From a virus, in the IMG/VR virus record IMGVR_UViG_3300045988_042831: DNA of 28,902 nucleotides. One strand, given 5' to 3'. Shown here in pieces: positions 1-28,902 of this stretch. The notes below the pieces were generated by a model, which was given only the letters and a program-made list of their open reading frames with translations, was not told where the DNA came from and ran no database searches. The position numbers and the translations under genes were made by a program. Each line of letters opens with the position of its first letter. Positions within the stretch are counted from its first letter, which is position 1.

Positions 1-55
1 GACAAGGACACAAAATAAATTCAATCCAACGGAGGAAACAAAAATGAAAAGAATT
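1..55 (+). repeat. 55-bp terminal overlap, identical to 28848-28902 and to internal 28097-28151
   Basis: Direct comparison of the strings gacaaggacacaaaataaattcaatccaacggaggaaacaaaaatgaaaagaatt. Confidence 0.95.
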
Positions 56-220
56 AAAGACTACAACGGCAACACGATTGATTTTGAAGCAGCGGTTATG
101 ATGATGGACGACGAAATCCGTGAAGAACTTCACGCGCAGGGCATTGAAGATGAGCAGGAATTTTATAATGCTTATTGCGATAAGCATTACGAGAAGTACG
201 GCGAAGATTTTGAGATTTGA
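44..220 (+). CDS. Small acidic protein, 58 aa (MKRIKDYNGNTIDFEAAVMMMDDEIREELH...), cargo of promoter cassette copy 2
   Basis: ATG at 44 lies 8 nt after GGAGG. The consensus promoter sits across the circular junction at 28805-28833. The ORF is below the 60-aa cutoff of the ORF track and was translated by hand; the stop TGA is at 218-220. Confidence 0.65.
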   Translation: MKRIKDYNGNTIDFEAAVMMMDDEIREELHAQGIEDEQEFYNAYCDKHYEKYGEDFEI

Positions 221-441
221 GAAAAAGAGGAATGAAGAATGCGGACATTGCACAGGCTCTAAATATCAGCGTTGCGACCGTCCGAACTTACGAGCCATAT
301 AATAAACAACAAAAACCATTAAAGCATCCCGCAAATAGCTTTGTAAAAAACAAAAAAGCCGCAGCGCCCATCGAAAAGATGAGGCCCTGCGGCTTTTTAA
401 CATCTTACTCCATCTGGATTGCATCAATGGCCGAGCCGTAA
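217..441 (+). CDS. Small HTH-like protein (..MKNADIAQALNISVATVRTYE..), possibly a remnant
   Basis: TTG at 217 overlaps the upstream stop (TTGA). The alternative ATG at 232 has GAGG only 1 nt upstream. The N-terminal 25 aa look like a helix-turn-helix. The reading frame runs through the terminator hairpin at 356-395 and overlaps the endolysin 3' end, so the C-terminal half is doubtful. Confidence 0.35.
   Translation: MRKRGMKNADIAQALNISVATVRTYEPYNKQQKPLKHPANSFVKNKKAAAPIEKMRPCGFLTSYSIWIASMAEP
350..400. terminator. Bidirectional intrinsic terminator closing the late operon (minus) and cassette 2 (plus)
   Basis: Stem aagccgcag (356-364) pairs with ctgcggctt (387-395). It is flanked by an A-run upstream and a T-run downstream, so a U-tract follows the stem on both strands. 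Confidence 0.7.
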
Positions 442-1388
442 ATGCCCGCGTAGCCGTTTGCGCCGGAATTATACTTGCTTCCAAAGCGCACCCAACCAAG
501 CCAGCCGCCGCCTTTGATATGTACGCGGCAGTCTACAAAGCCGACGGGCGTGCGTATCTGTACGCCGTCGATCTGCTCGCCGTAAATGCCCGCGTAACCG
601 TCTGCACCTGCGCCGCTGTTTTTGATCTCTGGGAGCCAACCGCCGCCCCGGAGATGAACGCGATAATAAATATCGCAGTTTTTGGCATTGATTTTAAGTC
701 CTTCCATAGCCTGTCCAAAGTTGCCCGCGTAGTCCTCGCAGTTTTTTACCTGCGGGAGCCAATGGCACCCCGCGTATGCGGAATACGTCAGATCACCCGT
801 GCAGGTGGGCTTCGGCGTACTCGGCTTGGGTGTAGGCTTTGCCGGTGTGCTCGCCGCACCAAGCTTTGCGTTGACCTTGGCGGCAATATCGGCGTGATGA
901 TTATAGAGGTACGTGCCCGGACAAGATTTATTATCAAAATCGCGGTGTACCGTCATGTTTGCGCCGTTGAGATGGTACACGCGGGTGTTTTTGTCCGTGC
1001 TCCATACGAGTTTTTTGATGCCGTTGCGTTTGCAAATGTCCGCAACGAGGTTGATAAGCGCCGCGTACGCTTTGCCCGTCACGGCGTAAGGCTCCGACAT
1101 ATCGGATGCCACCTCAATCGTTACGGCGCGGTGATCGTTATCGGGAGACGAGCTGCACCAAGAGCGGTCGCGCTCCTCCACGTACATACCTACACGCCCA
1201 TCGTATCCGATGCCGTAATTGGAGGAGGCCCCACGATTAGGATTGGCAAAGATGTTTCCGAGCGTCTCCACGCTCACCTGTCCAACCACGCAATGGATCG
1301 TGATTGTATCAATCGCGTGCTTTCTGGGGCTGTTTCTGTTGGGCGAGATACGAGTGTGATTTACAAGTGCGCTGTTTGTGTATGACAT
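405..1388 (-). CDS. Endolysin: N-acetylmuramoyl-L-alanine amidase (Amidase_2/PGRP fold) with three C-terminal ChW-like wall-binding repeats
   Basis: N-terminal TIHCVVGQ..SSNYGIGYDGRV..DRSWCSS..HRAVTIEV is typical of Amidase_2. The C-terminus has three repeats of the type GGGWLPEIKN..ADGYAGIYGEQIDGVQI. It is the last gene after the holin. Confidence 0.85.
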   Translation of the reverse strand: MSYTNSALVNHTRISPNRNSPRKHAIDTITIHCVVGQVSVETLGNIFANPNRGASSNYGIGYDGRVGMYVEERDRSWCSSSPDNDHRAVTIEVASDMSEPYAVTGKAYAALINLVADICKRNGIKKLVWSTDKNTRVYHLNGANMTVHRDFDNKSCPGTYLYNHHADIAAKVNAKLGAASTPAKPTPKPSTPKPTCTGDLTYSAYAGCHWLPQVKNCEDYAGNFGQAMEGLKINAKNCDIYYRVHLRGGGWLPEIKNSGAGADGYAGIYGEQIDGVQIRTPVGFVDCRVHIKGGGWLGWVRFGSKYNSGANGYAGIYGSAIDAIQME

Positions 1389-1475
1389 TTAGTCCTCATT
1401 TCCTTTGTTGTTCGAGAGTTCTTTCAAAGCTTCTTCTTTCAGTTCGTTTTCCTTCGTTTCCTTCACATTTTCCAT
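1389..1475 (-). CDS. 28-codon highly charged micro-ORF (MENVKETKENELKEEALKELSNNKGNED) between holin and endolysin
   Basis: Hand translation. RBS GAGGAGGA lies 6 nt upstream of the ATG at 1475. The stop TAA abuts the endolysin ATG (TAAATG). Confidence 0.3.
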   Translation of the reverse strand: MENVKETKENELKEEALKELSNNKGNED

Positions 1476-1500
1476 TCTGCGTCCTCCTCTCTTAGTTGAT

Positions 1501-1716
1501 TTAATCGCGCGTAGGTTCGTCCGTTACTTCCGGCAGACCAGCGACGCTCGTCAGCACGCTCAGCACGCCTGCAAGGGCGGAAGCGGATGCCACCATTGCC
1601 CAATTTACGTCACCGAGCGCAATACTTGTGCCGATTGTTGCCACGGCGGTCTGCGCGATTGTTTTCACGGCGCGGACGCCCGCGGCCTTGAGCCAATTTC
1701 TCCACTTTGTTTTCAT
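1501..1716 (-). CDS. Holin (small protein with two hydrophobic segments)
   Basis: 71 aa. MKTKWRNWLKAAGVRAVKTIAQTAVATIG... plus a second hydrophobic segment and an acidic C-terminus. It sits directly upstream of the endolysin, and its ATGA overlaps the upstream gene. Confidence 0.7.
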   Translation of the reverse strand: MKTKWRNWLKAAGVRAVKTIAQTAVATIGTSIALGDVNWAMVASASALAGVLSVLTSVAGLPEVTDEPTRD

Positions 1717-1976
1717 GGGTGATCCTTCCTTTCGATGTCCTCCAGGTCTGCAAGGCGGTGGTTTACGACCTTGATTTGCTCTTGTATTACGGGGATTTTT
1801 TCCGCAAAATTATTATGTTTTCGCACCTCCCGCGTGAGCTCTTCGATCTTCGCGTCCGTGATCGCCTGCGCGACCCGGAGCTTTTCTTCTGCGCGGCGGT
1901 TGCTGGCGACGTTGGTGATGATGACGCCGACAAGCGCGAGCCCGCCGGTGATGATCGCGACAAAAATGTTTTCCAT
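1713..1976 (-). CDS. N-terminally membrane-anchored coiled-coil protein of the lysis cassette (XhlA-like role possible)
   Basis: 87 aa. TM helix IFVAIITGGLALVGVIITNV followed by a charged heptad-like region. RBS GGGAGGG is present. It is translationally coupled to the holin. Confidence 0.55.
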   Translation of the reverse strand: MENIFVAIITGGLALVGVIITNVASNRRAEEKLRVAQAITDAKIEELTREVRKHNNFAEKIPVIQEQIKVVNHRLADLEDIERKDHP

Positions 1977-1994
1977 TGCTCGCCCTACCCTCCC

Positions 1995-3494
1995 TTATCC
2001 GATGATTGAAAACGCGGGACGCACACCAACGGCGAAGGAAGAGTTGGCTTGGCCCGCACGACCATCGGCATTGACAACAGCGAAAGAGGTGGTCGATACA
2101 ACATCTCTCAGTCCGAACACTTGCCTATTTGACATCATAGACGGGTCGTGAGCAAAGAGCGGAAACTGAGACTTGTCGATAGTGTACAGATACGGAGTGG
2201 GAGAGCCATTATTACCCACACCAAAAATCTCACCGCCGTAAACATTTTGCTCGTTCATAAGCTCAACCGTGCTGTCGTACCAAGAGCCGCCACTCGGCTT
2301 ACCGCCGTTAACGGCGTTGACGAGTAACTGACGATGGGTCATAATATGGTTTGAGCCAAATGCGTTGTTGATTTTTGTTTTCGCTTCCGCAAGTCCCTCC
2401 GTGTACATCTTAGAGCCGATGTAACCGCCCGTGGTAATGTTCGCGTCGTTCACGACATGAGTGTACAGGTTCGCGTCGGGGACAATTACGACATGATGGG
2501 TGGTGCAAGAGACATCTCCCGTCTTGTAGTAATAATCAAAAGCGGCAATACGCCAGTTGACACTATCAATTACCCAGTAATCACCGATATACAGGTCGGT
2601 AAAACTACCATCCGCAATAGCCGCCCATTGTGCGGCGGTCACGCTCGTACCGAGGTTTTTGCCGCGGTAGATGGAGTTATGCGCGCCAGCCCCGCTAGAC
2701 AGTATGGCAAGCACAGGCGCCGCCGCGTTTTCCGCGTTCGTTGCCGCGGTCTGCGCTGCCGTTTTCGCGCTTTCGGCCGCAGCCGCATCGCTGCTGGCGT
2801 TGCTGGCTGCCGTCTCTGCTGCGGTCTTGGCGCCTTCCGCGTCGCTTGCGCTGGTGGCGGCGTTTGTTTCAGACGTGCCCTCATTGGTGGCCGCTGTCTG
2901 CGCCTGTCCGGCCGCGGTGGAGGCTGTACTCGCAGAGCTGGCGGCCGCCGTCGCGGCTCCTGCCGCTGCGCTGGCCGAAGATGTCGCCTGTTCTGCCGCT
3001 TCCTTTGCGGCGGTGACGTTGCCCTCGATCCCCTCCGCCGCCGCGAGCACATCGGCGATCTGCTTGGTCAGGACGCTGTAGTAATCCGACGATACGATCT
3101 CCGCGTCGGAGACGACATTGGGCAAGACGTGCATCACGACCGCAAACGTCGCGATGCTGGTGCCCGCATTATCGTACAGCTTGATCTGTACCGGCACGTT
3201 TCCGCGCACCGTAAAAGCCTGCGGCACGAGGGCCACGGTCACGACGTTGTCGTCGATCGTCGCGGCCGGTGTGTTGCCGTCAGGCAGCGTGTCGTAAAAT
3301 CCTGCGGTGCCGTCCGGCTTTTTGTAGCGGACGGTCACAAGCGTACCGTCTGGCACAACCCATTGCGCGCCGCCCGCGTAGATGCTAAAAGCGATCTTGC
3401 GGCTGTTGCTGTCGTCCTGTACCGCGTGTATGATCTGCGGCGCGCCCGGGTCGAGCAGGTCGACGCGCAGCGCCGCCGTTGTTTCAATTGGCAT
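1995..3494 (-). CDS. Tail fibre / receptor-binding protein with BppU-like N-terminal domain
   Basis: N-terminus ..VQDDSNSRKIAFSIY..PDGTLVTVRYKKPDGT.. matches the BppU_N pattern from memory. A central region of about 110 aa is Ala/Ser/Thr-rich and low-complexity. The C-terminal domain is distinct. It is the last structural gene. Confidence 0.7.
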   Translation of the reverse strand: MPIETTAALRVDLLDPGAPQIIHAVQDDSNSRKIAFSIYAGGAQWVVPDGTLVTVRYKKPDGTAGFYDTLPDGNTPAATIDDNVVTVALVPQAFTVRGNVPVQIKLYDNAGTSIATFAVVMHVLPNVVSDAEIVSSDYYSVLTKQIADVLAAAEGIEGNVTAAKEAAEQATSSASAAAGAATAAASSASTASTAAGQAQTAATNEGTSETNAATSASDAEGAKTAAETAASNASSDAAAAESAKTAAQTAATNAENAAAPVLAILSSGAGAHNSIYRGKNLGTSVTAAQWAAIADGSFTDLYIGDYWVIDSVNWRIAAFDYYYKTGDVSCTTHHVVIVPDANLYTHVVNDANITTGGYIGSKMYTEGLAEAKTKINNAFGSNHIMTHRQLLVNAVNGGKPSGGSWYDSTVELMNEQNVYGGEIFGVGNNGSPTPYLYTIDKSQFPLFAHDPSMMSNRQVFGLRDVVSTTSFAVVNADGRAGQANSSFAVGVRPAFSIIG

Positions 3495-3497
3495 TTT

Positions 3498-5330
3498 TTA
3501 TCGTCCTCCCCTACGAGTTATGCTGCAGAGCACGTAGCGGTTGAGCTGCGCGTCCCATACCCACTCCACACCAAAATCTGCGTTTCCGCCGATGGCGAGC
3601 CGGTCAAAGTGCCCAATGCGCTGCCCGTTTACTACGGACAGGATCGCTTTTCCGCTTTCGGTTTTCACCGCGTTGTAGACGACCAGCGTTCCGGCGCTAA
3701 ACGTCCCGGTATAGCTTCCGTCACTTTTTTCGCCCACGCCCGCGACGATCGGTCCGAGGTACGAGTAAGCGCTGTCCTCGCCGAGTCCGTCCTCGTTTGT
3801 CACGGTGCCGGAAAAGACCTGCACAAGGCCACCTGCACCTTGACCTGTCGAGTAAATGCGCACGCGTAGGTTGTCGTTTTCCAACAGTTTTAACACCGCC
3901 GCCCACAGGTCCATCTCAAATCTGCCGTTTCGGCTTACAACATGGTCAGAGATCAAGTTGACGATGTTGACGAGATCAGCGTTGAGTGTGCCCGCTGTGA
4001 TAAAATCGGCGACCATACCGTTTTCCAACGTGGCCCCGTAAGAAAACGGGCCGTTGTAGCCGTTATTGCTCGCGCCCCATCCCTCATGATTAAAGCGCCA
4101 CACCTTGCGCGCCTTGGTCGGGTCCGGATCATCCGCAATGTACAGCGTGTCCGGCATGCCGTCGTTGTTGGTATCCAGCAGGCGCACCGCGCCGCCGGAT
4201 GCGCCAAGGATGGTCTCCGTAAGCGCAAGCACTGCCTCTCGCAAGTAAGTTTCGCTCGGTTTTTGCTTGATCTCCTGTTGCTGCCCGACGATAGTGTCCG
4301 CGATGTTGGTACGCACGTCGCCGATCTCGACCGAGTTGTACCGCTCAAGCAGCACGTCCGTCTCGATCTTGACAATCTCGGCCTTCGCCTCCACGCCGAG
4401 CTGCGGGTAGCGGATCGTCACCGTGTCGCACAGGTCGCACTTTTCGAGCAGCGCAAGATCCTCGTATTCCGGAAACTGCTCGAGCTGGACAAAAGATGCC
4501 GTGATGCTTGTTTTAGGGATGCCGATCTTGTTGTCCTCGACATACTTTTCCGCACGTGCCTGCAGCTGCGCCGACGTTGGCTGCGCCTCAAAATCGTTGG
4601 AAAAATCCACCGGCACGACGCGCGTAAAATCGTATGTGCCCGGCGCGTTGACGATCTTAGGATCGCAGGTTACGAGCGCACCCTCGGCGTTTGTCCAGTA
4701 AGGATAGATGCCGGTCGCCACGTTGGAGATGTTGCGGTCCTGCTCGATGTCCGTCAGGTTTTTGCCGTAGCTAATCACGACGCCGTTGTCGTATCCGCGA
4801 TGGCCGTACAAGCGGACGGTAAAGCCGTCCCACTCGTACTCACCGCCGTACACGTCGAGGATCGAGCCGGATGAGCCGCCGAGAACCGAGCGCGTCGACG
4901 ACGGTGTAGAGACAGCAAAAGACGCGACGGTAGCCTTGTCCGTCCAAAATGTGAAGGGACTGTCCACCGCCGCGTTGAGGCTGAGCTTTGAAAGCGCATC
5001 CGGCGCGTTGACTGCTGTAAAAGGATTGAGCGGCACGCCGGAAAGGTCGTAGGTGATATGCTGCGCGTACACCATGATGATTCCGTCCATCGGCCGCGTG
5101 ATCCGGTAGATACGGAAAGGCTGCGGCGCCCGGTATGGGCTCGGGATCGCATAGATGATGCAGCGATCCGTGATCTCGTCAAAATGCACGCCGGTGTCCG
5201 GGTATTGCATCGTCAGCTCGAAAGCGCCGTTGCGCTCCTCGTTGACCGTGCAGCTGATTGCATCCGTCAGGACGCCTAGCCCCTGCGTGTTAAACTCCGT
5301 CGCGGTGGACGGAAAAAGAATCGGTTTCAT
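3498..5330 (-). CDS. Tail-associated protein (Tal; phage minor structural protein / prophage tail endopeptidase family)
   Basis: MKPILFPSTATEFNTQGLGVLTDAISCTVNEERNGAFELTMQYP is the typical N-terminus of this family. The start at 5330 has RBS GGAGGG and an ATGA overlap with Dit; the ORF-track start at 5381 was rejected. Confidence 0.8.
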   Translation of the reverse strand: MKPILFPSTATEFNTQGLGVLTDAISCTVNEERNGAFELTMQYPDTGVHFDEITDRCIIYAIPSPYRAPQPFRIYRITRPMDGIIMVYAQHITYDLSGVPLNPFTAVNAPDALSKLSLNAAVDSPFTFWTDKATVASFAVSTPSSTRSVLGGSSGSILDVYGGEYEWDGFTVRLYGHRGYDNGVVISYGKNLTDIEQDRNISNVATGIYPYWTNAEGALVTCDPKIVNAPGTYDFTRVVPVDFSNDFEAQPTSAQLQARAEKYVEDNKIGIPKTSITASFVQLEQFPEYEDLALLEKCDLCDTVTIRYPQLGVEAKAEIVKIETDVLLERYNSVEIGDVRTNIADTIVGQQQEIKQKPSETYLREAVLALTETILGASGGAVRLLDTNNDGMPDTLYIADDPDPTKARKVWRFNHEGWGASNNGYNGPFSYGATLENGMVADFITAGTLNADLVNIVNLISDHVVSRNGRFEMDLWAAVLKLLENDNLRVRIYSTGQGAGGLVQVFSGTVTNEDGLGEDSAYSYLGPIVAGVGEKSDGSYTGTFSAGTLVVYNAVKTESGKAILSVVNGQRIGHFDRLAIGGNADFGVEWVWDAQLNRYVLCSITRRGGR

Positions 5331-6079
5331 AGTGCCCTCCATCTCGGCGTGATCTCCACCGCAGTGACGCCGCCGCTCCAAGTAATCCGCGTTTCTCCGG
5401 CAGGCAGGATCGGAAACTCGCCGCCGGCAATGCGTATCGTACCGTTTTTGTTTTCAAGGCCGTTGTAGGCATTTTGCGTTTCGGCATCCAGCGTCAGGCC
5501 GCTGTCCATGCTGTCGATTGTCACGGTGACGCCGCCGACCGTCAGCATGCCGCTTCCGTTGCCCGTGATCTGGATCAGCGGCAGCGATTCGTCCCAGTTG
5601 TTCAGCAGGATTTGTCCATTTTCGAGCGCCTGCACCCACGTGCCCGCCTTGATATACCGGTGCGGCTTGCAATTAAAATTCAGCGTCGTCTCGCCCGACC
5701 GGTTCAAAAACCGCGTGTCAAAATCCAACGGACCGGTAAAAATCGCCATCCGGTATTCGTCCGGGTGGTAATCGTCCTCCAGCTTATGGTACTGCATCGG
5801 CGAGCCAAGAAGCCATGCGCGCGCCGCATCGGTATTCCGCAGGAAATCGCGGTGGATAAAAGCCGGATACGACACTGTGATGTTTTTATACCGCTTGTTA
5901 TCTCGGATCAGATCGCCGGACCGCCCGGGGATGGACACGAGCTCATAGCCCCTTTCAGGGCCGTTGAAGGTGTTTTCGCCGCTGACATAGATGCCGTACT
6001 CGCGGCAGCAATGCCCGGCAAACCAAAATTTATGCACCGAAAACCGCCGCCTTTCTTTCTGTTGCGTTTTGCATCTCAT
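5327..6079 (-). CDS. Distal tail protein (Dit, siphovirus tail component)
   Basis: It lies between the tape measure and Tal. The sequence has an ..FNG..GY.L.SIPGRSG.. pattern. The true start may be GTG at 6037 (8-nt overlap with the TMP) rather than ATG at 6079. Confidence 0.7.
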   Translation of the reverse strand: MRCKTQQKERRRFSVHKFWFAGHCCREYGIYVSGENTFNGPERGYELVSIPGRSGDLIRDNKRYKNITVSYPAFIHRDFLRNTDAARAWLLGSPMQYHKLEDDYHPDEYRMAIFTGPLDFDTRFLNRSGETTLNFNCKPHRYIKAGTWVQALENGQILLNNWDESLPLIQITGNGSGMLTVGGVTVTIDSMDSGLTLDAETQNAYNGLENKNGTIRIAGGEFPILPAGETRITWSGGVTAVEITPRWRAL

Positions 6080-8561
6080 CCATGATGATATCCGCCAGCG
6101 CCCGCACGTCCTGTCCCGGCGCGCCGTATACCGTGATATTGACGCCGCCGAGGTCAGTCTGGTTGGTTGTGTTGCTGGTGAGCGGCTGCACCATGGCGCG
6201 GTTTCCCATCATTGTGAGCAGCTCCGGTCCGGCCTCACCAACGATCGCCGAGCCCTGCGAGAGGATACCGCCCTTTGCCAGATACGGTATATTCGGGATA
6301 TACGGGATACTGAGGCCGAAATGCCCGCCGCCGAGCCATTTCGGCATGGTAAAGCTGATCGAGTTTAAGCCTCCGATCAAGCTGTTAATTGCGCCGACCG
6401 CGCCGTTCAAAAGCCCGATGATGCCGTTTAACGGCGCTTTTACCATGTTGATGAGGCTGTTAAACAAGCCGCCGAAGATGTTGACGACGCCTTGCCACGC
6501 CTGCTTCCAGTTGCCCGTGAAAACGCCTTTGATGAAATCGAGCACACCTTGAAAAATCTGCTTGATCGCGTTCCACGTGTTTTCAACATTTCTCATAAAA
6601 GCGTTGATAACGTCGCCCAGTCCCGGACCGAAAATTTCCGTCCAGTCCATTTTGAAGACGCCTTGCAGCCAGCTATCCAGCCCCAAAAGGATGCCTTCGA
6701 TCAGGTCGCACGCGCCTGTGATTATCCCAGTGATGGTGTCCCACACGCCCGAGACGATCTCCTGCACACCGTTCCACGCCTGCTCCCAGTTGCCGGTAAA
6801 AATGCCTTGAATAAAATCAATTACACCGTTGAGGATCTGATAAACGCCGTCCCAGATGCCTTTCAGCAGCGAAAAGAATCCATTCAGCACATTGCCTAAG
6901 ACGGGGCCAAAAATCTCCGTCCAGTCCGTAGCAAAAACGCCCTGCAGCCATTCGTTAAAACCTGCCAGCCATGCCTTGATCTCTTCGCCTTTTGTGACAA
7001 TCAACACCAGCACTGCAATCAGTGCGGCGATGGCCGCGATCACAAGCACGATCGGGTTTGCTGCGAGGAAGGACAGTGCACTGGAAATTGCTGAAATACC
7101 ACTGATCACGCTTTGCACAAACTCGACGATTTTCAGCGCAGTCAGCGCGATACCGATCGCGCTGATTACACCGATTACGATTTCCTTGTTTTCGATCAAA
7201 AAGGATACGACGTTCGATACCGCATCAAAAAAGTTCTGGACGCATCCGACGATGGTATCCATGTCGATGCCTGCCGTTGCATCCAAAATCGCTTGTAAAA
7301 TGCCGTTTATGCCCTCCTGCACAGCTGTAAGTACAGGCTGCACACGCTCCGAAAGCTCGGCTGCCTTTTTCGTAAATTCGAGCTGCGCGTTGTTGGCGTC
7401 TACAATGTCCTTGTTGTTGCTGTACCATGCATCGCCGACATCACTGAGGCCCTGATCGGCCATAGCCCGTAAGACGAGGTTTGTCCGGTCGGCCTGCGTT
7501 TCGGCGTCCTGCAATGCAAGATTAAAAAAATCTTCGGCGCTGGAAGCATCTTGCACCGCCTTGTTCCACTCCTCGTTTTCCTCGGTGTTTTCTTTGAGCA
7601 TTACGCCGAAGGTCTCGCCCTCTTTGCTGCCCCAGTTCAGGACGTCCGCAAAGGTGCCCGTCACCTGCCCGGCGCGGATTGTTTCGTTTATCGATTCCGC
7701 AAGACCGTCGATCGGGATGCTGTCCCCGTATTTCGCCCAAGCGCCGACGGCACTCGAAATCAGACTGTTTATATCCTTTTGCGACGCACCAATCGCCTGC
7801 AGGTTCGCCGTTGTTGTGGCAGCGGACTGATCGTCCCCAAGCGCCCCGTAAAGCTGAGAAAAAGCCTCGCTTGTCTCCTCCGCGGAGTATCCCGCCGCCT
7901 CGCTGGAGGTTTCCAGCGTGCCCATGATCTTGCGGTACTCTTTGGTTTCCTCGTTCAGATCCTTAATCCCGGATACGATTCCCTTGATGCCCTCGACAAG
8001 TACATCGGCTTTGAGATGATCGGCGAAACTGGACGCACTGTCTCCCGCTTCTTCGAGCGCGTCGTCTGCGTCCTTGGCCGCATCTTCTACGTCCTCGATC
8101 GGCTTCTCGTCGATCTTTTTGACCTTTGAGGCTGTCTCGGACGCCGCGTCTCCAAGTTGTTTTAAAGCGGATTCGCCCTTTGATTGCGCGATTTCATCCT
8201 GCAAGCTGGACGCCGCCTTTTCGGCTTTCCGCAAATCCGCTTCCGTCGCGACGATTTCGCGCTGCAGTGCATCGTACTGCGCCTGCGAGACTTTCCCCTG
8301 CGCAAACTGTTGCTGCACCTGCTTTTCGGCGTTTTTCAGCGAATCCAGCTTTTGCTTTGTCTGTTCCACGCTCTCCGCCAGAAGCCGCTGCTTCTGCTCG
8401 AGCAGTGTGGCGTTGCCCGGGTCCAGCTTCAGCAGCCGTTCGACGTCGCGCAGCTGCTTCTGTGTCGAGTTGATCTCTTTGTTTACGCCCGAAAGCGCTT
8501 TAGACAGTGCAGTCGTATCGCCGCCGATTTCGATTGTTATACCCTTGATTCGATCCGCCAT
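6030..8561 (-). CDS. Tape measure protein
   Basis: 843 aa. It has an N-terminal coiled coil, central hydrophobic helices and an internal tandem duplication of about 93 codons (..DWTEIFGP..). It sits downstream of the chaperone pair. Confidence 0.9.
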   Translation of the reverse strand: MADRIKGITIEIGGDTTALSKALSGVNKEINSTQKQLRDVERLLKLDPGNATLLEQKQRLLAESVEQTKQKLDSLKNAEKQVQQQFAQGKVSQAQYDALQREIVATEADLRKAEKAASSLQDEIAQSKGESALKQLGDAASETASKVKKIDEKPIEDVEDAAKDADDALEEAGDSASSFADHLKADVLVEGIKGIVSGIKDLNEETKEYRKIMGTLETSSEAAGYSAEETSEAFSQLYGALGDDQSAATTTANLQAIGASQKDINSLISSAVGAWAKYGDSIPIDGLAESINETIRAGQVTGTFADVLNWGSKEGETFGVMLKENTEENEEWNKAVQDASSAEDFFNLALQDAETQADRTNLVLRAMADQGLSDVGDAWYSNNKDIVDANNAQLEFTKKAAELSERVQPVLTAVQEGINGILQAILDATAGIDMDTIVGCVQNFFDAVSNVVSFLIENKEIVIGVISAIGIALTALKIVEFVQSVISGISAISSALSFLAANPIVLVIAAIAALIAVLVLIVTKGEEIKAWLAGFNEWLQGVFATDWTEIFGPVLGNVLNGFFSLLKGIWDGVYQILNGVIDFIQGIFTGNWEQAWNGVQEIVSGVWDTITGIITGACDLIEGILLGLDSWLQGVFKMDWTEIFGPGLGDVINAFMRNVENTWNAIKQIFQGVLDFIKGVFTGNWKQAWQGVVNIFGGLFNSLINMVKAPLNGIIGLLNGAVGAINSLIGGLNSISFTMPKWLGGGHFGLSIPYIPNIPYLAKGGILSQGSAIVGEAGPELLTMMGNRAMVQPLTSNTTNQTDLGGVNITVYGAPGQDVRALADIIMDEMQNATERKAAVFGA

Positions 8562-8565
8562 CTAA

Positions 8566-8771
8566 TCACCCTTTCGGAAAAAAGTGGTTAATATCCGCCT
8601 GCGTTGCTTTATACGGATATTTTTCTTGGTCGTTCGCCTGCTCGATCAGCATATCGTAGACCATGCCCACTGTCATATCGTCGAGGTCCTCGCGGCTCAG
8701 TCCCAACTCCGCGCAGCGGAGCATAAAGGTCGCGCCGGTTGCTTCACGCACCGTCTGCCTTATTTTTTTTT
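8566..8771 (-). CDS. Tail assembly chaperone, -1 frameshift extension (gpT-like part of a G/GT pair)
   Basis: The -1 frame is open from the A9 run (8763-8771) down to 8566. The 61-aa ORF in the track has only a GTG start and no RBS. Confidence 0.55.
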
Positions 8772-9179
8772 AGACTTTGCTGTCGTCTGCGCGTTGATCG
8801 CCCAAAGCTCGAGAATTGCCGGAAGCACCTCGTAAATCGAAAACGTCTCGAATCCGTCGAGCCACCCCTCCGGCGTGTCCGGGATGTTGGCGTCATACTG
8901 CCGCGCCATGATGTAGGCGGCATTTTCAAAAATTTCGAGGTCGGTCACGTCAAGCTGAGATTCGTGCACCAGCGCTTCATAGGCCTCGCGCTCTTCGGCG
9001 GGCGCATCTTCTGCCGGTTTTTTGGCATGGATGCCCTGCAGCGCTTTGGTGTACGCCTTCTGCAGGTTGTTTAGGTCCTGAATCATGTCCCGGCCGATTT
9101 TATGTCGGTAAAGGCGCGGGGTCAGGGCCGAAGCCCTAAACCCCACCTCCTTTCCGTCAATTTGAATTCTTTTCTCCAT
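8760..9179 (-). CDS. Tail assembly chaperone (gpG-like)
   Basis: It lies between the major tail protein and the TMP. The start MEKRIQIDGKEV at 9179 has an AAAGG RBS. It ends in SKKK-stop inside the slippery run. Confidence 0.7.
   Translation of the reverse strand: MEKRIQIDGKEVGFRASALTPRLYRHKIGRDMIQDLNNLQKAYTKALQGIHAKKPAEDAPAEEREAYEALVHESQLDVTDLEIFENAAYIMARQYDANIPDTPEGWLDGFETFSIYEVLPAILELWAINAQTTAKSKKK
8763..8771 (-). promoter_or_regulatory. Slippery A9 run (TCT AAA AAA AAA TAA) for programmed -1 frameshifting
   Basis: Nine consecutive A on the minus strand lie directly before the chaperone stop codon. The frame arithmetic was checked by hand. Confidence 0.55.
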
Positions 9180-9193
9180 ATGCTTTACCTTTC

Positions 9194-9763
9194 TCAACCT
9201 GCGGTAGGCGTATAGACCTTCGTAAACCAAGCCGTGCGAACGCTCTCCGGCGTCTCACTGGTCGTGCGTGCAAAGACGTTGCCGTTTTCGAGCGACGTCG
9301 CAGAGATCGTGCTGGTCTGCGTCTGCGGCTCCTTGGTGTCCGTACTCGTCGCGCCGACAATGCCCGGGCGCGTGCCCGTGCAGTTGTACATGCAGTACAA
9401 ATCGTTGTCGGCGTCGCCGTCGATCTGAAAAAGGAGTGCGAAGCTCTTCGGCTCAACACCCACATTCTCAATGATCGTTTTGTCGGTGGCGTTGAGCACG
9501 TATCCCCATACATCCTGCAGCATCTTGTCAATAAATCGCGCCATTTCGAGGTCGCCCTCGTATCCGTTGTTCGAACTGGATTTGTAGTACACAACGCCGT
9601 CCGCGTAAAACGGCGTAATCTCGCCGCTCGCCTCGAGCGACAGATTCACGGCGCCCGGCACAGGGACCGGATTTTCCCATGTCGGCGTTTCGCCGTCTGC
9701 GGTCATTACCGCGTAGTGCACGTTTTTGATGTTAAACTGCACCTTGTTTTCGTTTGTCGCCAT
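9194..9763 (-). CDS. Major tail protein (phi13 family-like)
   Basis: 189 aa. MATNENKVQFNIKNVHYAV..TPTWENPVPVPGAVNLSLEASGE..FYADGV is typical of this family. It sits upstream of the chaperones. Confidence 0.8.
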   Translation of the reverse strand: MATNENKVQFNIKNVHYAVMTADGETPTWENPVPVPGAVNLSLEASGEITPFYADGVVYYKSSSNNGYEGDLEMARFIDKMLQDVWGYVLNATDKTIIENVGVEPKSFALLFQIDGDADNDLYCMYNCTGTRPGIVGATSTDTKEPQTQTSTISATSLENGNVFARTTSETPESVRTAWFTKVYTPTAG

Positions 9764-9765
9764 TG

Positions 9766-10077
9766 TTACACCTCAACTTCGTACAAAATTTGATAACATT
9801 TTTCTGTGTCAATATAAGTTTCCGATTTTTCCCAAAAGAGCGAGGACAGGGCGCTTTCCACCATGCCCTCCGCTTCGGGATTTTTATCTTTTGTGTAAAG
9901 CTCGATCTGCACATGATCGATTGGCTGGTATACGACGCCGTCCGCCGAAAAGTTGTTGCTGTATGCGGCGAGATAGCAGATGTACGGCAACTCAGGCGCT
10001 CCGCCAATCGGCCATGCCCTGTATACCACGGGCAAACCTGTGCTTTCCAAAAGCTGATATAGATTCTCCAGCGTCAT
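9766..10077 (-). CDS. Tail terminator / tail completion protein
   Basis: 103 aa, lying between the HK97 gp10-like protein and the major tail protein. The call rests on synteny. Confidence 0.5.
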   Translation of the reverse strand: MTLENLYQLLESTGLPVVYRAWPIGGAPELPYICYLAAYSNNFSADGVVYQPIDHVQIELYTKDKNPEAEGMVESALSSLFWEKSETYIDTEKCYQILYEVEV

Positions 10078-10454
10078 TTTTTGATCACCACCTTCACGGC
10101 ACCCACGAGCTTATCTGCAGCAGCCTGCTCGGCCGGGCGGATATGCGGCTTGCCGTCCACGCGGCCACCGTTTACCTTTGCATGACCGTTTTCGAGCAGA
10201 TGCGTGAGCTGCGGCTTTGTGCGGTTGGATATGCGCACCCGGATGTCCTCTGGGCTTTCAAACTCCACCTTGGACGTCCAGCCACGCGCATACTCGCCGG
10301 TATCCCGCGGGGATGTCGTTTTCAACGTGCGGACTGTTTCTTTTGCCACGTCCTTCACCGATTTTTTTAGGCCTTTGGCGACCTCATCGCTGTAAGCCTT
10401 GAGCTCTTTCACAATCTCGATTTCAAGCTCCTGTAACCGGATTTTCCGCGCCAC
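10074..10454 (-). CDS. HK97 gp10-family head-tail joining protein
   Basis: ..SPRDTGEYARGWT..HLLENGH.. motif, together with its position. Confidence 0.7.
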   Translation of the reverse strand: MARKIRLQELEIEIVKELKAYSDEVAKGLKKSVKDVAKETVRTLKTTSPRDTGEYARGWTSKVEFESPEDIRVRISNRTKPQLTHLLENGHAKVNGGRVDGKPHIRPAEQAAADKLVGAVKVVIKK

Positions 10455-10767
10455 GCGCTACACCCGCCTTCCGTTCGAGATACAGCTCAATGCTGTCGTT
10501 ATCCGGGTCTAAGTAGGTGCGGTACACGGCATATCGGCGCGCATTTTCACCCGAGCCGATCTGCACGATCTGCTCGCCGCTGTAATTCACAATCGGCGTC
10601 ACGGCGACAAGCTGCGGCTGCAGTCCGTTCTGTCCGGCGTCTGCCCACTCTGCTCTCGTGACCGATTGCAGGTGCGCCCATACCGACGTTGTTGTCTCCG
10701 TCACCGTGACGTTTCCGATTGCGTCTTTTTTGTAGCTTTCAGCGATCAACAAAATGAGATCATCCAT
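10423..10767 (-). CDS. Head closure / head-tail adaptor (SPP1 gp16-like)
   Basis: 114 aa. The pattern ..VWA....S..E...AGQ......V.......Y is typical of Phage_H_T_join. Synteny supports the call. Confidence 0.6.
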   Translation of the reverse strand: MDDLILLIAESYKKDAIGNVTVTETTTSVWAHLQSVTRAEWADAGQNGLQPQLVAVTPIVNYSGEQIVQIGSGENARRYAVYRTYLDPDNDSIELYLERKAGVARGAENPVTGA

Positions 10768-11044
10768 CTGCCGTCCCTTTCTGGCCGAAAAGCCGGTTGT
10801 TTAGTGCCCACCGCAGCATGCGTGGCATCTGCACGTTTTCCTCGCGCCGGCGGCGGTACAGGTAAGCGGCATACATTTCGACGAGCATCGCATCCTGCGC
10901 TGTATCCGCCAGCGTGATGCCCTCCTGCGCGATGTAGGCTCTGGCCGATGTGATCAATACAAGCAGATACAGGTCGAGCGCAGAGCTTGAAACTTGCAGG
11001 TCAACCTTCAAAATCTCTAGAATATCTTCATCCGTTAACGTCAA
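10760..11044 (-). CDS. gp6-like head-tail connector
   Basis: 94 aa. MTLTDEDILEILKVD... N-terminus. It lies directly downstream of the capsid gene. Confidence 0.6.
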   Translation of the reverse strand: MTLTDEDILEILKVDLQVSSSALDLYLLVLITSARAYIAQEGITLADTAQDAMLVEMYAAYLYRRRREENVQMPRMLRWALNNRLFGQKGTADG

Positions 11045-11065
11045 CGCCGCTTACCTCCTTGTTTT

Positions 11066-12748
11066 TTACTTTGTTACCGAGACCGTATAGACGCGCACTG
11101 CGTTGCCCTGCGTAACCGTGACCGTCAGCGGATGCGCTGCGCCGTCCGTCAGCCATGTCACTGTGCCACCATTGCGCACATTCTGGCCGTTGTAGCTGAT
11201 TGCCACCTTCGCGCCCGGCTGGCTGCTGGTTGCCTCGATCTTTGCGCTCGTCCCGGTGGGTGCAAGCGTATAGCTGTATGTACCCGTTGCAAATACGGGC
11301 GACAGCGTCTCTGTGCCGACCGCCAGCGCGGTAAGCTGCGCGTCGTTTGCGGTATCTGCGGCAAAGTCCATCACGGTCGTGACCGCCGCGTTGTTGATGT
11401 TGATCGCAACAAATGCGCCCGGGATTACCGGCATACCGTCTGCGCGCTCCTTGCCTTTGAATACGGTGTTGTCCTGGATAAACTGCACCTCACGGCTGGA
11501 CTCGATTGTCATGCCGGCGCGCAGCGCGAGCAGGTACAGATCGCCGTAACCGCCGATGATGTCGCCGTCCGGGATAAACTCGAGCACATCGATGTCGCCA
11601 TCGACAACCGGCATTGTGCCCGGGAACTGCGCGACAAGACCGCCCTCGTAGTTAAACGCGATCAGCTTCGCGCGAAGCTTTGCGTAAGTTTTGCTGTTCA
11701 TCGCCCAGAACTGGCGGCCGCGGCTATAGCGCGTGAAGGTGTTGCCGGCTGCGACAGCCAAAGCGGACCAGAAAGTAATCGGTTCGGCCGTGCTGTCCAC
11801 TTTGAGGATGTTGCTGGTGTGGAGATCGACCCACTCCGGCGCATTTGCCGGATAATCGGCGGGCTTAGAGGTCTGCGCGAGGCGGGTCACGATGCCGAGC
11901 GGCATCTTGCTCGCCGCGCCCTTTCCGTACAGTATCGCCTTATCCAGTGCGAGGCCGATGCTCTCGGAGAGCATCTCCACGATCCAGCTTGCAAGGTTGA
12001 TGTCATTGTCCTCGAGGATCGAGTTGCACACCGGCACATAGCCGGAGACCTTGAAGCCGTCAAGCGTGACCTGATTAAAAACAAAGGTCAGCTCGTTGAT
12101 CGCGCCGCACATCTCCGTCCACACCGCTTCCGGAACCGTACCGGCAATGGTCTGGCGCGCCTCGCCGTTGACGTTGCGGATACGTACGCGGTTCAGCAGC
12201 TTAGAGTACCGGTACATGTTCTCCGCGATAATGTCGAGGAAAACGACCGGAATCGTGAGCTCTGCACCGGATACGCCGCGCTGCTGGCCCTTCATACTGC
12301 GCAACTGCGCAAAAAATTCGCGTACGTCCTCGCGGGCGACGATTTCGCTGCGCTGCTCCATCGGCAACGCGTCAAACGCACGTCGGCTCATGGGCAGCGC
12401 GCGGATGTTAATATTGGTTTCCATTTTTCTTTCCGTCCTTTCTTTTGTGAGATGGTTTTCTTTGCTTCTTGTTGGAGCAGCCGCTTCGGCCTCGGAAAGC
12501 TCCGCTTTAAGGCCCTCGATCTCGCCTGCCAACGCAGCTTTTTTGGCTTCGTGCGCAGTCTTGTCCGCGTCGAAGGTCTCTACCTCTTCGGTGACGGCCT
12601 GCTCCTGCTCCGACGTTTCTGCTTCGTTGATTGCTGTCTCAAGCTCAGCCTCACGCTTGGAAAACTCCGCATCCTTCTGGCGGAGCGTTTCCAGCTCGGC
12701 CTGCTTCTTTTCAATGCTGCGACGCAGCATGATTGCCTTAAGTGCCAT
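11066..12748 (-). CDS. Major capsid protein, HK97 fold, with an N-terminal coiled-coil (delta/scaffold-like) region and a C-terminal beta-sandwich (cadherin/Ig-like) extension
   Basis: 560 aa. The first ~110 aa are charged coiled coil, the HK97-like core lies downstream of the protease gene, and the last ~90 aa (LTALAVGTETLSPVFATGTYSYTL...VYTVSVTK) resemble a cadherin-like beta-sandwich. Confidence 0.85.
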   Translation of the reverse strand: MALKAIMLRRSIEKKQAELETLRQKDAEFSKREAELETAINEAETSEQEQAVTEEVETFDADKTAHEAKKAALAGEIEGLKAELSEAEAAAPTRSKENHLTKERTERKMETNINIRALPMSRRAFDALPMEQRSEIVAREDVREFFAQLRSMKGQQRGVSGAELTIPVVFLDIIAENMYRYSKLLNRVRIRNVNGEARQTIAGTVPEAVWTEMCGAINELTFVFNQVTLDGFKVSGYVPVCNSILEDNDINLASWIVEMLSESIGLALDKAILYGKGAASKMPLGIVTRLAQTSKPADYPANAPEWVDLHTSNILKVDSTAEPITFWSALAVAAGNTFTRYSRGRQFWAMNSKTYAKLRAKLIAFNYEGGLVAQFPGTMPVVDGDIDVLEFIPDGDIIGGYGDLYLLALRAGMTIESSREVQFIQDNTVFKGKERADGMPVIPGAFVAININNAAVTTVMDFAADTANDAQLTALAVGTETLSPVFATGTYSYTLAPTGTSAKIEATSSQPGAKVAISYNGQNVRNGGTVTWLTDGAAHPLTVTVTQGNAVRVYTVSVTK

Positions 12749-13319
12749 TGTCTTCTCCTTTCAGGCGGCTTTTCATCCTTGCCTGCCATTCCTCTTTTCT
12801 GCGTTTCTCTGCCTGCTCAAAATCTTTCCGGCGCGCCTCTACCGAGGTGTCCTCATAAGCCGGAAACGTTACGACGGAAACTTCGTATAGCTTCACAGCC
12901 TTGATCCGCCACACCGTCGGCACACTGTCCTTGTATTCGACATCTTGATCGAGGATGTCAAATCCGAAAGAGCACTGATTCACGTCGCCGCGCTTCACAC
13001 GCTCGTAAAGGTTCATCGCATCCTGATCCTGTTGGTTGATCGTGACGCTGCCCCAAAGTCCCCGCTCATCTACGCGCAGCGAAAGCGTCCCCGCCGTTGT
13101 GCGTCCTAGTACAAGCGTCGTGTCGTGGTTAACGAGCGCCCGTACATCTCCGTTCGTTTGTCCGTCGAATGCTCCGGGCTCGATCGTCTCATATGCGCCA
13201 TCCCAGAGCTCGTATCGGCTCCCAAACACGGCGAAATACCCCTCGATATAGAGATTTCCGCCCTCGGCACGGGTGCAGAAACCTTCGCTCCGCGCCATAG
13301 CCGTGCGTTTATACATCAT
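12738..13319 (-). CDS. Prohead protease (HK97 / peptidase S78 family)
   Basis: ..YIEGYFAVFGS...ETIEPGAFD...LVNHD.. pattern. It lies between portal and capsid, with an ATGA overlap with the portal gene. Confidence 0.85.
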   Translation of the reverse strand: MMYKRTAMARSEGFCTRAEGGNLYIEGYFAVFGSRYELWDGAYETIEPGAFDGQTNGDVRALVNHDTTLVLGRTTAGTLSLRVDERGLWGSVTINQQDQDAMNLYERVKRGDVNQCSFGFDILDQDVEYKDSVPTVWRIKAVKLYEVSVVTFPAYEDTSVEARRKDFEQAEKRRKEEWQARMKSRLKGEDNGT

Positions 13320-14506
13320 GTGTTGTCACCTCCGTTCAGTTTGTTTTGATCTCCGATCATCCCTCGCGGGATGTAGTTCTCGAGGATTACAAGGTCGTCG
13401 AGGCCGGAAAGCGGAGAAAGTCCGATCCAGTCGCGCACCTCGTTTCCGGTCATGATCCCGCGTACATATTGATCGTTCGCCACCGCTGCAAGGTCGCGCA
13501 GGTCATAGTTGTAAAGGCTCCGCGCGTTAAACCGAAAAAACCAATCTGGATTGTACAGGAGCTTTTTGGTCATTTCCTGTTCGATGTTCTTCGCGACCGG
13601 CATGATCGTGGAGCTGATAAAGTTGTTCCAAGCGTCGCGGTGGAAATCCCCGATCCCCAAAACAAAAGGCGGCACGCCAAGAATGGCAGCCACCGTCCGT
13701 TTATCTAACTGTACGAAATCCGCGAGCGCAAGGTCGGAGAGCGTAAGCGGCCGAACCTGTTCCACGCTGAACTGCTCGGACGGGATCATCCATGGCTCGC
13801 CCGCCTGCGCTGTGTCGATATACTCGTGCAGGAGCTTTCTGCGCCCTTCCGCGCTCGCAAATTCGTCCGTGAGCGCATCCACCTTGACGATAATGCTCGG
13901 TTTCCAGTTGCTGGACATAAAACTTTTTTCCGTGGTGGCCGCCTGCTTGAGATTGTTCGCGACGTCTGTCAGCGCGACACGGTAGCCCTCGCCTTTCCAC
14001 GGATAATAGCTCCCGGGATTTAAAACAAAGTGCAGCACGTCGTCCGGGTCGTACTCCTGTCCGGCAATCACCACACGATAATCCCACACGCCATCCGGGA
14101 CAAACGCTGTAAAAGCTGGCGGCACCGGTTTGAGGTCGCGCAGGATTCCGCGCTGCGTTTCCGGCCACACCACCGCGTTTCCGTTTCCTTCGAGCATCAG
14201 CGTCTTAACAATCCAGTGGATAAACGCCGCGCGGGTCATATTGTTGTTCGGACTGATGTCCACCTTGCGGCTCAGCTCGTTTTTGACCCGGATGTCACCG
14301 GTCTCCGTGTTTTCCATCAGATGGATGGTCATACTCGCGATTAGCCGCGCGATCGTGTCCACTGCCGTGCAGATCTCGGGATTCTGCGCAAGGCTCACGT
14401 AGCCCCGGCATTCGATAGATTCCCAGAGGTCTGCGCCCGCAAAGGCGATGCTCCTGCGCACCGGCTCGGCGCGCGGCGCTGGCCTGCTTCTTTTCTTCTT
14501 ACTCAA
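13316..14506 (-). CDS. Portal protein (HK97 family)
   Basis: 396 aa, downstream of TerL. The TTG start overlaps the TerL stop (TTGA). Confidence 0.85.
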
Positions 14507-16251
14507 GCTTCACCCCACCATTTCTTCGCCGCCCTGTTTTTTTCAAGGCTTTCGAGGTATCGGATGCAGGCAAACACCGACGCATCAAAAAGATCGATGC
14601 GGTGTGCCGGCTGCACCTTATCATATTGGATCATGTCGTCCGTCTTTTCGACGGCGGACACGTTTTCCACACAATACTCGTAGGCTTCCGAATGCAAGTA
14701 AAAAAGAGCGCCGTTTTTTGCACTCTGCTCGATATGTCGGAAGCCCTCCGACTTTTTGTAAAAATACTGTGGCTGATCGACGACTTGAAACCCCGCCGAT
14801 TTCATGCCGATAAAATATTCTCGGCAGAATTTCCGATCGTGCCCGACCTGCCGGATTTTAAAGCCCCTGCGGCGCATCTCAACGAACCAGCTGACGACAT
14901 CCGCATGGTTCACGGTCGGGCTGTTGCACATCGTAAGCCAGCCGTCGTCCTGCCACCCAAAAAGCGGGATGTTGTCCTGCTCCGCCTTGATATGCGCGGC
15001 GACCACCGGGAAAAAGGCGTGCGTGATCACGATGTCCACACCCCTGTAATGCCCGAAAAGCGCCGCAGCCGTCAGGTCGTGGAGCTTTGACAGATCCGCG
15101 CCGCCGTACCAGTCGATCGGCAGCTTTGCCAACTCGTCGAGCGTCCAGCTGTACTTGGCGTCGCTCCGGCGGAACTCCTCGATGTTGAAATACGCCTTGA
15201 CCGCGTTCGTGTATACGTTCAGACTTTTTGCGAAAAAATCCTTGCGCTGCTGCGGGTCGTTCTGCGCCTGCAAGCTGTCGTTTAGGATTTCCTCCGGGCG
15301 GATGCTCACGCCGTAGGCCGGGTTTGCCATTTCATGCACGACCGGGTTCGTGTAGTCGATATTACCGTTTTCGTCCGGATTTGCGCAGCACATAAAGATA
15401 AAGTACTGCTCGTCCTTCACCGTGCCGTCCAGCACCTTTCGGCAATATTTTAGCCGCTGCCCAAGGAATGCCTGCTCGTTGTCGCCCGCGGTCGAGATGC
15501 CGATCAGCAGCTTATTGGTGTAGGCTTTCATGGCCTCTTTGAAAAGATTGTACTGCTTCGGCGTTTTAAAGGCATGAATCTCGTCGCAGATCGCGATGTT
15601 GCAGTTTAGGGAGTCCTGCGCGTCCGGGTTTGCCGCTAGTGCGCGGATAAAAAAAGATCCGTCCGGAAGCGTGGCCTCCATGGAGTGCTCGTTGTTGTTG
15701 TCGATGATTTTGACACATCCACCGCTTTTTGCGTCCTCACCCATCCGGCGGACGTTGTAGTCCAAAAAATTGAAGCTCTCCAACGACTGCATCAGCGCCG
15801 CCGACGCGATATAGGTTTTTGACCCGCTGCGCCGGTAAAGGAGTGAGAGCGCCCAGGAAAGCGCCGCGGCAAAACTTGTCTTAATGTTTTTTCTGGGGAT
15901 AAAGATCAGCGCTTCGTGGAATCGAACGACGTCCGTTCCGCGCAGCTTGAAGCCCACAAGATTGTAAACGATGAATTTGTGAAACGGCTCAAGCTTGAAC
16001 GGCGTCCCGCGCAGCGGCGTGCCGTCCAGCTTCTCCCCCTGTTGGTGGCAGATCGTTTTTTCGATGATCCGGATGCAAAACTCAGGCGCTTTGCTATCCA
16101 TCCAGTACTCGGGATTGTCGAGGTCTAAAAAGAACCGATCCACAGCTTGGCGCAACTCCACGTACGCCGCTTTTCGACCAGTCCGAATGCTTTCGGCGTA
16201 CTCGAGAGCCTCCGGCCAGTTTTTCCCTTTAACCGGATTCAATGCTGGCAA
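14503..16251 (-). CDS. terL: Terminase large subunit (Terminase_1 family)
   Basis: 582 aa. It has a typical N-terminus (..AVDRFF.DL...) and an ATPase region, and it follows TerS. Confidence 0.9.
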
Positions 16252-16594
16252 GCGCCGCAGCCAGTCCGCCCGGCTTTTCCAGACGCGGCGCGTCTCCCGT
16301 CATTTTTTTATAGCTCGAGGGTGTCATTCCAAGCTCGCGCCAGTACGCCAAAGCACTCTTGTTCAGATCATCCCAAAGCACAAGCAGCGGATTTTTCGTC
16401 ATGTTTGTCGAGCCGCCCTTGTTCGTGTACTCGATGACCGACTTTCCGCCGGAAGCTTGGAACTCCCTGAAAGTCTTGTCCCGCTGCTCGAGGATTCCCG
16501 CCAAAGTATCCACCGCGGAATCATACGCGTCCTTCTGCACCCCAAGTGCAGACATCTGCTCCAAAATCAGTTTTTTCCATTTGTTTTTGGTCAT
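16229..16594 (-). CDS. terS: Terminase small subunit (P27 family)
   Basis: ..[16 protein letters not shown]....[11 protein letters not shown].. The start is uncertain (ATG 16594, ATG 16603 or TTG 16615). Confidence 0.8.
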
Positions 16595-16639
16595 ATCCTG
16601 CATCCCTTTTGTCAAAAATCTGCCCAGAGTTGGAAAGAG

Positions 16640-16840
16640 TTACCCCCGCCGGTCCCTACAAGCCCCGGAAGGCGCGTCGGATGAGGGGGGGATCTCTGCG
16701 TCCGTTGAACAAGCGCCGCCCGTGAGTGCAGATATTTCTTTTATTTTTTCATACAGACTTTTGATGTCTCTGATCGCGCAGTCAAGCTCTTCTCGGTCGA
16801 CTTTTATTTTTACCGTGATGTGCGGCTCTTTATCGCTCAT
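16640..16840 (-). CDS. Hypothetical protein, 66 aa
   Basis: The start at 16840 has RBS GGGGAGG and an ATGA overlap with the HNH stop. No family was recognised. Confidence 0.5.
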   Translation of the reverse strand: MSDKEPHITVKIKVDREELDCAIRDIKSLYEKIKEISALTGGACSTDAEIPPSSDAPSGACRDRRG

Positions 16841-17088
16841 ATCCTGTACCTCCCCGCGTTCTTTGCTTTTTCCGGATGCATTTTGTTGTGGCACGCCTCA
16901 CACAGGCTGATAAGATTGTCTGCGTTATACGCAAGCTCCGGATGCTCATCCGCGTGCTCTATGTGGTGTACGGTCGTTGCTTGACGGCGCCGCCCATACC
17001 GCAGGCAATACCGGCACAGATAACCGTCCCGCCTCAGTACAGACGCTCGCAACCTCCGCCATCTCGGCGCGTTGTAATCAAAGCTCAT
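16837..17088 (-). CDS. HNH endonuclease core (packaging-associated)
   Basis: ..RWRRLRASVLRRDGYLCRYC....VHHIEH....N..SLCEACHNKMH. The start MSFDY at 17088 has a GGAG RBS and an ATGA overlap with the upstream ORF. Confidence 0.8.
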   Translation of the reverse strand: MSFDYNAPRWRRLRASVLRRDGYLCRYCLRYGRRRQATTVHHIEHADEHPELAYNADNLISLCEACHNKMHPEKAKNAGRYRI

Positions 17089-17282
17089 GATCCTATCTCC
17101 GAATCGCTGCACTCTTTCTTCCCGGTCTCCCGCAGATACGCTTCCCGCCGCTCCGTCAGCCGCGTGGTGCATAGCGCATACGGGCAAACCACAAGCATGC
17201 ACAAATGCTCGCCCGTCCTCGCGTATGTATCCCAAACGCAACCGCTTGAGCGTGGACACGGGCGATATGCTTTTTTACTCAT
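17085..17282 (-). CDS. Cys-rich 65-aa protein resembling the N-terminal zinc-ribbon part of phage HNH endonucleases
   Basis: MSKKAYRPCPRSSGC...CPYALC. RBS GGGAGG. It has ATGA overlaps at both ends (17279-17282 and 17085-17088). Confidence 0.5.
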   Translation of the reverse strand: MSKKAYRPCPRSSGCVWDTYARTGEHLCMLVVCPYALCTTRLTERREAYLRETGKKECSDSEIGS

Positions 17283-17596
17283 CTCTTTGCTTTCCTCCCG
17301 AGCTCCTCAATCAATTTTAATTCGCGCTTTGATAGTTCCCATTTCTCCGCTGCTGCTTTCTCCGCTGCTGCTTTCTCCGCTGCTTTCCGTTCCGATAGCA
17401 AGAGACCACCGCCGAAACAACTTTTTTTGGCTTCTGCCTGCGCGTCTAACTTTGCGATAGCAGTGCATTCATCGCGACGCACCTTAAAGTCTATGCCGTA
17501 CTTAGAGTACCGCTGAAGCATCGCCGCAGTGACTACGTTATCCGGGTAATCATACTTTGGCCGCGTTCTGGTTTTTTCGGCTTTTAATCTATCCAC
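17279..17596 (-). CDS. Hypothetical protein with an (AAEKA)n repeat
   Basis: 105-aa ORF encoding ERKAAEKAAAEKAAAEKWE. No family was recognised. Confidence 0.5.
   Translation of the reverse strand: MDRLKAEKTRTRPKYDYPDNVVTAAMLQRYSKYGIDFKVRRDECTAIAKLDAQAEAKKSCFGGGLLLSERKAAEKAAAEKAAAEKWELSKRELKLIEELGRKAKR
17342..17385. repeat. 15-bp tandem repeat (tttctccgctgctgc, about 2.8 copies), coding
   Basis: Read directly from the sequence. It encodes the AAEKA repeats of the 17279-17596 ORF. Confidence 0.8.
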
Positions 17597-17757
17597 AACC
17601 TCTTGTACCGCGCGACCAAGTTCGGGTGCCGCCAGTTTTTTACCACCTCGTATACCTCCGGCGGAGTGTAGCAGTCATCCGTCGTTAACTTAGGCTTAAA
17701 TTTGTTCACAAACGCCTCGTACTCTGCGTTGCTCTCTAAAGCTGTCTGTTTTTCCAT
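17584..17757 (-). CDS. 57-aa protein resembling only the N-terminus of a phage adenine-methyltransferase-like family (..KPKLTTDDCYTPPEVYEVV..)
   Basis: The start MEKQ at 17757 lies 5 nt after AGGAGG. The motif is recalled from memory. No (D/N)PP(Y/F) catalytic motif follows, so it may be a remnant. Confidence 0.4.
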   Translation of the reverse strand: MEKQTALESNAEYEAFVNKFKPKLTTDDCYTPPEVYEVVKNWRHPNLVARYKRLWID

Positions 17758-17776
17758 CGGCGCCTCCTGCATAGCA

Positions 17777-17808
17777 AAAGCGCCGAGGAACCTAATCCCC
17801 GGCGCTTT
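17777..17808 (-). terminator. Intrinsic terminator-like hairpin between the early/middle genes and the late operon
   Basis: A 9-bp stem, aaagcgccg (17777-17785) with cggcgcttt (17800-17808), and a 14-nt loop. On the minus strand it is followed by UUUUGCUAU. Confidence 0.5.
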
Positions 17809-17880
17809 ACCTAATAACTCTATTATTTAGTATATAGATTAAATCGCACCATTTGGTACAAAAACGCCGAAAAGCAAAAA

Positions 17881-18273
17881 TTATTTTTCGCCCGGGCACT
17901 CATTTTTGAATAAACCATAATACTGACTTTTGAGCGTGTTGATCGCCGGAACTTTACCGCTTTTGCTCATCTGCGCTGCGACCCGGTCCCACGAATAGCC
18001 ATGAAACGCACGAAGCATCACGACGCGCCGCAACCATGCGCTTTTGATGCCGAATACAAATTGCTCTATCTCTTGCTTTTGCGCTTTGAGCTTTGCAATG
18101 TGCTCGGCATATCTCTGCGGCCCAAGCCCGCGCACGGTGATGGGATGTTCGGTAAACGGAAATTCATCCGATGATCCGCGCACTATATCGCTTATCACCG
18201 TTTTATTCTCGCGCTCAAGCTCTTCGATTTCCGCGCAGATGTCGGGGTATTGCTCCAAAAGTTCTTTTGTCAT
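17881..18273 (-). CDS. Late-gene transcriptional regulator, ArpU/RinA-like (sigma-70 region-4-type HTH)
   Basis: MTKELLEQYPDICAEIEELE...VRGSS..FP.....I.V.G.......I..FV..I...W.R.V..LR...G.SW..VA. This is the last gene before the packaging module. RBS AAGGAGG. Confidence 0.55.
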   Translation of the reverse strand: MTKELLEQYPDICAEIEELERENKTVISDIVRGSSDEFPFTEHPITVRGLGPQRYAEHIAKLKAQKQEIEQFVFGIKSAWLRRVVMLRAFHGYSWDRVAAQMSKSGKVPAINTLKSQYYGLFKNECPGEK

Positions 18274-18284
18274 TTCCCACCTCC

Positions 18285-18908
18285 TTACCCCCATTGATCG
18301 GCCATGGCTTTTGCCACGCCTGGATCTGTAGTAAACATACCTTTATATTGTCCTCCGTGTTTGTGACTGTAGCTCCCGCTCGGGCACCATGTAGCAACAG
18401 GCTCCACAACATTTGTAGATTCAAGCGGCGGAAGTCCTTTGAGCCACAAGCAGGTTTTTTTGGTGTAAGGATGGCCGAATTGATACGGCTGAATGGCCTG
18501 CGTATACGGCGGCAGGCAGAATACTTTTGATGGAACAGGGTTCTCAACGCATATAAGTGGTATGTCAGCCCACCAAAACCGCATAAACAAATCCCTACCT
18601 TGAATGCCAAGCATGACTCTGTCGGACTGTAGTTCATGGCCTTTCCACAAGTGCCTTGCGCCAGCGTTTGATAAGTAAGTGCAAGGTGGGTGTGCAATAA
18701 GCAAATCCCATTTGTCCGCGTGATGCTTTCTGCCGTCCATCGTTACAAAATCACCTCCATTCAAAATTTCCAATGCATCTCCTTGTATATGATATTCTGG
18801 ATGCCCACCCGAGCACGGTAAAACGTCGCAGCTAAAAGCATAATGTCCTTTGTCCCGGAAAGACATTGCTACCCGTTGGCTCTCTTCACAAGCCACTAAT
18901 ACATTCAT
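18285..18908 (-). CDS. C5-cytosine-methyltransferase-fold protein lacking a recognisable SAM-binding motif I
   Basis: HPPCTYLSNAG (PC motif IV-like), CVENPV (ENV motif VI-like), LWLKGLPPL and a C-terminal AKAMADQWG. The N-terminus reads VLVACEESQ where FxGxG would be expected. Confidence 0.55.
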   Translation of the reverse strand: MNVLVACEESQRVAMSFRDKGHYAFSCDVLPCSGGHPEYHIQGDALEILNGGDFVTMDGRKHHADKWDLLIAHPPCTYLSNAGARHLWKGHELQSDRVMLGIQGRDLFMRFWWADIPLICVENPVPSKVFCLPPYTQAIQPYQFGHPYTKKTCLWLKGLPPLESTNVVEPVATWCPSGSYSHKHGGQYKGMFTTDPGVAKAMADQWG

Positions 18909-19169
18909 TTACTCATCCTCCATCGGAAATTCGAGATCATCGAGGTAAAGTGCTTCGCCAAGGCCACGCGCAAGCATATACCATTGCAGGCCGGTAAAAT
19001 TCTTCGATTCCATCCGTATGATCTCGCTTTCTTCATCTTCCGGAGACGGAGCGAAAGTGACTACCAAGCCGCTTTCAACTGTTCTTTCTGTCCCGTCCTC
19101 GTATCGGATTGTAATCTTTTCTATCTGGCTTTTTTCTTTTGCTGCCCACTGCTTTTTTACAAGTGCCAT
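18909..19169 (-). CDS. Hypothetical acidic protein, 86 aa
   Basis: The ORF is tightly packed between the PAPS-reductase-like and MTase-fold genes (its TAA stop abuts the next ATG). Confidence 0.5.
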   Translation of the reverse strand: MALVKKQWAAKEKSQIEKITIRYEDGTERTVESGLVVTFAPSPEDEESEIIRMESKNFTGLQWYMLARGLGEALYLDDLEFPMEDE

Positions 19170-19181
19170 TTTGCTCCTCCT

Positions 19182-20276
19182 TTATTTATTTAACATCGTC
19201 TGCTCCGGCGCGAACTCTGCTTCCGGCGATCTCCACTCAACGCCTATATAATCAAGCACGTGTCCCCAACCGTATGTGTTACCGCTTTCGTCTGTGCAGC
19301 ATTTATTCATCCAAAAATCCCATTCTTTCGCATCTCTTTGCCACAGCGCATCAAATCGATGAGGCCTCTTCTCAAGCTGGATACCAAATCCGCACATTGA
19401 GCACCCTGTACGTTGCGCCTTAGTAGTATAAAGCGTTCCGTCGTTTCGCTGCTCTATTTTTCCGTAAATTTCCGGCACAGGTACCTCCAGCTCAATCGCG
19501 AGGCGCAACAAGTCTTGCCGCGAAAAGATAGCAAATGGGCAGCTTCTTTTTGTTCCGGGCGAAATGTAGTTGCATCCGTGCATCATCAAGGCCTTTTCTC
19601 TTCTTCCGCCTTCAGAAGCCATCAGCCCCATATACGGAAAACGACCCGATTTTTTTGCGTAATCGTTGCATGGCTTTTCCTTCAGATAATAGCAACATTT
19701 ATCTGATACCAAAAAATCCGGCTTGCCGTAATTTACATTTTCATTTTCGTTCTCGTAACCCCCGAACTTCTCAAGCCATTTTTGTGAAAGTTTCATCCTC
19801 GTGTTTTTTCGGTATCCGCCATATTCGCCCGTTTCGCCCGTAATGATTGCATGCCGCACGGTTGCGTTTTTGGGGCTTGGATTTTGCAGCAGGCTTATTT
19901 TTCCGGCGATCTCTTTTGATAACACTGGCCACCCAAACTCACGGATAACTTGTACTTTGCTTTTGAGTGGTTTAAGCGCTTGTACTCCGAGCTGCCGATG
20001 AACACTTTGTATGCTCTTATCCTCGAGTATGGATACAGATACAGCCGGTACATTAATCCCAATTTTACGCAAAAACATTAAAAGCGTAATGCTATCCAAT
20101 CCGCCTACGGCAACGTAACAGTTTCCCGCCACGTCTGGGTGGTTGTAAAATTCCCATGCTCTTGCCTCTGCATATTTAATTTTAAAATCGTAATCCAACT
20201 TTTGCTTTACTCTAAAATCTGCAATTTTCTTTTCGGTGTTGAGCCGTTTATTTCTTTCAATGCAATTTTCTGTCAT
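19182..20276 (-). CDS. PAPS reductase / PP-loop ATPase family protein (DndC-like, phage type)
   Basis: PP-loop-like VAVGGLDSITL and a C-terminal Cys cluster RTGCSMCGFG. 364 aa. Confidence 0.7.
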   Translation of the reverse strand: MTENCIERNKRLNTEKKIADFRVKQKLDYDFKIKYAEARAWEFYNHPDVAGNCYVAVGGLDSITLLMFLRKIGINVPAVSVSILEDKSIQSVHRQLGVQALKPLKSKVQVIREFGWPVLSKEIAGKISLLQNPSPKNATVRHAIITGETGEYGGYRKNTRMKLSQKWLEKFGGYENENENVNYGKPDFLVSDKCCYYLKEKPCNDYAKKSGRFPYMGLMASEGGRREKALMMHGCNYISPGTKRSCPFAIFSRQDLLRLAIELEVPVPEIYGKIEQRNDGTLYTTKAQRTGCSMCGFGIQLEKRPHRFDALWQRDAKEWDFWMNKCCTDESGNTYGWGHVLDYIGVEWRSPEAEFAPEQTMLNK

Positions 20277-20291
20277 CGCTTGTTTCTCCTT

Positions 20292-20690
20292 TTATGCTGC
20301 TACGTATGCCACCGCTGCGGCGATGCCCACAAAGCCAAGCACCACCATAGCTTTCACGCATCGCTCAAGCCCGGCGATATTGTCCGCTGCGTCGTACTCC
20401 CGCGACTTGCGCATCACGATGCACTCCGTGAGCGTCGCCGAGATTACGAGCACGACCAACTTTCCGTTCTTTCGCGCAACGATCACACGTTTGCCACCTT
20501 CTGGCAGTTTCTCTTTCACGTAGATCCATCTGCGTGCATTTAAGTGCTCAACCGCCTCCCTGATAATCGCGCACCCATACACGCCGCAGTTATGCTCATG
20601 CCCACAACCGAGGCAGCACAAGGAGTCTGCCAGCGAGCCGGTCTCCGATTCCATGCGCTCAAGCGCATTGATGAGTTCATCTGTTGTCAT
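20292..20690 (-). CDS. Hypothetical protein with a Cys cluster and a C-terminal TM helix
   Basis: MTTDELINALERMESE...CCLGCGHEHNCGVYGC...VVLGFVGIAAAVAYVAA. The start at 20690 has an AAAGGAAG RBS. Confidence 0.5.
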   Translation of the reverse strand: MTTDELINALERMESETGSLADSLCCLGCGHEHNCGVYGCAIIREAVEHLNARRWIYVKEKLPEGGKRVIVARKNGKLVVLVISATLTECIVMRKSREYDAADNIAGLERCVKAMVVLGFVGIAAAVAYVAA

Positions 20691-20901
20691 ATCTGATCTT
20701 CCTTTTATGTTTTTTCTCAACGGCTTTCCGCACGTCGCGGTGGAAGCCTACCTCGTCTATTGCTTTCGCGCGCTGCTTGCCCTCAAGCAATTTTGTGAGC
20801 TTGTATCTCATGTACCTTTGGCACGTGCTGTGGCAAGTCTCACGCTCGTTTGCATATCTGTCCGGGCAGTTCTGCGGGCATGGACCCAGACGTTGCATCA
20901 T
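20677..20901 (-). CDS. Cys-rich 74-aa protein
   Basis: MMQRLGPCPQNCPDRY..ETCHSTCQRY. It has an ATGA overlap with the upstream gene at 20898-20901. Confidence 0.45.
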   Translation of the reverse strand: MMQRLGPCPQNCPDRYANERETCHSTCQRYMRYKLTKLLEGKQRAKAIDEVGFHRDVRKAVEKKHKRKIRYDNR

Positions 20902-21230
20902 TCTGTCAGCACCACCTTTTGCGTTTGCGGTTCCGCCGTCCACTTTTCCACGTCCACGCCGATCTGGCGCAGCTTGTAAAGCAAAATAAATTCGGCATTA
21001 TCCTGCATGTCGTAATGTTTGAGTAATTCCGCTCGGTGCACCGCCATGCAGTCCCACACGCGGCGGAGGCGGTCGGCGCCGAACCCGAATTCTTCATGCA
21101 GCGCCCAAAGCAGCATGGCACAGATTTCAGCCGAAAACTTTTCATCAAGCTCGTGCACCTGCCTCGCTATTTCCGCTTTCAACGCCGCTTTTTCCACTTT
21201 GCTCATTTGGTATCGCTGTAAAGCTTTCAT
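20898..21230 (-). CDS. Hypothetical protein, 110 aa
   Basis: ORF with a GGAGGAAAC RBS region. No family was recognised. Confidence 0.5.
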   Translation of the reverse strand: MKALQRYQMSKVEKAALKAEIARQVHELDEKFSAEICAMLLWALHEEFGFGADRLRRVWDCMAVHRAELLKHYDMQDNAEFILLYKLRQIGVDVEKWTAEPQTQKVVLTE

Positions 21231-21234
21231 TGCT

Positions 21235-21450
21235 TTATCGTTTCCTCCGTTTCTTGTCGCAGTTTTCTGGCTGGCATCCGCGTGGGAGGCCCGTATCGTA
21301 GCAATAGCAACACACGCTGTATCGGTCTCCGCGAGAGCCTATCCCGCGCCTGTATATGCAGCCTCGGCAGCTCGCCCGCCGATTTGTCCCCGAAAGCATT
21401 ATGTAGTACGGCTCTTTAATGCCTGTTATGCTAAATTTACGTATGTCCAT
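21235..21450 (-). CDS. Cys-rich 71-aa protein
   Basis: ..SCRGCIYRR...SVCCYCYDTGLPRGCQPENC.. It overlaps the RusA 3' end by 14 nt. Confidence 0.45.
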   Translation of the reverse strand: MDIRKFSITGIKEPYYIMLSGTNRRASCRGCIYRRGIGSRGDRYSVCCYCYDTGLPRGCQPENCDKKRRKR

Positions 21451-21886
21451 CGCTTTTGCTCTCCTTTCCCTCTATCGTCACCCAGACACTTGGTATATCC
21501 GACGACCATCGTTTACAGATCTTTGCATTCACAATCTGCGCGTCATCTCTGTAAGCAAAGCCGTTCAATGCATCGCACACGATCTTCATCACGTTGTCCA
21601 GGTCCGGCTTTTTCATCGGGAAAAGTGCGCCGCTCGTCATCAGCATTTGCTTTCGCTTGCTGGCGCTCTTCGGAATGCCCAGAAACGCCGTGATGATTAT
21701 ATCGATCGGTGCATCATCAGCAAAGCGCCTACCATGTGCCTCTGCTAAAAAGCGTTGCCGCACAAGCTCCTCATACGCCACGGTTTTATCGGGCGTGTAG
21801 CTCATGCTGCGCCCGGATTTCATCCGCACTACACGCGGCCGGGCTTTTCCCTGCGGTTTGCCCGGTATTATAAATTTGATTTTCAT
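21437..21886 (-). CDS. rusA: RusA-family Holliday junction resolvase
   Basis: IPGKPQGKARPR...KPDLDN..K.V.DALNG..Y.DD.QI pattern. Confidence 0.85.
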   Translation of the reverse strand: MKIKFIIPGKPQGKARPRVVRMKSGRSMSYTPDKTVAYEELVRQRFLAEAHGRRFADDAPIDIIITAFLGIPKSASKRKQMLMTSGALFPMKKPDLDNVMKIVCDALNGFAYRDDAQIVNAKICKRWSSDIPSVWVTIEGKESKSDGHT

Positions 21887-21895
21887 GCGCCCTCC

Positions 21896-22294
21896 TCAGA
21901 ATGGTAAATCATCGTCAGAAATAGCATTGTAATCATCTTCCGTTGGTGTCGGTTTTGCAGCGGCCTCTCGCTTTTCGCCCGTGAAAGCGGCGCTGCTCAC
22001 AAGCAACTCAGTCGCCTTCCGCTTGTTGCCGTCCTTGTCCGTGTAGTTGCGTGTCTGGAGCTCGCCGTCAAGCGCGATCATCGCGCCTTTGCTAAAATAT
22101 TTTGCGATAAACTCCGCTGAGTTGCGCCACGCCACACAATCAATAAAATCCGACTGGTACTCGCCGTTAGCGTCCTTAAAGCTGCGTGTCACCGCCACGC
22201 AAAACTGGCACACAGCGGTGCCGCTTTGCGTATGCCGCAGCTCCAAGTCTCTTGTGATACGCCCCATAATATGTACGCCATTACTTGCGCTCAT
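21896..22294 (-). CDS. ssb: Single-stranded DNA-binding protein
   Basis: OB-fold N-terminus (NGVHIMGRITRDLELRHT..G) and an acidic tail ending in DDDLPF. Confidence 0.9.
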   Translation of the reverse strand: MSASNGVHIMGRITRDLELRHTQSGTAVCQFCVAVTRSFKDANGEYQSDFIDCVAWRNSAEFIAKYFSKGAMIALDGELQTRNYTDKDGNKRKATELLVSSAAFTGEKREAAAKPTPTEDDYNAISDDDLPF

Positions 22295-22295
22295 T

Positions 22296-23117
22296 TTAAA
22301 ATCCTCCTAATCTGTAATTACGGGATGTATCCCGCTTAATGTTGTTTGTATGCGCCCGGGCCCGCTCGGCAATGCGCGATCCGATCGCATCATCGAGCTG
22401 CAAAATCTCCGCTATGGTCAGCTCGGAAGAAATCACTGTCATCTTGCGCCCGTTGTATCGGTTGTTGATGATCTCGTATGCAAGGTTTAAGTCTCCCTGC
22501 GTCGGCGGTGACTTTTTGCCATTGTCGCCTGCGCCTGTGCGCAAAAAATCATCGAGGTAAAGGCAGTCTGTTTTCATCAGCTCGTCCATACGTGCAGTAT
22601 ATTCGGGCTCATTGATGCAGGCTTTTAATTCCGCCGCAATTCTCTTCCACGGCGTATAGATTGCCGATTTTCCGTTTTGGAGCAGCTTGCCTACAATGGC
22701 GGTGCAAATATGCGTTTTTCCCGCTCCGACCTGCCCGCCGACAAAAAACCATCCTTCGGGGTTCCGGCAATAATCGCACGCGCTGCGCATGATCTGTTCC
22801 TGCCACGGTTCTCGAATTTCGTAGGATTTAAAAGTGTATCGGTTCATAATATCTTTGAGACCGCTTTTCTCTATCCGCTGCCACGATCTGCGCACCGCCA
22901 TACAGCTGCACTCTTTCGCTACCTCATAGCCGTCTTCAAGCGCATAGATCACGCCTTTGCTTTTGCACTCCGGGCAGTCCATGCCGGGCAGATCACCCGG
23001 CAGTGCATTTAGCACATCGATTTGACGCTGGCGGTAGTCATCAAACGAGCGTACCGCCGTACTTTTCGTACGGATTGACGCTGGTATCATTTCGCGGAAG
23101 CTCTCCATGTCTTGCAC
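22296..23117 (-). CDS. DnaC/IstB-like AAA+ helicase loader
   Basis: Walker A GGQVGAGKTH and Walker B CLYLDDF. There is an N-terminal CPEC...C zinc-ribbon-like motif. The start is uncertain and overlaps the upstream gene by 50-77 nt. Confidence 0.8.
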   Translation of the reverse strand: MQDMESFREMIPASIRTKSTAVRSFDDYRQRQIDVLNALPGDLPGMDCPECKSKGVIYALEDGYEVAKECSCMAVRRSWQRIEKSGLKDIMNRYTFKSYEIREPWQEQIMRSACDYCRNPEGWFFVGGQVGAGKTHICTAIVGKLLQNGKSAIYTPWKRIAAELKACINEPEYTARMDELMKTDCLYLDDFLRTGAGDNGKKSPPTQGDLNLAYEIINNRYNGRKMTVISSELTIAEILQLDDAIGSRIAERARAHTNNIKRDTSRNYRLGGF

Positions 23118-23925
23118 CTCCTTTGTCCTGCTCGCGCGCCAACCAGCGGTTGATAAACGCCAGTGCGCCGCGCTTTGTCTTACGGTTTTGCGGGTTTGCC
23201 TCGCTCCATCCGATCATTTTACGTATTTCTTGCTCTATATCTACTGCCGGATATAGAGCAGCCCATTTGCTTATGTCCTCTTTGCTTATCGGATAATAAG
23301 AGCCGTCATGGAGTATCAGTCGGTATGCCGGCGCTGAGGCGGACTCGTCCGCGCTCTGCGCATACTCCTTTACTTTACTTTCCTTTACTTTACTTTCCTT
23401 TACTTTACTTTGTGGGTTTTCCGTCGGTTTACTTGGGTTTTCCGTCGGTTTACTGGGGTTTTCCGTCGGAAAACTCGATAAAAGCGTAACTTTATTACGG
23501 ATGTTCGCCGGAACATCTCTTTCGTCGCTTATATCAAGCAAAAAATACTCTTTAATAAATCGCACATCAGCTCTGTTCTTTCCGATGATTCTCAAGTATC
23601 TTTGCTGTATTCCGTGAGAGGTGAGCACGCCAAACGCATTGTAGATACCCTCGTCAAAAAGAGAACGTCTGCAGCACCCTCGTACTACCTCCATAATAAA
23701 ACTCGCTTCGCAACCACCACCGACACCCTCGGACATCAGGAGGCAGTCTTCTTCGCCGAATTTTGCATAATATCCGTTTTCGCTGTACGCCATATTGATA
23801 AGCTCTAAAGCTATATAAGCGCCCTTTATTCCAAATTCGGAGCGAATCAAACGGAATTTACGATCTTGGAAAAGTCCCACATCAAAAGGCCAATAGTCCA
23901 CATTTTCTTTCTGCGGTCTCGCCAT
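23041..23925 (-). CDS. Phage replisome organiser / replication initiator (DUF4373-type N-terminal domain)
   Basis: ..VDYWPFDVGLFQDRKFRLIRSEFGIKGAYIALELINMAY.. N-terminus. Central ENPSKPT x3 and SKVKE x3 repeats are encoded by DNA iterons. Confidence 0.7.
   Translation of the reverse strand: MARPQKENVDYWPFDVGLFQDRKFRLIRSEFGIKGAYIALELINMAYSENGYYAKFGEEDCLLMSEGVGGGCEASFIMEVVRGCCRRSLFDEGIYNAFGVLTSHGIQQRYLRIIGKNRADVRFIKEYFLLDISDERDVPANIRNKVTLLSSFPTENPSKPTENPSKPTENPQSKVKESKVKESKVKEYAQSADESASAPAYRLILHDGSYYPISKEDISKWAALYPAVDIEQEIRKMIGWSEANPQNRKTKRGALAFINRWLAREQDKGGARHGELPRNDTSVNPYEKYGGTLV
23367..23470. repeat. Two adjacent tandem repeat sets inside the replisome organiser gene: 15 bp x3 (23367-23411) and 21 bp x about 2.7 (23414-23470)
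   Basis: cctttactttacttt x3, then gggttttccgtcggtttact(t/g) repeated. Read directly from the sequence. Confidence 0.9.
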
Positions 23926-23995
23926 CGTCGACTTTCCTTTCTGCTACCCGCCACAGGTATCCGCCACCCACCCGAAGGCAAACAACGGATAACCG

Positions 23996-24268
23996 CTAAA
24001 GGTAGTTTTTATAAAACTCTCGGCGGAAATCATCGATATTCCAACCGTTTTCTGCCATGGCTTTGCGCTGCCCGTATTCGTGCAGTTTTTGCATCGCCTT
24101 GGCGTTGTGGTGTACCCCGTAGGGCGGCTCATTGTGACAACTATGGCACAGCGTAACGACTAATCCGTAGCGCTCGCTTTTCTTGCGCAGCACACCGCCG
24201 AATATATGGTGCCGCTCGACCACACCATAGCAACCACAAATAAAGCACTCACCAATCATCTTGCCCAC
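23996..24268 (-). CDS. HNH-type zinc-finger nuclease module (C-terminal half of an HNHc_6-like protein)
   Basis: CFICG....ERHHIFGG..RKKSE..GL.V.LCHSCHN....VHHN. Confidence 0.55.
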   Translation of the reverse strand: MGKMIGECFICGCYGVVERHHIFGGVLRKKSERYGLVVTLCHSCHNEPPYGVHHNAKAMQKLHEYGQRKAMAENGWNIDDFRREFYKNYL

Positions 24269-24780
24269 TCATCTTTCAGGGCTTCCAGCTTGTCCGGCGG
24301 TAGCGTTTCCACGCCCACCGCCCGGCAGTCCTGTACAATATTATCGATCAAACGCGCCATCTGCGCTCTGTCGTATGTACTGGATCCGTAGTATACAATC
24401 ACATTCGTGCAGCCCCGCACTTTGCTGGGCAGTACATCCGTTACCCAGCCGAGCCCGTTGTGCTGCCACATCTGCCGCAGTTTGTTCACGGCGGAATTTA
24501 TCACGCACACCGTGTCACAGTTGCCGCCGATGTTTCGCACCGCTTCGCGGTAAATCAGCTCTTTCGGTTGGTTCGTCGCCTCTGCAAGCTTATCGCAAAG
24601 CACCCAAAAATAGGCATTTGCATCCAAGCTGCGCTTTTGCCGGTACTCTTTTACCTCGCACGTATACATACGCTCGCGCATACCAAGCACAAACCGTCTT
24701 GCGGCGGGTGTGTTGATGACTTTGAGGCAAAGCTCTCCGTCTTCGTTCACGTGGGCGGCTGTAAAATCAAATTGCACCAT
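24256..24780 (-). CDS. Recombination-module protein resembling the N-terminal part of 'putative HNHc nuclease' (HNHc_6-like) phage proteins
   Basis: ..KQKRSLDANAYFWVLCDKLAE... and C-terminal ..GVETLPPDKLEALK.. match my recollection of that family. It overlaps the next ORF by 13 nt. Confidence 0.45.
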   Translation of the reverse strand: MVQFDFTAAHVNEDGELCLKVINTPAARRFVLGMRERMYTCEVKEYRQKRSLDANAYFWVLCDKLAEATNQPKELIYREAVRNIGGNCDTVCVINSAVNKLRQMWQHNGLGWVTDVLPSKVRGCTNVIVYYGSSTYDRAQMARLIDNIVQDCRAVGVETLPPDKLEALKDEWAR

Positions 24781-25423
24781 TCAGGCCACCAGCTTTCTCC
24801 GCCGCCTTTTCGGCTTTGATCTCTTTTCCTAAGCACTCAAAGCAAAGCTGTCGGTCATACCTTTTTTGCGCATACAACGCAATATCGCCCGCTTTCCAAA
24901 CGCTGCCGTCTTTTTTCTTTCCGTCGCGGATCGTCTTACCGCACTGCGCGCAGGTGTATTCTTCATCCTGCTCCGGCGTGTCGGCGTTATACTTTGTACG
25001 TCCTGACGCCCAGTAAATGTCCGCGCCGAAGCCTAAAGCTTTGCAAGCTACGGAGATCGCGTCTGTAAGCGCCATTTTGTAGCATTCATCGGATGCACGC
25101 AGATTATTACCCTTTTCCGCCGCCACAAACTTTGAGCCGCCCGTGCCCGGAATAGGCTCCGACCAGTCCGCATCCGGTGTGATCTTGTATTGCAACTCGA
25201 TGTCCACGAACGCCCCCACCTCGCCGGTGCTGGCGGTCTCAAGCCACTCGCGCACAATCTTGTATTTCCATCCGATGCCGCACGGCCCGAATAGCTCTGT
25301 CAGCTCTCGTATGCGCCACATGGGGTTGATGTCCGTCATACCGTTGAGCCGTCCGCCGGTGATCCGCTTTTGTGCGCTGTCCGGTACAGCGCTCACGGCG
25401 TTGTAAATATCCATGTTACCCAT
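24767..25423 (-). CDS. Single-strand annealing protein, Rad52-like (Sak family) with a C-terminal zinc ribbon
   Basis: ..GGRLNGMTDINPMWRIRELTELFGPCGIGWKY.. plus CAQCG...CFEC. Confidence 0.75.
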   Translation of the reverse strand: MGNMDIYNAVSAVPDSAQKRITGGRLNGMTDINPMWRIRELTELFGPCGIGWKYKIVREWLETASTGEVGAFVDIELQYKITPDADWSEPIPGTGGSKFVAAEKGNNLRASDECYKMALTDAISVACKALGFGADIYWASGRTKYNADTPEQDEEYTCAQCGKTIRDGKKKDGSVWKAGDIALYAQKRYDRQLCFECLGKEIKAEKAAEKAGGLNGAI

Positions 25424-25929
25424 CAGCGCACCGCCAGTCTGTACCCGGCTACCAATTTAGCCCCCGGGAGCTCCTCGCCCGCTTTTAGCGCGTCGCGCAC
25501 GGCAACTTTGTTGATCTCCGGCGCTTTCTGGCGGATAAACTCTTCATGGTCGAGCGTAGCCCATGCGATAAAGTCATCGGCGTTTTCGATTTCAAGCGCC
25601 GGGGCTTTTTTTGCTACGGAGACCACGTTGCGCGCCGTTTCGATTTTGCTTTTTCCTACCGCCTGCATCTGCTGCATGGTGTAGGATTTAAGCTGATCCG
25701 CTGTTGCTTCATGGCGCTTCATCCGCGCGGTCAGCGCGTCGATCTCTTTTTTGATCGCTTCTGCGGTTGCCAGCTCATCTTTGATGATGCACGCGATGCT
25801 GTCCACTTTTGTCTCAAACTCATCATCGATGCTTTCAAGCGTGTCTGCGAGCGCTTCGAGAGGGACGCTTTCATCCTCCGCCATCTGCTCTAAAGCCTCG
25901 TATTGCTCCGCATACTCATACAGTTTCAT
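25423..25929 (-). CDS. Siphovirus Gp157-family protein
   Basis: MKLYEYAEQYEALEQM.......IDDEFE.K.DSIACIIKDL.A...A.K.EI..L..R pattern. It lies upstream of the SSAP. Confidence 0.65.
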   Translation of the reverse strand: MKLYEYAEQYEALEQMAEDESVPLEALADTLESIDDEFETKVDSIACIIKDELATAEAIKKEIDALTARMKRHEATADQLKSYTMQQMQAVGKSKIETARNVVSVAKKAPALEIENADDFIAWATLDHEEFIRQKAPEINKVAVRDALKAGEELPGAKLVAGYRLAVR

Positions 25930-26119
25930 TTGCTTTCGCCTCCTCTGGCATTTCCTCGAGAACCGTAATGCGGATTTTACCGCGCTCGATGCCCTCTTTG
26001 CGCAAATGCTTACCTACAATCTCCATTACATCTCCGCCATTTACGGTAACAGCATCAAACGCGCCGCGCTCGATGTTGCCGCAAAGGCTCACCTGCATGA
26101 CCTGCTTATACTTTGCCAT
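25916..26119 (-). CDS. Hypothetical protein, 67 aa
   Basis: ORF with RBS GGGAGGAAAAG. No family was recognised. Confidence 0.5.
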   Translation of the reverse strand: MAKYKQVMQVSLCGNIERGAFDAVTVNGGDVMEIVGKHLRKEGIERGKIRITVLEEMPEEAKANETV

Positions 26120-26215
26120 TGACTTTTCCTCCCGTTTCTGCTAAACTAATAGCGGTAATTTTGTCTTTGCGTCCCTGTGACTGTTCCCGCAGTCCGGGGC
26201 ACTTTTCTTTTGTTC

Positions 26216-26947
26216 TCATACATCTACCTCGACAAACTCGCCGTTTTCGAGCCTATACCACGTATCAGCTTTGATTCGCACACCGTCAACAATTTCTGCT
26301 TTTACGGCTATTGGTACGTAATTTACGTTATCATCGCATTCCCATTCAGTTAAAACAATCACAGAGTGGAGACCGCCTTTTGCGTTACACCCGTTCCGGC
26401 CAATAATCAGTGATGAGTTGCCGCCCATGAGGTTGCTCTTGTCTCCGCCTAAGAGGTTGCTACCGTTTCCGCCTAAGAGGTTGCTACAATTTCCGCCTGA
26501 GAGGTTGCTCCAGCTGCCGCCTGAGAGGTTGCTATCGTCTCCGCCTGAGAGGTTGCTACAATATCCGCCTGATAGGTTGCTACAATATCCGCCTGAGAGG
26601 TTGCTCCGGATGCCGCCTACGGTCCCCTCTTTGGCTTTTTTGCGGGTGTACTCTATTTGCGCCTTTACAAGCCCAGCAAAGTTAATTTCGCTTTTGAGTG
26701 TTAATTCTGATGATGCTAATTTGCTATCATCATTTTTTGCCTTATCGATTTCGCCTCCCGCTTCTGCCTCAAAAAAACGATTGCCGTTGATATTATGATA
26801 ATACCGCAGCACATCAAACGGAGCCTCACACGAGTGATAGCCTTTATTCCCGCAACGGATCGCGCCGTCATCGACCTCTTTTTTGCCTAGCACGTATTGT
26901 TTGCCTCGGCATTGCATGTTTTTGTCTGTACCCTTGTAAACTTTCAC
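26216..26947 (-). CDS. DUF7666-like N-terminal domain fused to eight tandem 8-residue SNLSGGxx repeats (predicted beta-solenoid)
   Basis: MKVYKGTDKNMQCRGKQY....C..GYHSCEAPFDVLRYY is the family signature as I recall it. Repeats: SNLSGGYC, SNLSGGYC, SNLSGGDD, SNLSGGSW, SNLSGGNC, SNLLGGNG, SNLLGGDK, SNLMGGNS. The GTG start overlaps the upstream stop (GTGA). Confidence 0.7.
   Translation of the reverse strand: MKVYKGTDKNMQCRGKQYVLGKKEVDDGAIRCGNKGYHSCEAPFDVLRYYHNINGNRFFEAEAGGEIDKAKNDDSKLASSELTLKSEINFAGLVKAQIEYTRKKAKEGTVGGIRSNLSGGYCSNLSGGYCSNLSGGDDSNLSGGSWSNLSGGNCSNLLGGNGSNLLGGDKSNLMGGNSSLIIGRNGCNAKGGLHSVIVLTEWECDDNVNYVPIAVKAEIVDGVRIKADTWYRLENGEFVEVDV
26414..26605. repeat. 24-bp tandem repeat x8 (coding, in frame)
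   Basis: Unit ccgcc(t/c)(g/a)a(g/t)aggttgct plus 7 variable nt. Period 24 was verified by hand. Confidence 0.9.
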
Positions 26948-27168
26948 GCTTGTCTTTCCTTTCTGTCTGTTGTCACTGTCTCATACACGCGCACGGCGTC
27001 GCGCCAGCTGCGGTATTTGCCGATGTCGATGACCTCCGCACCGGGGCGGGCGGCTCTTTTCCTTCTTCTCGGCGGCTTTACGGCTCTTTCGAGGATTTTT
27101 TCCGCGCCGTAGGCCAGCGTGATGATCGCGCATCCGGCGACGATACTTCCGCACAAAACTAAAATCAT
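26944..27168 (-). CDS. Small membrane protein (N-terminal TM helix, basic tail), 74 aa
   Basis: MILVLCGSIVAGCAIITLAYG, then ..KPPRRRKRAARPG.. RBS GGAAGAAGGAA. Confidence 0.55.
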   Translation of the reverse strand: MILVLCGSIVAGCAIITLAYGAEKILERAVKPPRRRKRAARPGAEVIDIGKYRSWRDAVRVYETVTTDRKERQA

Positions 27169-27214
27169 GTTTTGTTCCTTCTTCCTGTTTCTTCGTATAG
27201 CGTCTCAATCAGCG

Positions 27215-27376
27215 CTATACAATTTTTTTATGATTTTCTCGGGCTTTTTCGTCCACAAAATATTCCACGCTCACCGGCTCCACGGTTTGCGTTTTGCGGT
27301 TATATCGTCCTACCATGCGGGACAACAATGTCCCGTCTCTGGCGCGCTGCTCTATTGTGTATACCGGATCGCTCAT
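27215..27376 (-). CDS. Hypothetical protein, 53 aa (MSDPVYTIEQRARDG...)
   Basis: ATG at 27376 lies after AAAGGAGG. The longer 119-aa form starting at 27574 was rejected because that part uses rare codons (ATA, AGA, AGG) and contains the long inverted repeat. Confidence 0.5.
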   Translation of the reverse strand: MSDPVYTIEQRARDGTLLSRMVGRYNRKTQTVEPVSVEYFVDEKARENHKKIV

Positions 27377-27426
27377 TTTATCGCCTCCTTTAATTGATAT
27401 GGTACGGTATACCATTTTGTGTATGT

Positions 27427-27554
27427 CCCCGGCCCTACCACCTGCCGCCCAAAGCAAAATTATGCAGTATCTATGTTTGTTCGGACGAAAGGAGTGTACA
27501 TCCATGGTTTTCAAGGGAGGATCAGTTGGTGGGCGGCATGTGGTAAGGCTGGGG
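27427..27554. repeat. Imperfect 24-nt inverted repeat (21/24 complementary) enclosing 80 nt; candidate structured RNA or DNA site
   Basis: ccccggccctaccacctgccgccc (27427-27450) against the reverse complement of gggcggcatgtggtaaggctgggg (27531-27554). Aligned by hand. Confidence 0.75.
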
Positions 27555-27574
27555 GATTCCGAGCAGATAGCCAT

Positions 27575-27787
27575 TTAAGCGCCACTCCTATGGAATAGTT
27601 CATTGGGCGTCACATTCAGGGCAACCGACAGCGCTTCAATATCTGTATCTCTGATAATTTTTCTACCATTTAGAAGGTCGCTGAATTGCTTTTCATTCAT
27701 ACCAATTTTTGCTGCAATCGCTTTGTGTTTCATACCCTTTTCCGAAATGATGCGCTTGGTATTCTCTGCGATAACGGATGTATACAT
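27575..27787 (-). CDS. Cro-like XRE-family HTH regulator, first gene of the early operon
   Basis: ..KRIISEKGMKHKAIAAKIGMNEKQFSDLLNGRK.. HTH_3 pattern. 70 aa. RBS GAGGTGG. A divergent promoter region lies upstream. Confidence 0.8.
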   Translation of the reverse strand: MYTSVIAENTKRIISEKGMKHKAIAAKIGMNEKQFSDLLNGRKIIRDTDIEALSVALNVTPNELFHRSGA

Positions 27788-27827
27788 TTAACCACCTCTT
27801 TTCCTCAAGTTTCTTTATCTTGACTAT

Positions 27828-27856
27828 ATCTTAACTCAAATTTCTTGAATTGTCAA
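27828..27856 (-). promoter_or_regulatory. Early leftward promoter (TTGACA - 17 nt - TAAGAT on the minus strand)
   Basis: -35 is the reverse complement of tgtcaa at 27851-27856. -10 is the reverse complement of atctta at 27828-27833. Confidence 0.6.
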
Positions 27857-27859
27857 GAG
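27844..27859. promoter_or_regulatory. Operator-like palindrome TCTTGA-ATTG-TCAAGA overlapping the -35 of the early promoter
   Basis: 6-bp perfect arms. Related half-sites: TCAAG at 27805-27809, CTTGA at 27819-27823, and the direct repeat AAATTTCTTGAA at 27838-27849 and 27869-27880. Confidence 0.5.
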
Positions 27860-27888
27860 CTTTTTCTAAAATTTCTTGAACCCTTTTT

Positions 27889-27917
27889 TTGACTAATCAA
27901 CATTTTTATGTTTTAAT
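27889..27917 (+). promoter_or_regulatory. Rightward promoter of the repressor remnant (TTGACT - 17 nt - TTTAAT with an upstream TG)
   Basis: ttgact at 27889-27894 and tttaat at 27912-27917. Confidence 0.45.
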
Positions 27918-27955
27918 ATAGACAAAGAAACTCAACTGGCAAGGAGGTGATTCTG

Positions 27956-28045
27956 TTGGGCATAGGAAAGCGAATAAAAGAGGCAAGAGAACGTGCTGGA
28001 TTAACGTCCTTGTCTTCTAAATCAAGATTTTTTAAAAAAATTTGA
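27956..28045 (+). pseudogene. Truncated CI-like XRE repressor: only the first ~17 codons (MGIGKRIKEARERAGLT) are repressor-like
   Basis: RBS AAGGAGGTGA lies 5 nt before TTG at 27956. The HTH helix-1 pattern breaks off at about 28005, and the frame runs into the 133-bp repeat and stops at 28045. Confidence 0.6.
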
Positions 28046-28151
28046 AAAAGTACTTGACTTTATATAGCTGATGCTGTATAATATAAGAGTCAAAAGGACA
28101 AGGACACAAAATAAATTCAATCCAACGGAGGAAACAAAAATGAAAAGAATT
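28019..28151 (+). repeat. 133-bp expression element, copy 1 (UP-like A/T tract, promoter, leader, RBS, codons 1-4)
   Basis: Exact identity with 28770-28902 (offset 751), checked base by base. Confidence 0.95.
28054..28082 (+). promoter_or_regulatory. Consensus sigma-70-type promoter TTGACT - 17 nt - TATAAT (cassette 1)
   Basis: ttgact at 28054-28059 and tataat at 28077-28082. Confidence 0.75.
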
Positions 28152-28334
28152 GAAACTATCGCAAAGAAAATGATCGAAACCGGCTCTACCGAGTATCGCA
28201 CCGCAAAGTACACGTACAGAATTAAAGACCGTATCGACGAAAACGGTGACGGTTACTATAGTTTAGAGTGCACTGAAAATTGGCACCTCGAAGCTTTCCC
28301 GGACAACAGCTGGGAAAGCCTTATGAGAGTTTAA
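28140..28334 (+). CDS. Small protein, 64 aa (MKRIETIAKKMIETGSTEYRTAKYTYRIKDRIDENGDGYYSLECTENW...), cargo of cassette 1
   Basis: ATG at 28140 lies 8 nt after GGAGG (28127-28131). The ORF-track start at 28071 was rejected because it lies inside the promoter. Confidence 0.65.
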   Translation: MKRIETIAKKMIETGSTEYRTAKYTYRIKDRIDENGDGYYSLECTENWHLEAFPDNSWESLMRV

Positions 28335-28401
28335 GTTTGCCGGTTGAAGCATTTGACGCTATGCCGGTTGCCTACGATCCACCGAGTAAAGGAGCTAAAA
28401 A

Positions 28402-28602
28402 ATGACAAACTTACAGCGATTACGTTTAGCCGCCGGATTATCTCAATCCCAATTAGCGAGCAAATCCGGCGTAAACGTCCGAATGATACAGCAATATGAG
28501 TGCAAAAATCGCAACATTAATAAAGCTCAATTTGATACGGTCTGCGAATTGTCCTCTGCCCTATCGATTCGGGCGGAGGATTTGCGAGAAATCGACGAGT
28601 AA
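28402..28602 (+). CDS. XRE-family HTH protein, 66 aa
   Basis: LRLAAGLSQSQLASKSGVNVRMIQQYECKNRNINKAQ.. HTH_3 pattern. RBS AAAGGAG. Confidence 0.8.
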   Translation: MTNLQRLRLAAGLSQSQLASKSGVNVRMIQQYECKNRNINKAQFDTVCELSSALSIRAEDLREIDE

Positions 28603-28606
28603 AAGC

Positions 28607-28645
28607 AAAAACCCCGGTAGCTGATTAGCATACCGGGGTTTTGCC
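28607..28645 (+). terminator. Intrinsic terminator of cassette 1
   Basis: Stem aaaaccccggta pairs with taccggggtttt (core 28612-28619 with 28631-28638), 11-nt loop, followed by a T-tract. Confidence 0.8.
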
Positions 28646-28769
28646 TGTTTGTGCCGAAATTGTCAAAAGGACGGCAAAAACAATTTCATTTCAATCCTAC
28701 GCCCCGTTCCCAGGGCGACATGTTCGGAGGAAATCCGAATGCTTAATAGTATAGCTTGTCTTGCGAAAA

Positions 28770-28902
28770 AAATCAAGATTTTTTAAAAAAATTTGAAAAA
28801 GTACTTGACTTTATATAGCTGATGCTGTATAATATAAGAGTCAAAAGGACAAGGACACAAAATAAATTCAATCCAACGGAGGAAACAAAAATGAAAAGAA
28901 TT
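28770..28902 (+). repeat. 133-bp expression element, copy 2 (continues into base 56 through the circular junction)
   Basis: Exact identity with 28019-28151. Confidence 0.95.
28805..28833 (+). promoter_or_regulatory. Consensus promoter TTGACT - 17 nt - TATAAT (cassette 2, drives the ORF at 44-220)
   Basis: ttgact at 28805-28810 and tataat at 28828-28833. Confidence 0.75.

Follow-up and report, generated by a model that had tools for sequence, protein, structure and literature searches.

Layout and composition of the three-gene island

The window, i.e. the whole stretch of 28,902 nucleotides of viral DNA that was analysed, carries three tightly packed minus-strand genes at 18285-20276. These genes, the motifs within them and the elements at their borders are listed below.

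20292..20720, minus strand: ORF of 142 aa with a weak DUF551 match, upstream border of the proposed slot
19182..20276, minus strand: gene 1, 364 aa, PAPS-reductase-superfamily PP-loop protein (PHROG 424)
20091-20105, minus strand: PP-loop variant G58-G-L-D-S62 of gene 1, invariant in a 70-sequence alignment
19692-19697, minus strand: cysteine pair C194-C195 of gene 1, invariant in the same alignment
19392-19403, minus strand: C292-x-x-C295 of gene 1 (CSMC, residues 292-295), invariant in the same alignment
18909..19169, minus strand: gene 2, 86 aa, acidic protein
18285..18908, minus strand: gene 3, 207 aa, protein with a predicted mini cytosine-5-methyltransferase fold (PHROG 757), deletion allele
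18876-18893, minus strand: ACEESQ of gene 3 in place of motif I, within VLVACEESQ (residues 3-11), by motif reading
18681-18689, minus strand: PPC (motif IV) of gene 3, within HPPC (residues 73-76)
18537-18545, minus strand: ENP (motif VI, residues 122-124) of gene 3
18455..18461, minus strand: A7 homopolymer in gene 3, which is A9 in the near-identical NCBI contig L164 and causes a frameshift there
18321..18326, minus strand: junction of a 27-nt in-frame deletion in gene 3 (codons D195|P196), placed by 14- and 64-member alignments and the intact 216-aa allele of L165
17881..18294, minus strand: putative late transcription regulator, 137 aa (PHROG 36 'transcriptional regulator', E 1.5e-9; weak DUF722 and Sigma70_r4_2 matches), downstream border of the proposed slot
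17844-17861: terminator-like hairpin after the regulator gene, from a scan that yielded no more sites than chance

The genes are separated by 12 nt (genes 1 and 2) and 0 nt (genes 2 and 3), the 3' end of gene 3 overlaps the regulator gene by 10 nt, and genes 1, 2 and 3 are preceded by the Shine-Dalgarno sequences AAGGAG, AAGGAGG and GGAGGATGAG, respectively. We regard all three genes as real because each has many homologues in public data. A scan for promoters and terminators returned no more sites than expected by chance, and we therefore do not claim any internal transcription signals. A nucleotide search of GenBank phages with the island gave no match.

A preliminary description of this DNA had proposed an AT-richer island of three genes, and both the ORFs and the composition bear this out: the GC content of the island is 45.8% versus 52.9% for the window, and only 3.3% of equally long segments (mean 53.5 +/- 3.6%) are as low. 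At third codon positions, the GC content of the three genes is 0.45-0.47 compared to 0.58-0.62 in the neighbouring genes. The two rows counted by hand in that description, given as 43% (19741-19800) and 58% (6121-6180), were about right, with computed values of 41.7% and 58.3%. The motifs it quoted were likewise found, namely GGLDS (residues 58-62) and CSMC in gene 1 as well as VLVACEESQ, HPPC, ENP, LWLKGLP and AMADQWG in gene 3.

Families, motifs and predicted folds of the encoded proteins

The 364-aa protein is matched over residues 23-330 by the profile of PHROG 424, a phage 'PAPS reductase' family, with an E-value of 4.1e-19 (69.9 bits). The Pfam family PF01507 (PAPS_reduct) scored 15.4 bits (E 0.02), below its gathering cut-off of 22.5 bits, and a search of NCBIfam gave no CysH match. 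By sequence comparison, the homology to PF01507 is transitive only, via P0283 and P0391, two proteins in which a PAPS-like domain is fused to a mini-methyltransferase domain: BLASTP aligned the 364-aa protein with the PF01507-positive N-domain of P0283 at an E-value of 4e-13, and PF01507 itself matches the two fusions at 8.5e-15 (P0283) and 1.2e-21 (P0391). Searches of PDB sequences with the 364-aa protein and with its family profile yielded chance matches only and no reductase, and a PDB sequence search with gene 3 yielded a match around PPC only (E 0.11). Since these searches gave nothing useful, both proteins were compared by predicted fold. For the AF2 model of the 364-aa protein (pLDDT 87, pTM 0.85), the top Foldseek matches in the PDB were the PAPS/APS reductases 7rge, 6vpu, 1sur, 2o8v and 2goy (probability 1.0, E ~1e-4), followed by TtuA and GMP synthetase. 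The assignment of gene 1 to the PAPS-reductase superfamily, already made in the preliminary description, thus rests on PHROG 424 and on these matches to CysH.

The invariant cysteines of the 364-aa protein form a CC...CxxC pattern throughout the family. A [4Fe-4S] site with a similar cysteine arrangement is present in APS reductases and in DndC, and the pattern found here is consistent with such a site as far as the sequence goes. The C194-C195 pair had been missed in the preliminary description. The CysH family is defined by a C-terminal cysteine of the ECGLH type, which forms a thiosulfonate intermediate. No such motif follows C295 in the 364-aa protein; the only cysteines found there belong to NKCC (residues 325-328), which is not conserved in the family consensus. 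The reductase core is flanked by about 50 additional residues at the N-terminus and about 65 at the C-terminus. CysH proteins (PF01507; PDB 1sur, 2goy) are thus the best structural match, and the cysteine pattern is like that of the Fe-S-containing APS reductases, but the 364-aa protein differs from them in its sub-threshold Pfam score, the missing catalytic cysteine, the extra termini and the genomic context.

Two groups of phage- and defence-related proteins invite comparison. PHROG 424 includes the PAPS-Dam protein p0018 of Vibrio crassostreae podophages (Piel et al. 2022), which is of the same family and has the same PAPS-reductase/PP-loop fold but is fused to Dam, whereas the protein in the window stands alone. 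Like this family, the 364-aa protein is encoded in a variable phage region beside DNA methyltransferases, and a candidate role in anti-defence would fit as well; most members from cultured phages are ~25-30% identical to the 364-aa protein, compared to 56-60% for those of the Clostridium phages Saumur and Villandry. With DndC, SspD and BrxP, the 364-aa protein has in common the ATP-pyrophosphatase type of PP-loop fold and an association with DNA modification, and its CC...CxxC pattern may be of the same kind, but the PADLOC models of these families (E <= 0.1) did not match it. In addition, the locus differs from systems of the Dnd, Ssp and BREX type in having no DndE, SspB or DUF4007 component and no adjoining P-loop NTPase partner (DndD, SspC or BrxC), the neighbours being the DUF551-like ORF, the 86-aa ORFan and the mini-methyltransferase. 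Such a partner is required for the synthesis of phosphorothioates (PMC12914056).

The product of gene 3, hereafter called mini-MTase, is matched over its full length by PHROG 757 ('DNA methyltransferase'; E 1.5e-47, residues 1-207 on profile positions 15-219 of 247). Neither Pfam (E <= 0.1) nor NCBIfam gave a match, and PADLOC reported MTase_II at an E-value of 0.051 over 23 residues only. The AF2 model (pLDDT 81, pTM 0.81) places the protein among the C5 methyltransferases, as had been proposed from its motifs: the best 50 of 60 Foldseek matches in the PDB (E <= 0.001) were all C5 methyltransferases, among them DNMT1, M.HaeIII (1dct), DNMT3A/B, Dnmt2 and M.HhaI, with E-values of 1e-5 to 8e-4, probabilities of 0.97-1.0 and a query TM of ~0.5. 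Matches in a viral structure library were mostly C5 methyltransferases, too. The family is large, with at least 4204 cluster representatives (50% identity) at E <= 1e-3, and some of its proteins (P0392, P0393) contain two such domains in tandem. A literature search on the PHROG identifiers and on C5 methyltransferases devoid of motif I or recognition domain retrieved no study of the mini-MTase and no characterised member.

Among 107 diverse representatives, P74-P75-C76 and E122-N123-P124 are 93-98% conserved, with 96% for the catalytic cysteine and 96-98% for ENP. The absence of the FxGxG of motif I, pointed out in the preliminary description, was confirmed; judged by the alignment, however, ACEESQ at this place is a property of the whole PHROG 757-type family and not of the copy in the window (C7 87%, E8 89% and S10 84% conserved in the same representatives), the correspondence of ACEESQ and FxGxG being based on the order of secondary structures and on motif reading. 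Of the acidic residues read as motifs II and III, D28 is 91% conserved and D44 is invariant among close relatives. An hhalign comparison of the family with five canonical C5 methyltransferases from the loci aligned motif IV only (25 columns). Canonical C5 methyltransferases (PF00145; M.HhaI, M.HaeIII, DNMTs) share with the mini-MTase the modelled fold, the catalytic cysteine of motif IV (PPC), the glutamate of motif VI (ENP/ENV) and, by motif reading, a motif VIII-like K.T.LWL and a motif IX/X-like R..KTFPG.A.AMAEQW. They differ from it in length (>300 versus ~200 aa), in motif I and in the invariant SGGHPExH segment that only the mini-MTase carries, and PF00145 does not match the latter. Moreover, by motif reading LWL (154-156) is separated from the motif IX/X-like tail by about 40 residues only, too few, at a total length of 207-216 aa, to accommodate a full target-recognition domain. 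The ~200-aa PHROG 757 proteins of Cellulophaga, Vibrio, Arthrobacter, Pelagibacter, Burkholderia and Clostridium phages are 41-50% identical to the 207-aa protein, which has all of their invariant motifs except for RAKNRAKTF.

The 86-aa protein is acidic, as described before (pI 4.46; 19 D+E versus 10 K+R), and showed only weak, sub-threshold matches to Pfam Phage_Gene47 and PHROG 690 (E 0.005 each). No match was found by tblastn in GenBank phages, and none of 160 IMG/VR loci that were anchored on the PAPS-like gene or the mini-MTase contained the gene. An identical protein sequence was found on 550 contigs, under the name of a hypothetical protein from Hominenteromicrobium.

Allelic variation and assortment of the genes

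The mini-MTase of the window lacks RAKNRAKTF, a segment of nine near-invariant residues (>=90% conserved among relatives) that would form a motif IX-like helix by motif reading, because of the 27-nt deletion. This deletion allele, which went unremarked in the preliminary description, is carried by 13 contigs, compared to 232 with the intact allele. The copy in the window is thus a minority allele, which may be impaired by the loss of the nine residues. In a set of near-identical genomes (>=98.6% and mostly >=99.5% identical over the region), one of which carries its copy inside a 3.18-Mb chromosome, neither the PAPS-like gene nor the 86-aa gene is damaged, but the mini-MTase occurs in several forms: it is intact in L165, L167 and L168, lacks 27 nt in the window and L169, is frameshifted at the poly-A tract in L164 and lacks 311 nt in L166 and L170. 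Unrelated 115-aa proteins contained in the same 90% cluster as the mini-MTase were not counted as truncated alleles. A functional tie between the mini-MTase and a 286-aa downstream gene, considered because lesions in the two coincide in this lineage, was rejected as the two genes occur independently in sibling phages.

As sibling phages we took 26 IMG/VR phages that have the RusA-orf110-orf142...reg137-HNH backbone in common with the window at ~90-100% amino-acid identity. None of them carries the PAPS-like gene (0/26), eight carry the mini-MTase and nine the 86-aa gene; the latter two occur together in four siblings, the 86-aa gene alone in five, the mini-MTase alone in four and neither in 13. 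All nine siblings with the 86-aa gene are without PAPS, and the 86-aa protein is an ORFan confined to this phage group and tied to its backbone regardless of the presence of the other two genes. A Dam methyltransferase (PF05869, E 7.8e-27) was found by phmmer in the slot of seven siblings; a figure of 17/21 slots obtained by clustering of neighbours was an artefact of ORFs joined via a shared upstream leader. Four siblings have a canonical C5 methyltransferase (PF00145, E 3e-38), never together with the mini-MTase, and where both regulator positions were comparable its gene ends 15-16 nt upstream of the regulator. Altogether, 13 of the 26 slots contain at least one methyltransferase, and weak Mom-like and Lar-like matches are present as well. 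These contents lend indirect support to the earlier proposal of a role in DNA modification or anti-restriction. The 142-aa ORF at the upstream border looks chimeric, its residues 1-58 and 88-133 matching separate segments of sibling phages.

Beyond this phage group, the mini-MTase was located within 3 kb of PAPS in 0/43 well-flanked PAPS loci, and PAPS within 10 kb of the mini-MTase in 0/61 well-flanked mini-MTase loci; the sampled loci are phylogenetically clumped in a few gut-phage lineages and the counts are therefore not independent events. In species-representative genomes, both genes were present in only 2 of 29 prophage loci. The fusion P0391, used as a probe, matched 190 GenBank phage records in exactly one place each, none covering 80% of the probe and none (0/190) matching both halves. 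Mini-MTase genes in records devoid of a PAPS match were found in Arthrobacter phages of 15-20 kb and in Microviridae and Inovirus-labelled records of 5-8 kb; the mini-MTase can hence be the sole such gene in small genomes.

Exceptions to this separation exist. The fusions P0283 and P0391, with 547 and 596 aa, respectively, share 58% identity and thus represent a real, maintained architecture, but they form two clusters versus more than 100 clusters of stand-alone PAPS in that clade, and their methyltransferase part is degenerate, with IGDTQQ in one and EPSC plus VINP in the other. PAPS directly followed by a mini-MTase was also found in two other, diverged lineages (L043 and L199), whose PAPS-like proteins are 68% and 54% identical to that of the window and whose mini-MTase is frameshifted in both cases. 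In L033, PAPS is directly followed by a canonical C5 methyltransferase.

Separate cassettes or a joint pathway

These results suggest, with fair though far from complete probability, that the island consists of three independent cassettes in a slot where a gut prophage swaps anti-restriction and DNA-modification genes, rather than of one pathway; the functions are derived from fold, motifs and position. The proteins are ordinary members of known but uncharacterised phage families. According to this interpretation, the segment would be a slot for variable cargo in a prophage, a temperate tailed phage whose host is Hominenteromicrobium (Oscillospiraceae), a bacterium of the human gut. The slot has replication and recombination genes (RusA, the DUF551-like ORF) on one side and the genes for the late regulator, HNH and terminase on the other, and is probably co-transcribed with the early/middle operon on the minus strand. 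It would act as an exchange site, with its three genes as independent cassettes. The 364-aa protein is predicted to be a stand-alone PP-loop enzyme of PAPS-reductase fold. Its most likely activity would be the adenylation or thiolation of a nucleic acid, or an action against a phosphorothioate-based host defence; reduction of PAPS is unlikely. We argue for such a nucleic-acid or anti-defence role because of the position in a methyltransferase slot, the missing catalytic cysteine and the fusions to methyltransferase domains. The 86-aa protein would be a backbone-linked ORFan. The 207-aa protein appears to be a minimal cytosine-5 methyltransferase core and, since it occupies the position of the canonical C5 methyltransferase in siblings, most likely modifies C5 of cytosine in phage DNA on its own, which would allow the phage to evade restriction.

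The preliminary description had instead proposed that the PAPS-like PP-loop enzyme and the methyltransferase-fold protein act in a single DNA (hyper)modification pathway against restriction. Such a pathway, perhaps with a part for the 86-aa protein, would protect the DNA by hypermodifying a base or the backbone. As grounds for dismissing its proposal, the description named a lack of co-occurrence in other genomes. Such a lack is what we found, with the two fusion clusters and the two other adjacencies as exceptions, and the proposal largely fails on it: the genes assort independently in the siblings, where PAPS is missing altogether, linkage is absent from the well-flanked loci and from the GenBank phages, fusions are rare next to stand-alone PAPS, and in no case outside the lineage of the window does PAPS occur together with the 86-aa gene. 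The near-identical prophages argue in the same direction, with three different lesions in the mini-MTase next to an intact PAPS gene, as do the frameshifts in both other adjacencies. We thus consider a joint pathway unlikely, and equally so its suggested steps, an attack of the methyltransferase-fold protein on C6 that activates C5 of cytosine (or a flipping or targeting of the base) followed by adenylation or group transfer by the PP-loop enzyme. The equally low GC3 of the three genes would nevertheless fit a joint acquisition, the degenerate methyltransferase part of the fusions would fit a targeting rather than a catalytic role, and a PAPS-Dam fusion of a Vibrio phage was shown experimentally to confer anti-Dnd activity (bioRxiv 10.1101/2021.05.05.442762). 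Together with this published case, the two rare fusions and the three independent adjacencies make a functional link between PAPS and mini-MTase possible. A related and still more speculative idea, to which we assign a small probability, starts from the rare fusions of the PAPS-fold enzyme to two unrelated methyltransferase folds, the mini C5 core (P0283, P0391) and, in Vibrio phages, Dam. The fusions suggest an enzyme working with a methyltransferase-fold partner: with such a partner, PAPS-fold PP-loop/Fe-S enzymes might overcome a phosphorothioate-based defence or equip DNA with a modification other than methylation. The mini C5 core might then serve to flip or activate the base without the usual mode of SAM use, and the block in the window might be the unfused version.

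With regard to the single proteins, it is rather doubtful, if conceivable, that the mini-MTase is something other than a SAM-dependent methyltransferase, i.e. an enzyme with another cofactor, a catalyst that acts on C5/C6 independently of SAM, for instance by deamination, exchange or addition of an aldehyde, or a base-flipping or DNA-binding decoy. The family-wide replacement of FxGxG by ACEESQ, the lack of a match to Pfam, NCBIfam or PADLOC methyltransferase models apart from the marginal MTase_II hit, the restriction of the hhalign comparison to motif IV and a spacer too short for a normal target-recognition domain would all be in line with this, and the tandem proteins suggest that the mini-MTase works as a dimer. 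On the other hand, the catalytic cysteine and ENP are nearly invariant, the conserved D28 and D44 fit an adenosyl cofactor, the best structural matches are all C5 methyltransferases and, in the siblings, the gene and a canonical C5 methyltransferase replace each other at one and the same place in the genome. A role of the PAPS-like gene as an auxiliary metabolic gene, encoding a true PAPS/APS reductase that boosts sulfur assimilation of the host during infection or lysogeny, was rejected as very improbable on the basis of the sub-cut-off Pfam score, the missing ECGLH-type cysteine and the genomic context, a slot otherwise filled with DNA methyltransferases. The missing NCBIfam CysH match, the failure of the family profile to retrieve any PDB reductase by sequence and the additional terminal residues point the same way, even though CysH-type reductases are the best structural matches and the family is annotated as PAPS reductase and sometimes discussed as metabolic (bioRxiv 10.64898/2026.02.18.706556). 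The literature counts the PAPS reductases that phages carry in variable regions among the candidates for anti-defence (PMC13551039).

The main outcome is a correction, in that the supposed hypermodification pathway becomes a set of three cargo genes, each exchangeable separately, at a hot spot for anti-restriction in a prophage common in the human gut. Two widespread annotations are concerned as well. The very large mini-MTase family is annotated as 'DNA methyltransferase' everywhere, yet it is without the canonical SAM loop and recognition domain, so that the annotation of thousands of phage genes is at stake. Phage 'PAPS reductases', in turn, are often tallied as auxiliary genes of sulfur metabolism in virome studies, and a role related to nucleic acids or anti-defence would affect the interpretation of gut viromes.

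Layout and allelic state of the three-gene block

The three open reading frames of the preliminary description were all recovered on the minus strand in exactly the positions described, and every motif quoted there was found in the encoded proteins.

Genes of the block in the window
19182-20276, minus strand: gene of a PAPS-reductase-fold PP-loop protein (PAPS-like), 364 aa
18909-19169, minus strand: gene of an acidic protein (86-aa gene), 86 aa
18285-18908, minus strand: gene of a C5-methyltransferase-fold protein (mini-MTase), 207 aa

All three genes have a strong Shine-Dalgarno sequence upstream, the spacers measure 12 nt and then 0 nt, and the mini-MTase gene overlaps the next gene by 10 nt. 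Since a promoter and terminator scan returned no more sites than shuffled sequence did, the three genes are probably part of a long minus-strand operon, which ends at a hairpin directly after the regulator gene (17881-18294). The compositional contrast noted previously was also evident: the window as a whole has 52.9% GC and the block 45.8%, a level as low as that of only 3.3% of the segments of the same size, all of them within the 26.5-28.9 kb region, and GC3 is 0.45-0.47 in the three genes versus 0.58-0.62 in the RusA, SSB, DnaC-like, HNH and regulator genes.

Due to a 27-nt in-frame deletion, the mini-MTase of the window lacks the RAKNRAKTF stretch that is present in essentially all of its relatives. 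For comparison, we used seven other prophage copies with at least 98.6% (most with at least 99.5%) nucleotide identity over the region, and the PAPS-like and 86-aa genes were intact in all of the compared copies.

Mini-MTase alleles in the window and in the compared loci (L numbers)
Window, 18323/18324: 27-nt in-frame deletion between codons D195 and P196
L169: same 27-nt deletion as in the window
L165, L167, L168: intact, 216 aa
L164: frameshifted, A7 to A9 at 18455-18461
L166, L170: 311-nt deletion

The intact allele was found on 232 contigs, compared to 13 for the deletion allele, which rules out an assembly error as the source of the latter and makes it a real minority variant. Unrelated proteins of 85-115 aa (MPETKKKVVPLSERE...; P0515, P0516 and P0521) are also in the 90%-identity cluster of the mini-MTase, and membership counts from that collection should be verified before they are relied on.

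Downstream of the regulator gene, a single 286-aa gene of PHROG 21498 (unknown function) has been reduced to two short minus-strand ORFs (17584-17772 and 17279-17596). This gene is intact in L165 (7431-8291), L167 and L168 and carries an internal deletion of about 322 nt in the window (17279-17772) and four other copies. The mini-MTase gene is lesioned as well in each of these five copies, with three different types of lesion, and is intact in all three copies with an intact 286-aa gene; among more distant siblings, the presence of one gene is independent of the other. The intact 286-aa protein contains a DNPPF motif, reminiscent of motif IV of amino-methyltransferases, and gave no match in Pfam or the PDB. 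Locus L164 (NCBI BRDB01001150.1) has an extra insertion between the HNH and small terminase genes (8348-10085), coding for a ParB_N-domain protein and a protein of the QueT (queuosine-precursor transporter) family, which is missing from the window and the other near-identical copies.

Folds and conserved residues of the encoded proteins

For the 364-aa protein, the sequence evidence is weak except for a match to PHROG 424, 'phosphoadenosine phosphosulfate reductase' (4e-19): the Pfam PAPS_reduct model scored 15.4 bits, below its threshold of 22.5, and NCBIfam and PADLOC searches gave no match. The AlphaFold2 model built from 70 relatives (pLDDT 87, pTM 0.85) had the PAPS/APS reductases 7rge, 6vpu, 1sur, 2o8v and 2goy as best PDB matches, followed by TtuA, GMP synthetase and FAD synthase, and these matches place the predicted structure in the PP-loop/adenine-nucleotide alpha-hydrolase superfamily, nearest to CysH. 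Homology was also found transitively, as the protein aligns to the N-terminal domain of P0283, one of the compared proteins (E 4e-13), over a stretch including SxxCCxYLKxKP and RTGCxxCxF, and this domain in turn matches PF01507 (8.5e-15). The PP-loop variant G58-G-L-D-S62 and the cysteines C194, C195, C292 and C295 are invariant among the 70 relatives, and the resulting CC...CxxC pattern presumably resembles the one that ligates the [4Fe-4S] cluster in APS reductases and DndC. A conserved C-terminal cysteine of the ECGLH type was not found in the protein and these relatives, which makes a true sulfonucleotide reductase unlikely. By membership tests, the protein falls outside both CysH and DndC/SspD/BrxP.

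The PAPS-like family comprises at least 5401 clusters at 90% identity (E <= 1e-5), concentrated in phages and prophages of gut Clostridia. The commonest neighbour among the IMG/VR relatives (L004-L083) is a protein of about 190 aa that matches the ASCH domain at a borderline level (Pfam E 1e-3, 20.2 bits versus a cut-off of 21.2), found at most 2.5 kb from the PAPS-like gene in 32 of 84 loci and mostly just downstream, for example in L030 (11069-11800).

No Pfam or NCBIfam model matches the mini-MTase, which falls outside the canonical PF00145 methyltransferases, and PHROG 757, 'DNA methyltransferase', matches it from end to end (1.5e-47). Its AlphaFold2 model (pLDDT 81, pTM 0.81) matched 60 PDB chains at E <= 0.001, and all 50 of those listed are cytosine-5 methyltransferases, including DNMT1, M.HaeIII, DNMT3A/B, Dnmt2 and M.HhaI. 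The named ones among the matching viral models are mostly C5 methyltransferases as well, and the viral matches include other 'putative cytosine methyltransferases' of about 200-250 aa. Similar domains are embedded in BFVD phage proteins of 1126 aa (A0A6J5NPY6_2) and 1397 aa (A0A6J5SE15_1). One large BFVD protein with such a domain is annotated as helicase/UvrB N-terminal, and the large proteins bear a likeness to polyvalent anti-restriction proteins of phages and plasmids.

An exhaustive HMMER scan (E <= 1e-3) yielded 4204 family representatives of 50%-identity clusters, nearly all of them stand-alone proteins of about 200 aa. Among 107 diverse representatives, the PPC nucleophile is conserved at 93-96%, ENP at 96-98%, C7, E8 and S10 of the N-terminal ACEESQ at 84-89% and D28, at the end of the second strand, at 91%; K.T.LWL is likewise conserved. 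Close relatives show little or no variation in ACEESQ, SCD, SGGHPExH, D44 and the C-terminal RAKNRAKTFPG.A.AMAEQWG. The preliminary description was thus correct about the absence of a glycine-rich motif I, which is replaced across the whole family. The space is too short for a normal target-recognition domain, and a profile-profile comparison with canonical enzymes aligned motif IV alone. An adenosyl cofactor is favoured by the conserved acidic residues at the positions interpreted as motifs II and III, and the Glu-Glu loop points to something unusual. P0392 and P0393 (471 aa) are built from two mini-MTase domains in tandem, both of which have ACEESQ-like, PPC and ENP motifs; this arrangement suggests that the protein of about 200 aa normally acts as a dimer.

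The 86-aa protein is acidic (pI 4.46) with sub-threshold similarities only; GenBank phages contain no homologue, and NCBI lists it as a hypothetical protein of Hominenteromicrobium mulieris (Oscillospiraceae) and Caudoviricetes.

Assortment of the three genes

In order to assess the proposal that the three genes form a single hypermodification pathway, four comparisons were made. From IMG/VR, we took 80 loci anchored on the PAPS-like gene and 80 on the mini-MTase gene, with flanks of up to 10 kb. HMMs detected the mini-MTase in nine of the former, eight times at 7-9 kb and once adjacent but frameshifted, and the PAPS-like gene in none of the latter; the 86-aa gene was absent from all 160. When the counts were restricted to loci flanked by 3 kb or more on each side, the mini-MTase lay within 3 kb of the PAPS-like gene in 0/43, and the PAPS-like gene occurred anywhere in 0/61 mini-MTase loci. 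In species-representative genomes, the mini-MTase was present in 2 of 29 prophage loci with the PAPS-like gene, one of them adjacent and frameshifted. P0391, in which both domains are fused, hit 190 GenBank phage records at exactly one place each; at this probe's sensitivity, no record matched both halves, and none covered 80% of P0391.

The most telling comparison was with 26 sibling IMG/VR phages sharing the RusA-orf110-orf142...regulator-HNH backbone. The PAPS-like gene occurs in none of them, the 86-aa gene alone in five, both the 86-aa gene and the mini-MTase in four, the mini-MTase without the 86-aa gene in four (alleles 58-66% identical to that of the window) and neither in 13. The three genes therefore assort independently in these phages, and together with the counts for well-flanked loci and GenBank phages this speaks against the single-unit pathway. 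The slot between the replication genes and the regulator carries a Dam methyltransferase in seven siblings (PF05869, 7.8e-27) and a canonical C5 methyltransferase in four (PF00145, 3e-38), the latter never alongside the mini-MTase and, where positions were comparable, ending 15-16 nt before the regulator. A weak Lar-like match was also found in a sibling slot. These contents make the slot a hot spot of cargo for DNA modification and anti-restriction.

In the sibling phage L209, the gene immediately before the regulator (5543-6001) codes for a 153-aa protein with a weak, sub-threshold match (PF25680, E 1.2e-4) to the family of Mom, an enzyme that phage Mu uses for DNA hypermodification. Upstream of the PAPS-like gene in the window, a 142-aa ORF (20292-20720) has a chimeric look: residues 1-58 match the N-terminus of the siblings' 120-aa DUF551-like protein and residues 88-133 a separate segment, located after the Dam gene in L216, the sole sibling in which positions were compared. 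This suggests a deletion or fusion at the site where other phages have Dam.

A possible PAPS-methyltransferase link and proposed roles

Two proteins with 58% mutual identity, P0283 (547 aa) and P0391 (596 aa), each combine a PAPS domain that matches PF01507 with a mini-MTase domain. The architecture is real but rare, with two such clusters in a clade where over 100 clusters are of stand-alone PAPS proteins, and the methyltransferase part is degenerate in both: one has IGDTQQ, and in the other EPSC and VINP replace PPC and ENP. A PAPS gene is directly followed by a mini-MTase gene in L043 and L199 and by a canonical C5 methyltransferase gene in L033. A Vibrio phage PAPS-Dam fusion protein is part of an anti-Dnd determinant (Piel et al., bioRxiv 10.1101/2021.05.05.442762), and a 2026 survey counts PAPS reductases of phages under Aca regulation among candidate anti-defence genes (PMC13551039). 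Fusions, adjacencies and published cases keep a functional partnership alive at low probability, and they fit equally well with both genes being cargo of the same hot spots. That the PP-loop enzyme works with a methyltransferase-fold partner that does not use SAM canonically appears quite improbable.

The folds, conserved residues, operon position, slot mosaicism and allele decay established here concern members of known and annotated, though uncharacterised, phage families, PHROG 424 for the PAPS-like protein and PHROG 757 for the mini-MTase. The PAPS-like protein would be an ATP-using, probably Fe-S, enzyme of nucleic acid modification or anti-phosphorothioate defence instead of a metabolic reductase. 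It would not be a self-sufficient phosphorothioate synthase either, since phosphorothioate synthesis requires a P-loop NTPase partner (PMC12914056) and no such gene adjoins it. The mini-MTase probably acts alone on cytosines of the phage DNA and thereby serves restriction evasion, given its positional equivalence with the canonical C5 methyltransferase, the near invariance of its catalytic Cys and Glu, and its occurrence as the sole accessory gene of such kind in phage genomes of 5-20 kb.

Follow-up and report, generated by a model that had tools for sequence, protein, structure and literature searches.

This analysis recasts an unexplained repeat in a viral genome as a concrete anti-CRISPR locus that can be tested; the phages concerned are an abundant, uncultured human-gut group that infects Hominenteromicrobium. 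In the reading that we prefer, and to which we assign a probability of about 0.72, the locus is of the acr-aca type: two tandem operons carry the same promoter module, and HTH66, a small HTH protein encoded in the first, would repress both. All positions refer to the window, by which we mean the whole stretch of DNA that was analysed (28,902 nucleotides).

The duplicated expression module

The segment at 28019-28151 recurs at 28770-28902 with 133 of 133 positions identical and a start-to-start distance of 751 bp, just as had been read from the letters alone. Both copies lie on the + strand, and the module is kept in the relatives compared. Copy 1 opens with an A/T tract (28019-28053), followed by a -35 element TTGACT (28054-28059), a -10 element TATAAT (28077-28082) and a GGAGG ribosome-binding site (RBS; 28127-28131) placed 8 nt 5' of the ATG at 28140; this start codon and three further codons form the 3' end of the module. 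The corresponding -35, -10 and RBS of copy 2 are found at 28805-28810, 28828-28833 and 28878-28882, and its ATG at 28891, a base that equals window position 44. The two TTGACT-17-TATAAT promoters (28054-28082 and 28805-28833) each match the consensus at 11/12 positions and are the top two sigma-70-like sites of the region, while the leader of about 50 nt is unstructured (dG -4.1). The promoters, RBS and leader proposed by the sequence-only reading are thus corroborated by scores, coordinates and folding energy.

Identity between the copies stops directly after codon 4, as had also been claimed, at 28152 (G) versus 56 (A), and independent assemblies give the same boundary. The small proteins of the two cassettes, of 64 and 58 amino acids, have only MKRI in common. 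The region is AT-rich, as described earlier, with a GC content of about 40% vs 50-62% in the rest of the window. The picture of two autonomous promoter-cargo-terminator units, with a common expression signal and different cargo, was likewise upheld. The spacer at 28640-28770 does not fold above its shuffles (z -1.35), and scanning the window for Rfam families and tRNAs gave no match.

The ends of the contig

Positions 1-55 (+ strand) are an assembler overlap, identical to 28848-28902 and adding no extra sequence, so that the circle measures 28,847 bp. The contig breaks at the exact 3' edge of the repeat, which reflects the behaviour of de Bruijn assemblers at repeats. A contig that ends within the repeat, with a 55-nt overlap and with copies that are 100% identical in this assembly only, could be taken to mean that the duplication arose on circularisation and that the true genome has one copy. 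Against this, two copies at the same positions, with unique sequence on every side, recur in over 40 contigs that were assembled independently (by MEGAHIT, SPAdes and other programs); among them are prophages integrated in contigs as long as 0.9 Mb, and in most of the contigs the copies differ slightly. Of the related loci first examined, which come from several assemblers and in part from prophages on host contigs as long as 0.9 Mb, 20/20 have two copies; in the IMG/VR phages the two copies have a spacing of 801-1558 bp, and one relative (L052) has three. In nine sister contigs that are otherwise identical to the window, copy 1 differs from copy 2 by one mismatch and one indel, the latter in the A/T tract, so the full identity seen here is best put down to recent gene conversion or to collapse of the consensus. 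An artefact of assembly is so improbable, given two-copy loci across independent assemblies and prophages, that we reject it.

An AcrIC5 homologue in the second operon

The first ORF downstream of copy 2, at 44-220 (+ strand), encodes a 58-aa protein that is, judged by its homology, a member of the AcrIC5 anti-CRISPR family. It matches Pfam PF22147 with 67.4 bits (gathering cut-off 27; E 1.2e-18), residues 6-56 aligning with positions 2-53 of the 53-position profile, which is nearly its full length, and it matches PDB entry 7yhr_A ('Anti-CRISPR protein Type I-C5') with E 1.8e-10. The protein has a pI of 4.25, with 17 Asp and Glu residues against six Lys and Arg. AcrIC5 has been described as a small Acr of high acidity that attaches to the site at which target DNA is bound (PMC10478522); its orthologues are known from Firmicutes and Actinobacteria (PMC7913775), and many Aca families accompany it in gut phages (PMC9765179). 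Compared with AcrIC5 of Pseudomonas, the homology is full-length (58 vs 60 aa) and the strong acidity is retained, but the present protein comes from a Firmicutes gut phage, and the gene that follows it in relatives is not aca1 but one for a 279-aa zinc-ribbon/HTH protein. By this homology it would be expected to have Acr activity in its host.

The second ORF of this operon, at 217-441 (+ strand), had been read as a TTGA-coupled HTH gene. In relatives, an intact gene encodes a protein of 279 aa with four zinc ribbons and an HTH, and residues 239-275 of that protein map to window positions 214-324 (tblastn). What is left here is thus a stump of the C-terminal HTH part, of about the last 37 codons, continued by a frameshifted tail that runs across the terminator into the endolysin gene. 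The deletion junction carries an imperfect 20-nt direct repeat, GAGGAAyGAAGA(A)TGCsGAC, and the tail differs between sister contigs. The ORF is therefore probably not a functional gene. The acidic ORF and the bidirectional terminator attributed to this cassette stand; the coupled HTH gene does not, and the notion of two small-ORF plus mini-HTH cassettes reduces to one real HTH gene, in cassette 1. The terminator (353-398; dG -30.8 and -32.1 for the + and - strands) lies between operon 2 and the endolysin gene (405-1388, - strand, Amidase_2), which converges on it.

The first operon and its HTH protein

Operon 1 begins with orf64 (28140-28334, + strand), a 64-aa orphan. It has no match in Pfam, PHROG, PADLOC or NCBIfam, searches of 5.8 and 1.8 billion proteins found only relatives of at least 76% identity, and a profile search of 1.84 billion representatives recovered its own family only, besides spurious multi-stretch matches to Ig and cadherin repeats. 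An AF2 model (pLDDT 78) has one helix and five strands, and no fold in the PDB matches it at an E value below 0.4. Similarity to any Acr was not detectable by Pfam, profile search or fold search. In some relatives orf125 takes the place of orf64. By position, orf64 is a candidate anti-CRISPR or other anti-defence protein, and guilt by association extends this candidacy to orf125, orf89-98 and orf98 of the relatives.

The second gene, HTH66 (28402-28602, + strand), encodes a 66-aa XRE-type HTH protein (Pfam HTH_3, E 5e-7) that is our candidate Aca repressor of both promoters. Its AF2 model (pLDDT 93.6) has a five-helix fold, for which the best PDB matches are the R-M controllers C.AhdI and C.BclI (TM 0.79, 25-34% identity). 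Among solved-structure Acas, the only ones covered by these searches, none appears in the PDB sequence matches (E <= 1) or in the top 50 fold matches, and the protein falls below every curated NCBIfam cut-off. In 31/31 fully examined relatives with two or three promoters it lies downstream of variable small genes, which are orf64, or orf125 together with zero to two acidic orf89-98 genes. This context and the co-variation described below make HTH66 a candidate Aca. The operon is closed by an intrinsic terminator (28605-28644, + strand; dG -25.2 kcal/mol, z -6.6), the loop of which is inverted in some relatives; a simple terminator scanner missed both this hairpin and that at 353-398. The 64-aa ORF, the XRE HTH and the strong terminator of cassette 1 were all called correctly from the sequence. 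The 9-bp repeat tgccggttg noted between the two genes is present, but its suggested role as a binding site was dropped, as it belongs to a patchwork intergenic segment that occurs in some relatives only and is not conserved.

From a small protein next to a tiny HTH protein, it had been guessed that the cassettes encode toxin-antitoxin, immunity or superinfection-exclusion pairs, in which the HTH protein would be the antidote or regulator. A small ORF followed by a small XRE HTH gene is the layout of many type II toxin-antitoxin modules, and HTH66 has weak, sub-cut-off matches to HipB- and MqsA-like antitoxin models (NCBIfam); yet one of the two small proteins is an AcrIC5 homologue, the second 'HTH' is a pseudogene stump, and neither orf64 nor the 58-aa protein matches a toxin or defence model in the four collections named above. 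In relatives, moreover, the first gene is replaced by unrelated genes while the HTH gene stays, the opposite of what a co-evolving toxin-antidote pair would do, and there is no sign of addiction, orf64 and the HTH gene having been lost together in one relative (L151) and everything in another (L153). Such pairs now seem very improbable.

A dyad common to the two promoters

Each module copy contains a 20-bp dyad of the general form TATATAGC-N4-GCTGTATA, which is the candidate operator of HTH66 in both promoters. In copy 1 it occupies 28061-28080 and reads TATATAGC-TGAT-GCTGTATA, with arms complementary at 7/8 positions; in copy 2 it occupies 28812-28831. It sits between -35 and -10 and overlaps the latter by 4 nt. 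Outside the two promoters it is absent from the 28.9-kb window even when two mismatches are allowed, with 0.01 occurrences expected by chance. Across relatives the arms are conserved and the central N4 is variable, the consensus being TATAYAsC-N4-GsTGTATA (dyad 1), although part of this conservation is explained by the promoter itself, since the right arm overlaps the -10 element. An outer inverted repeat around the promoter, TTGAC…GTCAA, was weighed as an alternative operator and discarded: the left arm coincides with the -35 element, and the two arms, at distances of 12 and 18 nt from the dyad centre, are not centred on it.

The link between the dyad and HTH66 comes from co-variation. Homologues with 56-59% identity to HTH66 and the recognition helix GVNVRM(I/Y)Q occur in unrelated contexts, where their own promoters contain the dyad (L035, L057-069 and L071). 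Three phages with the helix NVKLRSIQ keep the scaffold and the cargo, and both of their module copies carry TATAYYAC-N4-GTRRTATA (dyad 2). Overall, helix 1 goes with dyad 1 in 85/86 cases and helix 2 with dyad 2 in 3/3, never mixed, counts that amount to few independent lineages (about four of type 1 and one of type 2), since the loci share ancestry and a pattern that contained the dyad was used to fetch some of them. Two recognition helices and two dyads on one promoter scaffold also offer a natural switch for the study of Aca specificity.

Were the modules constitutive 'moron' promoters that do no more than drive strong expression of accessory genes, the dyad would be incidental, a by-product of the AT-rich spacer beside TATAAT, and HTH66 would have another target, or would regulate itself alone through another site. 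The overlap of the right arm with the -10 element fits such an account, as do two natural variants, L151, which is viable without HTH66, and L046, the second copy of which has neither -35 nor dyad. The left arm, however, lies in the spacer, which is not normally conserved, and it is conserved while N4 varies; the dyad switches in both copies along with the recognition helix; and distant homologues elsewhere have the same dyad in their own promoter. We regard incidental dyads as unlikely.

The fold of HTH66 raises another alternative, that it acts as a C-protein-like dual regulator, first activating and then repressing the twin promoters and so timing expression. C proteins are small dimeric XRE autoregulators that act through a promoter dyad, two of them are its nearest folds, and PADLOC 'Control_protein' models match it weakly. 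C-protein control, as in C.AhdI and C.Esp1396I, typically involves tandem C-boxes upstream of or overlapping the -35 element. Here, in contrast, tandem C-boxes are absent and the one dyad sits between the -35 and -10 elements, an arrangement that suggests repression only. The near-consensus promoter (11/12 matches, 17-bp spacing and an A/T tract) also makes an activator unnecessary, which counts against dual control. The identity to C proteins is only 25-34%, and the genes regulated here would be anti-defence genes, unlike the R-M genes under C-protein control. We consider activation by HTH66 quite unlikely.

Proposed model

In the acr-aca reading, host sigma-A RNA polymerase would fire from the two near-consensus promoters upon phage entry, each aided by its upstream A/T tract, open leader and strong RBS. 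Operon 1 would then yield the orphan anti-defence candidate orf64 together with HTH66, and operon 2 the AcrIC5-family protein, which by homology would keep type I-C Cascade from binding its target DNA. As the level of HTH66 rises, its dimers may bind TATAYAsC-N4-GsTGTATA in both module copies and occlude the promoters, turning both operons down. HTH66 would in this way act as an Aca that controls its own operon and the neighbouring one; its binding to the dyad and the resulting repression are what we infer from uniqueness, position and co-variation. Since L151 keeps the AcrIC5 promoter and lacks HTH66, repression would be either non-essential or supplied otherwise. The modules, being long and near-identical direct repeats, would at the same time be homogenised by gene conversion and serve as points of recombination, at which cassettes are swapped, gained (to three copies in one phage) or lost (leaving one or none elsewhere).

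Comparison with known acr-aca operons

It has been published that an Aca can repress both its own operon and adjacent anti-defence operons by way of one and the same inverted repeat; examples are Aca14 of Pasteurella multocida and Aca11/Aca13 of Streptococcus, and up to three sites are predicted for Aca1 and Aca2 (PMC13551039; PMC12282945). That one Aca can control neighbouring operons is thus an established principle, of which the present locus would be a further, well-documented example and a source of candidate genes rather than a new mechanism. It resembles acr-aca operons in that the last gene of a phage or prophage operon of small, variable genes encodes a small DNA-binding regulator. 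As in those operons, an inverted repeat overlaps the core promoter, one that here appears specific to the regulator, being unique and co-varying with its helix; this motif recurs in the promoter of the neighbouring operon, in which a known Acr is encoded, and two or three regulated promoters are clustered in the relatives. The AcrIC5 homologue, that is, the member of a validated Acr family, lies outside the HTH66 operon, in the next one, past a terminator and a second promoter; in profile searches of its genes, the HTH66 operon itself has no match to a known Acr. Further differences from the published systems are that the whole unit of about 133 bp, and not the operator alone, is duplicated and near-identical, that HTH66 finds no counterpart among the solved Aca structures of the PDB, and that the phages are those of gut Oscillospiraceae.

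Cargo turnover and the lost lysogeny module

In relatives the module precedes about eight different first genes over some 120 promoter instances, the cargo comprising orf64/67, orf125, zero to two acidic orf89-98 genes, orf98, AcrIC5-like genes and others. No Pfam or NCBIfam family was found for orf125, orf89, orf98 or ORFs of 81, 35 and 148 aa. The copies evolve in concert: they differ by a median of 2 within a genome vs 6.4 between genomes (permutation p = 0.006). Relatives with zero, one, two and three cassettes were seen, a natural deletion series that displays the turnover of an acr locus. Recombination between the copies had been predicted to remove exactly 751 bp, and this one-copy form does occur, in the public metagenome contig L151, from which cassette 1 is gone; L153 lacks both cassettes.

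The earlier suggestion of an 'integron-like' pattern holds to the extent that the module precedes other cargo genes. Like integron cassettes, interchangeable and unrelated small genes, zero to three in number, follow a common promoter context; unlike integrons, the locus has no integrase, attI or attC-like site, and each cassette has a promoter copy of its own. The cassette junctions of the relatives are variable and have no common hairpin site, and cassette exchange resembles ordinary recombination, by homology or microhomology. It is tempting to go further and to see in the module of about 70-133 bp the vehicle of an integrase-free cassette system, with copies kept alike within a genome by gene conversion and with co-infecting Oscillospiraceae phages recombining there to load, swap or drop anti-defence genes, which would make orf64, orf125, the acidic orf89-98 and orf98 new families of anti-CRISPR or anti-defence proteins; we advance this tentatively, as possible but rather doubtful.

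In temperate relatives, CI and integrase genes lie directly upstream of cassette 1, which bears out the observation that the locus occupies their usual position. The window has no homologue of the CI or integrase of these relatives, and no integrase or recombinase was found in it; by this comparison, its lineage has lost CI, integrase and attP. At the left boundary, the first 19 or so codons of an XRE-like gene remain (27947-28004, + strand; …GIGKRIKEARERAGL…), and homology to the temperate relatives resumes at 28005, cutting the gene. This truncated ORF is a scar of the lost lysogeny module and may be the N-terminus of a repressor.

An exact 29-nt promoter query found no match in IMG/VR or in GTDB genomes, and blastn against cultured phages gave none for the locus. 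A degenerate pattern query retrieved 11 IMG/VR contigs and 26 metagenome stretches; it had no match among GTDB species representatives, so the host was assigned through the host proteins that flank integrated relatives. The terminase has distant Firmicutes siphovirus relatives only, and the flanking host proteins of the integrated relatives point to Hominenteromicrobium, of the gut Oscillospiraceae.

A probable twin-promoter anti-CRISPR locus

The 133-bp promoter-to-codon-4 element and the genes behind its two copies represent, with a probability that we put at roughly 0.7, a twin-promoter anti-CRISPR locus comprising an AcrIC5-like gene, an Aca-type repressor and an orphan candidate, orf64. 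The twin-promoter locus itself is genuine and well conserved. Systems of this kind are already known and the novelty lies in one more member; the whole-module duplication, a natural operator-specificity switch and a cassette deletion series are useful but unsurprising extras.

The exact duplication reported by the sequence-only reading (28019-28151 and 28770-28902, offset 751 bp) was confirmed, as was the promoter claimed for both copies: TTGACT-17-TATAAT at 28054-28082 (copy 1) and 28805-28833 (copy 2) matches 11 of 12 consensus positions and provides the two top sigma-70-like sites of the region. An A/T tract lies upstream of the promoter within the module, which also holds an unstructured leader of about 50 nt (dG -4.1), a GGAGG 8 nt ahead of the ATG and the codons ATG AAA AGA ATT. 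Positions 1-55 have the same sequence as 28848-28902 and are the assembler's circularisation overlap; the genome is thus 28,847 bp, and the break in the contig coincides with the repeat's 3' edge.

An assembly artefact was rejected as the source of the duplication, since all 20 contigs found via the exact orf64 or 58-aa proteins hold both copies; different assemblers produced these contigs, among which are prophages integrated in host contigs of 0.1-0.9 Mb. An IMG/VR search by a degenerate promoter pattern returned 11 contigs, nine with two copies within one stretch (801-1558 bp apart) and two with copies in separate stretches. In nine otherwise identical sister contigs the copies differ by one mismatch and one indel in the A/T tract; the 100% identity in the window reflects either recent gene conversion or consensus collapse.

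Genes of the locus

The acidic 58-aa ORF behind copy 2 (44-220; pI 4.25) matches the AcrIC5 anti-CRISPR family over its full length (Pfam PF22147, 67.4 bits against a cut-off of 27, E 1.2e-18; solved AcrIC5 structure 7yhr, E 1.8e-10). Judged from these matches it is a new family member, with predicted Acr activity. AcrIC5 orthologues were earlier reported from Proteobacteria, Firmicutes and Actinobacteria (PMC7913775), and many Aca families are associated with AcrIC5 in gut phages (PMC9765179).

Behind copy 1, orf64 (28140-28334) is an orphan: four libraries gave no family match, its only relatives among 5.8 billion clustered proteins are at least 76% identical, and searching 1.84 billion representatives with a profile brought in nothing more than spurious repeat-protein matches. 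Its AF2 model (pLDDT 78), with one helix and five strands, matched no PDB fold. The 66-aa XRE HTH protein that follows (HTH66, 28402-28602) gave a confident AF2 model (pLDDT 93.6), whose closest solved folds are the dimeric restriction-modification controller proteins C.AhdI and C.BclI (TM 0.79).

The HTH-like ORF at 217-441, proposed earlier to be coupled to the 58-aa ORF, proved to be a remnant of a 279-aa gene (orf279). At this position temperate relatives encode a protein of 279 aa that has four zinc ribbons and carries an HTH at its C-terminus; the window retains only the last 37 or so codons of the gene (tblastn residues 239-275); past this stump, a frameshift carries the reading frame across the terminator into the convergent endolysin gene. 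The loss of orf279 from the window lineage took place by a deletion of about 700 bp between two imperfect 20-nt direct repeats, GAGGAAyGAAGA(A)TGCsGAC. In temperate relatives (for example L011, 5195-6034) the four ribbons are of the CxxC type. The gene, which falls in no Pfam family with confidence, lies in one transcription unit with the AcrIC5-like gene and could encode a second regulator or an anti-defence protein.

Candidate operator and its probable regulator

Between the -35 and -10 hexamers of each copy lies a candidate operator dyad, TATATAGC-TGAT-GCTGTATA (28061-28080 and 28812-28831), which is absent elsewhere in the window with two mismatches allowed (expected 0.01). In relatives the arms are conserved, and several genomes have perfect arms (8/8); nowhere else in the module do sequences vary as much as at the four central bases. 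HTH66 homologues were gathered from IMG/VR and metagenomes; where the recognition helix GVNVRM(I/Y)Q is kept, the homologue's own promoter contains a similarly built dyad, and this holds even for homologues that are 56-59% identical and lie in unrelated gene contexts (for example L035, with TATACACC-CGTA-GGTGTATA, L057-L069 and L071). Three phages (L034, L054 and L055) have the recognition helix NVKLRSIQ, and in these both promoter copies read TATAYYAC-N4-GTRRTATA, with promoter scaffold and cargo genes unchanged. The first dyad occurs in 85 of 86 loci with the first helix and the second in all three with the second, never mixed, the loci being related and some having been fetched by a pattern containing the dyad, so that the tally represents few independent lineages (about four of type 1 and one of type 2). 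The single helix-1 locus lacking its dyad, and four dyad-1 sites lacking an HTH, are short fragments or an aca-deleted variant.

HTH66 is probably a new repressor of the Aca type, for which a candidate operator has been defined. That the dyad is merely incidental is hard to reconcile with the joint switch of helix and dyad, and a C-protein-like activator role is unlikely, as the promoter is near-consensus already and has a single dyad, placed between the hexamers.

By acr-aca logic, the two near-consensus promoters would produce an early burst of AcrIC5-like protein, orf64 product and HTH66, whose dimers would then bind the dyad of each promoter and repress the two operons. Control of neighbouring operons by one Aca via the same inverted repeat was shown for Aca14 and is predicted for most Aca families by the same study, which cites earlier work for Aca11 and Aca13 (PMC13551039); similarly, one candidate Aca is proposed here to govern its own and the neighbouring operon through one inverted repeat. 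Operon 2 points head-on at the late and lysis genes, with a bidirectional terminator at its end; in such a layout damping of its promoter would be useful. From the Aca1 work of Stanley and colleagues (Cell 2019), unchecked acr promoters are reportedly a potential harm to the phage.

In L035 (Logan SRR18573374_44178, 997-3231), a 59%-identical HTH homologue ends an operon of small orphan genes beside a serine recombinase; six genes are called upstream of the HTH, one directly after the recombinase and five behind the promoter, whose dyad is perfect. This is likely another anti-defence island in a different prophage. In the terminator after HTH66, compared at 28613-28636 with L046 (3708-3740), the stem is identical and the 11-nt loop is inverted (GCTGATTAGCA versus TGCTAATCAGC), a hairpin-loop flip polymorphism.

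Cargo exchange and recombination

The suggestion that the module precedes other cargo was borne out over about 120 promoter instances, in which the first gene was AcrIC5-like (about 50), orf64/67 (about 38), orf125 (about 21), orf98 (5) or, in single cases, an acidic orf89 or an ORF of 81, 35 or 148 aa. One locus (L052) has three promoter copies with a different gene behind each. The 3' limit of the shared sequence varies with the cargo: with orf64 and AcrIC5 it follows codon 4, in one arrangement of orf125 it coincides with the ATG, and ahead of a short alternative leader it follows 'ACAAAAT'. An 'integron-like' system, as had been suggested, fails as an explanation for this pattern, integrase and att sites being absent.

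Copies differ at a median of 2 positions within a genome versus 6.4 between genomes (permutation p = 0.006), and between genomes first copies differ from one another about as much as from second copies, with no position-specific signature. Together these sequence comparisons indicate that the copies undergo gene conversion or are shuffled. The predicted 751-bp deletion was found within the window lineage in L151 (ERZ28666242 scaffold_238), where one hybrid promoter copy is followed by the AcrIC5-like gene, and orf64 and HTH66 are gone. In L153 (Logan SRR35235397_2649), of the same lineage, both cassettes were lost at an ATTTTAT microhomology; this contig also has a different replication module. 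In L046, copy 2 lacks the -35 and the dyad.

The earlier guess that the small genes form toxin-antitoxin or exclusion pairs is contradicted by the AcrIC5 match of the 58-aa ORF, by the second 'HTH' being a pseudogene, by the free exchange of the first gene for others and by units that were lost with no sign of addiction.

Lost lysogeny genes

Temperate relatives share the order CI, further genes, integrase, attP, promoter, orf64, none to two acidic genes (89-98 aa), HTH66, terminator, second promoter, AcrIC5-like gene, orf279 and convergent endolysin. In integrated copies a host Rex gene adjoins the orf64 promoter region, and annotation assigns the exact host Rex and isocitrate dehydrogenase proteins to Hominenteromicrobium/Oscillospiraceae. 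The window lineage lacks the CI C-terminus, integrase and attP; an XRE-like gene is left as a stump of 19 codons, and from 28005 onwards the sequence is again homologous to that of temperate relatives. The proposal that the locus occupies the CI/integrase position was therefore right for an unexpected reason, these genes having been deleted beside it. Neither the integrase nor the CI of the relatives has a homologue in the window, whose larger unassigned ORFs gave no recombinase domain. Lineage-specific proteins never occur on contigs above 50 kb; the AcrIC5-like protein does. The window's phage represents a deletion lineage of a temperate Hominenteromicrobium phage and is probably obligately lytic or unable to integrate.

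Compared with L011, L017 and L020, the region 27556-28018 has lost CI beyond about 19 codons, and the temperate relatives compared contain nothing that corresponds to the immunity region 27556-28004. At least 15 different metagenome samples yielded contigs of about 28 kb from the window lineage.

Other features of the window

Three tandem 21-nt repeats (TGGGTTTTCCGTCGGTTTACT) at 23413-23475, within the Lin1244_N replication gene (23041-23925, minus strand), may be origin iterons. About ten 24-nt tandem repeats at 26392-26631 encode SNLSGGxx units in a DUF7666 gene (26216-26947, minus strand), which is 193-281 aa long, depending on the sister contig; L002, L008 and L010 have no full-length call. 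An HNH endonuclease gene (16837-17259, minus strand) immediately upstream of the terminase genes forms the usual HNH-terminase packaging arrangement.
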